The notes beneath the pieces are model-generated. The model was not told where the DNA came from and searched no databases. It saw only the letters and a list, made by a program, of their open reading frames with translations. Made by a program: the position numbers and the translations under genes. A stretch of DNA of 64,000 nt. It comes from Bugula neritina. Taxonomy: Eukaryota > Animalia > Bryozoa. Every line of letters starts with the position of its first letter. Within the stretch, counting starts at the first letter, position 1. Positions 1 through 64,000 of this stretch are shown here, one piece after another. Location of the stretch: contig OZ037765.1 in NCBI GenBank assembly GCA_964035545.1, positions 20,212,995 through 20,276,994 on the forward strand, given 5' to 3'.

Positions 1-46
1 GTTTTCAGTTAGCTGTATATCAATTACCAGTGGATAATGCGCTAAC

Positions 47-3000
47 CTGACTGCAACAGCAAATCCATCATTACGAGAGACTGGCACAGCAAGAGTAGGA
101 GTGCTGGGCACTATCCCATCCCCCTCAGTCAAGTTGCTCTCCACAGACACTGTGCCCTGAGACTATAATATGTCAATATCTGGTTGTAAATGCTATGGAG
201 ATGGACTTTTTAAGTTCTTTTAATTTAAATTATTAGCGAATGAAATCACATTTACTTTGTTTTACAAAGAACATGGCCTACAATATTTGAAAAGTTCTAC
301 TTTGGGCTTATAACATGAGCGATATGTAACACTATTTACTACACCCAAATTGCATAGTGTATAGTGGGTGAAATGAATAGCATTAATGCAAAAATACTTG
401 AAATGAAGTTTAAAAACATATATTGAAACAATTAGGCTGAGAAAAATGAGGTAGTTAAGGAGGCCGAGGGTTGTAGTGACAGAGTTCTTACCTGATAATT
501 AAGTGCCGCTAATGTGGCCATCCTTCTGGACTCTCCCTCAGATGTACCTGGTTGAGAACTGGACACAGACATTCCTAAATGATCTGAAAACACGGACAAA
601 ACACATGGAAATGTCCTTCTAGGCGCTGATTCACATTGCACATCACTGAGCAATTACAGAATACAGACAAGGTGAAATATCCAATAAATCAAATGAAAAT
701 TACTGAACTTAATGCTCAATTATTGTTAGAATTGGCTAAAAATGTAGAGGATCATCGTAATTCCTATTTAAATTAAAATTTCCATGACCGAACATACCAT
801 ATTTTGCTATTAAAATTATGTCTGTTTTCATACAGCTTATTTATATTAAATTTTGGCAATATTTGGAGAGCTTATAATTATTCTAATAGTTTTTAAGCAA
901 ACAGAAAAAAATTGTAAAACAGAGCAGCTATAAGATTTAGAATCCCAATTTGCAAAAACAGCTACAAAAGAAGTGTCTGTATTATAAGTATTGCATGACT
1001 CAAAACAGAGCATAACATGAAATTATGTTATTGTGCTCTTCATTGTCCTACCAGGATGAATAATACATTCCATTCCAGAGTAAATAAGTGTTTCTAACAT
1101 CTCAATGTAACATAAAACTATTAATAGACTACCTTTAGCAGAGTGCTTTTATTATACAAAAAGTCAGCAGCTGAGATCAGTAGGAACACCTACTTGTATG
1201 ATTAGACAACTCCTCCTGTACGATGATGTCACTTGTGTCAGCGACCTCGTCACCTTCTTCAGCATCGTCGTAGTCGGACTCCCCAGCAGGTTCTTCCTCC
1301 TCCCCTACCTCTTCAGATGAGCTCATACCTTCCTCCTGAATACATACAGGTATACGTCTGCATGCTCTCAGTAAAGTATACGTCTGCATACTCTCAGTAA
1401 AGTATACGTCTGCATACTCTCAGTAAAGTATATGGCTGAATACTCTCAGTAAAGTATACGGCTGAATACTCTCAGTAAAGTATACGTCTGCATACTCTCA
1501 GTAAAGTATACGGCTGAATACTCTCAGTAAAGTATACGGCTGAATACTCTCAGTAAAGTATACGTCTGCATACTCTCAGTAAAGTATACGTCTGCATACT
1601 CTCAGTAAAGTATATGGCTGAATACTCTCAGTAAAGTATACGTCTGCATACTCTCAGTAAAGTATACGTCTGCATACTCTCAGTAAAGTATACGTCTGCA
1701 TACTCTCAGTAAAGTATACGTCTGCATACTCCCAGTAAAGTATGAAAATTTAATAATACTAAAAATAGGATTGCAAAACTAAAACAATAAATGTAGAGGT
1801 GATGTAGTGTAAATAAAAAAAAATGTCTGTGTATCCTCAGTAAAAGATGAAAATAAAATAGTACAAAAGTAAAAAATAATAGGAAATAGACAATAATAAG
1901 TTTAGAGATGCTGAGATGGAAATAAAAAACTTGTTCCAATGATGGAACATTATTTACTAAATTGTATATGCGAATATGAAATATACATTACATGACTACA
2001 TGACATATACCTCACTAATAATATGAGACTAGGGTGAGTACAGTTGAGCTAATAAATACACAATATAATAACCCTTTATACAGCATATATATATATATAT
2101 ATACACGAGTCCGATACATACCACTTCCTCAATATCGCCATATTCTTCATCTACCACATCCTCTTCAGCATTCTCACTCTCACCTTCGGAGTAATATTCT
2201 CCCTTCAACCAACACAAAAGACATGACTAACTAATGCACGTACAGAACTAATACAATACAGCGTAGTTATTAACATGGATAGAAGTGGTATATGTATCAT
2301 GTATCAATTGAGTTTACACAACATTCCCCTATCATCAGATCCAACATAATTCCAAGACTAGAACCTGTGCTCATGTCTTACACATGAAGTGATAGCAGGG
2401 GTTCTATAGACACAGATACTAACAGTGTGCTGGGTAGTCTGCACCTGCCCCATAGCTTCATCCTCGTCCTCACTAGACAATATGATGACAACATCAGCAT
2501 TCACTCCGCTGTATGTAGGTTCTTGTCTGATGGCTCTAGATGTCAGCTGAGACTGCTCGGCAGCAGCCACGTGCTGCTGTAGGTCAGAGGTCACGGGAAG
2601 AGCAGCGTCTGAGAGTGGTTCACGCTCTACATTAGGGCTAGCCTCGCTGTGACCCGGTGCCTCGGGCTGCATGCTAGACACGGCCGACGCAAACTCATCC
2701 TCTTGTGAAAACTGATCCTGGTAAATGTCAAGGTCATATTTAGAAAATAGGATTGCCTCATTGAGAGCTATTCTCGTAATCTCTAGTATGACATGCTACA
2801 TATGTATATGATATGACACACATGTGTATGATATGACACTCATGTATATGATATGATTCTTTCATATGTAATAATCAAGCATGCATAAACATTGTAAATG
2901 ATTAATAAACTAACGTCTTCAGTGTCAACATCTTGAGATGTGCCATCATCAACTTCGGGTAAGGATTCGTTCTCTCCTTCCTATAACAATCATATAATAG

Positions 3001-6000
3001 ATGTAATACAGAGCAGTCAAGCATTAAGGTATTACATTAGTTGTTGAGACATTTTCCACCAAAACCCTGGAGTCATGTTGTCACTAGTCAGGATATCAGA
3101 AGATGTTATTACTGTCTACAGCTCAAACTAAGCGTTCAATGCAACTGTTAAACTGTACATTCATCACGACGCCTGTCAAATTATGGCTGCCCTTTATACC
3201 AGAGCAGCCAACGCTCCGCTGTAAGTAAATTTCTTTGGTTGCCGTCTGAGAGCTGATTGGCTGAGTTGTTCCAAATGTTTGACCTACTGCCATGTGACAT
3301 TAGCACTTGATTTATTAAATTCATTCAATGTGAATAGCATTTTATATATTATGTTTGTAAATTTGGGTAAACTAAGTTGTTATTGCAGACATGGCTGGGA
3401 GGGGAGATTTATTCTGCATTCTCATTGGTGAGGAAATGAGATTCTTGCTTGCAACTAGTTAGTATAACTACGCATTAAAATCTTGCAGTATGGGGAGGCA
3501 AGTGACCATAACATAACACAAGCACAGTTCAAAAATTGCAAAGAAGTCTTATTCTGAGCTGTAGAAGGGCCGATACATGGTTCAAAGTGGTGGAGTAGGC
3601 TGCATTATGCTCTCATGTATTTCATATACCTGGAAGTATAATAAAATCTACCGCATACAGAATATAATATAATCAGATTGGGAACAAGCTGAATACATCC
3701 ATGGGCCACCATAATGAACCAAGGGCTGATGGGTACAATAATGTCTACTATATGTTGATGAGGAACAAATTGTGCACCGAGTATAACACATCAATTACAG
3801 TGTAGCAGTTTATGAGCTATAAACATACTCTCTGTCTCTTGGTTGATGGTGCAGTCATATCATCATCAGCCTCAAACTCCGCTCTCGATCTTTTAGTTTT
3901 GTTAGCCTCAGCTTCACTGCTCTGTCCAGCATCCGGTACGGAACCAACACCACTCGTCCCAGCAGCATCAATACCTGTGACAAAGGATCAATATCTGTGA
4001 TATAGGATCAATATGCAATATTATAAACAAGTGCAATAGCTATCATTGTATAGTGTTTAGTACATGTCGTATGACTTGAAATAGAGCAAGAGAACTACAG
4101 ATATAAAACCAAGTAGATTTTTTACCTTTCAACGTGTATAAATTTTTTCATATTCTTTTTTAGTGTTGTTGTTATATTCTTAGAGTTATATCATACTTTT
4201 AGTTTTTTTTTACTGTGTTCCCTCCATATCTGATGATTCCACATCTCACGGAATTCCGTAGGCCATGAGAATGGCTTAAACCATTGTTTTGTGGCTTATG
4301 CATGTGTGTATAGGAACAAAATGGCCGAATTTAACAGATCAGTGAGTTAATTCTGGTATTCTACTGTCAATAATTGAGGTTTTTGAATCCGCAGCTTAAT
4401 GAAATATGGAGAGAGCACTGTATCATATTTTTAGTTTCTTTTATATTATATTTCAAGTGTTTTCGTATTTAATTACAAATAAAGCAAGTAGGGTTTATAC
4501 TTACTTGTGCTGCTCGAGGCAACTAATCCAACGACAGAGTTGCTGCCGAACATACTTGTATTGTCAGCAGGAACATGAGACGTTATGATAGTGGCGGGGG
4601 CAGCCTGAGGAGCTACGTTGAGGGAAACAACGGGAGAGGCAGTCTGCTGGGGCACCGTAGAATGCAATGAGAATATAACGGAGCTGCTAGAGGAAGAGGC
4701 AGCCCCAGACGGCAGCGTAACAGAAGTACCAGACGTGGAAGTGCTAGAGGGCAGACTAGACAGCTGCTGGACAGGGGGCACTTCGGCTGACGCGCTGTTA
4801 GATGACGCAACGTTGGTATTAGGAGAGGCGGCCACTGAAGTAGGAGAGACAATTCCAACAACTACCTCTGCAAAAACATTAATATTTGTGTAATTAATAT
4901 CAAAAGTAATAAATATTCTAATTGTTATAAAAAAGCAGAAAGAAGAAATAATCAAGTTGTATGCCATTCATACTGTGATAATTACTAGTTAGTTTGATAT
5001 GATGAGCTCTAAAATCTATTTTAAAGGTTCTCAAGAAATACCTTCGACATTAGCTTCCTGTGACTCAGCTTGACTAGTTGTGGGCATGACTGTAGCCGTG
5101 GGTTGCTTAGGCTGCTGTTGAGCCATGGGCCGTACCTCTATAGTCCGCACTTGGGAGCGCTTAGAATCCGTGCTAATAAGACATGCACCAATTGTTATAA
5201 ATACCATAGAGGAAGATAGTATATCGAAAATGTTATTAACCTTTCAATCGACAAAGTTAATTCAAGTTTAAAAATGATTGTGGGCTCAAAACTACGATAG
5301 GCTTCTGGGTAAAAGTTTCATGCAGTTTTTCAGTTATTTTTGTGATCAAAAAAGCTAAAAAAGTGAAATAAATTTTAATTTTTTTTTTTGTAAAGCATTA
5401 GGGATTTGTATCACTTATACCCTTATTATACTAGACGAACCACAAAGCGCAACTTATATCCCGACACTACAGCTGTATGTATAGGAGCCAGGTGACACCT
5501 ACCTAGCTGTAATATGACCAGACTGGTTGCTAGACTGAGAGCTTGCACTCTTTTCTTCTAAACTGAGCAGCTTAGCCCGAGATTCATCAAGGTTCTGCTG
5601 GGCTTCTTCTAACTGGCTCTCTACAATTAACAGCTTGATGATGAAAAAAACATAATATTTTAATCAATATACATATTTAAAAAACACTGACCATTGAAAA
5701 GCGTTATAAATCAAAGGTGCTAACATTTAAAGAAAATCTAACACAAATTTGCACCAAACAATATTGAATTTTGATATATTGACAAAATATTGTGACACTT
5801 TACCTAGTTCAGCTGCTTTATTTTTTAGTTGCTTATTTTCTTCACTTCTCTTTTCCATATCTTTCTTCTGGGCTGCTAATTTAGGCTTGAGACTCACATT
5901 AACAAAATCTTTCAGAGCAGTGTGCTTCGAATTCAACTCATCAAACTCAGCTTTCACCTTATTATACTTCTCAGTAAGTTCAGACAACTCCTACAGTAAT

Positions 6001-9000
6001 TACACAAAATTATTCTCAAAACACCAACCAGTACTCCACATGTATCAACATACATGTATAATAATATATACAAACTGCTAGAACAGACTTTTTAGTGACA
6101 AAAATTAACAATCTAAAGTATATAAAAATCCTATTTCCAATATTAAACAAATAAGTTCCAAAAACTAAATCCAAGCAAAAATACTAAGCAACACACGTTT
6201 TTCAGGCTTGCTAGATCATCCTTTGCCTTTTGTGAAGCTTCATTCTCAGAAGTTAGACGAGTGATCTCCGCCTCCTTAGAAGTTAGAGTCTCTTTGAGAG
6301 TAGACAACTCCGTCTGTAATTTGTTTACTGCCTCATTTGATGCTGTAAACAAAGTCAAGGTCATAGCTTTTGCAGAACACTAGTAGTATAACTGTGTGAA
6401 AACAGTTTCAGCTGAAAGAGTAAAACGCCTAAATGATTACTAAATATTAGAACCTATGATTGCCTCCAAATACTTTTATACAGCTGAATATTATTATTAT
6501 ATATAGCAACTTCAAAAACAATTGGCAACCATCAGATTTTACATACAGAAGGGCAGGAAAACTGCATGTATACGCTGTTCTAAAAATATATTAAAGCAAA
6601 GTTACAAAGTAGCAAAAAAGTTTGTCCAGATTGCATTACCAACATCACCGCTGATTTTGTATAAAATAAACACATTGTGTTTTTCTAAAAAATGTCGACC
6701 AGTATTAGTTGATTTGCTAAATTTGGTGAAATTGCTAGGCATTGAAAATCAAATGTTGCGTATTCAGCAATTTTTAGCAATAATTATGGGTTGTTTAGTG
6801 ACATGCAAAGTAACAACTTATTTACAGTGATTAAAACCTAAATTAGACATGAGCATGTAAGACAAGATATATAAATATGTATACAGTATATACCCTGAGA
6901 TGTAGACGGAGCACCAGAAGTACTATCTTCTCCAGAGGCACCTCCAGCACTAGCAGCACCAGTACCAGTACCGGAGCCTTGAGCTTCAAGCAGCTTATTA
7001 TACTTCAGCCTATAGTTTCGACCCAATTTTTTCAGCTAAAAACAATCACGAATTTACTTACAATAATTTTAAATAAAGAACATATATCAACACCAGCATT
7101 CAGCTAGGAGGTAGTGTTAGACTACCTCATTTATCAGGCCCTCCTTCTTACTGATATCTTCTTTATTACTTTCTAGAGTAGTCTCAAGAGTGGCCACCTT
7201 CTTCTCCAACTCGGCTACATTCTCTGCCAATTTAGCCTTTTCTGCCCTTAAATTATAAATTAAAGTAGCTCATGTATAGTGTGCATAAGGTGTATGCAAA
7301 TTAAACAATGAGTATTAGAAATTATCTGCTCTCCATGGTTAAAGCCTGAAATATTTTTTTCAAGTGCAAAATAGTGATTGAATGACAACAATTATTCAAC
7401 ACAATGAAATGTTAATAATCATCGTATGCTTGATTGGAATGAAATTTAATTTGCAAAACAACGACACCAGGCCCAATACATAGATTAAGGTCATCTCAAT
7501 CTAAACTCCTCACAAAATCATCAATCAAGTGAAGGCACTTCTCATTAAATAATGTCCAAAAGCTTTCTTTCACTTGCATCATGACTTACATACCCAGAGG
7601 CTTTGAAGGGATCAAAGATACTTACTCTGTAGCTGTGACTGTAGATTTGACTTTGTTCAATTCAGCAGTTAATTTTTGAACTTGTTGATTCAAATTAACT
7701 GTCGACTTTTTCTGCAGCTCCATGTCAGCCCTACAGTTATATTCTAGATCTGCATTCATTATTCCATGAGAAGCTTGTGTATACTATTTTTATTTGATAT
7801 ATGACTTTTAGCCTTATCAAACTAGGAAAACCTGGACAAGACTAATGCAATCTTAAGTATCTTTACACATCTCTAATTCCCTCGACCTCTGCACAAATAC
7901 TCACAGATGCTTCTTATTTTCCTCCATCTTCTCCTGGTCAAACTTCTGCACAAGACTATCGGACCTCTGCTTCCAGTGATCCGCAACATTCTGCAGAGCT
8001 ACTTTCTCCGCCTCCAGAGTCTGAAGAGACATGTTCAGCTCCGTAATCTTACCCTCCAGTGGTACTATGTCAGCTGATAGCTGTGACACCTGCATATATT
8101 TCATAGTCGTATGTATTGGATGGCAAGTCTTATAAAACAACCACACCGAGAGTTTATTATATGCATAGTTTCATGAAAAAATTTCGCATACTATTTTATT
8201 TGATACGTGATTTTTAGTGTTGTAAAACTAGGAGAAACTGGGCAATACTAATGCAATCTCAAGTAGTTTTACACATCCCAAATACCCTATCAACTTGTAC
8301 AAACTCAGTCTAGAGATAGGGCTGTGTTGTCTCTTAATAGATTAAAACATATCTCAAGTGTATGAGCTACCAGGCATTGTGCTCTGCAGAAACTAGATTC
8401 AGACTATTGAAACTCTTAGAGTTAGGCCAACAGATATACCTAGCTGAAAAGCATGGAGCATATGCTACTCTGCACACATAACATTGGCTACCATGTACCG
8501 CCACGAGTTTCACTACAGCAGCATACAGATAGCAAGTCATGACAAAGCCAACCTGCAGCTGCAACTGGTTTATTTCCGGCTGCATGCTATCCTTTTCCTG
8601 TCTGAGCATCCTGTTGCTGTCGGTCAGCACATTGATCTGTTCAACTTTACGCAGCAGCTCCGCATGCTGAGCCTTCGTCTGCACATCAATGCTAGCCTGA
8701 GATCTTTCACCGGCCAGCTCGTCACGGGCTCGCTTCAGCTCACTCTCAACAAAAGTTATCTTAGACTCCAATCGCTTACATTCGGCTGTACTGCTTTCCA
8801 ACCTGGAATCAAATAGAAACTCTGTGACCAAAAGCAAAAGAAAACACACCAACTATTTTATACCAATGCAACCGAGATCACTATCAAAAGCTGCAGAATA
8901 ACCGACTGTAAATCTCTAATCTGATTATGCTTTTTAATTGCTATAACACAAAGTGTCTTACTTAGTTTCATACAACTCTTTGTCTTTACGCAAGACTTTG

Positions 9001-12000
9001 ACAAGTTCTAGAAGCTTCACTATACTCTGCTGATCTGACTCATCTGTGTTCTGAGACGTTCCTTCAGAGTTCTGCTTCACAGAAAGCTGAAATTAGGCAG
9101 AAAAAATCATGTAAATTAGTGTACATTTGTCTGTCTCTCTGCACAGTATATTATACGCATATCAAATACTGTCCATTCAATACAATAAACCTTTATACTA
9201 ACAGTTCACTAACATTCTCAATAAGTTAGTATTAGTTTGCATAATAAATATAGGATAAAAGCAGTTTCACTATGGATAGAAAAGTGAAAATTCAATATGA
9301 ATGTAGAAATAACTGCTTCAGTATTTTATAACTATCAAGGTTATATATAAAAACACAACATTTTTTAATTGAAATATTTCACATTGCATTATTTTTGAGC
9401 ATCAGCACAAATAAGGTTGGAGATGAAAATGGGCATTCAATAATTTTTTTTCAAATAAACACATGACTACACATTTCTACCACATCACATCCATGTACAG
9501 ATGTATTTCCAGTATCTTCCAAGTTTTGAGTAGTTTTTGTAAGAAACAAGCTGACCTCTTTTACATACATGTTATTCAATTGGTGTGCTAAAGTACTCAC
9601 ATATTCTAGTTGTTGATGAAGCAGAGTTGTTTGCTCCTTGCTATGTTTGAGCTGCTCGGTAACACTTTCTATATTCTCCTTATGCCTCTTTTCACGATCT
9701 TCATAAGATGCCTGAAATGCAGCACATTATACAAACATTATATTTCTTGAAAATTTAACATGTCAAAACTATAGGAACCATATAAATGGTTAGTTTAGAG
9801 CAGTAAAAGAACATAATTGGTTAGGCTGTGGTAGTCATGACAATCCGCATACAGCTAGACTAGAGTCCCTTACATGATTCGACTGTAGCTGTAACTCCAG
9901 CCTGATGGTATCATTCTCCAAGGAAAGTATTTTGCTAGCCAGAGTGTCTTTCTCTTTCTTCAAAGAGCTGCATTCCTCAGAGAGCTTCACACTGTTTTGG
10001 AGTTCAGCTTGATACTTACTTGACAGCTAAAACAATACTATCTGTTTTCAAAAACTTTAGAGGATAAAGTTAAAAGATTGAACAGTTGGAAGTTGAACTT
10101 GTAGTTTAGACTGAAATATCATCACTAAAAATATAACAGCTCATCAATGGGTGCAGCCAAAAATTAGGGGTTAGAGTAAACACAAAGTTGCAGGCTTGAT
10201 CCCTAGTAAAGGGCATTAGTGATGTTGAGAAGAGCATTCAGTCATAATTGCTCTTGTGCCACATATGAATAAATCCTTAGTCTGATTTAAAAAAAACCTT
10301 TTCTATCAGGGGTTCTTACAAGGATAGTGACTATAAACTCACGTGAGTTTCATAACAGTACATGAATGCAAACAAATCTCCATGTAGACAATGTGAATAC
10401 CTCGTCATTCAAGTGAGAGGACTGCTGAAGATCAACTCTAGCCTGTGCTTCTACCAATTCCTTACTTTCTAGCCTCTGTTTGTAAGAATTGAGAGTTGCC
10501 TCAAGTTCGGCCACTTTGCTAGAAAGTTGACTCTTTGTGTGGGCTAGCTCGGACTCCAGATTGTTCTTCTGCTCAAAAACTGTGTCATACTGCTGAGTCA
10601 ACACCTTGAGCTTCCCAGCTTGCTCTTCCATCTCTATTGGCCAAATGTAGATATGCCAACACAGTAAGATTACTAATACAGTGTATGTTGCAGGTTGTAG
10701 TTATACACTTATAAATAAAACATATTCATAAAAACTTTGTAAATTATGCATAAGTTTATTTGTTTTGTTACATTTGGAAAGTAAAAAATACATGTAAAAA
10801 AAATATTGGTGACAAAGCACTATGGCGCAATAGCACTGCAGCTAGTCAAAGCGTACAAGCCATGAATAGTTGACAGTCAGGAGAAAACTGTACTAAATGA
10901 GTTTACTGTAATAATCAAAGGCCTTAGTTTGAAATTCAACACTTTAGATTCGCCCTTAAAATGATTTTTACTTCTCAACTATTTTTGCTACTGCATCACA
11001 CACAGCTCAAATATCAATCTAGGAACATGACTACTGTTCACATTTTGAGGGCAGCTAGCTATTACATCCCAAAATCAGTGTGCTCCAAGAAGCACTGAAA
11101 TGAAAACACCAAAAGTGCTTTAGACCATGTACCACGTTACCTAGCGACATAAAGCTACATATGATCTACAAGTTCATGCAATAAAATTAAGTGAGATTGA
11201 CTCAGCTTCACTAACCGGCTTGCTGCTGTGCAACTTTCCTCTCCAGAGTCTCTTGTGTCTGCTGACTTACAGCTGTCAGCTCTCTGAGAGTCAGCTCAAG
11301 TCTGTCAGCAGCTACTCTGTACTCGTCAGATGCTTCTCCGCTCAGACGCAGCTGATCTTTGAGAGCTGCAGACACGGCAAGTACAACACACTTAACAGAC
11401 AGTAACAGTTTGTACAGTGAATAACGTGATTGGGCTATTAAAAATAGAAGATAAATTTACATTTGAACAAACTCAAATTAATGGCATTACATTTTTATTC
11501 TGTATATGTTAACATCAGTACAATAACAAAGCAAAGTAAATGTTTGATTACATTGAATACACAGTTTTTATATTATGTAGAAAAGGTTTCGTTGAATTAT
11601 CCTATCAAGGTTTAATTCAACAATATTAATGAAATCTAAAGAGTAAGAAAATTGTGACCAACCTTCTATCTCTGACTTGGCATGTCTCAAATCCTGGGAA
11701 TCTCCAGACTGTGCTGCCGCAGCATCAGAGTCGTCCCCTCCAACTCTCGCAGCTGATGTCTGCTCGCACAGACAAACATAAATTTAATATAAGTTTGCAG
11801 GATTGTCGAGCAATAACATACCAAACGTATGCAACACGGCAGTGACTATTGAACGGTGAAATAAAACTGTTGAAATATTTGTGTAGATTCAACAAGTCAA
11901 ACCTAACATAGTTTGAAAGTATAACTGTTACTCTGTTGGGTGTGGGGGTCTACGCAAAAGATTATTTTTTGAACATTTTTTTATAACTTCCATCCCCTTT

Positions 12001-15000
12001 AAAATTTAGCACAATTTTGACTGTATTATCTGAATCTACTCATTAAACTACCATATAAATGTTATTTAATTATTCAATAAGAACATTTTAAAAATGAGAT
12101 TTTAAAAATCTCTTGTTGGCCTCTTAAAGCTATTAAATTACTAAATGTGGATGCTGGAGAAATGAGGAAAGTATCTTTACCTGTCGGTGATGTTTTTGTT
12201 CATCAATAGCTTTTAGCAGTTTTTCCTGACTGCTGGCCAACTGTTGATTGAGAGACTCCACCTTCTCCTTCCAACTTGTAACTTCTGCAGCCTGGTGGCT
12301 CTCCACAGTTTTCATGTCTTCCTTCAGTGAGACTATTTGCTTCTCCAGAGCTTGGTTATCATTCAGGGACTGCTCTAGTCTATGCTGGTAATGAGCCTTC
12401 ATTTCCACATTAGAGCTTTCAATACTCGTCTACCAAACAAGACTTATCTATTAACAGTCAGTTCTTAACATTGCATCAAATAATATACAGGCTTTCAATG
12501 CAATAAATAAGAGAAGGAAGAAAGCCATCTAAAAATCTTATCAGACCTTTAGGCAATAAACCGCATCATCAACATAAGTTAGTAACTGTAGAAACCTTGT
12601 TAGCATAACTGGCCACACAAATAGTGAAGAAAAACATGAAAAATTGTAACTCAAACAAAAATATTGAAAAAAAGATGTTAATTAAGCAAATAGAATACAG
12701 CTAGAATACAAGCCATAAGCAAGGGAGGCAGCAATAAAAGATGCTACATATCCAATACCTGTATACTCTGCAGGTTTGACAGCATTTGCAGCTGTAAATT
12801 ATAATCCTTCTTTGCTGTATCCGCCTCAACCTGCAGTCTTCTGTTGACAGCTTTCAACATCTCCACCTCATTCTTAGCCTGCTGATTGGCTACATCAAAC
12901 TTCACGGATGACTCTTGAGCACGGGAAAGATCTGCCCGTAGATTTTCGACTAGGGATTCATTCTACAACAGCAGTCATAATCAATGAAAAAGTAGGACAA
13001 TACTTATTATAATATATAGATCAATCACAATATATCCTAATAATATATGTAGATAAAACTGGCAAAGTTATACTATTCATGTATCAAACCAATTTAAATA
13101 GTCAGCGTAACACCAAAAACACTGAGAGAGTCCGGAGCAACCGACAGCCATTAAGAAGATATTCAGAATCCAGTAAAAATCAACTGTTTTAAAATGAATG
13201 TTCACAGCATAAAGAATAGACGATGAGATGGAGAGAAAGCACTATTTCTTGTTACCTTTGCTACAAGATTTGAATACTGCTCAGCCTTGGTTCTCAATGC
13301 ACTGATCTCTTGCTTGTACGCCACCACATTTTTCTCAATAACCTTTGAGCTCTCCATTGAATAGTCCAGCTGCGTAGTAAGCTTAGCATTGTTGAGTTTA
13401 ATTTCTGTCCTCTCTTTCTTTACTTCTTCCAACTCATTGCTTAGTTTCCTGTAGTCACAATATTGAGACCATAACAATTCACAAGAGTAAGATTAGGTTT
13501 ATACTAGCTAACAGCCCATTAAAGAATTTCCATTTAAAAACCAACATTTACTAAAAAATTATAGTATGCAGTCAAAACTCTGTCCCGAAAAAAGCTTTCA
13601 AAATAGAAAACTCCGACAAAGGGCTAAAAGGGTATGTATATAGTACACACCTCTCTTCATCTCTCTGCTCTTTCTTGTATGCTTGAAACTCCCTGTTGAC
13701 CTTTTCCAGAGATTCTTTAGAAGCTTTCAGCTCTTCCTTTAGTGACCTTAACTTCTCACTGTCTACTTCAGTGGTGGATCTAAGTGGGGAAGCTCTGGCT
13801 TGAGCCTACGCAAAGCATATATGAATATAAGACATAGCAAATAATCTATATTGCATAAATATAAACGAAAACATGATTTAACATCATATAACTTCAAGGA
13901 ACCATTATGAGTCACCTGATTACATTGACCCGTAAATAATAATAAAAAACAGCTCTACAAGTCAAAATAAGCTTTATGCTAAAGTTGTTGAGCATCAGAA
14001 TAACGATGGCCATCAAAGTGTGGCACTCTTATATTTACATAGTATAGAAGTATGTCTATTATATATCCAATTCAGTTTGATAGCTTTAGTCTCAGCTATA
14101 ACTATTTCAACAACTAAGACATGTTATTATAGTATTCAGAGCAGAGTAATGCGCACAAGGAGCTCTACTGTGTACAATTCTAGACATCAAGTGTACCTCT
14201 TTAACATCTCCCTGTTCTACCAGTCTCTTGTACATATCCCGCTGTTTGATGATGGATTGTACAAGCTCTTCCTGTTTGAGACGAGATTGCTTCAGGAACC
14301 CAACTTCCTGCCGAGTGTTTGCCAGCTCCATCTCTAGCGCTTTAGACTTTTCGCTTCCCTCACCCGACTTATCGCTGGCTTCTTGAGCCTCAGACAAACT
14401 CCTCAGTGCCAGCCGTAACTGCTGGTTCTGTTTCTGCAGCTCTTGTATGTCTCTATAGGAATTCAATTTCAACAGTATGACCAATTTATAACAGAATGGT
14501 GAATGAACTATATACAATACTATTAATAGTCTAGTATAGACCATGGTGGTGAGATGACAAGGTAGCAAGGTGCTACTTGCTTGTGCAGACAATATGTCAC
14601 ATGATGATGTTATGAATGTGCAAGCACCTGCAGAGCATGTCATGGTCTGCACACCACTACTTACTTGAAAGATACAAGTTGATTTGAGATCACGTCTGCA
14701 GCAGTACTTTGTGAGCTGGAAGAGCTGGATACTTGAGTTGAGATGTCTTCATCTACGACACGCCCACCTTTAGCTATATGTATTTCTTTAGTGAGCACTT
14801 GAACCTGCGGCACATTACAAGTATATAATATATTCAAACATAAACCTTAGGTGGTGTAGGTATATGAACATGTGTGACACTGTCAACTTTGTAACTGTAT
14901 ACATCTAGACAGAGGGAAATGTGGATATTCTCCAAAGGGAAGTGAAAAGCAAATGAGCAAGACAATTTAATACATAAAAATTTTTACAACTTTTTAAAAA

Positions 15001-18000
15001 AAATTCTGAAAAAAATTTAATGCAATGATATAACTTTTGAATGGCTACACTACTCAACACATTCATGCACGAAGCTCTATTTAAAAACCCTTTAATAAAT
15101 TTATTAGAATCACATGCTACATAAACTATATTATATGTTGTGCAACACTACCTAACGTTTTCACTACTAAAGCCAACAACGCGCACAGACTATATAACAG
15201 ACTATATAACAGACATTATAGTACATAGTAGTGATGTCAGCTGTCTTTAGCACAGAACACTAACAGTAAACTATTACATATACCAGAACACTAACAGTAA
15301 ACTGCTATATACCAGAACACCAACAGTAAACTGTTATATACCAGAACACCAACAGTAAACTGTTATATACCAGAACATGTAAATGGAATACCTGAAGAGC
15401 CAAATCCTCATTCTCCACCCTGTACTTATTTGTTTCCTTCTGATAATGAATTGCCATCTTCTGAGACTCCCCAGCCTTGCGAGCTTCATCGTCTAAATTC
15501 TACAAGTTTAGTTACAGTGTAGTAGACCATTATTATATATTATGCTTTCCACCAGCTTATTCAACTGTAAATCCCGTTCCAGGCAATGCGACTAAGCAGC
15601 AGCTAATGCATTCTCACGGAAACTGGTTCAAAAATATTATAGCATCAACAGAAAAAAGCCATGTGCTGTTTCTATATGATATTTTTCTTGTCTGATAGAA
15701 CACAATTTCTGACCACATTGAGTTCTATTGAACTAGCGCTATAGACAACCTACTAATCAAATGTTACAGTTACTTTCTGTTAATTTATGATATATGCAAA
15801 CAGTACTTCATTGTCAATGATAAAATTGGCCCCAAACAAAACCAAAAATAATATCAGGGCTATGAAATGCAAAAAGAGTATATTTCTCATACTTTTACAA
15901 GCAGTAGTCCAAGCTAAGTATTTACCTGCATAAGGCCAAGTATTCAGCAATATTTACCTGCAGATTAGCTTTCAACTGCTCACTTAGTTTCTGTACCATG
16001 GAGCTAGCAGCTTCATATGCATTTCTGAGCTGCGTGACTTGAGGTCTCATCACATCAATCTCCTGCGCATACAGGAGTAACACATTTATTCATATGGATG
16101 ATTGTGGCAGTGAAAACACACATTTACAATAGTTTACACATTCAACTTGTGGAGTATAAAAGGGCCAACAGTTTTGAGCTAAATATTCTGATTGGCTTTT
16201 TGCATATGAGTCATAGAAATGTATATGGAAACCCTTACTCTCCCAATACATATAGTTCCCTAGTACAAAAAAAGTATATTGTACAGTTTTATGTTACTTT
16301 TATTTTCACTACATATTATTTGCCGAGCATTGATACACATGTAATAAAAATAAATCTACAATCTTAAATATTATCTTATATTCCATGCTGAAGAATATAA
16401 AAGAATTATATATAACTTTAAGCATGTACCCTATGAAAAACTACAAAAACAGTAGCAGATGCCCACTTCAAACTTTTTATTTGAATCAAACACATCAAAT
16501 AAAAAGTTAGAACTAAGCACACGTCTGGTGTAGCTGCAAGACTAAAAACCTCAACAGTCAAAAAGTTTCTCACAAGAAGACAAGAAACTCGTACTTTGAC
16601 CAAAGTGTCGAGACAGTCATTGAGTCGGCTGCTCTCTCCCTTCTCCACAGCCAGCTGCTCTGCTGTTTGGTGGTACTTGTGGTAGAGCTGGGAGTAGGTG
16701 AGGCCAGATTTGATGAGTCTGGCCAACTCAGCCGTTACATCTGGTGACTCAGAACTTTCCTTCATCAACTCATTCATTCTGGCCAGCTCCGCCTCTATCT
16801 GACTAATGTGCTCATCTGTACACAACGGGAGATATGGTGAGAGAAACCGCACAGAGTGTGTGAGATTTATTTCATGCAATTATAGAGCTATACTGTGTAC
16901 TATCAACATTTATTTATTGACGATTTGCTATGAGAAGAAACAATTGCATTCCTTGTAACAATAGTGTGCACGATCAACATTTATTTACTGAGGAGAAACA
17001 ATTGCATTCTACTTCAATTTGACATAAAAAGAATATTTATAATAATTTTCAAAGCATAAGTGCCATGAAAATAACCCCGATATGACAACTCCTCATACAC
17101 ACCTTTAGCAGTAACAACCCCACTCAATTCTTCTACTTGAGATTTCATCTGAGCCATCACTTCCTCATGTTCTACCAGTTTATTACAAATAAGTTAGTAT
17201 ACCAGAAAAGACCATACATATAATAAACTGCAGCAAATGTGAGAAAATAGTTACCAATAAAGGTCTGATTAATGGCTAACAACTTTATTATGGAAATCCA
17301 TCAGGTAGCCATAGACAACTCACAACACCATATCTGTGGCATGTGCTATTGACAGCTCTTATGGAAATACAGATATATTTGGGGTAGTCCATCTGCCCAA
17401 GAACTTTTAGAGCTTACAGCTTATCGGGCAACTAGCCTGGGTACATTGAGAGAAAGTTAAACACATACAGGGAATTCCTTACACAAACCTTTAGTTAGTT
17501 GTTCAAAGCACTCCTTGTAGTCTGCAGCTGTCTTATGCAAATCCTGCAGCTCTGATGTGGCCTTCTGTTCAGCTTCCTACAAAACCAAATGAATCAATCA
17601 TATCGGAATAGTCTTTAGTAAAAAAGATGATTGCAATGACTATTGCCAAAAAACATAAGCTTATTTTCTGTAAATTATTATACTGATTCAGTGATCAAAG
17701 AAAAAAACACCCCGTGGCTGGTAGTTATTAACTGCAACAAAATTATTTAATGTTCTATTTGTTTCAACCGACAGATTTCTGTTGACTACTCAGAACTGAA
17801 ACCAAATGCTGAACATTAGTCGGAGTAGAGAGTGATACACAATTGAGTTGACATGAACACCAGACACTACCTTGTACATTGCTGCCAGCTTCTTCTGAGA
17901 GGCCAGCTCTTGTCTATGTGACTCTTCTGCTGATATGAAGTTGTCTCTGCACTGTATGACAGAATAACAAGATGCAGCTTATGTCTACTGTATTAAAACT

Positions 18001-21000
18001 TATGGCACATAACCCTGATAAACTTCTTTTCATATTTTACTTCAGCTTTAATACGCCCTCAACATTAAAATACAAATTTTTATTCATTCTTGTTTTTATT
18101 AAAAGACGTGAACAGCTGCAGACGTGAACACCTACAGACTATGAAACAGGAAGTACCTCACGGTGCCGAGTTTGCTCCAGTCTCAGTCGCTCAGTTACAC
18201 TCTCACTCTGCTGCTTGTAAGTCTCTAGCAGCTGCTGTGTGTTGGACAAGTCATTCTTGAGAGTCTCAGTATTGTGATGGAAGTTAGACGCCTGGGAACT
18301 CTAAACACACAAACAGTGGTATAATGAATTAATGTTCATTGCTTTGCAGTGACATTATTTAAGTTTCAAAACATAAAATGAAAAAAAATTGTCTTTAAGC
18401 CCTAGCAGCACTTTACTGCAGTAGACAAACACTGACTCAATCCTGCTGAGTTTTCAAGTTGTAAGACTAGCCTCAGCAACTATTTATTACTTGATTTAAA
18501 AATTCAAACATTACATAAACGCATGCAACAAGTAAAATGCTCAAGTTTTGATGGTATATTGATCTAAACATTAGTTTAATATTGCATATTACTAGGAATA
18601 AATCAGGATAAAAGGTATATGAATATACAAATTAAACTGATTATTTGTTCAGTGTGCAGTATACCAGGCACATCCCTACAGCATTTTTACAGATTTTTCA
18701 TATTTAAAAATAATACCAATATATAGATGTGCAACGAGCCTACATAGAAACTGATTAGCACAATACACACATGCAGTTATTTTATTGAGCAAACACTATT
18801 ACAAAGAATCAAAAATAATTTAAGCAAAACCTTTTCCAGCTGTAAGCGGTTGATTTGTCGCATAAACGCCATCTTTTCTGAATCTAGAGTGTTTCTTTCT
18901 TCTATGAGTTGTAAACATTCGTTCTCTTTTCGAGATAGCTGGCCCTACATTTACCGTCAGAAATATCAAGCAAATATACAAACACTATGCAACAGCCTAA
19001 GTCGCATTCTATAACTATCTCACTATACTCATATCGCAAGCGAAAATTACCCGTAAAACACTGTAAGAAGATTCCTCATCTACTTTCTTCACTTGAGCTT
19101 CAGTTAGTTCAGCTGTTAATCGTTCAGACTTGGCACTCAATCTGGCCACCTCATCTGCAACTCATAAAACTCACTCATTACGTTGAATGTATTGCAAGGT
19201 TGGCTTGAACAGAACACAAATTGACATTGTTGGTACAGCTAAAATATTCCAAGTGTTATGGAGAAATGCCAAATCAATAACTATTAAGAAATAGTTGAAT
19301 GGCAAACGCCATCAATGTGTGGTTACAGTTTTAATTTGGCATTGTTGAAACTTTGTGTGTAGCCGAACAGTATGTTACCTCTAAGCTCAGTCAGCTGCTG
19401 ATCTTTTTTATCCACTGTAGAAGCTAAAAGCTGACGGTTAGTTTCAGTATTATGTAGATCAGTGTCGGCTTGAAGCTAAAGGTAAGAAAAAAATTAAAAA
19501 ATGTAGCAAAGATTTATCCCAATATTAACGCTATGTCAAAAAAGGCAAAATTGATTGCAATATTTACTTTGATTTCATCAAAATTTTAGCTAGCTTTTAT
19601 ATAGATAATAAATAAATAATAAAAATGCCAACACTATTATCTAAACTTAACAAAATAAACATTTTTAAAAAAGTAAAAACTGGAGAGCTAATGCACTACG
19701 CAAACAAAAAATAACATAAGATAAGCTTAAAAATGCTATTTAGGTATATCAAGATTCATACAAGTTAAAGAGTTCCACAATATACAATAAGTGTCAATAC
19801 CACAAATAAAACTAAAAAAAAACATTTTTAGAAGCACCTTTGCTTTCTGTAGTTCAGCAGTTGATGTCCTGAGCTCTGCATTGTCTTGAGCTGTAAATGA
19901 ATCAAGATCGAGTTATTCATAAGACCATTGAACAATTTTAAAACCAAACTAGCTCATCCAAACTTGCCAAACTATTCTAAAAAGAACAAAATGTATCCAC
20001 AACACCTAAATAACAACCATACCTAATTTGGATTCATTTGACTCTAGCACCCGAACTCGATCCTGCAAGCTTTGGAGCTGAAGATTGGCTTCCTCTAAAA
20101 TTAAAACATCCAAAAATTATACAACAAAAAAGACTACATAGGAAATTTTTAACTCAGACTATATCTAAAACAAAAAGACCTATACTACAACAAAAATAGC
20201 TAAGGCTATAACAACTGAAACTTAAAAAGTTGATTATAGCAAAGATTAAATAATTATTAATCAAACCATGCCATAGCATTAATGAAAAAATGCTTAGATT
20301 TTATTCCATTAAACTATTAAAGAAACTTAATACAAAAAAGCAATCAAATTTAGTTATACTTAAATGGGTTGAGTAAAAAACTGCTTCAGATTACAGCATA
20401 CCATGTAACTTACCAACTAGAATTCACTTAGAGTGAGAAGAAAACAAATAATTTCCCTAATTTAAAATGTTTAGCCTAAACAAATTAGATTTGTGGATAG
20501 CTGTGGTTACTTGTTATATTTTGAATAAATATATTTCGTCAATAATAAAATTGCATTAAAAGGAAAAATTAAATGAAAGGTGATAACTAAAAATATATCA
20601 GCCTGATTCAGCAGTTACAGCCATCATTCAGTCCTCGGACATAACGTGGTCATGGAAGCAATCATAAATGAAGGTGTAAGCTAGCTAGCATTTATTGAGA
20701 AAATACGGTAAAAAATGAGTCCTCACTGCGGCAAGTAGGATAACTACTATACTTGGTTATAAAAATGATGTTTTCTAACAAAAGCTTGAACTAGTAACAT
20801 TTTATCTGCTTCTAAAATACAAGATTCAGCATATAATTTTTGAGATGAGTAGGGAAATTGTTTAATTCAAATTGTTAATTTAATGCTATCCAAAAAGTAA
20901 CTATTTTTGTATCTGTAGCACTTTCTGACAAATTAGTGGCACAATATGATCTAGAACGTATATAGCGCATGAAGTAGCATATTAATATTTCTGAAACAAA

Positions 21001-23563
21001 TGCAGAGTCAAACAATATCCATACAAAGTCAAATTAATATTTGATATTGCAATAACCATGTCAAGTTTTGTCAATAGTGATTGCAAAAGATGTTACTTTA
21101 CCTGAGTGTCTGGTATAGACAAAGCAATTTAGGAAGATTAATGAAAATTATTTGCAAGATTTTTGACCAACAATTGTCAGATTGTTCTTAGTACTTGAAG
21201 ATTTAAAACTATTTGTAAATGTCAATATCGATCAGCCTCGTCTATTCTTTGTCCTTGTATTTTTTTCTAACCATATGTTGGCTATAGCTTTTACTGCGCA
21301 TATCTGTACCCTTTCAACAGAGTTTATCTATTTCATGGTATAGGGGCATTTTTCCGCATATGAATCATTTATATGAGAAAGACACAAGTGCTTTTATACC
21401 GTAAGCTTTGCTTTCACCGTCATCTGAAGTGAAGCCTTTTTATCTTATATTTTGATATCCCACTCTGAACATAACATTAAAAAACATAATTATTTTGCAA
21501 AGTAACTTTAATATATGTCAATTCATTATCTGTTCCAGAGCTGTTATATTTAATGACAGATCTTGCTGATTGAACATCAGAATCTGCCTCTTATAAAAAA
21601 ATTATGCTGCATATCTCATTTATTAACATAATGTAATTTTACATTTATGCTTCTCTGAAGCCTTAGTATGTCTTTATCATTTAAGGTAGGTTGATAGAAA
21701 AGGGTGTCATTTGCAAACTCGCTTCTGGCTGTCACATAACAAGCAACCATTCACCATACAGTGTTGGTAATTGAGGCAAACAGTAGAGCTTTGGCTGTAG
21801 AAAACTGATCTAGTACAAACACATCACATTACTGTGTCAAATGTGACTGAGTATGCTTATCCCGTATTGGGCTAATAAACTACCACATGCCTGCCAAAAA
21901 GACTTGATTTGTTTTGCTTGTATTTCCACTGCTTTTGCTATTTTTTATTTTTTCTGTTAATTTTCATTTTGTTTACAAACTTTCAATTTTTTCTCTTGCA
22001 TGTTTTCCTTCCTCTGTGATCGGCTACAAAAATAGATTTTGCGAGATCACAACATTCTGTAAGATGTTAACGAATACTAAGAGCAGAATAAGGTTAATCA
22101 CAAAGTCACAAAATATTCCATACATTCTACATAACAGTTTATATTTTTTCCTACCGTGGATAATTTTTTGCAGTTGGTTTATGAGTAAGCCATGTATCTA
22201 TGAAAAGAGATAGTTTTTCGTTAGTTTGTTGTTCATTGAGTCTGTCTGTAAGCACAAGTTTTATATTTGTTTGCATATTTTGGATTGCATTCAAAATGAC
22301 ACGCAATTTGGTTTTACAAAACAGGCCATCTAAAAGTTATGCAGTTTTGTGCCGAATACACTGTTAATTTCCAGTTGTATCTAATGGAGGATGTTTTGCT
22401 ATTTTATAAAGAGTACCCGTGAAATGAGTCAATAGTTCTGAACACAGTCTTCTAAGCCATGAATGCTTTCTTCTACTGAATAAAACGTTTTATAGAGGTG
22501 GTGTATATGATTACAACATAAGCCATCGGGACTTGGACTTTTTCTTAACTTGAAGGTCTGCATTCTTTTGACAACACCAGCGACAATTTTTGGTAGGCTA
22601 TATTTATCGTAGACAAAACTGGCAAACAAATTTGAATCGAATATTTTCGCACTCCTATCTTTGTGATCTTGGCTAATTTGATTGTACTTAAATTGAATTC
22701 CTTCGTTTGTGATATGACTTGACATTCAATGTTAGCCTTTACCTTTCCTTTCACAGATAGTAATCATCAATATAGTAATCATTCCAATAAATATAGATAA
22801 TGACAACTAACATCATGATCACCATTGTTTATTTAACCATATTTAGCAACAATACTTATTGTAAGTGACTGTGATAGACTAAGATTAACTTTAAGAGTGA
22901 GTGACTGTGATTGTCATTATGTCTAAAAGACCCAGACTCAGACTGAAATGTTGACGGCTGTATAACTAAGTTTAATAAACTACAAGAGTGACTATCAGAC
23001 TATGAGTATCAGAATGACTATGAGTGTTACTATAAAATTGAGACTGACTTTTAGAATCAGCCTGAGTCTCAGAGTGAATGGCACCTTTCAAGTTCAACTA
23101 ATACTATAATGAATTTATAGTAATAGTCTATGAGTATCAGTATGATTATGAGTATAACTTCACTATAACTGTAGGTGTTAGCAGAGTGTTCTAATTTTTA
23201 CGAGGTGAGTTATAACTATAACTCATAACTGTTATAACTTGTAAATATAAGTTATAAGTCTAAGAGTAAGATTATCATTATGATTATGTATTGAGTACTG
23301 ACTTACAAGTTACAGTTTATGTTATTTACTTATTACCCAAGATTAAATAATTAATAAATACAACATAAAAAAGCGTAAATTTATTTTGAATGCAAAATTT
23401 TACCCAATTCTACGTTGTGCTTCTCACATCTCCCTTGAAGACTGGCACGCTCTTCTACTATTTGGCCCAAATGATCGTCGATTCTTTCAGATAAGTTTGA
23501 TGGCATTAAACCTATGTCATCGTCACTTAAAAAGGACAAATTTGAAAAAACTTTGTTCTCCAT
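47..23563 (-). CDS. TPR: Nucleoprotein TPR (Megator/Mlp family nuclear-basket coiled-coil protein), multi-exon; 3' end lies beyond the window start
   Basis: First coding exon 23404-23563 (MENKVFSNLS...), followed by dozens of GT-AG coiled-coil exons. TPR-type motifs: LIKSGLTYSQLYHKY (~16670-16715), VISNQLVSFK/DIQELQKQNQQLRLALRSL (~14400-14695), AQHAELLRKVEQINVLTDSNRMLRQE (~8595-8672), acidic low-complexity exons (1200-2980), and GDGIVPSTPTLAVPVSRNDGFA (~60-125), which resembles human GIVPSTPTLVVPHRTDGFA. Coordinates give the gene span, not single exons. Confidence 0.93.
1350..1743. repeat. 26-bp minisatellite (~15 copies) in a TPR intron
   Basis: Unit GTATACGTCTGCATACTCTCAGTAAA with period 26, interspersed with a variant carrying GGCTGAAT. 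Confidence 0.95.
10150..10345 (+). mobile_element. SINE-like interspersed repeat, copy 1 (TPR intron)
   Basis: Aligns by eye with 43775-43970 (shared GTGATGTT..GAAGAGCAT.CAGTCATAATTG, CCTTTT.ATCAGGGGTT, GACTATAAA). Degenerate B-box-like GGCTTGATCCC. Confidence 0.6.
15253..15377. repeat. ~29-bp tandem repeat (~4 copies) in a TPR intron
   Basis: CAGAACA recurs at 15253, 15284, 15313, 15342 and 15371; unit CAGAACAC(T/C)AACAGTAAACTGTTATATAC. Confidence 0.9.
21300..22760 (-). mobile_element. Decayed non-LTR retrotransposon remnant in TPR intron 1 (boundaries approximate)
   Basis: Minus-strand fragment KLRKSPSPDGL resembles the KSPGPDG motif that precedes LINE RT domains. EFANDT at ~21704-21720 resembles the FADD catalytic motif at a plausible spacing. 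The frame is broken many times. Confidence 0.4.
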
Positions 23564-23985
23564 AACATTACACTAACAGTTTCCAAAAGAAGGAATTAAT
23601 TCCTTAGAAATCTAAAATAAAAATGTCAAAACGTATTACTTGTAGCCGTAATAATGACAATCAAAATGAAAATCCAACGGCGGATCATAAATTCAAGTTT
23701 CAGTTTTTTAAAAGTTGGTGAACGGCCTCGTTAGAAATAGTCTTCAATATAAAAAGTATTTTAAAACATTTTAAAAAATTGAATTATGTTTAAATATTGT
23801 TATTTTATTTATTTATTCATTTTTATATTAATAATATATTTTGCAGACATACAAACTACTAGGTGTCTTACTAACCGGATATGTCTCAAAGGACGCCGCC
23901 ATTGCTTTAATACGTTGCAAAAGAAAAAAAGTGCGCATCATTTTCGTTATAGTCGGGGGCACTGCTGTGGATTGAGTTTTGCATA
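23564..23985. promoter_or_regulatory. Bidirectional promoter region shared by TPR and RPN1
   Basis: Divergent ATGs at 23563 (-) and 23986 (+), 422 bp apart. YY1-like GCCGCCATT at ~23895-23903 and TGCGCA at ~23932. Confidence 0.7.
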
Positions 23986-26600
23986 ATGAATTTAGCAGTG
24001 TGTACTTTGGTGTTGTGTTTGACAGTTATCAGTTGCTTTGGTGCAACTATTAATGAAGCTTTAGTTAATAAAGATGTACAAAGAAAGGTAGACCTGACAT
24101 CTGCATTGGTTAAGGTATCAACCGATATCACTGTTGAGAACACCGGTAAATCGTCTCTCTCATCTTATGTTTTCTCATTAGATAGCAATGTTGCGAATAA
24201 TGTTGCTAGCGTTGTTGCTACGGTAAAATCTAAAGGAGTCGTGGAACAATTGAGTGTCAAACCAGTATCTGGAGATCAAAAATCGGGATTGTTTTATGAA
24301 ATTTCATTTAAACAACCTCTTGCAGCCGGAAAGTCAACAAGCATCAAAGTTGTTACTTCCTTGTCTCATGTATTGGAACCGTTTCCTGCTGAAATTCGTC
24401 AAGCTGAAAGGCAACTTGTTAGATATGTTGGCAACCTCTACTTTTATTCGCCATACACAACAATTTCGCAAAAAACCATCGTTTCCTTAGCATCTGCAAC
24501 CGTTGAATCTTACACCAAGACAAAGCCTGTTTCGAAATCAGATTCTACCATAACGTATGGCCCTTATGAAAACAGACCAGCTTTTGATGTTGCTGATTTG
24601 CAAGTGCACTATGAAAATAATACCCCATTTTTGGCTGTAACAACGATGACCAGGGCAATTGAAGTAAGTCATTGGGGAAATATTGCAGTAGAAGAAACTT
24701 ATGATGTTCGCCACACCGGTGCAAAGTTGAAAGGTCCTTTTTCTCGATATGATTACCAACGCCAAATCGCTCATAGCTCAATTAAATCGTTCAAAACTGT
24801 TCTTCCAGCATCAGCTGCTGATGTTTATTATCGGGATGAAATTGGAAATATTTCAACCAGTAACATGCGAGAAATGGACGATGCAGTTGAGTTAGAACTT
24901 CGTCCAAGGTTTCCATTGTTCGGAGGTTGGAAAACACATTATGTCGTAGGATATAATGTCCCAAGTTACCAGTACTTATGGACTGATGGTGGTAATGGAT
25001 TCTCACTGAAGATGCCATTTGTTGACCATGTTTTTGATAATCAAATAGTTGATGAAATTATTGTGAAAATTATTCTTCCCGAAGGTTCAGATGTAAGTAG
25101 TAACATGCTATAGCAGAATTACATTTATTTGACAGGATTGTATATGTTTTGCAATTGAGTATGATTTATTAGAGTAATTACATTATACCTATGCTTCACC
25201 TAAATTTACTTTTAGGTGACTGATTTGCAAGTTCCTTTTGATTTCCGAAGAGGCAGTGATGAGCTTCAATACACTTATCTTGACACTATTGGCCGTCCAG
25301 TTATTGTTCTTTCCAAAAGTAATTTAGTTGATGTCCATATTCAGGATTTTAAGCTGAGGTTAGTGTGTTATACTGAAGTCAGTACTGGACTAGCAGTTAT
25401 ATAATCATGGTTCATTAGTATAATTACTTGAATTCTTAATTTTTTTTCCAGCTACACATTCAACAAGATGACTCTGCTTCGAGAACCAATGATGGTTGTT
25501 GGATTCTTCTATTTGATTTTTGTCTTTGTTATTGTGTACGTTCGCCTCGACTTCTCTATTTCACGTGATGAAGCTGCAGAGTCTAAGTTGAAAGTGGCCA
25601 GTTACATAGAAAGTGCTCAGAGTGTCCTTGATCGCCGTTCTGCCCTCTATCAGGCTTATGATGATGCTGTCAACAAGTACAAGGTAAGAGGAAATATATA
25701 TATATATATATATATATATTCAAACTTTGCAATAATGTTTTTAAGACTCCTAAACCACTCTTTCTCTTCACTCTCGTGTTGTAGGCAAGCAAGGATATCT
25801 CTGCCTACCAGACTCAGCGAAAGAAGGTTGATGCTGATCACAAAGAACTAACTGCGCAAGTAACTACATTGCAAGCTCAATTAAAAGCGGAGAATGCGGA
25901 TGCTGCTGTTGAGAAATTGGCGGAAATTCAGGTACCTGGTGGTTAACACCTAAATGTAGTAGTAATTTTGCTACTTCAGTTATTATTATTTGCTGTCACC
26001 TTAAGAGTAGTCTAAATAAAAGTTAGCAGAGTCATGACAACTTTGTCTCTTAAAACTTATAATATATAGTGCATTGAAAATGACAAAACTCACTTGTAAT
26101 CAAAGTACTGTTGATGTTTTCAGCCTTAATTTAACTGGTAATCTTTTTTACTTGTCACCTCAAAAAAATTGCATTTTGTCAAGTGAGATTTAGTGTTTTG
26201 GAGCTGAGCACTCGTTGGCATTAGCATCCATTCAGAAGGTTAACCCTATTTAGTGTGAGTGTAAGAATATCCAGTAAAACTAGTTTTGGTGCTACTCTAA
26301 ATGCAGAAGACTTCAGTATTTTTATTTAAAACCAGTGTTTTATTATTACTAATGTATTTGCAGCATGTACAAATAATGCCACAAATACCTTTATTCGTTC
26401 AATTGGTATGTTAATGTATTTATACTATACAGAAGCTAGATGGGGTGTATAAAGAAAGTGTAGCAGCAAGTTCCGGACAAGCTGAGAAGTTAGTTGCAGG
26501 AAAAGTTACCCGGGATGTCTACCTGAAGCAAGAAGAACAAGCCGCCAACAAACGTACCGAATGTCTGAATAAAATGGAAGCACTTGCTAGTCAGCTGTAA
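23986..26600 (+). CDS. RPN1: Ribophorin I (oligosaccharyltransferase subunit 1); exons 23986-25092, 25216-25358, 25452-25683, 25785-25931, 26433-26600
   Basis: Signal peptide; motifs IEVSHWGNIAVEE, GPFSRYDYQR, VYYRDEIGNISTS, LRPRFPLFGGWKT, YTYLDTIGRP and the TM segment LLREPMMVVGFFYLIFVFVIVYVRLDFSI. All introns are GT-AG with compatible phases. TAA at 26598-26600. Confidence 0.97.
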
Positions 26601-26925
26601 TGGATTCACAGTCTGCAGTGGAACTTCCTGTTGTCTTGTATAGTCTACATCTTGTCGCAGTTCAGTTTTGTTGCTAATACAGTTATTGTACAATATATTC
26701 TATTCTATACAAGCACACAAAATCTGTTGAGGCTATTGAAAAAATGCAAAGCTTAGTTATTTACTACAGAAATTAGTTTTAGTTGTCTTGGTTGCTTTTA
26801 TACTTTTTCCATTGCAGTTTAATTTTAATGATTTCTGTTGTACATCATTTCCAGCAATAGTTTGATTGAAAAATAATAATTGTAGTTTGTCAATCTCTCA
26901 GCCTTTTATATTTCAACTGGTTGGA

Positions 26926-29900
26926 TCAGATGCTAGAGAATGTAGTTACAGCAGGATTTACGCTCTCCTGCTTAGTATGTACATGTTTTGGTGTTGATTC
27001 AGTAGTTAAACATCCAAATCTCTTTGGAGCAGTGTTGCTAAAGGTGCTACCACTGTCTCCAATACCCGATATACCCCTTTCACTGAGAATAGATGCTAGT
27101 CCAAGAGATATACTGAAAGTACTGGTAGCATTAGACATTCTGCCACTAGTTGTCAGTCGTGCAGCCCTGCTACTACAATGTAAAACAAGATTTCTAATTT
27201 ATACCCGTTCAGTGATTTCAATCCATTAGTTGTAAGTTGTTCTTACTGCTGGTAACATTGTTCCAATTACTCTTTAGTTCCACTAAAACTATACAGTTCT
27301 AAATACCAGAATGTAGTATGTTACTGGATTGAAATCAACACTAAAATAAGCTAAGCTGAAAGTTATGCACATTGAAATATCGCGTACTTTTTGCTTGTCC
27401 TATATACAAATTATCAATATGAGGATTTGGACTTTGAGGTGAGATATATTAAATTTTGTCAGTTTTTTGAAGTGATTAATTAATGGAGCTCAGTATTTAA
27501 TTCAAGTTAGACATTTATGCAACAAGGAAAGGTGATGTAGCTGGCAGTGCAGTCCAGACATTCTAAGCATTTTGCACGAAAGAAAAACCACCTACACAGA
27601 AGTGCATATTATGAGAAACTATGTGAGAAATTAAATTTAGGATTTTGATCAGTTAACGCAAATTATAACGTGCAACATGGATATGTAGTCATTATTTTAA
27701 TTTTAGCACAACATACTATGTAAATGATACAATATAAAATAAAACTTTTTTTTCAAAATAAGCAAATTTCAACATTAAATAATCATAAAAATATATACAA
27801 CATAAAATATTCTAGATTGATACATAACTAAGAGCTGGGGAAAAAAACTACAAAAAAGATAACTTTTCTGGACATCTGCAATAATTAACAGCATAGTACT
27901 ATTCAATATTTCATAATTTTGCTTCTTTGGCTATATACTAGAAACTTGAAAGTAAAAAAATGGAAAGTCTACTACCCTGTATCATGTGTATCATTTACAG
28001 TATAACGTTATACTTACATTGCCATGCAATAACAAATTACAAAATGTTTGTTTTAAATATTTGAACATAATTAGTAAAAACTATAAAACAATAAATGAGC
28101 AGACAACTTCGAAATAAAATATAAATGATAAAATACTTTTTCAGCCAATCATAGCCAAGGTTTCTGCCACGTGCGACTATATACACCTCTGGAAGCTCTA
28201 GAATTCCCAACCACTACATCAGACACTATTGAGCTCAATCCAGAATGTGTGGTTGTGGTAGCAATGTTTGGGCTCATGTATTGATAGATGCTTGATAAAA
28301 AGCCAAAAGATGATTTCGGTTCATTTATCTGAACGGTGCTGGTAGGAAGAGCCCCATGGGCACCACCACTAGAATGAGACGTCACAACTGTGTCAGAGTT
28401 AGCTGGGGTAAAAAATGTTCCAGATGAGAAATCAGTAAAACTACTGAGAGGTCTACTAGCTGTATAGTGGGAGTTGTAGGCACTTGTGTGAGTCACATGC
28501 TGCTGCAGATTGCTTGCAGATGAAATGCTTTGCGAAGACATTCGTGGTTTGGTCACAGAAAACTGTGATGTCACTGCACTAAATGGTGATGTCACAACAC
28601 TGGAAGACACAGGGTTCACCACAACATTCAAAGCAGAAGTGAAGGTTTGAGAAGACGGCACGGACAGATTCTCTAGGAGACCTGAAATTCCAGGTCCAGG
28701 TGACGCAGATAACCTGGAGACAATGCCTGAACCATACCTTGCACTGCCAGAGCTAGCCAACGATGTGACTGTAGACATGGTGCTAGACACTGTGATAGGA
28801 GACAGATATGGATAACTTGTAGTAGATGGGTGCATTACTCTAGCATCAGTCACAGTATTGGTCATAATGGCTCTACCAGAGGGACGAACAGGTACAACTA
28901 AAACAGAGTAAAGTCAAGAGTATGCAGAGTAAGTTTAAAAACTGATTTTTTGATGGACTAAACCTTAACTTTTATGCCCAAAACAGTTTGAAGCATTTTC
29001 AAGACGGAGGTTGCAACAGTGGAGCTCGACATTGCTGTCGTACTTCAACAGCTGCCATACGCTATGTTTGGATAATTAATATAATTATTTAGAGTTATTT
29101 TGCAAGAAAAAATCCTCGTGCTCGAGCTAACTAGGAAATATATATACTTATATATTGTGATGTTTTAGGAAAGTGCTCAGTAATTCGGATTCATTGCAAA
29201 GCAGCCAATATAATAAATTTGAGACTATTAAATCCTAATAAACTAATCAATAACATGACACATTAGCTGTAAGCTGATGTACTCACCTTCTTCCTCAACG
29301 TCCATCAGGCTGTAAGTATCAGAGTCCAAGTCATTCAAAGGCTGGCCATGTTTGATCTGTACACCATGGCGCTGCTCAAACAAACCAGCCAGATGAGGCG
29401 TAGCCAAACGCTGCCAGTGGTGTAGAGTGGCCGAACCTTCCATCGGTTTCACTATCTGCAGCTTCTCTGGCATCCTATAACCAAAACTGGACGCTGACCC
29501 ATAGCCTGAGAGCTCCGACTCTGGGCTAGGACTGCGGGCGGTGGGTGTACTGGTACCACTACATTCCCTTTAAAAGTAAGAAATTAGTCATGAAAAATAG
29601 TGTTATTATATTAATGTAACCAAAACTAATATATGATGAAAGAAAAGTCATAATCAATATGCTTTAAATAGGTTTAATTGGAATTGGAAGTTTATTTGAA
29701 AACTAGTAAGACACTGAATGCAGGCACTGTGGACAACTTGAACACTAATGTATCAGCCATCTACAAAATACTAATATAGAGATTGTAGCCCAAGAATCAC
29801 ACTTGCACAGAATAAGACTTGCTCACCTGCTGTCTTGTTGCTGAGATGAATTTACAGATATAGTAGATGGCTGACTCAGACCGCTGTTGTGTCTCTCCCT

Positions 29901-32900
29901 CTCCTTGTAACCTCTCTCACTCTCTTCATTCTGTCTCCTCAGACTGAGTCTCTTTAAGGCAGCGTCCAAATCCTTGGAGCCAGGTATACCTGGCCTTCCT
30001 AGGTTCTGCCTGTTGAACAGCAAGTAGGCATATTACAAGTGAAACTTACCAGCTATCAACCTGTGAGATATAAGGTTTGCAGGCTTCAAATATGACACAA
30101 GAGTAAAGGTGAAAAATCACAAATAGTTTTGTTGAGTTTGGGAATACCGATCTAACATGGTCATCATGCTAGACAATGTCTCCAACCACTGCATTTCAGA
30201 TACTCCCATCCAAATAGCAATATTATAGAAGACAATAATACAGCTGATGAACATAGACTACAGTTGTGTGGGCTCAATAAGCGGAGAACTTCTCTTTTAT
30301 ATATATCTAGCAATTCGGCTGTTCAGCAGCTTAAAAGCTGAAACACATTTCTCCCTTTCTGCATTCAATAGGAGGTCAATTGTGTCCAACTATAACTACA
30401 CCAAAACCGTAGCAACCACACTTAGCAATCACACTGCATCCACTCCTATACTATGATGAAATAACAGAAACATTAATTTAATATCTACTTTGAACAACAA
30501 ATATAAAACTCAAACAAACCCTGCCACATCTGATCATTCTAGTATTGCTTACCTGTGCCGTTCAATTTCATCAAAGAAAGGTGCAGAAGAGCTGGCAGTG
30601 GTTGGCCTTGATGGCTTAGTGAGAGAGTTTACATTAGTTGGATTAGCTGGCACATGATTGGCCGAGGGTTTGGTGATGGGAGAGCCTGGTATAGGCAGTG
30701 AGTTGAGTAGATTCTTTCCAGTAGGCTTGCGAGCACGGCCCGAGTTACTGGTCATCGAGGAAGACAAACTAGGAGGTTTACTCGAGAGCTTTCTGACATA
30801 GTTGGCTGTCTGTAGCACTTTGCTGTTGGTTTTCCTGGAAATATTAAAAACAGTAAGCTGACATTAATAATGAGCAGAGGTTTGATAGGCAATGTAGAAA
30901 CTATCACCATTAAAATGAGTTGATTGGCATTACCAATCTCTAGCCATATGCTGCACCGAAGACACAAGACTAGGTCCCTAAACTATGCAAATAATTATTT
31001 AAAATTGAAAACAGAAATAGTTGAAAAAATTTCAAAATAAGCTTCCACGACTGACCTATTAACATCTTTATCATTACTGTTGAGAGATTCTAACTCCGCA
31101 GCAAAAGATCCTTCAGGGGGTATGTAGCAAGGTCCCGTATAATATCGGTGGGTGGGAACTCTAAGGCTAGACTTAGCTTTGAGCTGAGCAATTTCATGCT
31201 GTGTTGCGTCTAACAGATCCTTACATTCCTTGTACTTCTCTTTCAGCTCAAACAACTACACACAAATATTATGCTAGTGAATAATCCGATCCTTTATTTC
31301 TCACGACTTACCGTAACAGAAAAGTGCATGGAATTACATAAAAGATGAAATCATGCCATAAAAAAATTGAAAAATAAATAATAACTTAGTAATAAACTGC
31401 TTGTTACTGCCTCAGCTATCAGGATCTACAATTACTTCTGGATATCTTATAGACATGCTGTGTAAAATGAGAGACAACTTCTTCACTTGCTGAACCAACC
31501 TCGGACGTAAGCTCCTGTTGAATATCATTTGATGTCTTTATAGTTTCCTTCATGTCGAGGTTCTCTATGGTCAGCTCCTTCATCTTCTGCTGACCACTCA
31601 CGAGCTGCTGTATCACACTAGAACATTCTTCTTGGCACTTGATCAGATCTATACCCTTCCGATCCACTTCCGCCTGCAACTCACGCAGACGTTCCTGAGC
31701 ATCATCTGTATAGAGGTGCATAGAATTAGCAACAGCAACATGCTTGTTCAGTATTGATATCCATCATAACACAATTGAGTCAATAATATATGTACAGGTA
31801 AAGGTTTTTCTATTCTCCAGCAGACACAAAATGATGGGTAAAACTGTTAGAAATAGACAAACGCAGTAATATATAGTTCAAACGCACGCGGAGAAACATT
31901 TGTGTAAGCCTAGTAAACTCAGACTACGAGTAGACTGTCAGTTAAATTCAAAATGCGATTATTACCCTAGTTACAGTATAAGGAATGTGAGTTGATAGTA
32001 AGACACATACTGAGCTGGTGAATGCAGTCGGTGGTTAGCTTCTGCTCGTGTTTCTCAATCTGCTCCGTCTGCTCTGACAGGCTACTCAGCTCAGTTCTCA
32101 ACAAGGAATTCTCATCTTGAAGGTTAGACAACTTCTTATGAATAAGGTCCACATATTTAGAGCTTGACTTTTCTTTCCTGTATACAGAGTAGTTGTCATA
32201 CTTATTAGAGATACAGTGGCTGTGATATAAGGACCGTTGAGATAATGAGCAGTATTTTTTTGGGATTTCCAGCATAAAAATCTGTAATATTTGCTTAAAA
32301 GAGTTACTGGGAAGCACAAACAACTGTATTCTACTAAAAGACGGTTCAACTCAAAAGTAGCTTTATGATTGTATTCAACAACTTGAATGAGCAGGATATT
32401 TAAATTTTATCTTCCCTTTTTGTGATTGAGAATTTATTAAAATTCATTAGATGATGTGAAATTATTGGCAACAGAAATATAGAATTATGTATGTCGACAA
32501 AAATGAAGCAATGCAATGCATGTGGTAATCTTTTCGAAATACAATTATATTTACTATGTGACAATGTTTTAGTATTGAACTTACGATGGAGAGAATTCAC
32601 TCTCTTCAGATTGTTCTTCAGAAGTGAGTAACTGCAGGAGCTGGTCTTTCTGTATCAGATCATGTTTGAGCTGTGCAGCCTATAGTGAGATCAGAACACA
32701 CCTCTTAGCTACATTATAATCACCCAACTCTACTTTCACTATCAACAAGCTACTTGTGGGCTTCAATTAATTTATAACACAAGTGATTGCAAATATAACA
32801 GCTAATGAATCCTTCTATCACAAGTATGCTGAAATATAAACAGAGCCAGAGTTTGTATAGAGTTGACATAACATAACAACCAGCATGATAATACACTACC

Positions 32901-35900
32901 TGCTATAGGTGTATAACTAAATATTTATTATATAAGTATGCTGCACTATAAAGCACTAACTGCAGTGCATAGTTGATATACATTACAATCTATAACATAT
33001 TTCAGCCTGGTGTGTTATGAACCATGAAACTCTTTAAATTTTCAAAGTAATCTTAAATTTGACAACAAAATGGAGCAGTCCAGGATGTTTGTTTGTTTGT
33101 TTGTTTGTTTGTTTGTTTGTTTGTTTGTTTGTTTGGTTTATTTCATCAAAGGTATTTAATAACACAAGGACATTAGAAAATGCCAAGGAGGCGATGATGA
33201 GGCCCATTGCGCTATAGCCTAGCTAGTCATGCGCGGGCCAACACGAGCTGACAGCGACTCTATCCAGAAAAATACAAAAAAAATACAACTATTCTAACAG
33301 ATAAAGCCTCAACTTCCTCCCAAATTCATTAGGGTTGCTAATTGACCGTAAAGGGATTGGCAGTTCATTCCATAGTGCCACCTCCTGATAACAGTTTCTC
33401 CTGTGACCTGCTGCTGTTTGAGAGTGAGGAAGGGGGAGATTTATGAATGATTGACGTGTATTGATAGAGTGAGTGGGAAAAAAATTGTCAGAGTAGAAAA
33501 AAGAATGAGCTTTCTTTAACACTTTAAAACGGTAAATCTGGTATATTGAGAGAACTTTATGCTTAGTAAATAGAGGCGCTGATGGATGGTCAAACGGTTT
33601 TTTGTTCATGATACGCATTACCTTTTTTTGAAAAATAAAAATCTTGTTTAGATGGGTATTAGCTGCATTTCCCCAGGCCTCTGCACAATAATTTAACTTG
33701 GAATTGATGAAAGAATTATATATCAAAAGTAAAATTTTTTGAGGGAGATATTCAGAACATCGGTATATTAATCCACTAAGTGGTCGTAATTTTGTAAGTA
33801 GGTTTGAGATGTGCAAGCTCCAATTTAAATTTTTATCTATTTGTACACCTAGAAAAGTTATGCTGTTAGAGTAATTTATAGGTCTTTTATTTAATAATAT
33901 ACAGTTTTCTAGAATTTGAAAAGGATTTTGGTAGTTTTTTAAAACAATATAGTTGCATTTTTCATAGTTTATAGTGAGTTTGTTTTTATTGCACCAAATT
34001 GACAGAGAGTTTAGATCTTGATTTATAGCTTCCAAATGGGAGTTCAAATCTTTTGATTCAAAAAATAAATTAGTGTCGTCGGCATAGAAAATGGGATTAA
34101 AAAGTTTAAATTGTTGAGCAAGATCGTTTATATATATCAAAAATAAGGTAGGGCCCAAGACAGATCCCTGGGGAACCCCACAGGTCACTGATCGTGAACT
34201 TGATAAGGTTGCATTTACTAGTGTGGAATGACTTCGGTTTGATAGGTAGTTAGCAACCCATGACACTGTGGATTCACTAAAACCAAGTTTTCTCATTTTT
34301 GCAAGTAAAATATTGTGATTTATAGTGTCAAAAGCCTTACTAAAATCTATAAAAATTCCGAGAACGCAATTTCCATTGTTAAAAGCTTCGAGCGTATTAT
34401 TTTTAAATTTAACAACAGCATCTGCAGTACTTAAATTTTTTCGAAAGCCATATTGATTCTTAGAAATCAAATTTTTAGATTCTAAAAAGTTTAAAATTTG
34501 ATTGTTAACAATTTTTTCAAGTATTTTACTAAAAATGGGGAGGATTGAAATAGGGCGGTAGTTTTCACATCTGTCATGAGAACCTTTTTTGTAGAATGGT
34601 AATATTTTAGCAGTTTTAATTTGCGCTGGAACAATTTTTTCTTCTATGCTTTTGTTAAATAAATAGGCAAGTGGTGTAGATAGTGAAATTTTGCAAAATT
34701 TGATAAGTTTAGTCGGGATATTGTCTAAACCTATAGCTTTCTTGGAATCTAGTTTTTCAATGATCTCAATTATTTGAGATTCATCAGTTTTTTTTAAATG
34801 AAATTCTTCTTTAGTAATATTTGTCAGCATTGAGTAGGTATCGGAGTTCGAATTTGTAAAATTTGAAGCTAGTTTTTGGGCTATTGTTGAAAAATACAGA
34901 TTGAAATTGTTAGCTATATCCATATTGCTATCTAGCATGGTTTCAGAGTCCTCAACCGAATACAGTTTTGATGAAAAGCATCTTTTGTTTAGTTTGGCTT
35001 TCCCTGTTTGTTCATTTATAAGTACCCAAAGCTGCGAACTGTTACAATTGCTAATAAAAGCTTTAAAATAATCATATTTAGCGGTTCTCAGATCAGCATT
35101 CAAATTATTTCTAAAAGCATTATATCTTTTTAAAATCTTTTTATTCAGGGGTGCTTTTTTCACTCGTTTGTGAAGTGCATATTTCTTTTTGATTTGAGTT
35201 AAAAGATGTTCAGTAATCCATGGTTTTTGTGCAAACTTTTTAGAAGGCCTATTGTTTTCAATAGTCTGTGAACAACTTTCAATGAGAAATTTTAGTCTAG
35301 TAATAAATATATCATAGTTTACTTCACAATTTTGTGAGTCATCAAAGAGCTTCAACCAGCAAAATGAGTTTATCTTGGAAACTAGTTTGGAATAATTAAT
35401 AGTTCTATACATATCATCTGAGACAATATTAGTTCTATTTGAACAATTCAGTTGAAACGTCACAAAAGTGGGTAGGTGGTCACTCAAATCTGACTCAATG
35501 GTTCCAGATTTACCGTTTATGCAAGAGAAGTTTAGAAGGATATGATCTAAACAGCTAGCTCGTGACGATGAGATTCTAGTTGGGAGAGTGATAGCATTGT
35601 AAAAGGCATAGGTAGAAATAGTGGTGGAATAAGTGTCACTTACATTCATGTCAAGGGTATCTATATTGATGTCACCTACTACAATATGGGGAGAAGAATC
35701 ATGGGAAATATAAGCCTCCAGGTCACTAAGAAACGCATCAGTGGAGGAAGCACCGGGCTGCCTGTATATAATTGTGAGTCTGAAATGGGAAGACTTTGAG
35801 GCCTGACTGTGTAGAACAAGTGAGAGGACGTCTGCTCCAGACAGCGAAACAGCCTTCGTGTCGGCCCCCAGGCCACACCGCACATAGGCCCCAACACCAC

Positions 35901-38900
35901 CTCCTCTACCCAGTCTCTGACTACCTACAAAATCATAACCTTCAAGTTTAAAAAATTGAATTTCATCATCATTTAGCCAAGTTTCAGTTAAACAAATTAC
36001 ATCAAAGGGGTTAGAAAAAGTGTTCAAAAAATATTCAAAATGTGAAAATTTATTTCTAATGCTTTGAATATTAAAGTTAAGAAGAGAGAAAGTTGAATTA
36101 TTTACTTCTAGTTTGTTAAAAGAAAAGATGTCGTATGCTGTGCAGTTAATTTCATGCATTTTGCAAAAGATAACTTAGCAGTTTAAGTTAAATACAAAAG
36201 TGAGGTACACTAAACACATTTCAGGTTCTCGAGATCATTTACATCATTTATTTGGATAGCCTCCGAGTCAGGTGTTCTGCGCAAGTAAATTCGTTGGGCA
36301 AATGTCCAAACATACTTATAGTTGTTTGATTTTTTGAAGTTTCTGGTTTTCCAAAAAAGGTCCCTTTGCTTACTACTGAGAATTATTATCTTAATAATCA
36401 TATGTACTCAGACCTATAGTAGAGAGAGAGATGCTTTCTAACTGTTAAATGAAGCTATTTTCTAGTTACTGTGTAGTAAGGGATGATTGCTACATTTCAC
36501 GAGATACCAAAAAGCCCTCAAGACAAGTGTTTAGCACACATGGCCATGCTACTCAATAAGCACAGTTTCTAACATATGTCTCATGTATATGTATTCCAAT
36601 ACAACCTGAGCACTAACTACTCTGAACACTAACTGGTGTGACTTACAAGTAAATGCAATGATTGAAAGCATAGCACAGGTACTGACTGCATACCTGCTCC
36701 TGGAAGGTAGACAACTCCTGCTCCAACTCTTCACACTTGATAGACAGCTGTTTGTTTTGCTCTAGTAAAGTTTGGCCAATGCGAGCAGCTAATTCCAGAT
36801 CTTTCTCTTTCTAATCAATACATAAATTATAGTACAAAGTAATGGCAAAGCAAACATGGCCCTCGCAGCCTCAATGTCAGGGAGAGCCTGCTCCTGTGTA
36901 GTTATAATATGCCGAGAAGATGTCACTAAAGGCAAGGCAAGAGGTGATTTCAATGCTTTAACTGACCATGTTTAGGCAGAAAAATTACATATTTAACTTA
37001 TTAATACCATCACAATTACTCATACTGCTGTGAAATCAATCAAATTGAGGGTAAGCTAACTATAAACTTACCATCAACAAATAATAAAACAATGCAATAC
37101 TCTTCCCATTACATTACATCCAAACTCAACTAATCATTAATATAGAAAAGCCCAATACAAAAGAGTTGAAAACTTCAACAATAAATAGACAGACCTCTTC
37201 TAAGAGATGAGTCACAGCCTCGATATCATCATAGACTTTCGTCATTTGACTAACTCGTTCTCCACAAATCACTGCAGAATATATTAAATTATTATGACAT
37301 GATGTGACCAGCCAGAGCAGCTAACTGAACAAAGCAGTGAACAAGCTGAACGTGAAACAATAGTAGTACTAGTAGTAAAAGGAACTAAATGAAACAATTG
37401 GTTAACCCATGGCTGTGTTCATATATAAAATTAGATGAGGGTTTTACACTTTTACCTCAACACCAATCTAGCAGTTATATGCTATATATCAGTGACCTTA
37501 GCCAAATGTTGACACTGGAACTCTATTGACAATTCTATTATAATAAAGTTATCAATAGCTAATAAAACAACAAAAAGCTGTTTAATAGCAGTGTTATAAC
37601 AGTAGCTGTGCAATCAACTCCTTTACTCAGTTAAGGAGAACAAACAATGATTGCATGTTAGCTCAGTGTTATTGTTCATCTAAGTTCAACAGCAAAGATA
37701 TATAAACAAGTTAGAAAATAATTCTAAAAGCAAACCAGCTGCCGCTGATTATTAACAAGTGAATGTATATTATTATATAGTCACACAGCAATACTGTACC
37801 ATTTTTGAACAGGGCTGCTGCACTAGCTGCTGCATCCATCTACATCTAAGTAACACCAAAGCATGCAATCAATCAAACTGAATACAGCCAACAGCTATTA
37901 AAGTGTGTGAATGAGCAATAGTTGGGAAAACTGGCATCCTCAGTGAATAGTTAAATGCCACAGCGGGCCAAGTTCATAAAGTGCAGCGTTCAGGAAAATA
38001 AAGGTGATGTTTTACTACATGTATACAAACTAACTAGCTAAATAATACTGCATATGAACCACATCTTAGTTTCAACTTACAGAAATATTTAAAAACTTCC
38101 GAAATTTGTTCTAAAGATAGCTGTAGATCTTGAGCTTGTATAAGGGGAGGTTGTGGGACACCCCAGTCTTGAGTGTGATAGGATGAGAAGTCTGTGATAG
38201 TATTTGCTCTCAGCTTGTAACTTGGTAATGACTCAGTAAGTATAGACACCAGCTCTATTTCCGGCAGTTGATCGCTAGTGCACACGTCTGCAAATAGCAC
38301 TAATCCTACTAATCTTACAGACTATGGACTAGGAGTATATGCTGCATTAGCTTTCTGGGTTATCAAATAGCAAAACCATTAGCAACCTGCAAACTCCAAA
38401 GTAAAACCACAACACTGCTGCAATTAACTAATAAAATTACCCAATAGCTCATAGCAAAAGATGCTAAAAGCTGGAAAAAACATTAAAATCAATTATGGCA
38501 GCAAAAAATTATGGACCTAAAGAAATTGCTTTGTAAACTTCTAGCTTTAAAAGGAATTTGTAATTGACAGATATATTTTTTAAAGGTGATGTTTGTATAC
38601 AATAAAAAACTCGCTAAACCCAATATGTACAGAAACTTTTATCACAGAAGGTTCAATATTTCAGAAGTATGCCTCTGATTTTTTTTTTGTTTCTTTATAA
38701 ATATAGAGATTAAACCCAAACTTTGAGTGAATTGGAGGTTTTCTTGTACTATTTTTCAAAGAGACCACGATAAGTTACCAGGTTTTATAGGTGTAAACTA
38801 TAATCCAACTAGAGTTTTATAAGTACACATGATTGAATAAAAGGGTAAAAGCTAACCTGTCAACGTGCTAGCATCTTGCACTTCTACCATTAAGCAGCAT

Positions 38901-39731
38901 CAGTTCACAGCATGAAAAGCAAAAGTGGAAGGCGGCAACTTTGAGTGATTTAGCTATAAAGCAGGAGGCTGCAGTAAGCAAAGCAGTACATAATTTCCAT
39001 ATATAAAACAAAGAATCAAGTGAAATAAAACAAAATACATGGATCATGCAAATTAAAGCTAAATTATATGTGTCCACAACAGACCAAGTATTATACTGAA
39101 AAAGTTGGATCTTAGTTCCATCTATGGAAAGACGGCAAAAATAGATCTCAGTCGCTCTGTTTAATCTTTAGCCAATAAGGCCATAGAAAGACGTTGAATA
39201 CATTTTTGCTTTAATTCATGGCTGCCAAAATTAATTAAACTACTACAATATCATAATGGGTTACTTGCTTAAAAGCACACCATTGAAATCTAACAAAAGT
39301 AATTGATATTCTTTGCACGGAGAAGTGATTTGGAAACATTATGTAAGCTGTCATAAACAATAATGTGCAGCAATAGCATATAATGAGGCATATTTCAAAC
39401 TTTTGTTAATTATCAATTGTCTCTATTACTAATTAAATACTGTCTCAACTTAAGTTTTACAACCAAAATAATGATTTGCTTAGTCAGATCTTGACATAAC
39501 ATGGCTGTTATGATACCACTATTAATTCAACTCAATTTAGCTATAGTTATGAAGACATTTACAAACTAATTGTGAAAAGTCATTATAATTGAATGGTTTG
39601 GTCCTTAGTCTCAAAAGATGCAATTGAATATTAACTTTTTCATTTTCAGATTAAGACTCGTAGAGTACTAAATGCTGGGATACAAGTGTTCACTCATTAC
39701 CATTACCTCTTTGTAGGTCAATAGTCAACAT
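26926..39731 (-). CDS. TRAK1: Trafficking kinesin-binding protein (TRAK/Milton), multi-exon, spliced isoform ending at 26926
   Basis: Probable start exon 39707-39731 (MLTIDLQR). HAP1_N motifs [53 protein letters not shown] and [16 protein letters not shown]. Milton motifs [23 protein letters not shown] and [23 protein letters not shown]. Terminal exon 26926-27172 contains [14 protein letters not shown]. This is probably a co-orthologue of TRAK1/TRAK2, so the symbol is nominal. Confidence 0.92.
28149..28737 (-). CDS. Alternative read-through C-terminal coding segment of TRAK (Ser/Thr-rich, ends RTWQKPWL*)
   Basis: The frame stays open for ~196 codons past the internal donor AG|GTATGG at 28738/28737, with coding-like GC content inside an otherwise AT-rich intron. 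Confidence 0.65.
33087..36385 (-). mobile_element. 5'-truncated LINE of the CR1/L2 group, inserted sense in a TRAK intron (32680-36693)
   Basis: ORF1 C-terminal remnant 36210-~36380 ([22 protein letters not shown]...IYLRR), intact ORF2, ~150-bp 3' UTR, and AATAAA directly before an (AAAC)12 tail (plus-strand GTTT, 33087-33134). No clear TSD. Confidence 0.92.
33289..36159 (-). CDS. LINE ORF2: AP endonuclease plus reverse transcriptase (956 aa)
   Basis: EN motifs [27 protein letters not shown] and SDHLP. RT motifs [49 protein letters not shown] and FLGV. No stops or frameshifts. Confidence 0.97.
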   Translation of the reverse strand: MHEINCTAYDIFSFNKLEVNNSTFSLLNFNIQSIRNKFSHFEYFLNTFSNPFDVICLTETWLNDDEIQFFKLEGYDFVGSQRLGRGGGVGAYVRCGLGADTKAVSLSGADVLSLVLHSQASKSSHFRLTIIYRQPGASSTDAFLSDLEAYISHDSSPHIVVGDINIDTLDMNVSDTYSTTISTYAFYNAITLPTRISSSRASCLDHILLNFSCINGKSGTIESDLSDHLPTFVTFQLNCSNRTNIVSDDMYRTINYSKLVSKINSFCWLKLFDDSQNCEVNYDIFITRLKFLIESCSQTIENNRPSKKFAQKPWITEHLLTQIKKKYALHKRVKKAPLNKKILKRYNAFRNNLNADLRTAKYDYFKAFISNCNSSQLWVLINEQTGKAKLNKRCFSSKLYSVEDSETMLDSNMDIANNFNLYFSTIAQKLASNFTNSNSDTYSMLTNITKEEFHLKKTDESQIIEIIEKLDSKKAIGLDNIPTKLIKFCKISLSTPLAYLFNKSIEEKIVPAQIKTAKILPFYKKGSHDRCENYRPISILPIFSKILEKIVNNQILNFLESKNLISKNQYGFRKNLSTADAVVKFKNNTLEAFNNGNCVLGIFIDFSKAFDTINHNILLAKMRKLGFSESTVSWVANYLSNRSHSTLVNATLSSSRSVTCGVPQGSVLGPTLFLIYINDLAQQFKLFNPIFYADDTNLFFESKDLNSHLEAINQDLNSLSIWCNKNKLTINYEKCNYIVLKNYQNPFQILENCILLNKRPINYSNSITFLGVQIDKNLNWSLHISNLLTKLRPLSGLIYRCSEYLPQKILLLIYNSFINSKLNYCAEAWGNAANTHLNKIFIFQKKVMRIMNKKPFDHPSAPLFTKHKVLSIYQIYRFKVLKKAHSFFYSDNFFPTHSINTRQSFINLPLPHSQTAAGHRRNCYQEVALWNELPIPLRSISNPNEFGRKLRLYLLE
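39105..39195 (+). mobile_element. Degenerate fragment related to the 42074-42842 MITE
   Basis: ATGGAAAGACG..AAAA.AGATCTC.GTCG.TCTG...CCAT.GAAAGACG parallels 42122-42215. Confidence 0.5.
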
Positions 39732-39840
39732 AATAACCTGGAATCTTAAAATTCTGGCATGCAACTTCAAATATTGTATTATCTTCTGGGTACATTTTTT
39801 GAGTTCAAAGCACACATTATAGCATGTTTTCAAAACTTAC

Positions 39841-41615
39841 TCCAAACTTATATAACTGCAGCAAAGTTTTATCATTAAATTACACTCATCCCTGAGGTAG
39901 TATGGCAGCCTGCCATTAATGATAACCTTTTAAAACAAACCCTAAATTTCCCAACTGCATGCTACCCTTGTAGTACTAGAAACGAAATCTGCGAGAAGTA
40001 AAATCTAGGTATAACACAAAGCATAAAATGAGCATACAGCAGTGCCCACAAAAACCCTAATTATGCTTGAAATAAGCTTTAAATTGACAGCCTTCCATGA
40101 CATAACAGACAACAATCAAACAAATTAAACACTATTATGCTGTTGATGTGAAAATTAAGCCAAACAACGATAAAAGTTAATAATATGAATTGAAAGTGAT
40201 CGGCTGAGTTCAGTGAAAAAAATGTGGCTCATATAAATTTTATTGCCAACATTACAGTAACTACCACAGGTGTTTAACTGGTAATATTTTCAGGCAACTA
40301 ATACCATTGATATGACCACTTGATATGACCACTAATGGAGTTATAATGATATTAATAGATATTAATAGATATTGATATATTCGTAATATTAAATTATTTA
40401 ATAACACACTGATGGTATTTAATTAGTATAATCACGTACAGTTATTGACTAAGATCAAGATTTAAATTTATGTATTATAATCACATATTTCACTACATCA
40501 TATGTTAATGTTAAAGGCATAGGGATAATTACTAAGGACAGAGAACAGCCTAGTCAAGAATAAGTATAACCATAATAATATAACCATATATGATAATCAT
40601 AATGATAGTAAACAATTAGACATTTAAATTTGAATGATTGATAGTATAATCCTTGAATCTCCTAAATGTAATTTAGTCATACCAATACTTGTACTAATAG
40701 TAATAGTAATAGTAATACTAATAGTCTTAGTAATACTAATACTAAATATTAATACATATATTTATAACTTAGTCATATAACTTATAAGTTATACTAATAG
40801 TAATACTAATCTAATACTTATACTTATAGTTAATGTTATACACTACAGTATAACTATAACTTATAGTTATACAGTTGATGTTATACTATAAAACTAAAAG
40901 TAAATGCAACACTATTACTATTATTATTACTGTTACCATTAGTATTACTATCACTATGAGTATGAGTATCACTATCAGAGTATGTGACTATCACTATGAG
41001 TATTAGAAATAGTATCAGTATGTCTATTACTATTACTATCAGTATTAGTATTACTATTAGTATTACTATTAGTATTACCATTGTCTATTGGCATTAGATT
41101 TAGTGATGAGACTTAGTATTACTATTAGTATTACACTTACTCTTACAGTATTACTTCATTATGATTATCATTACGGTTATCAAATATCAATATCTTATAC
41201 CATTATCAATATCATTATCATAATGATAATTCATATTGATATTATCAATATAAATATTATATCAAGATTTTCATCATCATATTATATCATTATGATTCAG
41301 ATTATCATTATGATTATGATTATCAAATTCAATATCGATATGAATATTGAATATCAATATGAATATCATTATGATTATGATTATTATAATTATCATAAAA
41401 ATATATTATTAAATTTAAATATGATATTATTAAATTTTTCAGAATAAAATAATATTATAACGAAAATAAGCAGTCATACCTATCAATAGTAGATTGTGCT
41501 ATTGTGGTGGCACTACAAAGTTCAAGCTATGGAGCTACTAGTACTACAGAGTTTTAATTAAAATTAGTTCAATGTTATTACCGAGTATGACTGGGGGAAA
41601 ATTCAGGACACTGAA
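39841..41615 (-). other. Probable TRAK 5' UTR exons (~41480-41615 and 39841-39926)
   Basis: Donor AG|GTATGA at 41479, an Inr-like TCAGT near 41614 with TGCGCATG just upstream, and a second exon bounded by AAAG|G and GA|GTAAGT that contains upstream ATGs. Confidence 0.5.
40690..41450. repeat. Degenerate hexamer-periodic low-complexity tract (AGTAAT/ACTATT/ATTATC) in the TRAK first intron
   Basis: Clear 3/6-nt periodicity. It produces the spurious Ile-rich ORFs 40881-41081 and 41088-41447. Confidence 0.85.
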
Positions 41616-42073
41616 AAGAACATGCGCAAGAGCACAACCATGTAAAGTCAAACGCTTGTCAAGATAACTCCAATTATTATATCGCCGACTCCGTTGATTG
41701 GTATATAAATATTTTGTATGAATGTTATACTATGAAATGCCAGATGAACAATCGGAAGTACTAAACTGGAGGCCTCCAAGACTATATTATTATGGCTTGC
41801 TGGCTCTTGACAAAACATTTCAAACCTAACTTTGAGCTGCATCTACTGCATAGTAGATTAGTAGGTATATTAATATGCAAAAGCTGAAGTAATAATATAC
41901 AGTATAGGCCTGCTGCATACCTGATACATTCTACAACCAATACTTCCTATTAGAAGTTGATCTATGCAACATTTAAAAAATTGCTTCATTATTAAGCTCA
42001 CCCCACTCAACACAGATGCTAGGCCACATGTTAGAAATTCCAAATTACTCTACAAAATAGTTGAGTAGACATT

Positions 42074-42842
42074 CACCGGCTTTCCATGTACCGATCTCAG
42101 ATCGATCTCAGTGAGATCGATCCATGGAAAGACGCAAAAGATCGATCTCCGTCGATCTGAGCTGGTCGGTCTGTAGAGCTCGAACTCAGATCGATCTCAT
42201 GACCATGGAAAGACGCCAGATCGATCTGAGAAGTAGAAAAAGACTGCGCGCTACAATGTTGTCTGCTAATAAAAATGATAACTTATTGATAATTACTAAA
42301 CAAAGTATTAAATAATCATGATAGCCACTTTTTCAGATGCCAAAACTTTGACTTTCAGTACAATGATTCAGAAAACTCAATTATATGCAGTAGAAGGTAA
42401 AAAAAATGGGAAAATTTAAATTGAGTTTAAAAGACTATCAAAACTTAGTTTCATTAGCTATTTTCTTTGTAATTTTAAGCCTAACAGTCCTGTAAGTTTA
42501 TTAATAATCTGCAACACATCCATTAATTTTATATAAGCTGTCAAGCTAAAAAATTAAAATTAATTATTTTAAATTGGCCAAATTACCATACACTGAAAGC
42601 TTTGCTGCGTATAGTTTATAGCTGGGATTAAATTTTAGACTACTACCATCTTGTTTTCAACAGTAGTAGCTTTAATCACTCAAATAGGTGAACAAATTAT
42701 AATTTTAAAGTATCCTTCACTTAAGAGGAGGCAACTTCGCGAGATCGATCTGACACTCTCATGGAAAAACGATCGATCTGAGCACATTTCTCAGATCGAT
42801 CTTAGCGAGATCGATCTGAGATCGGTACATGGAAAGCCCGTG
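42074..42842. mobile_element. Non-autonomous DNA transposon (MITE), CACTA/CMC-like
   Basis: 36-bp TIRs CAC(C/G)GGCTTTCCATGTACCGATCTCAGATCGATCTC with 1 mismatch; 3-bp TSD ATT (42071-42073, 42843-42845); repeated subterminal AGATCGATCT palindromes; AT-rich non-coding core. Confidence 0.88.
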
Positions 42843-43774
42843 ATTATTCAAGTAATGATCATGACAAAACTTCAATCTCTGTAAACTCTGCTTCTGTTAA
42901 TGAAAAGGCTTTTAAGAAGTATGCTGAGAGAAAATATATAACAGAAAGAAATTATGTCTTAAAAAGTATATGACCAGTCTGTGGAGTTTATATATGAAGT
43001 AAGTTGTTTATTCTTCTGGCAAGAGAAAGTATATGTATTTAAAAATTGTTAAGTTTAGTGCACATGGAAAGCATTTTTGCAGTCTATAATTATATATTTA
43101 ATGAAATGACAAAATACATATATCAATAATAATTGGCAAAAATAATTCAGGAATTTTACTTTTTTGAACCATAAAGGTATGTTATCTTGCTTCAAAATAA
43201 ATTTCAAAAATAGATCATCTATAAACATACATAAACAAAACTCTACAATAACCGAACTTTAATTTACTATTTGTATACTTTACAGTTTTTATGTTGAGGA
43301 TGGCTCATTGATTATATCATAAAATAAATTTAAGAAAAAATATTGCTTAAACAAATAATATTTTTATATAGCAGGCAGCTTTTTTAGATTTTCATCTGTA
43401 AACGCCACTGCATACTAAATTAAATATTATTATGCTGTTGTAAAATACATTGAAAAGTCAATATCTTTAGAGTTTAGATGATAGCTTTGTTTTTGACTTT
43501 TAAAAATTGGCTTCTGAAAGGGATGTTAACTTATTCAACATATGGATGACAATGTAGTCAAATTTTGCTAAATCAGGGTAAAGTATTTACAAACTCCACT
43601 TGAGCTATTAACATAAAATATTTTTTTTATAAATACTGGTAATAATGTGTTTTTTCTTACACTTTGTGATGGACTGGAGATAAATTTCCCTACCCAAAGC
43701 AAAGTATACCCCTGAATACTTATGTATGTCAGCCTACCAACCGTATATTAAGACAGTAATTAAATTTCTAGCAT

Positions 43775-43970
43775 TAGTTAGGCTATTTGGCTTAGTGAAC
43801 ATTAAGGCATGGGTTTGAACCTAACAAAGGCCATTGGTGATGTTAGGAAGAGCATCCAGTCATAATTGTTCCTGTGCCCAATCTAAATAATTGCGTCTTT
43901 TTCCCGATTTAACACAAAGCCTTTTCCATCAGGGGTTTCTCACAGGGATGGCGACTATAAATTTGTGTGC
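43775..43970 (+). mobile_element. SINE-like interspersed repeat, copy 2
   Basis: B-box-like GGGTTTGAACC at ~43811; homologous to 10150-10345. Confidence 0.6.
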
Positions 43971-44928
43971 GTATAATTTAAATTTCTTGCATTAGGTATC
44001 ATTTTTCTTATTTTAGGACAATCAATTTTTATAATTTATTGTCTTAAAATAGAAGTAAATTTCAACACTCATTGTATTATATTGGAGTTGTTCCCTGGCA
44101 CTTGCAACTTTATATGCCAACTCAATACTAATTATTATTATTAGTTATTATGCTTCCATATAATCAACACTTTGACATTTGTGAAATCAATTGCATATGT
44201 ATGAGCATGTTTTCACACCCTAATTAACTATAATAATTATTGGCATTTTATAATGAATGAAGCATACATATATATGTTATGGGAAAGCTCAATACTGAAC
44301 ACTGTTGAGCAAACTTATAATATCTCAATATGATCCTTATTATTTTATGTAATAACAACTAATTTTTATTGTAGGTCTGAGAATTTAGTTGCTATTTTTT
44401 GATATTTTATAATGTAAATAAGCATTTTGTTACCTTTGCTATAATTTTGCTATGCTTGTGAACTTAATTGAAATGCAACCCATTTGTTATTTTATAACCA
44501 TGTAACATTTTTACACTTTCGCTGTGATTATTGGCACTTTTTAAAAATAAAATACTATTATATAAAAGCTTTTACCAAATTTATTTTATTTGATTGGCAA
44601 ACAGAACAGATTACAACAAAATAAGCATATTTGAAAAAAAAACTGCTCAAGTGATATTATAAATAACAAGTGTTCAAAGCTCAAATACTAATTTCATAAT
44701 TTATAGCTGTACTTTCTCTGTATACTCTATAGTCTGTAAGACAATTGTATAAGAATCTAGATTGTCTTCTCCTGAATACTAGACATTATGGCTGTATAGA
44801 TTACAGTATATCAATGATATTCACTTCACTACCAACATTCATCACTGTCTTGGCTGTCAGCATGCACTACATCTACATACACTGTGTTGATCTTGTCTTA
44901 CTTGGAGTTGTCATACCAATTACTTTTT

Positions 44929-45608
44929 TCATACAGCCTCTGTTCTTATAATTTGAGTAGGCTTTCTAGCAGTCTGTAATTATAACATACAACTCATTAC
45001 CAGATAATACTAAAAAGTGTAACACAACAAGTTATCAAGTTCTCAAACTATCGAAGTGTTATTTAAAAGAATCATGGTTGTTTTACAAGTAATAAACATA
45101 CATTTAATTTTGCCTTTGCACCAACTCCATTAATACTTTTATAAATCTGTATAGCTATCTTTCTTCTTTCAATAATTCATTGTAAATATATAATTACGAA
45201 ACATGATTTTAAACTATAATAAGTTGTTTACCTGTGTCAATATAACTGTCATCAACTTGGTGAGCTGTGACTTTGATATGATTGAGTTATTGTATAATTT
45301 CTGTATGACATTCAACTCCTGCTCCATCTCTATTCTTTCTTCCTGTTGTAAATTACCAAAGCGTTTCATGAGTTTTGATATTAAATTGTAGTTGTAGAAT
45401 CAGTATTATTTATAATTCAAACTATAGTGAAATATTTACTTCTCAAAATAAAAATTCAAATCTATTAAAGTAATATTTAGACATGACGTGAAGATAAACA
45501 CAACATTTTACTCACTGCTGACTTATTCTGTAAAACTCTCTTAATCCACATTCTCTCTCCTTTACCAAACACAGTAAATGAGTACACAGTAGTTGAAGTG
45601 ATAGACAT
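44929..45608 (-). CDS. Uncharacterised 82-aa protein, copy A; exons 45516-45608, 45232-45342, 44929-44973
   Basis: Spliced translation MSITSTTVYSFTVFGKGERMWIKRVLQNKSA/EERIEMEQELNVIQKLYNNSIISKSQLTKLMTVILTQ/TARKPTQIIRTEAV*. Phase-0 GT-AG introns, AATAAA near 44590, and the structure is conserved in paralog B. Confidence 0.8.
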
Positions 45609-47696
45609 GATGAGTGATAATATTAGTTCAGTAAATCTCTGCTCAATAAACTCTCTTGGCTGATGCAAATCAAGTTTGTGACTTTGTGTTGTCGGAGTTA
45701 TGTTTTTGATTGTTGAGTGTAATGAAGTTAGCAATGCATTAAAATTTGAATTTTAAATACTGAATATATGAAATAATATATTCATGTTCTAGATATTATT
45801 TTGTTATGTTTATACTGAAAATTTATCATGGTGAACGAATTAAGTCAATTATGTACATTGTAACAATGATTGGAGCTAATAAAAGTACGGTGATAAATAA
45901 TTTAATTAAAACCTTCTATGCATGTACGTACTGTTTTATTTCTCATGCTTTAAATTTAAACGTTTACAATTATTGAAATCAAACAGGTTTTGCAGGCTGC
46001 ATGTTCCACAGATATGTTAATATATTATTTCTTTTAATTTGTAAAACTTTTTATAATTTAGCATGATAAAGTTTTTTCTTGCTATGTCTTTGAAGCAATG
46101 TATTTTTTAAGCTGCCTCTGATAAAAAAATTAATCTATGAGAGTAAATTCTGTCTGTTCATATTATATACAACAATTTTATATATAATGCCAATTTATAG
46201 AACTAAATAATTAAACAAAGTATAATAAACTGTGCCAAATTTTAGTGAATGAATGCACTGACATAGCTTGATCACCAGAAAAATATGTATTAATATTATT
46301 TAGCACTCAAAACTTTTAGATGAAATTCACAGTACAGCACTATACGTGCACTGCATTCATGCTGATTGATAATTGTTTTTCATAAATCTGGTGTGTAAAA
46401 TGCATCAGACCACCTGATACTATTCATCATAATGTAGATACAACCATTGACAGATTTGCCTAATCTGCAACATGAACAAAAATCTAACATCATTTTCTTC
46501 GTCTCACATGTATCATGAAAACACTGCATCACTTGTAAATATTTATAATTCATTGTTGGAGCTCTTATTAAAATGGAGTTTTAATAGCTAGCTATACATT
46601 CTCAATATGATCTCTAACACATATAAATTCAGCCTGTATGTATGTGTTCTCTTAAATCTGCCTTTTTAACTCATTCAACTAATTTTTTTCTTTTTCTCAA
46701 GTTACAGTAAGTTATTTAATTTATAATAATTAAATATGTCTGAATTAAATTAGAACTACATAATCATCTCAAATTGTCATAACAATAGTTGATACTTGTA
46801 ATATAATATAATGTCTAAGCTGGCAGATCAGTTTGTTAAATCTGTATTAGAATGATAAAAATAAATCAGAAACTAATGTATATGATTACAATATTTAATA
46901 AACGTGTGTGGTGCATAATTTAATTAGATTGTCTAATGTGCTATTATATGCAAAATGCAGCCTACTTTCCTACTTTAGCAATGTCATTGCTTTACACAGT
47001 TTATAAGTTATATCTGCAAGATAATAATCCAAGAGTATATACCATTAAGCATAAAGCCAACAACATATACGTATAATCAGTAACATAATATAAGATCTTT
47101 AAGCACAATAGCCTCAATGCTTTAGACATGTGTCTTTGTTTAAACAAAAATAAAATGCTAGTGTTTCATTTACAAGTAGTAAGCTGAAAAAAAAGCGACA
47201 TTCATTTTATAAAGAATAAATTATACCCCAAATACAATTCCTGCTTTTACTTGTTGAGCTGCATGCTTGTATCAAAGATGATCTATACCTGAACTTTAAC
47301 CCTTTGGCTTGTATTGTAGCGTGTTATGTAGTGATTAGTTATAATATTTGTATTTGTTATCAACTCACTAAATTAAGTTTCTTGCTTGGCTTGATTGCCA
47401 TGTTAGCTCCAGCTCCTTTTTTAATAAGCTGTAGTGTGTGTAGGTAGGCCGATATATGTCAAACATTTGGTTACTTGTCTGTAAAGTTGTTCATAACCCT
47501 GTTACCTCATGAACACTCACCCTAGTCTCTGATGCATTATAATGCAATGCACTCTCACTCTACACGATTCTTTTAGACAACCTCTATGCAATAATTATAT
47601 TGTATATACGAATCAAACTATACACAACCATCCAAACCACACTATAAATTAGGCTCCATATTACTGTCAATTCACTTTTAGTTATGCTTTCCTTCT

Positions 47697-47697
47697 C

Positions 47698-47743
<46 letters not shown>
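47697..47743. repeat. Poly-C/(CT)n microsatellite
   Basis: A C run followed by about 17 CT units. Confidence 0.95.
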
Positions 47744-47747
<4 letters not shown>

Positions 47748-48800
47748 AAGAGCTGTGAGCTGTAACACTACAGATTATATATCAATTAAAAGTTATAATA
47801 TATAACAATTTCTGATGCTGGATTTAGTTTTGTCAATATTTTAATTAACTTGGATTTTGTAATTCTGGCTTGGACATTACATTTGAACATATATATTCGT
47901 TAGCCATATTTTAAATTATAATGCAAGTTTTCTCTATCACCAGTTATGCAAACATGTTTTGCCAATATATGCTTATTTATGACAGTACTGTGCTTCAACT
48001 TCATGTTTTAGTCATTAACATAATTAGCCTATATTAACCACTCTTTTGTTTCTATAGTAAGCCAAGTTTAACTTTTTTAATTACAATCTGAAAGATAACT
48101 TATAAATAAAAATATCACACTCCCTTTTCAAAAATCATAACAAAAATGCCATTTAAGGTGCAGTAGTGGTGAACTTTCTATAGCTTGAGTTTTTTGTTTT
48201 CTCATTAAGTTTTGGTTTTGTACATGAATTGAAGTTGTTGAAAAAAAGCATAATTTATTATGATAAATTTTTAATCTAAAACGCAGGCTTTTCTCAAAGT
48301 TCTCCATAATACTGCATTGTACCTGAAAAATGCAGTATAACAATCTACCTTACAGCAATAAAGATAATTAGGCTGCAGTGCAGTAAATAATTTGCTAGAA
48401 TAGATGGTGAAGCTGAAAATATTTTCATTTATGCACGTGTTAAAAATATTGGCAAAATTTTAATAACCTGAACTAAAGTATAAAATCAGATCAAGAATGT
48501 TAACTCAATTACCTTTTCGTTAAAAAAATTAGAAATACGAAGCTAGTTACATACACATATGGATCAGCCTGGAGAATATCTAAAAAAAAATAATATTATA
48601 CAGAAATTCAAAAAATACCAAATTCAATTACCCTAATGAGCAACAAAAATATTTTAAATACAAATTTTAATACAATGCTAACTTCATTACACTCAACAAT
48701 CAAAAACATAACTCCGGCAACACAAAGTCACAAACTTGATTTGCATCAGCCAAGAGAGTTTATTGAGCAGAGATTTACTGAACTAATATTATCACTCATC

Positions 48801-49458
48801 ATGTCTATCACTTCAACTAATGTGTACTCATTCACTGTGTTTGGTAAAGGAGAGAGAATGTGGATTAAAAGAGTTTTACAGAATAAGTCTGCAGTGAGTA
48901 AAATGTTGTGTTTATCACTACGTCATGACTAAATAAGACTATATATTATTTGATTTGACAATTTTCACTTTTGAATTTTCTACTAGTTTAAACTATAACG
49001 TGTGACTTGATATTAGAAAACTCATAAAATATTCTGATAATTTACAACAGGAAGAAAGAATAGAGATGGAGCAGGAGTTGAATGTCATACAGAAATTATA
49101 CAATGACTCAATCATATCAAAGTTACAGCTCACCAAGTTGATGGCAGTTATATTAACTCAGGTAACCAGCTAACTATAGGTTGAAAATGTTTTTTCTGTA
49201 ATTATATGAGTGATGCACATATTGTATTGTTGAAAGAAGTTAGTTATGCAGATTTATAAAACTAAAAGTAACTAGAGTTAATACAAAGGCAAAATTCAAT
49301 GTTTGCCTATTACTTGTTAAAACAACCACGGTTTCTTTTAAATAACACTAAAAATTTGAGAAAATTTTGTCTTACCATATTATCTGACAACGGGTTGTAT
49401 GTTATAATTACAGACTGTAAGAAAGCCTACTCATATTGTTAGAACAGAGGCTGTATGA
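48801..49458 (+). CDS. Uncharacterised 82-aa protein, copy B; exons 48801-48893, 49051-49161, 49414-49458
   Basis: Spliced translation MSITSTNVYSFTVFGKGERMWIKRVLQNKSA/EERIEMEQELNVIQKLYNDSIISKLQLTKLMAVILTQ/TVRKPTHIVRTEAV*. Donors GTGAGT and GTAACC, CAG acceptors, AATAAA at 49761. Confidence 0.8.
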
Positions 49459-50869
49459 AAGTGTTTGGTATGATAACTCCAAGTAAGAAGAGATCAACAC
49501 AGTGTAAATGTAGTACATGCTGACAGCAAACATAGTATTGATGTGGAGAGTAAAGTGAATATCATTGATATACTGTGATCTAGTTGATATTCAGGAGAAG
49601 ACAATTTCAGTTTCTATATAACTGTGTTAAGAGTATAACTATAACATGGAGAATGTGCAAGCTAGTCATGACATTAGTATTAAGCTGTGAACTACTATAG
49701 TGTCAAATATCAGTTTTTAGACATGTTTATTTTGTTGTAATCTGTTCTTTTTGCCAATTGAATAAAATATACTTGGTAAATGTTCTGCTATATACATGCA
49801 TATTCAATTGATACAATGTGCCAATAATCATAGCAAAAGTGGAAAAAAGTATTCACATAGTTGTTATATAGCAATTTGATAATATTATGTCTAATATATT
49901 AACTAGCAACAAACAATGTTCATTTATTATAAAACATTATAAAATATAGCAGCTGAGTTCTTAAACATAAAGGGAATGATTAGCTACATGAAATAAGAAT
50001 ACTATAATGAGAAATTAAATAAGTTCGTTTAATAGAGTTAATTATTGAGCTCTCCTAAGACATGTATTTTTCTTAGCTTGTCCTAAAATACCAATTATTC
50101 TAGTAATACAACTGGTTTCACACATACGAAAGGGTTCATTTTATGGCATCAAAAAAATAACAATTAAATTAGTATCCAGTTGATATAATGTATATGTATA
50201 TTAAACCATTTGCAGGCTATATTTTGTAGCCTTGGGTAAAACTGGTACAGTTTGTGAGTTAAATTTTGGGTACAAAATTACAAAAACTTTAAACATGTCT
50301 TTCAAACTTTGAACCTGAACTAAAATGGTTGAAATATTAATATCATAATTTTTCAACTGTATTAATAACTTCACCATAAAGTGCACCCACGCTGATGCAG
50401 ATATCTATGAATAGGTTTAAAAATTAAAAGCTGAACAATACATGGTGACACCATGCTGGAGTAGCACCACTAACTAATGTGTATTTGCACACAAAGGCAT
50501 AATATTATTGTAATACCAATATTCATTTTATAAAGACATCATTAGATAACTATTATTATGTATTTTCGGTGGTAAATAGCATCAGCTCGTATTAAGACCC
50601 ATCCTTACGCAGCTTGGTAGGTGCTATACAACAATGTTGGTCATAGCATGCTTCTTCTTTATTGCATTGTTGTTGTACAATGTTGATCCACTGAGATGGT
50701 CAAGAAAACTAACTCTGTAGGATTTTTCTTAAAAGTTCCTAGTATGACCTGAGAATTAATTTTGATTTTATAGTGTTCACAAAATAAATTCGATGGAGTA
50801 TTGTATTATTTTATTTAGAACACTGAAAATGGGATGGGTATTCTGATTCAGTGATATAGCTATAATCAT

Positions 50870-51215
50870 AATGGAAGCGCAATCAAAAAACCGGTTTACA
50901 TGGCGGCAGAATAATTTTACGAGTATGTCACGCGGATCAATAAACGGCGCGTAATTGTACAGATTCAAAACAATCTTCGGTTATCAATTTGACGTCAACA
51001 GTAATATCACGTTTCTGATTTGTTACTCGCTATTTTTAAAAAATACATCCACATTACTAATAAAACGTCTTCAGTCATGCATTAGCCATGAGTGGCTTTT
51101 AAAAGAAATCAACTTCTAGCTTAAGCCTTAACGTTTCACCTTTACCACTATAACTATAGTTTGACTTTGACACGCACACTGACACTGGCAGTTTCTTCCA
51201 GTTCCTGAGCCTCGG
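50870..51215 (+). promoter_or_regulatory. Putative MKI67 promoter and non-coding first exon
   Basis: Locally CpG-rich. YY1-like ATGGCGGC 50900-50907, E2F-like GGCGCGTAA 50946-50954, CHR-like TTCAAA 50964-50969, CRE TGACGTCA 50990-50997. Donor GG|GTAAGT at 51216 and acceptor at 51796. Confidence 0.55.
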
Positions 51216-51219
51216 GTAA

Positions 51220-51795
51220 GTCACTCTAAAATTCACTCTGAGTCTGATAGTGATACTCATACTGATAGTGATAGTGATACTCATACCGGCTTAAAGTTTA
51301 ATAGAACTAGAAGTAGTACTAGTTGAATGCAACCTCAAATTGAAATTAAATTAGATTAACTTTTACTTTTAGTGTCTTTAACCATAATGAGTTAACATGA
51401 TTTATTTGCTATAGTATCTGTATTGGCTATTGCATTTGCAACTCACCAACTTTAACTTTATCATTGACATTATGATTATGATTATCAATATGAATAAGGA
51501 TTCAATTCAATAATTATTATGAACTGTAGCTAATACTAATAGCATTACTATTACTATTAGTATTAGTAATACTACTGCTAGTAGTAGTGATTACTGATAG
51601 TGGGTCAAATTAGTATTACTATAACTATTACTATTAGTATTAGTATTACTACTGTATTACTATTAGTATTAGTCTATTACTATTACTATTAGTAATAGAC
51701 TAATACCTATACTTATGCTATTGCTATAACTATTAGTACAAGTATTACCATTAGTAATAGTATCTATATTACTATTAATTTTTTATTTACTTATA
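51220..51795. repeat. Degenerate hexamer-periodic tract (ACTATT/AGTATT/AGTGAT) in the MKI67 first intron
   Basis: Periodic runs at 51220-51285 and 51460-51795. Confidence 0.8.
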
Positions 51796-51813
51796 GTTAG
51801 TATTAATGAACCT

Positions 51814-54800
51814 ATGGATTTACTGACTCCAGTAAAAGAATCATCAATGTTTGGCAAAGTTGTTGTCATCCGGAGAGGTGGTGAAGATGGGAGCATATTC
51901 CCTATGACCATGCAACAGTGCCTCATTGGGAGGTAGGATGTAGCTAAATTAAAATAATATATGACTCATGAGATAAGCTAACATAAAAGATGTACAAATG
52001 CAGCTGCAGTATTTTTACCAGAGTAACAACTGAAATTAGTACACATAAAATAAAGCTTCCCTGTCATACTTCATCTCTTAGCTATCGTCTACAGACTGTT
52101 TAAGGGTTGTATGCTCAAACAATTCTTTTTTTTAAGAAATTTTGCGCTCATGCTTATTCTGTTTTTGTTTGGCTCCGGAGTCCACAGTATTATAAAACTA
52201 ATGGTTATTATTGCTAACTTTCGTTGCATGCTGTTCTTAGCTGCTGCAACACGCAGCTTAATCGCTGAGGCTGCTTGAAAATGTAAACTTTGAGCTTTGA
52301 TATCTGCACAAAAACTGTCATCTGCATTAAGTTCTGTATTGTTCATTGTACATAATTGCTAGTTTATTGCCTTTGGAATATAGGTGTGCTATTATCATTA
52401 AAGGGAGAAAATATTACTTTGAATGATTTATTTTTATCTTGCTTGTAATGCTTAAACAACTTTACCTTTAGGTCCAACACTTGTTCAATCAGAGTGCAGC
52501 TGCCTGCAGTTTCAGAACAACAGTGTGAAATAGCAGCTGTGGATGATGCTGTTCATATTACCAATCTCAGCACCTCTCATCCAACTAAAGTCAACAGCAA
52601 ACCTCTTTCTGGCACAGCTTTGCTGAATCATGGAGATATGATTGGAATAGTTGACCGATGCTTTCGATTTGAATATCCAGATGGTCATTCTATGGCTGTT
52701 ACTGGTAAGCGTTGCTAACTGAATATTAAAATAAACTCCAAATGTGTGTAAATATAAAGCAACTTGACGTAGTTTTGAATTTTTTTAGGCTTGGGTGCTC
52801 GAGTTAGAAGATCGTCAGTAGGTAAAGGCAGAAAATCAAAGTCACCAAAAATGTCACAAAATCAGGCGTTAAATGTCAATGCCAAGGTACTGACACCAAA
52901 CCGTAAACCGCCCACACCTTTAAGTGTAGATGATACTGAAAATAGGTCACCTGAATTGTTGAGGTCTGCCCCTAAACACCAAGTCACTACTCGCAGGTCT
53001 GCTAGCACGCCAAATAAACCTGTGAAAATCTTGACTCCCAAGGTATATTGTTTGTGATCAGAATTTGTAAATCTTTACTGTGTGTCTACTCCTGAAAAGG
53101 GTAAGGGGTGAATTAAGTAGGTTTCGACTGAGCTGTTGGTGTGCAGCGAAGTTTTAAGCTGCATGGAGGCTAGATTGTAGATTACGTACTCTTGACTCGA
53201 ACTCTAGATATGCTGTTGAATACTTATTCTCGTGTTGTAGATCAAACCTCCCAGGCCACCTGCAGATTTCAAGGTATGCTGCTTTCTGTTGGGGTATTTT
53301 AGAATGTAAATAAAATATTGAAAGTTGTTAAGGTGGGTGTTGAAGCTCAGCATAGCCTTATGTTTACCATGTAGTGCAAGCTCTGTAGCTTTATTCTAGT
53401 TTGTAACTTCAATGATACTAGAAATTTTAAACTATTCATACCTTCATTAATCACTTTATGAGTTGAGCTGTAATGTATTTTTATGGTAAGTGAAGCAGGA
53501 GTATTGTTCCCAAACTGTAAGTTGTAGAATAGTTTTTGCATTGATAAAACTATTCAAACTTCAAGTGTTGAAACGATATTTGCAATAGTTTGTTGATCAT
53601 GTAATATTTATGACTGTGCTTTATTTTTTACCTTCAACAGTATATTTCAGATTAAATTGTAATGTTATATAATTTATATCTTCGATGGGTAACACTTTTC
53701 CTCCTGCTTTGTTTTATTTATCATAAGAATAATTCTGTTTTTTTCGTCATATAGCATTACTCACTGTAGAATATCCACCATGTTATTGTCACTATTTTTC
53801 TTACCATGTCCTGTATTGTTCGCCATTAGCCCTCCGGCCGGTTACCGTTCAGCCCGGCAGTTGCCAAGAGAAAGTCTGATCTACGTAAGAGTTTGACAGA
53901 ATTGAACAAACATTGCGACAGCATAGCTGAGTCACCTGAGGTGGAAGCAGCTCCCTCCACCCAACCTTCTGTCAGCGGTCAGTATACAATATGTTGTACA
54001 CAGACTGTAGGAATGGCTGTTTATTACATTAAATAGAAGAATAGTAGGTATGATTTGTCAGCATTTACTGCGTTTCTTGATACAGACAACAGTATTGGAA
54101 AAAACAGTTCGATTGGTGGCACTTATAGGTGCATTCAACAGTTTTAGTTGGAATGTTAATGTTATGTTTTTCTCAGTTGCATTTCTACCGTAAAAGGAAT
54201 GCGTTAATGATGACCCCCCCCCTGAAATCAACCCTGCAGATACTTGCTTATTGGTGTCAGTGCAATAGATCTAAAGTAATTCAGGAGATTGCAGGTTTCA
54301 TACTGAAATAGCAAACTTGTAGTTGTCTCTCAACTATACACAATAATATGTTCAGTTGTGTAAAAGAGTTTTCGCACCCACTAGCTTGTATATCTGAAAT
54401 TCAAATGGCCTCTAAATGGATGCAAATAGAAATATGCTTTATTGCAGAGCTCAGCCCTTCTATGATAGGCGATGCTCATTCAGATAATCTAGCAACTAAT
54501 TTATATAATCATCAATTACTGGTGTATAAATAAATGATGAAAAATTAATTTTGCCAATTTTTAAGTATAACTGTTGAATTCATATATTAGGGTTATGCAC
54601 CAAAATTGGAAAATATTAGAATACAATTATTATTTCATCACATCTGTTATAGTTCTGAGTTTAGTGAGTCAACTTTGACTATAAGTCCAATGCCATTTCC
54701 TTGAAAAAATTGTGCTGGTGTAGCCATTAAATTCAATAGAAAAATTGACTACCAGTCACATATATTTTCTCCTCATCCTTTAATCTGCCCACAATCTCTT

Positions 54801-57800
54801 TATTTTTGCTACTTGGTGTTGTTGATATCTCTTTGTAATTATAGCCACATGTAAATTAGTTGAGAGAGTTTATTGTGTGCAGGTAAGAAGAGGAAATCGG
54901 GCTCTCCACTAGCCTCCCTTAGTAAGAGAAAGAGGGTGTCATTCGGGGCCATGCTGAGTCCCGAGCTATTTGATAAGAGCCTCCCTGCAGGGACACCAAT
55001 TCGTAAGGGCTCAAACCCTGCTCGACCATCTCAAGGTAGTGATTTCACCTCACTTCACAGAGTTTCGTGCTTGTTCTATATTGAGCTTATAACTCCTCAC
55101 GTTTCTCTAGTATTTCATGTAGTAGATTCACAATCACAAGACTCCCTCTGTTTGTAGGAAAGGAGGACGTAGCGGCCTCTCCACGATTAAGTTTGCTGAA
55201 AGGACGCTCCAAAGCTTCAACTGTTGTGGAGGAGCAATCGAGGGTCTTACGGAGGTCAAGGTCACCTGCGAGTTCAAGGTTTCTGGCAGCCATCAGTTCT
55301 CGTAGCTTAGTTGTTGCTACAATGTTTTAAATGCAAGATTTCTGGTGAAATAGATGATGCGAGTTACCAGTTTAAGTATTTTTATCACACCAATGTTTTT
55401 CAATCATATTTTCAGTTTGCCCTCACTTGGATAAAGTTCTAGCCCTGTCGGTTCTGTGAAAATATCTGCCTTTGTAAGTCAAAGGCAGACAAGTGTGTTG
55501 TGTACTTACTAACAGAACTATGTGTACTTATAAAACTTTCCTTCTCATTACACCATCTACCTACAATAGGAAATGTTAATTCAATTACCAATGAATATGT
55601 TTATGTACTTCTCTATATTTGCCCTGGTGGAAAATGTGATGGCAGTAAGAAGCATCTTCTAAATGAAACAGCGCTGATACATCTAGATTCATGTTACGAA
55701 ACAGCTAAATTGCTTTTTAAGTTTAATTTAAAAATGTATCTTATCTGACTCATGAGTTCTTTGCGTTACTATTTTTATAAGGAAAACTACATTTTGGTTA
55801 GTTTTAAATGGCTATCTTTTTTCTAGCTACAAAATAGGCTGTAAACTTGATTTAATTTACATACATCATGATGTTTTGGGCTAGTTTAACAGAAATATGT
55901 GAAATAAGCATTCATGGAAAATATTTACATCTCTGGTGTTGTCTTTCCTCTAGGCAAAAGAAGCACGTGGTGGTGAAGTCGCCTCATGTAGCTCACCACA
56001 CCATGTCAGAGTCGGAGGAGCGTCTCAACTACGTACAGTGCAAGTCTGAGGGAGAGACGTTCAGACGTCTGTCAAACAGTCCTGAGAGTGCTGTAAGGTT
56101 TTAAGCATTTCTACTAAATTAGGCGTAGGCTGGTCTGTTTCTATAATGGATGCATGCAACATTGTATTTGCTATAGAAACAGCTTTATGTGTGAAGCTGA
56201 GCTTTGTGAAAAGTTTTATACCAAATGCCATCAGTTAATGATGTATTAATGTTGACTATGAATCCCTGTGTTTCAGGCCACCTCACCTAATACTCAACAT
56301 TCGATTGAAACCTCTTCTTTTGCTTCACCGCAACTTTCTGTTGGAAAGAAGGAGCCGTCAATGGCAGCCAGTCCTTCAAATGCTGTGCCGAAGACGCCCA
56401 CCTTGAGATCTGCAAGAAATGTGATGACTCCTGGAAAACAACATGTTGTCCACACTGACACGCCAAGACCCAAGACTCCAGCTAGGTAAGTCATAGACGT
56501 AACTGATATGCTGTTGTCTGCATGTTTCTTGTTTACAAGTATTAAGTTCTGGGATCTATTTTATATGTTGTAGCTCATCAAAGTTGGAAGGCCCGGTTGA
56601 TAAGATTGCCTCACCTCCCATGGATTTTAAGAAGTTGGTCGCCCTCCGTGCAATTCACGGGAAGTCAGCCACACCAGCCTTGCCTGTCTCAGCACTAAAA
56701 TCCTTATCTGCAGTCAATAAAGCGACACCCTCACCTGCCAGGAAGAAAACCACATCCACACCTGCTAGTAGGAAGACCACACCCACATCTGCTAGCAGAA
56801 AGGCTACACCCACATCTGCTAGTAGGAACACCACACCCACATCTAGCATGAAAACCACACCCACATCTGCTAGTAGGAAGGCCACACCCACATCTGCTAG
56901 TAGGAAGGCCACACCCACATCTGCTAGTAGAAAGGCCACACCCACGTCTGCTAGTAGGAAGGCCACACCCACGTCTGCTAGTCGGAAGGCCACACCCACG
57001 TCTGCATATAAAACATCCGCACCTGTTTCTGCAAAGGTTGCACTTGATTCTGCTAAAAAAGTTGCTTCTACATTTTCTGCTAAAAGATTTGAGGCTAGTA
57101 AGGGAGTCACACCAACATCTGCCACCAAACGGAGCCAGCTGGCTACCAGGTAGTCCTGAATCTGCCCTTAATTTAGTATTTCAACTATCATTGCTAATAC
57201 TTTTGTGTTGGTACTAGCTGATCATACTTGAGCATAACTCTTGTTTCATGCAGATCTCCTGGAGGTGTTACATTGTCAACTGGCTCATTGAGTAAGAAGT
57301 CTACCCCAAAGTCTATTGGTAGAAACATCACACCAAGAAGGTTCATTATATGTTATATACCTTTCCTCAATTCCCATAGCGTGTAACGATGTTGCTGATA
57401 TGCTGTCCAAATGTTCTTTGTTGAATTTCTTCAAGCTTCTTCATGCTTGTCCTTATGTAAAATATTGATTAGATTATTAAATTATTGTAAAATATTGGCT
57501 AGAAAGTTTGTTTTGGCAATGAAGTAGCCTACATGCTAATGAACAGAGTACACTCTAGTCTGTATTTCCATTTTGACTTAGGTCTACCTCCAAAAAGATT
57601 CCAGCTAAAAAGACATGGGCAGATATAGTGAAAACTGGTCAAACTAAAGCAGCCGCTGCTAAGAGAAAATCAATTCAGCGCAAGCCTCTTCTAAAGCCCA
57701 AGTCTAAAGCAGCAGCTGCAAATATGGTCAGTTGTCACCCTGCAACTATGATTAGCATATTGTGTGTCTGATATTTAACAGGTTGTGTAGGATATACGTG

Positions 57801-60519
57801 TAGGAGAATAGGTTCATCAAACTGCAGCTTGTGTTTATTATATCAACACTTGCAAATAAAATTTGTTTAGAGGCTGACTATTTTATTTTATAACTGAAAA
57901 GGTTGTTAAATAGAGATTTTAATAGCTTTGTCTAGTAAACTTTCTAGCACTGTGTACATCTAAACTGCAATATTTTATGCTCATGGTGCCTGATTAATTT
58001 ACCTTTAGAAGTCATTGCCAGCCACCCCAAGAGCTGGAAGAAAAGGTGTCGCGCAGTCAACAGGTCATGTGAATTCTCCGGAGACTTTTGTGATTGGCAG
58101 AGAAAAACAGAGATTGCGTGCTCAGTCGTCTCCACAAACACCGGATGCTCAGTTTTATGATGACCTCCCGCCTACACCAACAGCACCCACTCTCATGTTC
58201 GTCTCTCCAATGACTGGAGAGAAAAGTAGGCGAGGCACTAAACTGGCCAAGGATAGCCCACAGCTCACTGGCATCTCCGGGATGTTCCGTGAGACTAAAG
58301 GAAGGAAGAGTGCGGTACTCACTGGCGTGAAGGAGCTGATGATGCAACCAAAGGAAAGAAAAAGCATGGCACTGGTTGGGGTCAAGGAACTCTTGCATAC
58401 AAAGAGGTACTAAAGCAAATGTGAAACTAGAATAAACATCATTTTCAGAAATAAATGCCATTTTGTTGTACTTCTAAGTTAAATGTCTAGAAATGTTGAC
58501 TTGAGGTAAAATTTTATGACAAATAGCATTGCTAAAAACATTGAAATGTTGATTTCTAACAAATGCTACTTATTAATTTATGCCCTTGGGCCACCTTCAG
58601 AGTATAAAATTTAATACATTGTCCCCATGTTGTAATGTGCATATATTTTATATTCCGGAGACTGTTCAAAGATTTAGGTTAAAATTTAGCAATTAAGGAT
58701 CTCTTAGTAACTGTATTTGGGATATCTTCTGTTGTAAAATCATTACAATGTGGGTCGCAACTTTCTTGAGTTGTTGTATAGACCTCGAAAAAGTGCATCC
58801 TTAGTGGGAGTGAAGGAGTTGATGCAAATACCCAAAGCCAGAAAGAGTGCATCCTTGACAGGGGTAAAAGAGTTGATGGCTGCCCCAAGGTAACATCTTT
58901 GAAAGTTCGGGTGCACATGGTTTATACAGGTCACCGAAATATTTGGTACTATTCACCTAAAAATATGGTACATTTGACTGAAGATGGTGATGAAGTGCTT
59001 CACCAACACCACTAATATCATCTTTGCATGTATTCTAAGTTTTATCTTCAGTAGTTGCCAGTTGCTGCTAAAAGTTACTAAGGATGTACTTGTGTGTTGC
59101 AGAAGTCGAAAGAGCAGTGAGCTGAAGGGAGTGAGAGAGTTGATGAAATCACCAGTAGATCTGCCAAGTCCCAGACTAGCAGGAGTGAGGGAGCTCATGA
59201 CAACTCCTAAAGAAGCACCTAGTCCTGTGTTGATTGGTGTAAGGAGAATGGGATATACTCCCAAAGAACGTGGCACTCCGAAATACACTGGCATCAAGGA
59301 TATATATAGAGTTGAAAAATCTCTGCCATCTCCTGATATGGAAGGTACATTAAATATTTACACATGTAGCATTTTATGTATATCAAAGTATTGGGTGCTT
59401 GGAATGTTTCATGTGATTATGGAAACTGTTACCTGATTCAGTAGTATAGTGCGTTATTGCTCTCATAAAACTGTTGGCTACTAACTGGTCCTTGAGCTTC
59501 ATCTTGTTTTCAGTGTTAATTATCTTTGTTATTTCGGAAAATTGTGCCAAGACAATGTAATTTATGAATTTCTGCCCAAACTATTTATTAATTTTTTTTT
59601 AGGACTAATAGATTTCATGGCATCTCCCCAATCTGTTGGACCTGCGAATCCTAAACCAACTAAACGAAAGGCAGCATCTAAACCAGTTGATGTTCCTCCA
59701 GCTAAAACTGTGAAGCAGGTTTCTCAAAAGACTGTGTCACCAGTAAAAAGAGCAACCCGTAAAGCTTCAGCTAATCTTGTCACCCACCCTGCCGCAGATG
59801 GGTCTTCAGAAACGGTGCCTGCAAGATCAACTCGAAGAACTGGTCGAGTGGCATCAGATAGTCGGAGTACTACTTCCGATGAGAAAACCTCTGCTGCTGC
59901 TAAGAAAGCTACTCGAAGTCGCAAAGCCCCCGTAAAAGAGGTGGAAGCAGCCATTTCTGCAGTGGCCCCTGATGTCCCGGTATCTCCTATAAAGCAAGTA
60001 ACCAAACCCAAAACTCCTCCAAAGGTGATTGATTCTCCAGTTCAAAGGGCAACTCGACGAGGTAAACGTGCTCGAATTGAAGAACCAATCAACAGTGAGA
60101 TCACTTCCTCTCCGGTACCACAGAGTCCAGCAAAACGAGCCACTCGAGGCCGTAAGGCCACAACTAAAACAGTCAGTGTCAAAGCTGTTTCTCCTCACCA
60201 GTCCACTCCTACAGCAAGAAGGGCAACACGTAGAGGCAAGGTTAGTAAAGAAGACTGCGAAGCATTATCACCCAAAGCCAAGGGTAACAAAAAGTCCAGC
60301 AAATCTTCAGTCAGTACAACTGAGGTTGCAAGCAAAACCAGAACCAAGCGTGGTGCAAAGGCTCCTGTATCATCACCACAAGACTCCGAGAAAATCTCAA
60401 GTGAAGAAGCAACATCAACCTTTCCAGTTTTACTAGCTAAAACCAGAGCTAGTCGCAGAAAAGCTCCTGCTGTTGAGAAGTCTCCTCCAGTCACCAGAAG
60501 AACTAGATCCAGAAAGTAA
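51814..60519 (+). CDS. MKI67: Proliferation marker Ki-67 orthologue, multi-exon
   Basis: FHA domain GKVVVIRRGGEDGSIFPMTMQQCLIGR/SNTCSIRVQLPAVSEQQCEI (exons 51814-51932, 52472-52704). PP1 site KRKRVSFGAMLSPELFDKSLPAGTPIRKG (exon 54883-55035). KKTWADIVK at ~57607. CD motif TGHVNSPETFVIGR at ~58060. LxGVKELM repeats 58250-59630. Arg-rich C-terminus; TAA at 60517-60519. Confidence 0.9.
56716..57005 (+). repeat. Coding 27-bp tandem repeat (SRKATPTSA, ~11 units) inside MKI67
   Basis: Unit AGTAGGAAGGCCACACCCACATCTGCT; shorter units lose a whole codon, so the frame is kept. Confidence 0.93.
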
Positions 60520-62346
60520 ATTCAGATTTTATGCTATACAGTTAATTTTTGTTGACAAATATGCCATTTTATCTAGCACTTCATGTAACTCATCTGAGTG
60601 ATCATTGGTAACCACACTGTGTACTATATTAGTAATTGGTTGTGGTATAAAATGTATGAAGGGATTTTATGTATTACTTTCTGGATACAATATCATTATT
60701 TTAGCGAAACCTATAATTGAGTTTTTCTCATTTTTTTGAAATTATTGTAAAATATTTTTTTATGCTACTCTGTCTAATCAAAATTATGCCCCTATAAAGT
60801 TTTACTGTTCAACCCAATTTAATGTGGTTATGGTTATTGATATTATGATTTTGCATGTTGTAGTATTGTTCTATCATCATACTTTACAAAATATCTAAAT
60901 GATATGAATAAATGTGCTTAAAATACAGGAAAATTTCTCTTAATTTTTATCCTTGCAATTCCATACTTTCATGTCCAAAAAATAGTATTGCTCCTCACCA
61001 CATTTAATTGTATATGATAGACTTACTTCCTTATTTGTTCAATACCTGGTTCGTGGCAAATGAAACTTACCTTCGACAGTACAAACACAAATACTGAATC
61101 CAAGCATAGTCCATATTATAGTGCAAAAATTTTACATAGCTATATTAGTTGGTCAAGACTTGGTAAAACAAAAAATTTCTGTAACATTAGAATTGGTGCA
61201 TGATCTATAGTTATATATATACATGTGTGTAACAAAAATACCTCTGGCACGATAGGTGTGTGTGTGTGTGTGAACATTGGTGCAAACCAGTAAGCCAAAT
61301 TTAGTTGAACCATAGTTTCCATAATATATGCTCCAAGTCATTAGTTATATAAACTGCCACGAACAAGCTTAAACTTTTCATTTCGTGTCATTTATTTCAA
61401 CAGCCGGCAGTTTACTCGACTAGTAAACTAAATTTTAGTCTAGTAGAGGCATGCACCAACTCCAGAGCTGCAGCATTGCTCAATTGAAAGAAACCGCAAA
61501 GTAACGTAGTCAGCCTAGCGACATCATTGATCCAGCATGTTACTTGCAGACAATTTTCTCAACAAATGTCGACACACGAGGTGACTAACTCCCAAATTTA
61601 CGGAAAAACACCAATACTTGGCCATCGCAATTAATGTTGCGACAACCCGCTATGAGCCAGTGCACACTTTCCATGGGCCAAGTTTGCACTCGTGTCTTCA
61701 AATAAAAATTGCTGCTACTTGAGTGAGAACAAATCAGTATTGCATCAATTAATCTATAGACAAGTTGTATAGCTACATACTGAGGGTATATTCAGATGCC
61801 ATGTGTATTGTACACAATCAATATGTAATTATTATTTTAACTACAAACTGATATTGAATAATTAGGAATTTCTAATTCTTTTATTAGTAAATACAAAAAA
61901 ATACAAATGAGCTGAGACATTGTTGCACTAAAGACATTACAACAATAAAGCCATGGAAAGCAAAATAAAATATAGGTTTTAAGACAATAGCTCGGTGTTG
62001 TTATACCAAGTCCTTGTTTTCTTCTACAGAGAAACTACAAAGAATAAATATAATGGTATATTTCTTTAAAAAATTTGAAGTTATTACATATTTATGTAAG
62101 TTCTACTTATACAACAAGATCTGAACAAGACACATGTGGCATGGTGTTAATGCTCAAATACACAAAACAACACATTAAGGAAGTGAAATGGTATTAAACA
62201 ACTGCTAACCTTGCACTTGCTGATAAGAACGCGTGCAATATTTTGATGTATATAAAACTACAGTAACATCGAGACTCTACAAAAGAATTCAACAATTGAA
62301 AAATAATGAGCAAGTGACATTTTGTGAAACAAATAATATACTTGGG

Positions 62347-62412
62347 GGCAAATCAGAAACAAGGAATTGCATATCTACAGTATTTTCAGAGAAAATTATC
62401 ATCGGGTATACC
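62347..62412 (-). ncRNA. Degenerate copy of the snR57-like C/D snoRNA (possible pseudogene)
   Basis: The C box is altered (CCGATGATA in place of RTGATGA). D' CTGA and D CTGA are present. The guide AATTCCTTGTTT has C>T at the +5 position. Confidence 0.65.
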
Positions 62413-62570
62413 ATAAATAAATATATACCACAAGTCAAACAAATGATAGTTTACCTCAATGCAGACAGGTTTTTTGGATTCAAGAGGAAACCTTGTATAA
62501 TCTATAAACATACACACAAGGTTAGCAAATAAACATTGTGCCCCATAGTGTAGACCAGACTATGGTGAGT

Positions 62571-62640
62571 TTACTTCAGATTACCAAGTATCAACACTGT
62601 GTCACTGACAGGGATAACAATATTCATCATTGAAATGTAA
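62571..62640 (-). ncRNA. Box C/D snoRNA, snR38/SNORD1-like (LSU rRNA site equivalent to yeast 25S Gm2815), copy A
   Basis: ATGATGA, guide GTTATCCCTGT (antisense to LSU ACAGGGAUAAC), D' CAGT, C' GTGTTGA, D CTGA, terminal TTAC/GTAA stem. Lies ~69 nt upstream of the 3' splice site. Confidence 0.85.
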
Positions 62641-63164
62641 GTAGTGGAACTGTTCACACAAATTGCAAGTTTTCAAGCCACAAACTATTATATCAAGGGT
62701 CACAGAAATGGGTTAAGCTATGGAAGCCATCCAATGGTAAAGAACATAACTACAACATACTGTTTGGTTGGCATTATGCACATGCAGGTGAACTTTACTA
62801 GCCTCAACTTATGGTGGTGTTATAAAAACACTAGACGATTATCTCAGATCTCAACAAACTTTAAGTCACCATTAAATTTTTTTTGCAGACTTTGGTTAAA
62901 TTGTCTCCGACATTGCATTTGAAGGGCACCGCCTATTGTGGCGCATAATTTCAACTGCTAAGTAAATTTTTTGATAAACTAAGCCTTAGGCAGACGAGAT
63001 TTATAACTCAAGGTCAACTTACTTGACTCATTTCTTGACTCCAATGGTTTCAACACAACTTCAAGAGATCACAGGATACTCGCAAACCTGAAACAAAACT
63101 TGGTGTCCATTACCGTCATATAAAATAGCAGCAGCAGCAGCTCACCAGCTATATCTTTAGACTA

Positions 63165-63227
63165 GTGCATGTCAGAAACGAGGAATTTATCCACAAAGGT
63201 GTTCAGAGAAGTAATCATCATGTGCAC
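63165..63227 (-). ncRNA. Box C/D snoRNA, snR57-like (18S site equivalent to yeast Gm1572)
   Basis: GTGCA/TGCAC terminal stem, ATGATGA, D' CTGA, guide AATTCCTCGTTT then D CTGA. The guide is antisense to 18S AACGAGGAAUU. Lies ~77 nt from the 3' splice site. Confidence 0.88.
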
Positions 63228-63384
63228 AATAATATGAATAGTGAGTAAAGCAGCAATCAGTTACCTTAATTTGCATCAATTATCATCTTGAGGGATCAGA
63301 TTCATGGCTAACCTGAAAATAAAGGACACTTGGTTATTAGCCACATAACATTGCACATGTCGGCTACCTAGAGTGCAGTTATTT

Positions 63385-63449
63385 CGCTTCAGTATACCAA
63401 ACATCAACACTGTGTGTCTGACAGGGATAACAAAATTCATCATAGTAGC
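63385..63449 (-). ncRNA. Box C/D snoRNA, snR38/SNORD1-like, copy B
   Basis: ATGATGA, guide GTTATCCCTGT, D' CAGA, C' GTGTTGA, D CTGA, GCT/AGC stem. Lies ~72 nt from the 3' splice site. Confidence 0.88.
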
Positions 63450-63700
63450 AGATGGAAAACAACTAAAAATAGGTAAATTGATTGCAACAGCAGTAAAAGG
63501 TTTGCAGCATCAACTTTACATAAATGAGGTAAACTATACTACAAAAACGAACTAAAGTATTTGCAATTTACCTGGTGATCAATAAGTGACTCCCTTCCCA
63601 AATCATCAACATAGAAGTGTGGTCTAAAATAAAGAAATGAGCTGATAAGTTTTTATGTAACTGAATGAAAAGTTGGATCACTGGAGCAAGACTTTACTTC

Positions 63701-63766
63701 GGTGCTATCAGAAACGAGGAATTGTATCCACATGGATCTTCAGGGGAATTAATCATCATTCGCACC
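63701..63766 (-). ncRNA. Box C/D snoRNA, snR57-like
   Basis: GGTGC/GCACC terminal stem, ATGATGA, D' CTGA, guide AATTCCTCGTTT, D CTGA. Lies ~77 nt from the 3' splice site. Confidence 0.88.
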
Positions 63767-63977
63767 ATAAATAAAAGGTTTGCAGCATCAACTTTACATA
63801 AAGTGAGGTAAACTATGCTACAAAAACAAAATAAATTATTTGCAATTTACCTGGTGACCAATAAGCCACTTCCTTCCCACCCAAATCGTCAACATAGAGC
63901 TGTGGTCTAAAATAAAGAAATGAGCTGATTAATGTAACTGAATGAAAAGTTGGATCACTGGAGCAAGACTTCACTGC

Positions 63978-64000
63978 GGTGCAATCAGAAACGAGGAATT
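63978..64000 (-). ncRNA. Box C/D snoRNA, snR57-like, 3' part only (truncated by the window end)
   Basis: AATTCCTCGTTT-CTGA-TTGCACC; paralogous to 63701-63766. Confidence 0.75.

Follow-up and report, generated by a model that had tools for sequence, protein, structure and literature searches.

Two inverted arms in the Bugula neritina genome are probably transcription units of a lineage-restricted family of small helical proteins

Introduction

The window that we analyzed is a 64,000-nucleotide stretch of the genome of the bryozoan Bugula neritina, and it contains two inverted arms of about 1.2 kb that flank a 2.9-kb unconserved spacer. The question raised by this locus is whether the arms are genes that encode a functional product, remnants of a repeat or the ends of a mobile element. 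A preliminary description had favored the first idea and proposed a hidden, inverted pair of three-exon genes for a microprotein of no recognized family. The analysis presented here suggested that each arm is likely to be a complete transcription unit belonging to a lineage-restricted B. neritina multigene family that encodes small helical proteins.

Results

As proposed, the arms formed an inverted pair: collinear inverted matches linked positions 44505-45759 to positions 48650-49850, and the best of these matches were 307 nt at 93% identity and 170 nt at 90% identity. Each arm was 79% identical to its partner over 1201 nt, and the homology ran from about 150 nt upstream of the ATG to about 100 nt beyond the AATAAA. 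A base-by-base check of both arms reproduced the three-exon gene models shown in Table 1, with coding parts of 93, 111 and 45 nt in both copies, GT..AG boundaries in all introns and phase 0 at all junctions. The differing intron lengths and the AATAAA signals that had been reported for the two copies were also confirmed. The coding parts of the two copies differed at seven residues and seven silent sites, with no indels; five of the silent differences were purely silent codons and two were sites inside replaced codons.

Table 1. Features of the two arms and the spacer (positions in the window)
Feature	Position	Strand	Basis or remark
Right copy upstream block (putative proximal promoter and short 5'UTR)	48650..48800	+	3.3% divergence from left copy
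Right copy exon 1, 31 codons from ATG	48801..48893	+	Translation, GTGAGT donor
Right copy intron 1, 157 nt	48894..49050	+	First 14-35 nt conserved family-wide
Right copy exon 2, 37 codons, both boundaries phase 0	49051..49161	+	Flanking AG and GT kept in 21 copies
Right copy intron 2, 252 nt	49162..49413	+	GT..AG; 21% diverged from left copy, indels
Right copy exon 3, coding sequence of 14 codons and TGA	49414..49458	+	Acceptor conserved family-wide
Right copy 3'UTR to AATAAA (49761-49766)	49459..49766	+	Direct reading
Left copy conserved upstream block	45609..45759	-	Arm comparison
Left copy exon 1	45516..45608	-	Base-by-base reading
Left copy intron 1, 173 nt	45343..45515	-	Base-by-base reading
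Left copy exon 2	45232..45342	-	Base-by-base reading
Left copy intron 2, 258 nt	44974..45231	-	Base-by-base reading
Left copy exon 3, coding sequence and stop	44929..44973	-	Base-by-base reading
Left copy 3'UTR to AATAAA (44590-44585)	44585..44928	-	Direct reading
Intergenic spacer between the head-to-head copies	45760..48649	.	ORF list: no ORF of note

The two copies turned out not to be a hidden pair. At least 25 B. neritina loci carried exons 1 and 2 (14 on chromosome 1, six on chromosome 7, four on chromosome 3 and one on chromosome 4), and these loci fell into two clades, A and B. A homologue of exon 1 was found at 24 genomic places, and at about 25 places exon 1 was followed on its own strand by exon 2 at a distance of about 150 to 215 nt. 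The two window copies were not each other's closest relatives.

These findings bore on the idea that the arms represent the inverted termini of a foldback transposon present in many copies. Two inverted arms of this size around a spacer would suit such an element, as would a second head-to-head pair on chromosome 1 (20.068/20.070 Mb). However, most of the other arm copies were solitary or in tandem, and the spacer occurred only once in the genome, except for one dispersed repeat of about 170 nt at approximately 48150-48330 (537 candidate places at first look, 40 of them scored), so that the unit of arm, spacer and arm was not multicopy. In addition, the arms were not sister sequences, and an identity of 79% overall against 95 to 97% in the exons and promoter was the pattern of genes rather than transposon ends. 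A foldback origin is therefore very improbable. The proposal that both copies are transcribed from a shared spacer was not supported either: each copy has its own conserved 150-nt upstream block, and the spacer is unique, unconserved DNA.

Divergence between the left and right copies depended strongly on the region compared. It was 4.3% in exon 1, 4.5% in exon 2 and 11% in exon 3, versus 29% in intron 1 and 21% in intron 2, in agreement with the earlier observation that the introns had diverged more than the exons. The corresponding values were 23% for the 3'UTR and 3.3% for the 150 nt upstream. For this pair, synonymous divergence (0.15) was lower than intron divergence (0.24-0.37), and thus gene conversion or nucleotide-level constraint may contribute.

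In the proposed reading frame, dN/dS was 0.10 to 0.33, and in both shifted frames it was at least 1. Nine independent paralogue pairs contained 57 synonymous and 81 non-synonymous changes, whereas 20% synonymous changes were expected; the resulting pN/pS was 0.35 (P = 5e-9). Selection on the exons, which the preliminary description had offered alongside gene conversion, was thus backed by a frame-specific synonymous excess, and its strength was only moderate (0.35). Between clades A and B, synonymous sites were saturated, and the same residues were encoded by different codons. The AG and GT that flank exon 2 were retained in 21 copies, and the exon 3 acceptor and the TV(R/K) start of exon 3 were retained in both clades. 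The exons thus showed both marks of protein-coding genes, namely purifying selection specific to one frame and splice sites that are conserved.

Next to this constraint, the family showed signs of turnover. At least three copies were broken: the 20.070-Mb copy contained a TGA in exon 1, the 18.905-Mb copy was frameshifted and the 18.914-Mb copy had an altered exon 2 end. The tail that followed the start of exon 3 ranged from 6 to about 60 aa, and exon 3 of clade A had decayed to various stops, which suggests that decay may be under way in some of the genes. The conserved part consisted of exons 1 and 2 only, or about 64 to 68 aa. Two candidate features of the family were rejected. Specifically, P0006 was not an intronless processed copy, since its contig showed a genomic copy that had lost the intron 1 donor, and an open frame upstream of the clade A genes was not coding, since it contained stops and indels in clade B.

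Searches for relatives agreed with the view that the protein belongs to no recognized family. Exon pieces of both clades, as well as the matches P0008-P0013 described below, were scanned against Pfam-A at E values up to 10, and nothing rose above the cut-off; the sub-threshold noise included DUF7770 (E 0.13) and DUF4047 (E 0.012). PDB sequence profiles of exons 1 and 2 gave noise only and no PDB chain, a feature search of the ESM Atlas gave no usable match, and word searches with the stop-free frames around exons 1 and 2 and with clade B exon 2 returned Bugula ORF fragments or nothing.

When a profile of exon 2 was compared with 1.84 billion proteins, 11 matches were obtained. Five were Bugula ORF fragments, and the other six (P0008-P0013, E 4e-9 to 5e-5) came from other eukaryotic metagenome or SRA contigs. 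P0010 retained the boundaries of the 37-aa exon 2, and in P0013 the acceptor was unchanged and the donor came one codon sooner, giving 36 aa. A scan of metagenome loci, from which near-identical Bugula records are withheld, yielded these outside relatives only. Exon 2 was the part common to the relatives outside Bugula, whose flanks had no DNA or protein match to the Bugula genome and no Pfam match. The suggested lineage restriction was borne out to the extent that P0008-P0013 were the only matches to the exon 2 profile beyond Bugula.

The protein collections searched, in which Bugula RNA-seq is perhaps not represented, contained no spliced transcript or full-length family protein. What they did contain was P0005, the 68-aa hypothetical protein EB796_019370 of the B. 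neritina draft GCA_010799875.2. This model includes exon 2 of a family member, with 85% identity across that part, but its first residue is a Met within exon 2, exon 1 is absent and the distant piece joined downstream is unrelated. P0005 is a chimeric public gene model and does not correspond to the gene that we propose for the family.

The absence of a spliced product from these collections, together with a public draft annotation that models only this chimera, would be expected if the arms belonged to a decaying repeat or pseudogene family with no functional product today, for example a piece of a gene dispersed through duplication or a mobile element. The multicopy nature of the family, its several broken copies and the clade A tails cut at different places point the same way. 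Against a decaying repeat stand a significant synonymous excess in one frame only, splice sites kept between clades despite synonymous saturation and the conservation of exon 2 in other organisms. Moreover, flanks outside the transcription unit were not common to the copies, the spacer was unique and no associated terminal repeats or transposase were found. On balance, we consider this explanation unlikely and favor a family of genes under purifying selection.

Two noncoding segments of the genes were conserved family-wide. The first was a 50-nt promoter or leader block (we can only infer the position of the transcription start site), which was conserved even between clades A and B. In the right copy, the upstream block contained the motifs AACAAT and ACAAAG as well as the core sequence AAAGTCACAAACT, which is found family-wide. 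The second was the start of intron 1, where GTRAGTAAAATGTT was nearly invariant in 19 copies. An RNAalifold prediction that ran from the leader through the start of the intron yielded a weak consensus of -5 kcal/mol, in which only one pair was compensatory between the two clades, and this was insufficient for claiming a structure.

The conserved intron start raised the possibility that the real product is a peptide of 39 to 43 aa encoded by exon 1 and a retained intron 1, or else that exons 1 and 2 are the 5' exons of longer genes. When the first 35 nt of intron 1 were read in frame, a similar short extension to a stop was obtained in both clades, with two third-position differences, and the joining of exon 2 to a distant exon in P0005 would suit longer genes. 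In contrast, the first 14 bases of the intron did not vary at any codon position, as would suit an element acting at the nucleotide level and not coding sequence, and exon 2 was itself coding-constrained with conserved splice sites. Furthermore, the stop in exon 3 is followed by AATAAA, and the arm homology ends there. We consider this explanation improbable in either version.

The helical character that had been proposed for the protein was supported for the exon pieces folded singly. Exon 2, with hydrophobic residues spaced every 3 to 4 residues, was predicted to form a hairpin when folded alone with alignment A2 (helix at residues 2-18, turn, helix at residues 24-36; pLDDT 94.5), and exon 1 folded alone gave a C-terminal helix at residues 16-30 (pLDDT 71). 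The PDZ-like tail TEAV did not hold up as a feature of the family: it was present in the two window copies only, and the other copies ended at different stops and in other residues. A conserved C-terminal x-[ST]-x-hydrophobic end, as in class I PDZ ligands, was thus lacking. Given the varied stops to which clade A exon 3 has decayed, the TEAV sequence is accidental.

Discussion

We propose that the family arose through local and segmental duplication and that each gene would most likely produce a small, soluble protein of about 70 to 100 aa without a signal peptide. The conserved core of about 64 to 68 aa, which comprises the C-terminal helix of exon 1 and the alpha-hairpin of exon 2, would probably form a small helical bundle, and the C-terminal tail would be free to vary or disappear. 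Such a core may act by protein-protein contact; in the simplest model, amphipathic hairpins would pair with themselves or with those of paralogues to give a four-helix bundle. The transcripts would be spliced as in Table 1, and the genes may be co-regulated, with the 50-nt promoter-proximal block, which has two HMG-box-type motifs, and the element at the start of intron 1 as the candidate regulators.

A bolder proposal, which we regard as a long shot, is that the exon 2 hairpin is an undescribed module, QEL..(7-8)..I[ST]KxQL, that occurs across several, probably bryozoan, genomes and has expanded to about 25 genes in B. neritina. These genes would be under family-wide control by the promoter block, with its paired HMG-box-type sites, and by the intron element. 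The latter may pair with the leader and determine whether a spliced product (about 80 aa) or one with the intron retained (about 40 aa) is made.

For a phylum in which functional genomics is very scarce, the analysis extends the gene catalogue by about 25 unannotated genes and by a protein family that is new and has no name, and it corrects a chimeric public gene model. It also provides a clean case in which to study expansion, tail loss and core retention in young small-protein families, and the promoter block and intron element are experimentally tractable handles. The family is one among many orphan families in the B. neritina genome, and it has no bearing on a long-standing open question.

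Some known systems invite comparison at the protein level. The preliminary description had loosely likened the helical pattern to the alpha-alpha hub domains (RST, HHD and TAFH), which have a hub fold of four or more helices. It had also pointed to a TQT sequence across the exon 2/3 junction, which recalls the partners of LC8 (dynein light chain) and was formed in nearly all Bugula copies. In LC8-binding proteins, the TQT anchor lies in an intrinsically disordered segment and binds LC8 as a beta-strand, whereas the TQ of the Bugula copies lies in the second predicted helix, with hydrophobic flanks, in an exon 2 model that stops at the junction. Because of this predicted helix and because TQT is missing from the relatives outside Bugula, an LC8 role for the junction seems unlikely. 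Rop-like and other helical-hairpin dimerization modules share a confident two-helix hairpin with the exon 2 piece, but they have no sequence relation to it, and on the predicted model the resemblance would be in kind only.

The closest counterparts are the taxon-restricted (orphan) small-protein families of invertebrates. Like these, the Bugula family forms clusters, has expanded recently and experiences moderate purifying selection, and it shows copy turnover, variable tails and no Pfam or PDB relative. It differs from them in a defined core of 64 to 68 aa that is conserved between clades despite synonymous saturation and in a family-wide promoter block and intron element, which are an unusual detail for an orphan family.

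Two head-to-head three-exon genes in the window

The preliminary description reported two inverted arms in the window with matching three-exon genes. The intervals 44505-45759 and 48650-49850 gave collinear inverted matches (best segments, 307 nt at 93% and 170 nt at 90%), and the left and right arms were 79% identical across 1201 nt. In both copies, the exons were 93, 111, and 45 nt, all introns were GT..AG, and all junctions were in phase 0. The coding parts differed at 7 residues, 5 purely silent codons, and 2 silent sites within replaced codons, with no indels. Divergence was 3.3% in the upstream 150 nt, 4.3% in exon 1, 29% in intron 1, 4.5% in exon 2, 21% in intron 2, 11% in exon 3, and 23% in the 3'UTR; beyond the upstream 150 nt, no alignable homology was found further upstream. 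Because the arms, the scripted exon models, and the regional divergence all checked out, the original observation was confirmed.

Positions of the gene models, conserved blocks, family loci, and other window features
Feature	Position	Strand	Details
Right copy, exons 1/2/3	window 48801-48893, 49051-49161, 49414-49458	+	arm read directly, model script-checked
Right copy, introns		+	intron 1, 157 nt; intron 2, 252 nt
Right copy, AATAAA	window 49761-49766	+	
Left copy, exons 1/2/3	window 45608-45516, 45342-45232, 44973-44929	-	arm read directly, model script-checked
Left copy, introns		-	intron 1, 173 nt; intron 2, 258 nt
Left copy, AATAAA	window 44590-44585	-	
Upstream block, right copy	window 48700-48745		equivalent block in family copies L011-L033
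Conserved intron 1 start, right copy	window 48894-48930		equivalent block in family copies L011-L033
Family loci, chromosome 1	17.5-25.9 Mb		14 loci
Family loci, chromosome 3	6.27-6.69 Mb		4 loci
Family locus, chromosome 4			1 locus
Family loci, chromosome 7	8.06-8.15 Mb		6 loci
Non-LTR retrotransposon ORF	window 33289-36159	-	intact, 956 aa; Exo_endo_phos (endonuclease) and RVT_1 (reverse transcriptase) domains
Ribophorin I gene exon	window 23986-25113	+	large; Pfam E 4e-123
TPR-nucleoprotein-like piece	window 14107-14652	-	

Inverted arms might also be the ends of a foldback transposon. This reading was rejected because the spacer was single copy, the outer flank was unique, and the arms matched each other best across the exons and upstream block. 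The exceptions were a ~170-nt dispersed spacer repeat near 48150-48330 (537 candidate genomic places, 40 scored) and a ~250-nt flank repeat near 51530-51800 (2183 candidate places; 207 matches in the 40 scored). The latter often matched both strands of the same place and is therefore palindromic or tandem. An ORF search of the 2.9-kb spacer yielded none of note.

A family of about 25 loci

The Darwin Tree of Life B. neritina assembly comprises 216.00 Mb and 9 chromosomes (PMC11480708). When the whole genome (216.0-Mb assembly, 321 contigs; the window is C1:20212995-20276994) was searched with DNA and, exon by exon, with protein, exons 1 and 2 turned up together at ~25 places, on the same strand and ~150-215 nt apart, so the window genes belong to a larger set than the "hidden inverted pair" initially described. 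A tree of 23 copies split with good support into clade A, from chromosomes 1 and 4, and clade B, from chromosomes 7 and 3; residue identity between the clades was ~45-55%. The window copies were not sisters; modest support placed the left copy in a group with those at 19.965 and 20.070 Mb. Another head-to-head pair was located at 20.068/20.070 Mb. At least three family copies were broken: exon 1 of one contains a TGA, exon 2 of another is frameshifted, and a third has a changed exon 2 end.

In the chromosome 7 array (G000:C7:8126500-8136499, where G000 is the whole assembly), family members alternated with other exons (~3075-5921 of that stretch, minus strand), and the duplicated unit is therefore ~5.5 kb with two genes. 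By eye, the alternating exons resembled a signal-peptide-bearing cupin/JmjC-like gene.

The older draft GCA_010799875.2 was only ~85-87% identical to the present assembly at one orthologous locus, which fits the known B. neritina sibling-species complex. A family copy on draft contig VXIV02002865.1 (L039) had no counterpart at the orthologous G000:C1:19108326-19114570, which suggests copy turnover between sibling species. The same contig carried a SINE-like repeat of ~300 nt (L039:5013-5307) with 1754 candidate places in the assembly; matches in the 40 scored were 80-83% identical.

Coding constraint, conserved core, and predicted fold

The AG and GT boundaries of exon 2 were intact in 21 copies, and the exon 3 acceptor and initial residues TV(R/K) were retained in clades A and B. 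Nei-Gojobori counts covered the final 75 nt of exon 1 as well as exon 2; they were made per exon and then summed. The window pair had a dN/dS of 0.18. The ratio was 0.33 among the close chromosome 1 copies, 0.25 for chromosome 7 versus chromosome 3, and 0.15 for the close group versus the two outlying clade A copies; these values compare with 1.0-3.7 in both shifted frames. Nine phylogenetically independent pairs had 57 synonymous and 81 non-synonymous changes (20% synonymous expected), giving a pN/pS of 0.35 (binomial P = 5e-9; P = 1e-5 minus the most diverged pair). Thus, the proposed selection on the exons held for the family, and the constraint was real, though moderate. In the window pair, synonymous divergence (0.15) was below intron divergence (0.24-0.37), so gene conversion or nucleotide-level constraint may have made some contribution.

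Protein conservation was confined to a core. Exon 1 contained the motif F-[TS]-[VM]-F-x-K-G-[ED]-x-M-W-x-K-R-V (alignment A4), and Q8, E9, L10, I22, K24, Q26, L35, and T36 were invariant in exon 2 (alignment A1). Folded with alignment A2, the exon 2 piece gave a helix at 2-18, a turn, and a helix at 24-36 (mean pLDDT 94.5); the exon 1 piece, folded separately, had an unstructured start followed by a helix at 16-30 (pLDDT 71). These predictions agreed with the helical character first suggested. Clade B copies, like the outlying 25.9-Mb copy of clade A, had an exon 3 of at least 35 aa. Among the close chromosome 1 copies, the homologous exon 3 DNA runs into different stop codons and gives tails of 6-14 aa; therefore, the TEAV with which the window copies end is accidental, and its reading as a PDZ ligand was unsupported. 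The TQT at the exon 2/3 junction was retained in Bugula; its suggested LC8 role was unsupported.

Conserved non-coding blocks

A ~50-nt block, 55-105 nt upstream of the ATG, was conserved between clades with saturated synonymous sites. It read roughly CTCAACAAT, then CATAACYYCG, then GACAYAAAGTCACAAACT, and included AACAAT and ACAAAG, which we take to be HMG-box (SOX/TCF) type motifs. TCAG just downstream could be an initiator.

Intron 1 began with 14 nt (GTRAGTAAAATGTT) that were almost invariant in the family, and the following 20 nt were similar. Read in frame from exon 1, this sequence would add 9-12 residues before a stop. The invariance covered all three codon positions, which points to a nucleotide-level element. 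RNAalifold gave weak pairing between the leader and the intron 1 start, with a single compensatory change separating clades A and B; this was too little for us to claim an RNA structure.

Relatives outside Bugula

The view that the protein belonged to no recognized family was upheld, as Pfam, PDB sequence profiles, and the ESM Atlas contained no relatives of the exon pieces. Word searches returned only Bugula DNA ORF fragments, and none with a clade B query. The sole named exon 2 relative was a hypothetical protein of Bugula neritina. An exhaustive exon 2 profile search of 1.84 billion proteins gave 11 hits at E <= 0.001, five of them Bugula fragments and six new (P0008-P0013; E 4e-9 to 5e-5). 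The new relatives came from ENA metagenome assemblies ERZ1740062/68/72 and ERZ23487463/535 and Logan assemblies of SRR25569773/79/89. They are not Bugula: they had no close match in the B. neritina genome and a higher GC content, and the one contig compared (L043) had no DNA match in the assembly.

P0010 had both exon 2 boundaries in place, enclosing 37 aa; in P0013, the acceptor was shared and the donor lay one codon further upstream, for 36 aa. The ERZ copies were multicopy single-exon ORFs that started directly with the hairpin and lacked exon 1. On two non-Bugula contigs, a conserved serine-rich ORF of 406-427 aa adjoined the hairpin gene (L055:3357-4640 and L058:2607-3827, both minus strand); it had no match in Pfam or Bugula.

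The expression and splicing of these gene models are predictions. The loci form a genuine family of small helical proteins that is lineage-restricted and unannotated, and the window pair is two ordinary members of it. We tentatively suggest that the core might be a small helical bundle acting through protein-protein contacts, which would probably involve hairpin-hairpin pairing.

Follow-up and report, generated by a model that had tools for sequence, protein, structure and literature searches.

The mammalian genes UHG/SNHG1, GAS5, U17HG/SNHG3 and SNHG16 share a design in which a multi-exon gene, devoid of a usable open reading frame (ORF), has a single C/D snoRNA in each intron, placed at the canonical distance from the 3' splice site. 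Host genes of this type, the introns of which are the useful products, are already known from humans and flies; in Drosophila, Tycowski and Steitz are said to have described, in 2001, Uhg-type non-coding hosts with many snoRNA-bearing introns and, often, several isoforms per guide. The C/D snoRNAs that depend on splicing precede the branch point by about 50 nt (PMC8162545). Among the mammalian hosts, SNHG16 contains SNORD1A/B/C (snR38A-C), the guides for 28S Gm4362 (PMC7154078, PMC8881200, PMC3511168). Another classical layout places the guides within introns of ribosomal protein genes, for co-expression with ribosomal components (PMC3511168).

Here we describe a further example of a non-coding host, from the bryozoan Bugula neritina. 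All its features, namely, exons, introns and snoRNAs, lie on the minus strand of a 64,000-nt stretch of genomic DNA (hereinafter, the window) and of its extension. Judging from the sequence, we consider it quite probable (roughly 0.8) that this locus is a UHG/GAS5-type gene transcribed by RNA polymerase II, in which the introns, with ten C/D snoRNAs of two families, are the useful products. The window holds the 3' half of this multi-exon gene. The initial annotation of the window had proposed seven or more exons of 47-70 nt; six short ones, E6-E11, indeed measure 47-67 nt, and the seventh, E12, turned out to be a last exon of 256 nt. Extension of the sequence beyond the window (locus L006, positions 3648 down to ~359 of which are window-equivalent 65154 down to 61865, E1 through E12) brings the gene to 12-13 exons and ten snoRNAs; measured back from the poly(A) signal to a candidate pyrimidine-rich start outside the window, it spans ~3.5 kb. 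The additional copies expected upstream of the window are thus present, and for the 5'TOP start expected there we have a candidate, CTTTCTGCTTT. Every intron has the form GT...AG with a pyrimidine tract ahead of the AG, in agreement with the good splice sites noted initially, and 10 of the 11 or 12 introns carry one sense-strand snoRNA each. The end of the D box is separated from the 3' splice site by 74-84 nt in all ten copies, the old, diverged ones included. This applies to each of the six units that had been placed, one per intron, 69-90 nt upstream of the 3' splice site in the window (A3, which is cut at 64000, A4, B3, A5, B4 and A6), and the spacing fits, as originally suggested, the position described for splicing-dependent C/D snoRNAs (PMC8162545).

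In the direction of transcription, the part of the gene within the window begins with the 3' portion of A3 in intron I5 (63980..64000; the whole RNA is window-equivalent 63980-64042, and the family A covariance model, R1, gives 99.6 bits on L006 2470-2540), followed by exon E6 (63851..63906, 56 nt). Intron I6 (63624-63850) hosts A4 (63703..63765; R1, 100.7 bits; D box 84 nt from the 3' splice site), with the C box AUGAUGA, D' CUGA, D guide AAUUCCUCGUU, D box CUGA and the stem GGUGC/GCACC. Exon E7 (63572..63623, 52 nt) is a paralogue of E3, E5 and E6; indels of 2 and 4 nt separate the paralogues, and the 4-nt indel already reported between two paralogous exons is the one between E6 and E7. Intron I7 (63313-63571) hosts B3 (63382..63453; Rfam snoR38, 40.2 bits, E 2e-4; family B model R2, 103.4 bits; D box 76 nt from the 3' splice site), which differs from B1 by two double changes that preserve the terminal-stem pairing. 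Exons E8 (63265..63312, 48 nt) and E9 (63023..63087, 65 nt) flank intron I8 (63088-63264), the host of A5 (63164..63228; R1, 77.2 bits; D box 84 nt from the 3' splice site), an older, diverged member of family A in which the terminal stem reads GUGCA/UGCAC instead and, as seen in the alignment, the D guide is the same. The long intron I9 (62502-63022, 521 nt) contains, near its 3' end, B4 (62569..62637), a family B snoRNA of the snoR38/snR38/SNORD1 type (Rfam snoR38, 33.1 bits; R2, 100.4 bits; D box 74 nt from the 3' splice site). Beyond exon E10 (62455..62501, 47 nt), intron I10 (62277-62454) hosts A6 (approximately 62343..62416; R1, 65.5 bits; D box 76 nt from the 3' splice site), a degenerate family A copy with the guide AAUUCCUUGUUU, the pairing of which with 18S rRNA includes one G.U. 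Exon E11 (62210..62276, 67 nt) has two open frames, neither with a Pfam match, and is followed by intron I11 (62121..62209, 89 nt; GTTAGC...TTCAG), which harbors no snoRNA and has no match to R1 or R2. The terminal exon E12 (61865..62120, ~256 nt; acceptor ...cttgttcag before 62120) contains 5, 7 and 3 stops in the three frames, and near its end is found the sole sense-strand AATAAA of the host region, at 61885-61880, as would fit a spliced, polyadenylated and NMD-sensitive exon RNA. As the initial annotation stated, the host is convergent with MKI67: the last long ORF of a Ki-67-like gene on the plus strand ends at 60519.

The snoRNAs comprise two guide families, A with six copies, one of them degenerate, and B with four. 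Boxes C and D are found in all ten, A6 deviating with CGAUGA, and the boxes, guides and D-box spacing are intact in nine of the ten. The terminal stem is GGUGC/GCACC in A1-A4 and consists of 3-4 bp in family B. The D guide of family A is complementary to the 18S rRNA of B. neritina itself over 11 Watson-Crick pairs and, under the fifth-nucleotide rule, points to G1613. Counted from this G in the 3' direction, the m7G site follows after three nt and the decoding-site C after 67 nt, and these offsets, +3 and +67, are those of the yeast numbering of G1572. By target, then, family A is predicted to be of the snR57 type, in the sense of a shared target that is not evidence of common descent; to our knowledge, the site equivalent to yeast Gm1572 is absent from the human 2'-O-methylation list. 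The D' guide of family B, GUUAUCCCUG, forms 10 pairs with the organism's own 28S rRNA and, by the same rule, points to G3190, which is the central G of the peptidyl-transferase-region sequence CAGGGAUAAC; the distances of +106/+107 from this position to the U and G of the A loop equal those from yeast 2815 to 2921/2922. In yeast, the 18S rRNA carries Gm1572, guided by snR57, m7G1575 and Cm1639, and Gm2815 is guided by snR38 (PMC5199042); the equivalents of Gm2815 are Arabidopsis Gm2805 and human Gm4362, the latter guided by SNORD1A-C (PMC3511168, PMC8817022).

For each B copy, the top-scoring Rfam family is snoR38 (RF00213), with 31.4-40.2 bits in B. neritina, under the gathering score of 45 bits, and with 45.7-49.3 bits, above that score, in the orthologues at the RPLP0 locus of related species. 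Family A matched no curated Rfam family, the best sub-threshold scores (18-25 bits) being those of other guides, SNORD100 and snoR60, and the long intron I9 and the candidate first intron had no match to any curated RNA family in Rfam. At gathering thresholds, Rfam found nothing in the host region; the only match in the whole window, to SNORD36 (31 bits, E 0.59) at 35936-36011, falls inside a retrotransposon ORF and is probably due to chance. The second guide regions of both families are short and not conserved across species.

The models R1 and R2, along with the guide patterns, were run over the 216-Mb genome, and only the 6+4 host copies were recovered (in the case of the models, among the best 150 candidates scored). 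The extra matches to the guide patterns (L010-L012) lie in coding exons or have a C-to-D distance that is not snoRNA-sized, and so are not further copies. Given that the model searches scored the best 150 candidates, this absence is a strong indication, not proof, that the host is the sole detectable genomic source of both guides. Within the host, the snoRNA parts of paralogous modules are 95-100% identical, versus 83-96% elsewhere. Across species, the snoRNAs alone can be aligned, the exons and introns being unalignable, and among bryozoan species the conservation of family A is limited to the 17-nt guide plus the D box. More than chance is at work here: both families fit the rRNA of B. neritina itself at known sites of methylation, no other copies were detected by the models among the best 150 candidates, and the snoRNAs recur next to RPLP0 in related species.

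If the gene is indeed a host of this kind, RNA polymerase II would transcribe it, splicing would release introns with one C/D snoRNA each, and the debranched introns would be trimmed back to the snoRNP-protected RNAs; the spliced exons, without a usable reading frame, would probably be discarded. Family A would then guide 2'-O-methylation at 18S G1613, which corresponds to yeast Gm1572 (snR57), and family B methylation at 28S G3190, which corresponds to Gm2815 in yeast and Gm4362 in human. The copy number rose through tandem duplication of exon-intron modules, and the locus illustrates clearly how dosage is increased by this route. For two rRNA methylation guides, this bryozoan host would be the sole detectable source, and one of the two serves a site that yeast, human and plants have in common. 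In annotation, the region deserves to be entered as a lncRNA host with ten snoRNAs rather than left empty.

The mammalian host that comes closest is SNHG16, which likewise contains several copies of one guide and serves the same conserved 28S site as family B. Orthology with SNHG16-type genes cannot be claimed, however, because there is no similarity between the exons. Moreover, the B. neritina gene differs from the mammalian hosts in that its ten snoRNAs belong to only two families and arose by recent tandem duplication, in that it adjoins RPLP0, and in that its TOP start is a candidate. The Drosophila Uhg-type hosts are likewise invertebrate and non-coding, with repeated snoRNA introns, but belong to another phylum and carry other guides.

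Several alternative interpretations of the array have to be weighed against the non-coding host. When the frames are followed from exon to exon, there is room in E1-E7 for ORFs of at most some 70-90 codons, so that a short peptide may be conceivable and the gene might be a coding host missed by ORF calling. A conserved protein ORF had been considered from the outset, and exon by exon what emerges is that E8, E9 and E12 are closed in every frame (E8 and E9 being the two exons initially reported as stopped in all frames), no frame stays open past 3-4 exons, the frames of the host exons have no match in Pfam, indels of 2 and 4 nt set paralogous exons apart, and the exons cannot be aligned between species; a small protein is, accordingly, very improbable. 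The dedicated lncRNA host with several copies of two guide families that the initial annotation put forward is, by contrast, supported by these closed frames and indels as well as by the snoRNA spacing and the snoRNA-only conservation. The close packing of the snoRNAs on one strand would also be expected of a polycistronic cluster of the plant or yeast style that is cut by an endonuclease and for which exons and splice sites are irrelevant. Such a cluster hardly fits a locus where each unit is flanked by a GT donor and by a pyrimidine tract plus AG, and where the distance from the D box to the AG is 74-84 nt in ten of ten copies and 73-89 nt in the relatives, including copies in genuine RPLP0 introns.

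It could also be argued that the array consists of decaying, dead duplicates, for example, a pseudogenised partial copy of RPLP0, that are neither expressed nor needed. The degenerate A6, the one long intron, which perhaps contains a decayed module, and the similarity of E2 to the interior of RPLP0 exon 4 (see below) all point in this direction. Yet the boxes, guides and spacing are intact in 9 of the 10 copies, the snoRNAs have been kept across species when everything else diverged, the host copies are the only detectable guides for the two sites (for the models, among the best 150 candidates), and one of these sites is conserved in yeast, human and plants. We therefore regard a dead array as highly unlikely.

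The non-coding host lies immediately behind RPLP0, its start being ~80 nt downstream of the RPLP0 poly(A) signal (candidate first exon at 81 nt), and both snoRNA families are physically tied to RPLP0 across four lineages. In one relative (L014-L019), both families are located behind RPLP0 in the same layout; in another (L023), a B snoRNA is found 1.76 kb behind RPLP0; and in yet another (L024), both families reside within RPLP0 introns 2, 3 and 4, each unit 73-86 nt ahead of the 3' splice site, as is classical for ribosomal protein gene hosts. In B. neritina, by contrast, the guides form a separate non-coding array directly downstream of RPLP0. The RPLP0 introns of this species contain no A or B snoRNA, and a search of them for relics of either family with the filters off produced nothing significant (best 8.4 bits, E 1.1, in intron 4). 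The five further RPLP0 cases (contigs L026, L027, L029, L030 and L031-33) have neither A nor B. The guides in RPLP0 introns of one relative and the array behind RPLP0 in B. neritina therefore make a natural pair of states for the study of host switching and the origin of non-coding hosts.

With so close a neighbour, the question arises of whether the host is an independent gene. The candidate TOP-like start CTTTCTGCTTT (L006 3886) lies inside a 10-mer, GTTCTTTCTG, identical to one at RPLP0's own TOP-type start, and a GTAAGT donor follows 37 nt after it; we weakly favour such an own start over read-through from RPLP0. Conceivably, the host exons could instead be trailing non-coding exons of the RPLP0 unit, reached by read-through of its poly(A) site, in which case the snoRNAs and their function would be unchanged and the promoter alone would differ. 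Splicing from the GTAAGT donor 118 nt beyond the poly(A) signal could yield 3'-UTR introns in an RPLP0 isoform prone to NMD; otherwise, the exons could form an operon-like downstream unit in which the first acceptor (L006 3649) receives a spliced leader. Since this first strong donor and first acceptor lie only 118 and 319 nt behind the RPLP0 AATAAA, there is almost no space for a separate promoter. The pyrimidine-rich motif might just as well represent the downstream element that belongs to the poly(A) site of RPLP0, and in a relative it begins ~21 nt after AATAAA, the position expected of such an element. The linkage of both families to RPLP0 in four lineages, within its introns in one, and the equivalent placement of a second amplified host behind RPL5 are also as expected for a common unit. 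On the other hand, RPLP0 has a canonical AATAAA 58 nt after the stop (L006 coordinates) and its 3' UTR is without a good donor, the repetition of GTTCTTTCTG at the candidate host start is what a second initiator would look like, and the B snoRNA of L023 lies 1.76 kb behind RPLP0. A shared RPLP0 unit is, in our view, possible but rather doubtful.

With regard to the origin of the host, E2 is clearly similar to an internal part of RPLP0 exon 4, with a score of 32-34 versus a maximum of 26-28 in 3000 random genomic segments; the match is seen by gapped local alignment only and was missed by short-word blastn. Its paralogue E4 aligns with the same segment of exon 4, below significance, and a match of E1 to RPLP0 was dismissed as a low-complexity GCT run. 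It is tempting to speculate that the host was born from a partial tandem duplicate of RPLP0 that lost its coding function and was amplified, the working RPLP0 gene losing its intronic snoRNAs, and that the array is perhaps still driven by RPLP0, through read-through or leader trans-splicing. We offer this scenario tentatively and as a hypothesis because E2 alone among the compared host exons is clearly similar to RPLP0, and in the closest relative the host exons show no similarity to that relative's RPLP0. Neither location, intronic or downstream, is favoured as the earlier one by the five further RPLP0 contigs or by a tree of the 90-aa RPLP0 last exon, which did not resolve. Should the scenario hold, both states would have been caught surviving among related species.

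The same genome contains a parallel to this arrangement, with snoRNA-like units that begin ~320 nt downstream of the poly(A) signal of RPL5. This RPL5 host has the same design, directly behind a ribosomal protein gene, but differs in guide families and copy numbers. Together with this parallel, an origin of the RPLP0-linked host by duplication would imply a lineage-wide shift of snoRNAs from introns of ribosomal protein genes into trailing non-coding exons. A start motif apparently shared by RPL5 and its host proved to be a false lead: the matching word belongs to intron 1 of RPL5, which in reality starts further upstream, at CCTTTTCC.

Because the window ends inside the gene, 10 kb of the surrounding locus was taken (L006; the window is G000:C1:20212995-20276994 of the assembly, and a window coordinate equals the L006 coordinate + 61506). 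All host features lie on the minus strand and form a regular run of short exons and GT...AG introns, most of which contain a C/D unit. RPLP0 ends at L006 4032 (...MGFGLFD, then the stop), with its AATAAA at 3972-3967, and is followed by a candidate pyrimidine-rich start (CTTTCTGCTTT...) at 3886 and a GTAAGT donor at 3849, all on the minus strand. The exons E1 to E6 measure 28, 49, 52, 51, 52 and 56 nt, and E7 to E12 measure 52, 48, 65, 47, 67 and ~256 nt, E12 ending at the only AATAAA that this region has on the sense strand (window 61885-61880, minus). One C/D snoRNA is present in each of 10 introns (173-521 nt), and there is none in the last intron (89 nt) or in the candidate first intron (201 nt). 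All ten D boxes end 74-84 nt before the 3' splice site, a spacing that fits where splicing-dependent intronic C/D snoRNAs are described to lie, ~50 nt ahead of the branch point (PMC8162545; Hirose and Steitz 2001, cited on this point there and in PMC13736004). The initial annotation, which described seven or more exons of 47-70 nt and six C/D units in the window, proved accurate for the snoRNAs (six, one truncated at the window edge) and for six of the exons seen there (E6-E11, 47-67 nt) but not for E12; the further copies that it anticipated beyond the window were found, bringing the total to ten snoRNAs in a gene longer than its visible part. The intron I9 (window 62502-63022, minus), at 521 nt two to three times as long as the others, carries its snoRNA at the 3' end; its 5' part may contain a decayed exon-intron module, with a stretch, AATGGTG...CTTAAAG, that recalls exon E2, and no model or family match supports such a module.

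Stops counted exon by exon leave none of the three frames open in E8, E9 and E12, the first two being those initially described as closed, and bookkeeping of the frame across the exons gives runs of at most three or four exons in a row. Paralogous exons are unequal in length, by 2 nt (E2, 49 nt, versus E4, 51 nt) or by the 4-nt indel already noticed (E6, 56 nt, versus E7, 52 nt). Neither the longest unspliced open reading frames, of 99 and 92 codons on the opposite strand, nor the open frames of E11 produced a meaningful Pfam match; most host exons fall below the 20-residue minimum of the search tools. A micropeptide encoded by the host exons is possible.

Alignment and pairing with the organism's own rRNA divide the ten snoRNAs into two families, A (n=6) and B (n=4), as expected from the earlier proposal of two guide families in several copies. 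Family A comprises the almost identical A1-A4, an older A5 and a degenerate A6; its parts are AUGAUGA and, internally, CUGA, then the guide AAUUCCUCGUU(U) and CUGA, with a terminal stem of 5 bp. Between this guide and 18S CAACGAGGAAUU of the Bugula rDNA (L009) there are 11 Watson-Crick pairs, and the fifth-nucleotide rule selects G1613. At +3 from this nucleotide there is a G and at +67 the C of ACACCG[C]CCGUC, the same offsets as from yeast Gm1572, a modification for which snR57 is responsible, to m7G1575 and Cm1639 (PMC5199042; PMC4344503). No curated Rfam family matched family A. The D' guide of family B, GUUAUCCCUG, pairs with 28S CAGGGAUAAC, of which the middle G, nt 3190, is selected; the U and G of GGAU[UG]UUCACC lie at +106/+107, as do Um2921/Gm2922 relative to yeast Gm2815. 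The equivalent site is yeast Gm2815 (snR38), human Gm4362 (snR38A-C, SNORD1A-C) and Arabidopsis Gm2805 (AtsnoR38Y), and these snoRNAs all belong to Rfam RF00213 (PMC3511168, PMC8817022, PMC8881200). RF00213 is the top Rfam family for all four B copies, at 31-40 bits versus a cut-off of 45, and the orthologous B copies in relatives exceed the cut-off (45.7-49.3 bits). The terminal stem of B3 is preserved through two double changes. The second guide regions of A and B are short and differ between species, so each snoRNA seems to carry a single working guide.

A covariance model for each family (R1 and R2), run over the 216-Mb assembly, recovered only the 6+4 copies at the host locus among the best 150 candidates scored, and searches with guide and box patterns gave matches outside the locus at no more than the control level. 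Three outside matches that we inspected were coding exons or lacked a snoRNA-sized C-to-D distance and are not further copies. The case that the host is the only detectable source in the genome for two rRNA methylation guides is strong, although not absolute, because the model searches score the best 150 candidates. The snoRNA segment of recent duplicates has diverged less than the rest of the module (100% versus 89% identity for A1 and A4, 98% versus 83% for A1 and A3), and for the older B pairs the values are 84-91% in the snoRNA versus 71-84% in the flanks.

In metagenome and Logan assemblies, searches with the last RPLP0 exon yielded genomic contigs of relatives. The Bugula layout recurs in the closest of them (85% identical; L014-L019): behind RPLP0 and on the same strand, GT-AG introns contain B, B and A snoRNAs, with D boxes ~80-89 nt from the acceptor. 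Between the two species only the snoRNAs align, family B at 76-80% over ~60 nt and family A only in the 17-nt guide and D box (100%); the exons and the remaining intron sequence do not. In a more distant relative (76%; L024/L025), both families reside inside RPLP0, with B copies in introns 2 and 3 and an A copy in intron 4 (488-565, 1040-1114 and 1549-1613 of L024, a contig of Logan SRR25569789; 79, 73 and 86 nt ahead of the 3' splice sites); both B copies of L024 score above the Rfam snoR38 gathering threshold, and neither A nor B was found in the 800 nt downstream. In a third relative (78%; L023), introns 3 and 4 of RPLP0 are empty and a B copy lies 1.76 kb downstream, and five further RPLP0 contigs contained neither family. 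Conservation limited to the snoRNAs is what one expects of a non-coding host, and the comparison shows that the two guides have remained beside or within RPLP0 even as the way in which they are housed shifted. Together with the closed frames and the intronic C/D layout, this supports the dedicated non-coding host initially proposed; as far as sequence comparison goes, the observation is confirmed and the locus is a snoRNA host gene of the UHG/GAS5/SNHG type. This gene type is already known, and what is added here is the RPLP0 linkage and the two housing states among relatives. L014 and L016, with an identical last RPLP0 exon, differ in the order and number of snoRNA modules behind RPLP0 (B, B, A versus B, B, A, B with an N gap), so the copy number of the array appears to vary between individuals or close species.

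Exon E2 aligns to an inner part of exon 4 of the Bugula RPLP0 gene (L006 4662-4620) with 33 matches over 38 aligned positions and three gaps, scoring 32-34 where 3000 random genomic segments reach 26-28 at most and 0 of 3000 shuffles attain it; even allowing for ~40 comparisons, the similarity is suggestive and fits derivation of the host from a partial RPLP0 duplicate, and the host exons of the closest relative retain no trace of it. The 5'TOP start that extension of the window was to reveal has a candidate in the pyrimidine-rich motif at L006 3886, which falls within a 10-mer, GTTCTTTCTG, that also contains RPLP0's own TOP-type start. This motif follows the poly(A) signal of RPLP0 by only 81 nt, and in the relative the corresponding motif does so by ~21 nt; it could therefore serve as a downstream element of that poly(A) site, in which case read-through from RPLP0 would feed the array. 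A second amplified host occupies the equivalent position behind RPL5 (L013, G000:C3:19956501-19966500, from 6212 down to 300, minus; RPL5 stop ~6212, AATAAA 6152), where a GTGAGT donor directly behind the gene is followed by a long array of C/D snoRNA-like units of three families; given this parallel, a link to the upstream ribosomal protein gene is worth testing. Another full-length Ribosomal_L5e match (G000:C140:26025-26507, plus; 235 bits), intronless and on a small contig, could represent a retrocopy or stem from another organism whose DNA is in the assembly.

The sole Rfam match at the gathering threshold in the whole window, SNORD36 (35936-36011, minus; 31 bits versus a cut-off of 30, E 0.59), lies inside a 956-aa LINE-type endonuclease/reverse-transcriptase open reading frame (33289-36159, minus) and is probably due to chance. 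Low-complexity matches to mir-297, mir-1277 and mir-3149, outside the window and farther upstream of RPLP0 than the tracts described below (L006 7678-8854), are far under threshold. The AT-rich window also contains a ribophorin-like open reading frame and a Ki-67-like repeat gene, and the spacer between the latter and the host 3' end includes a short (GT)n microsatellite (window 61255-61275, plus). Outside the window, ~0.5-1.4 kb upstream of RPLP0 (L006 6400-7350), there is ~1 kb of ACTAAT/AGTAAT-like tracts with a 6-nt period.
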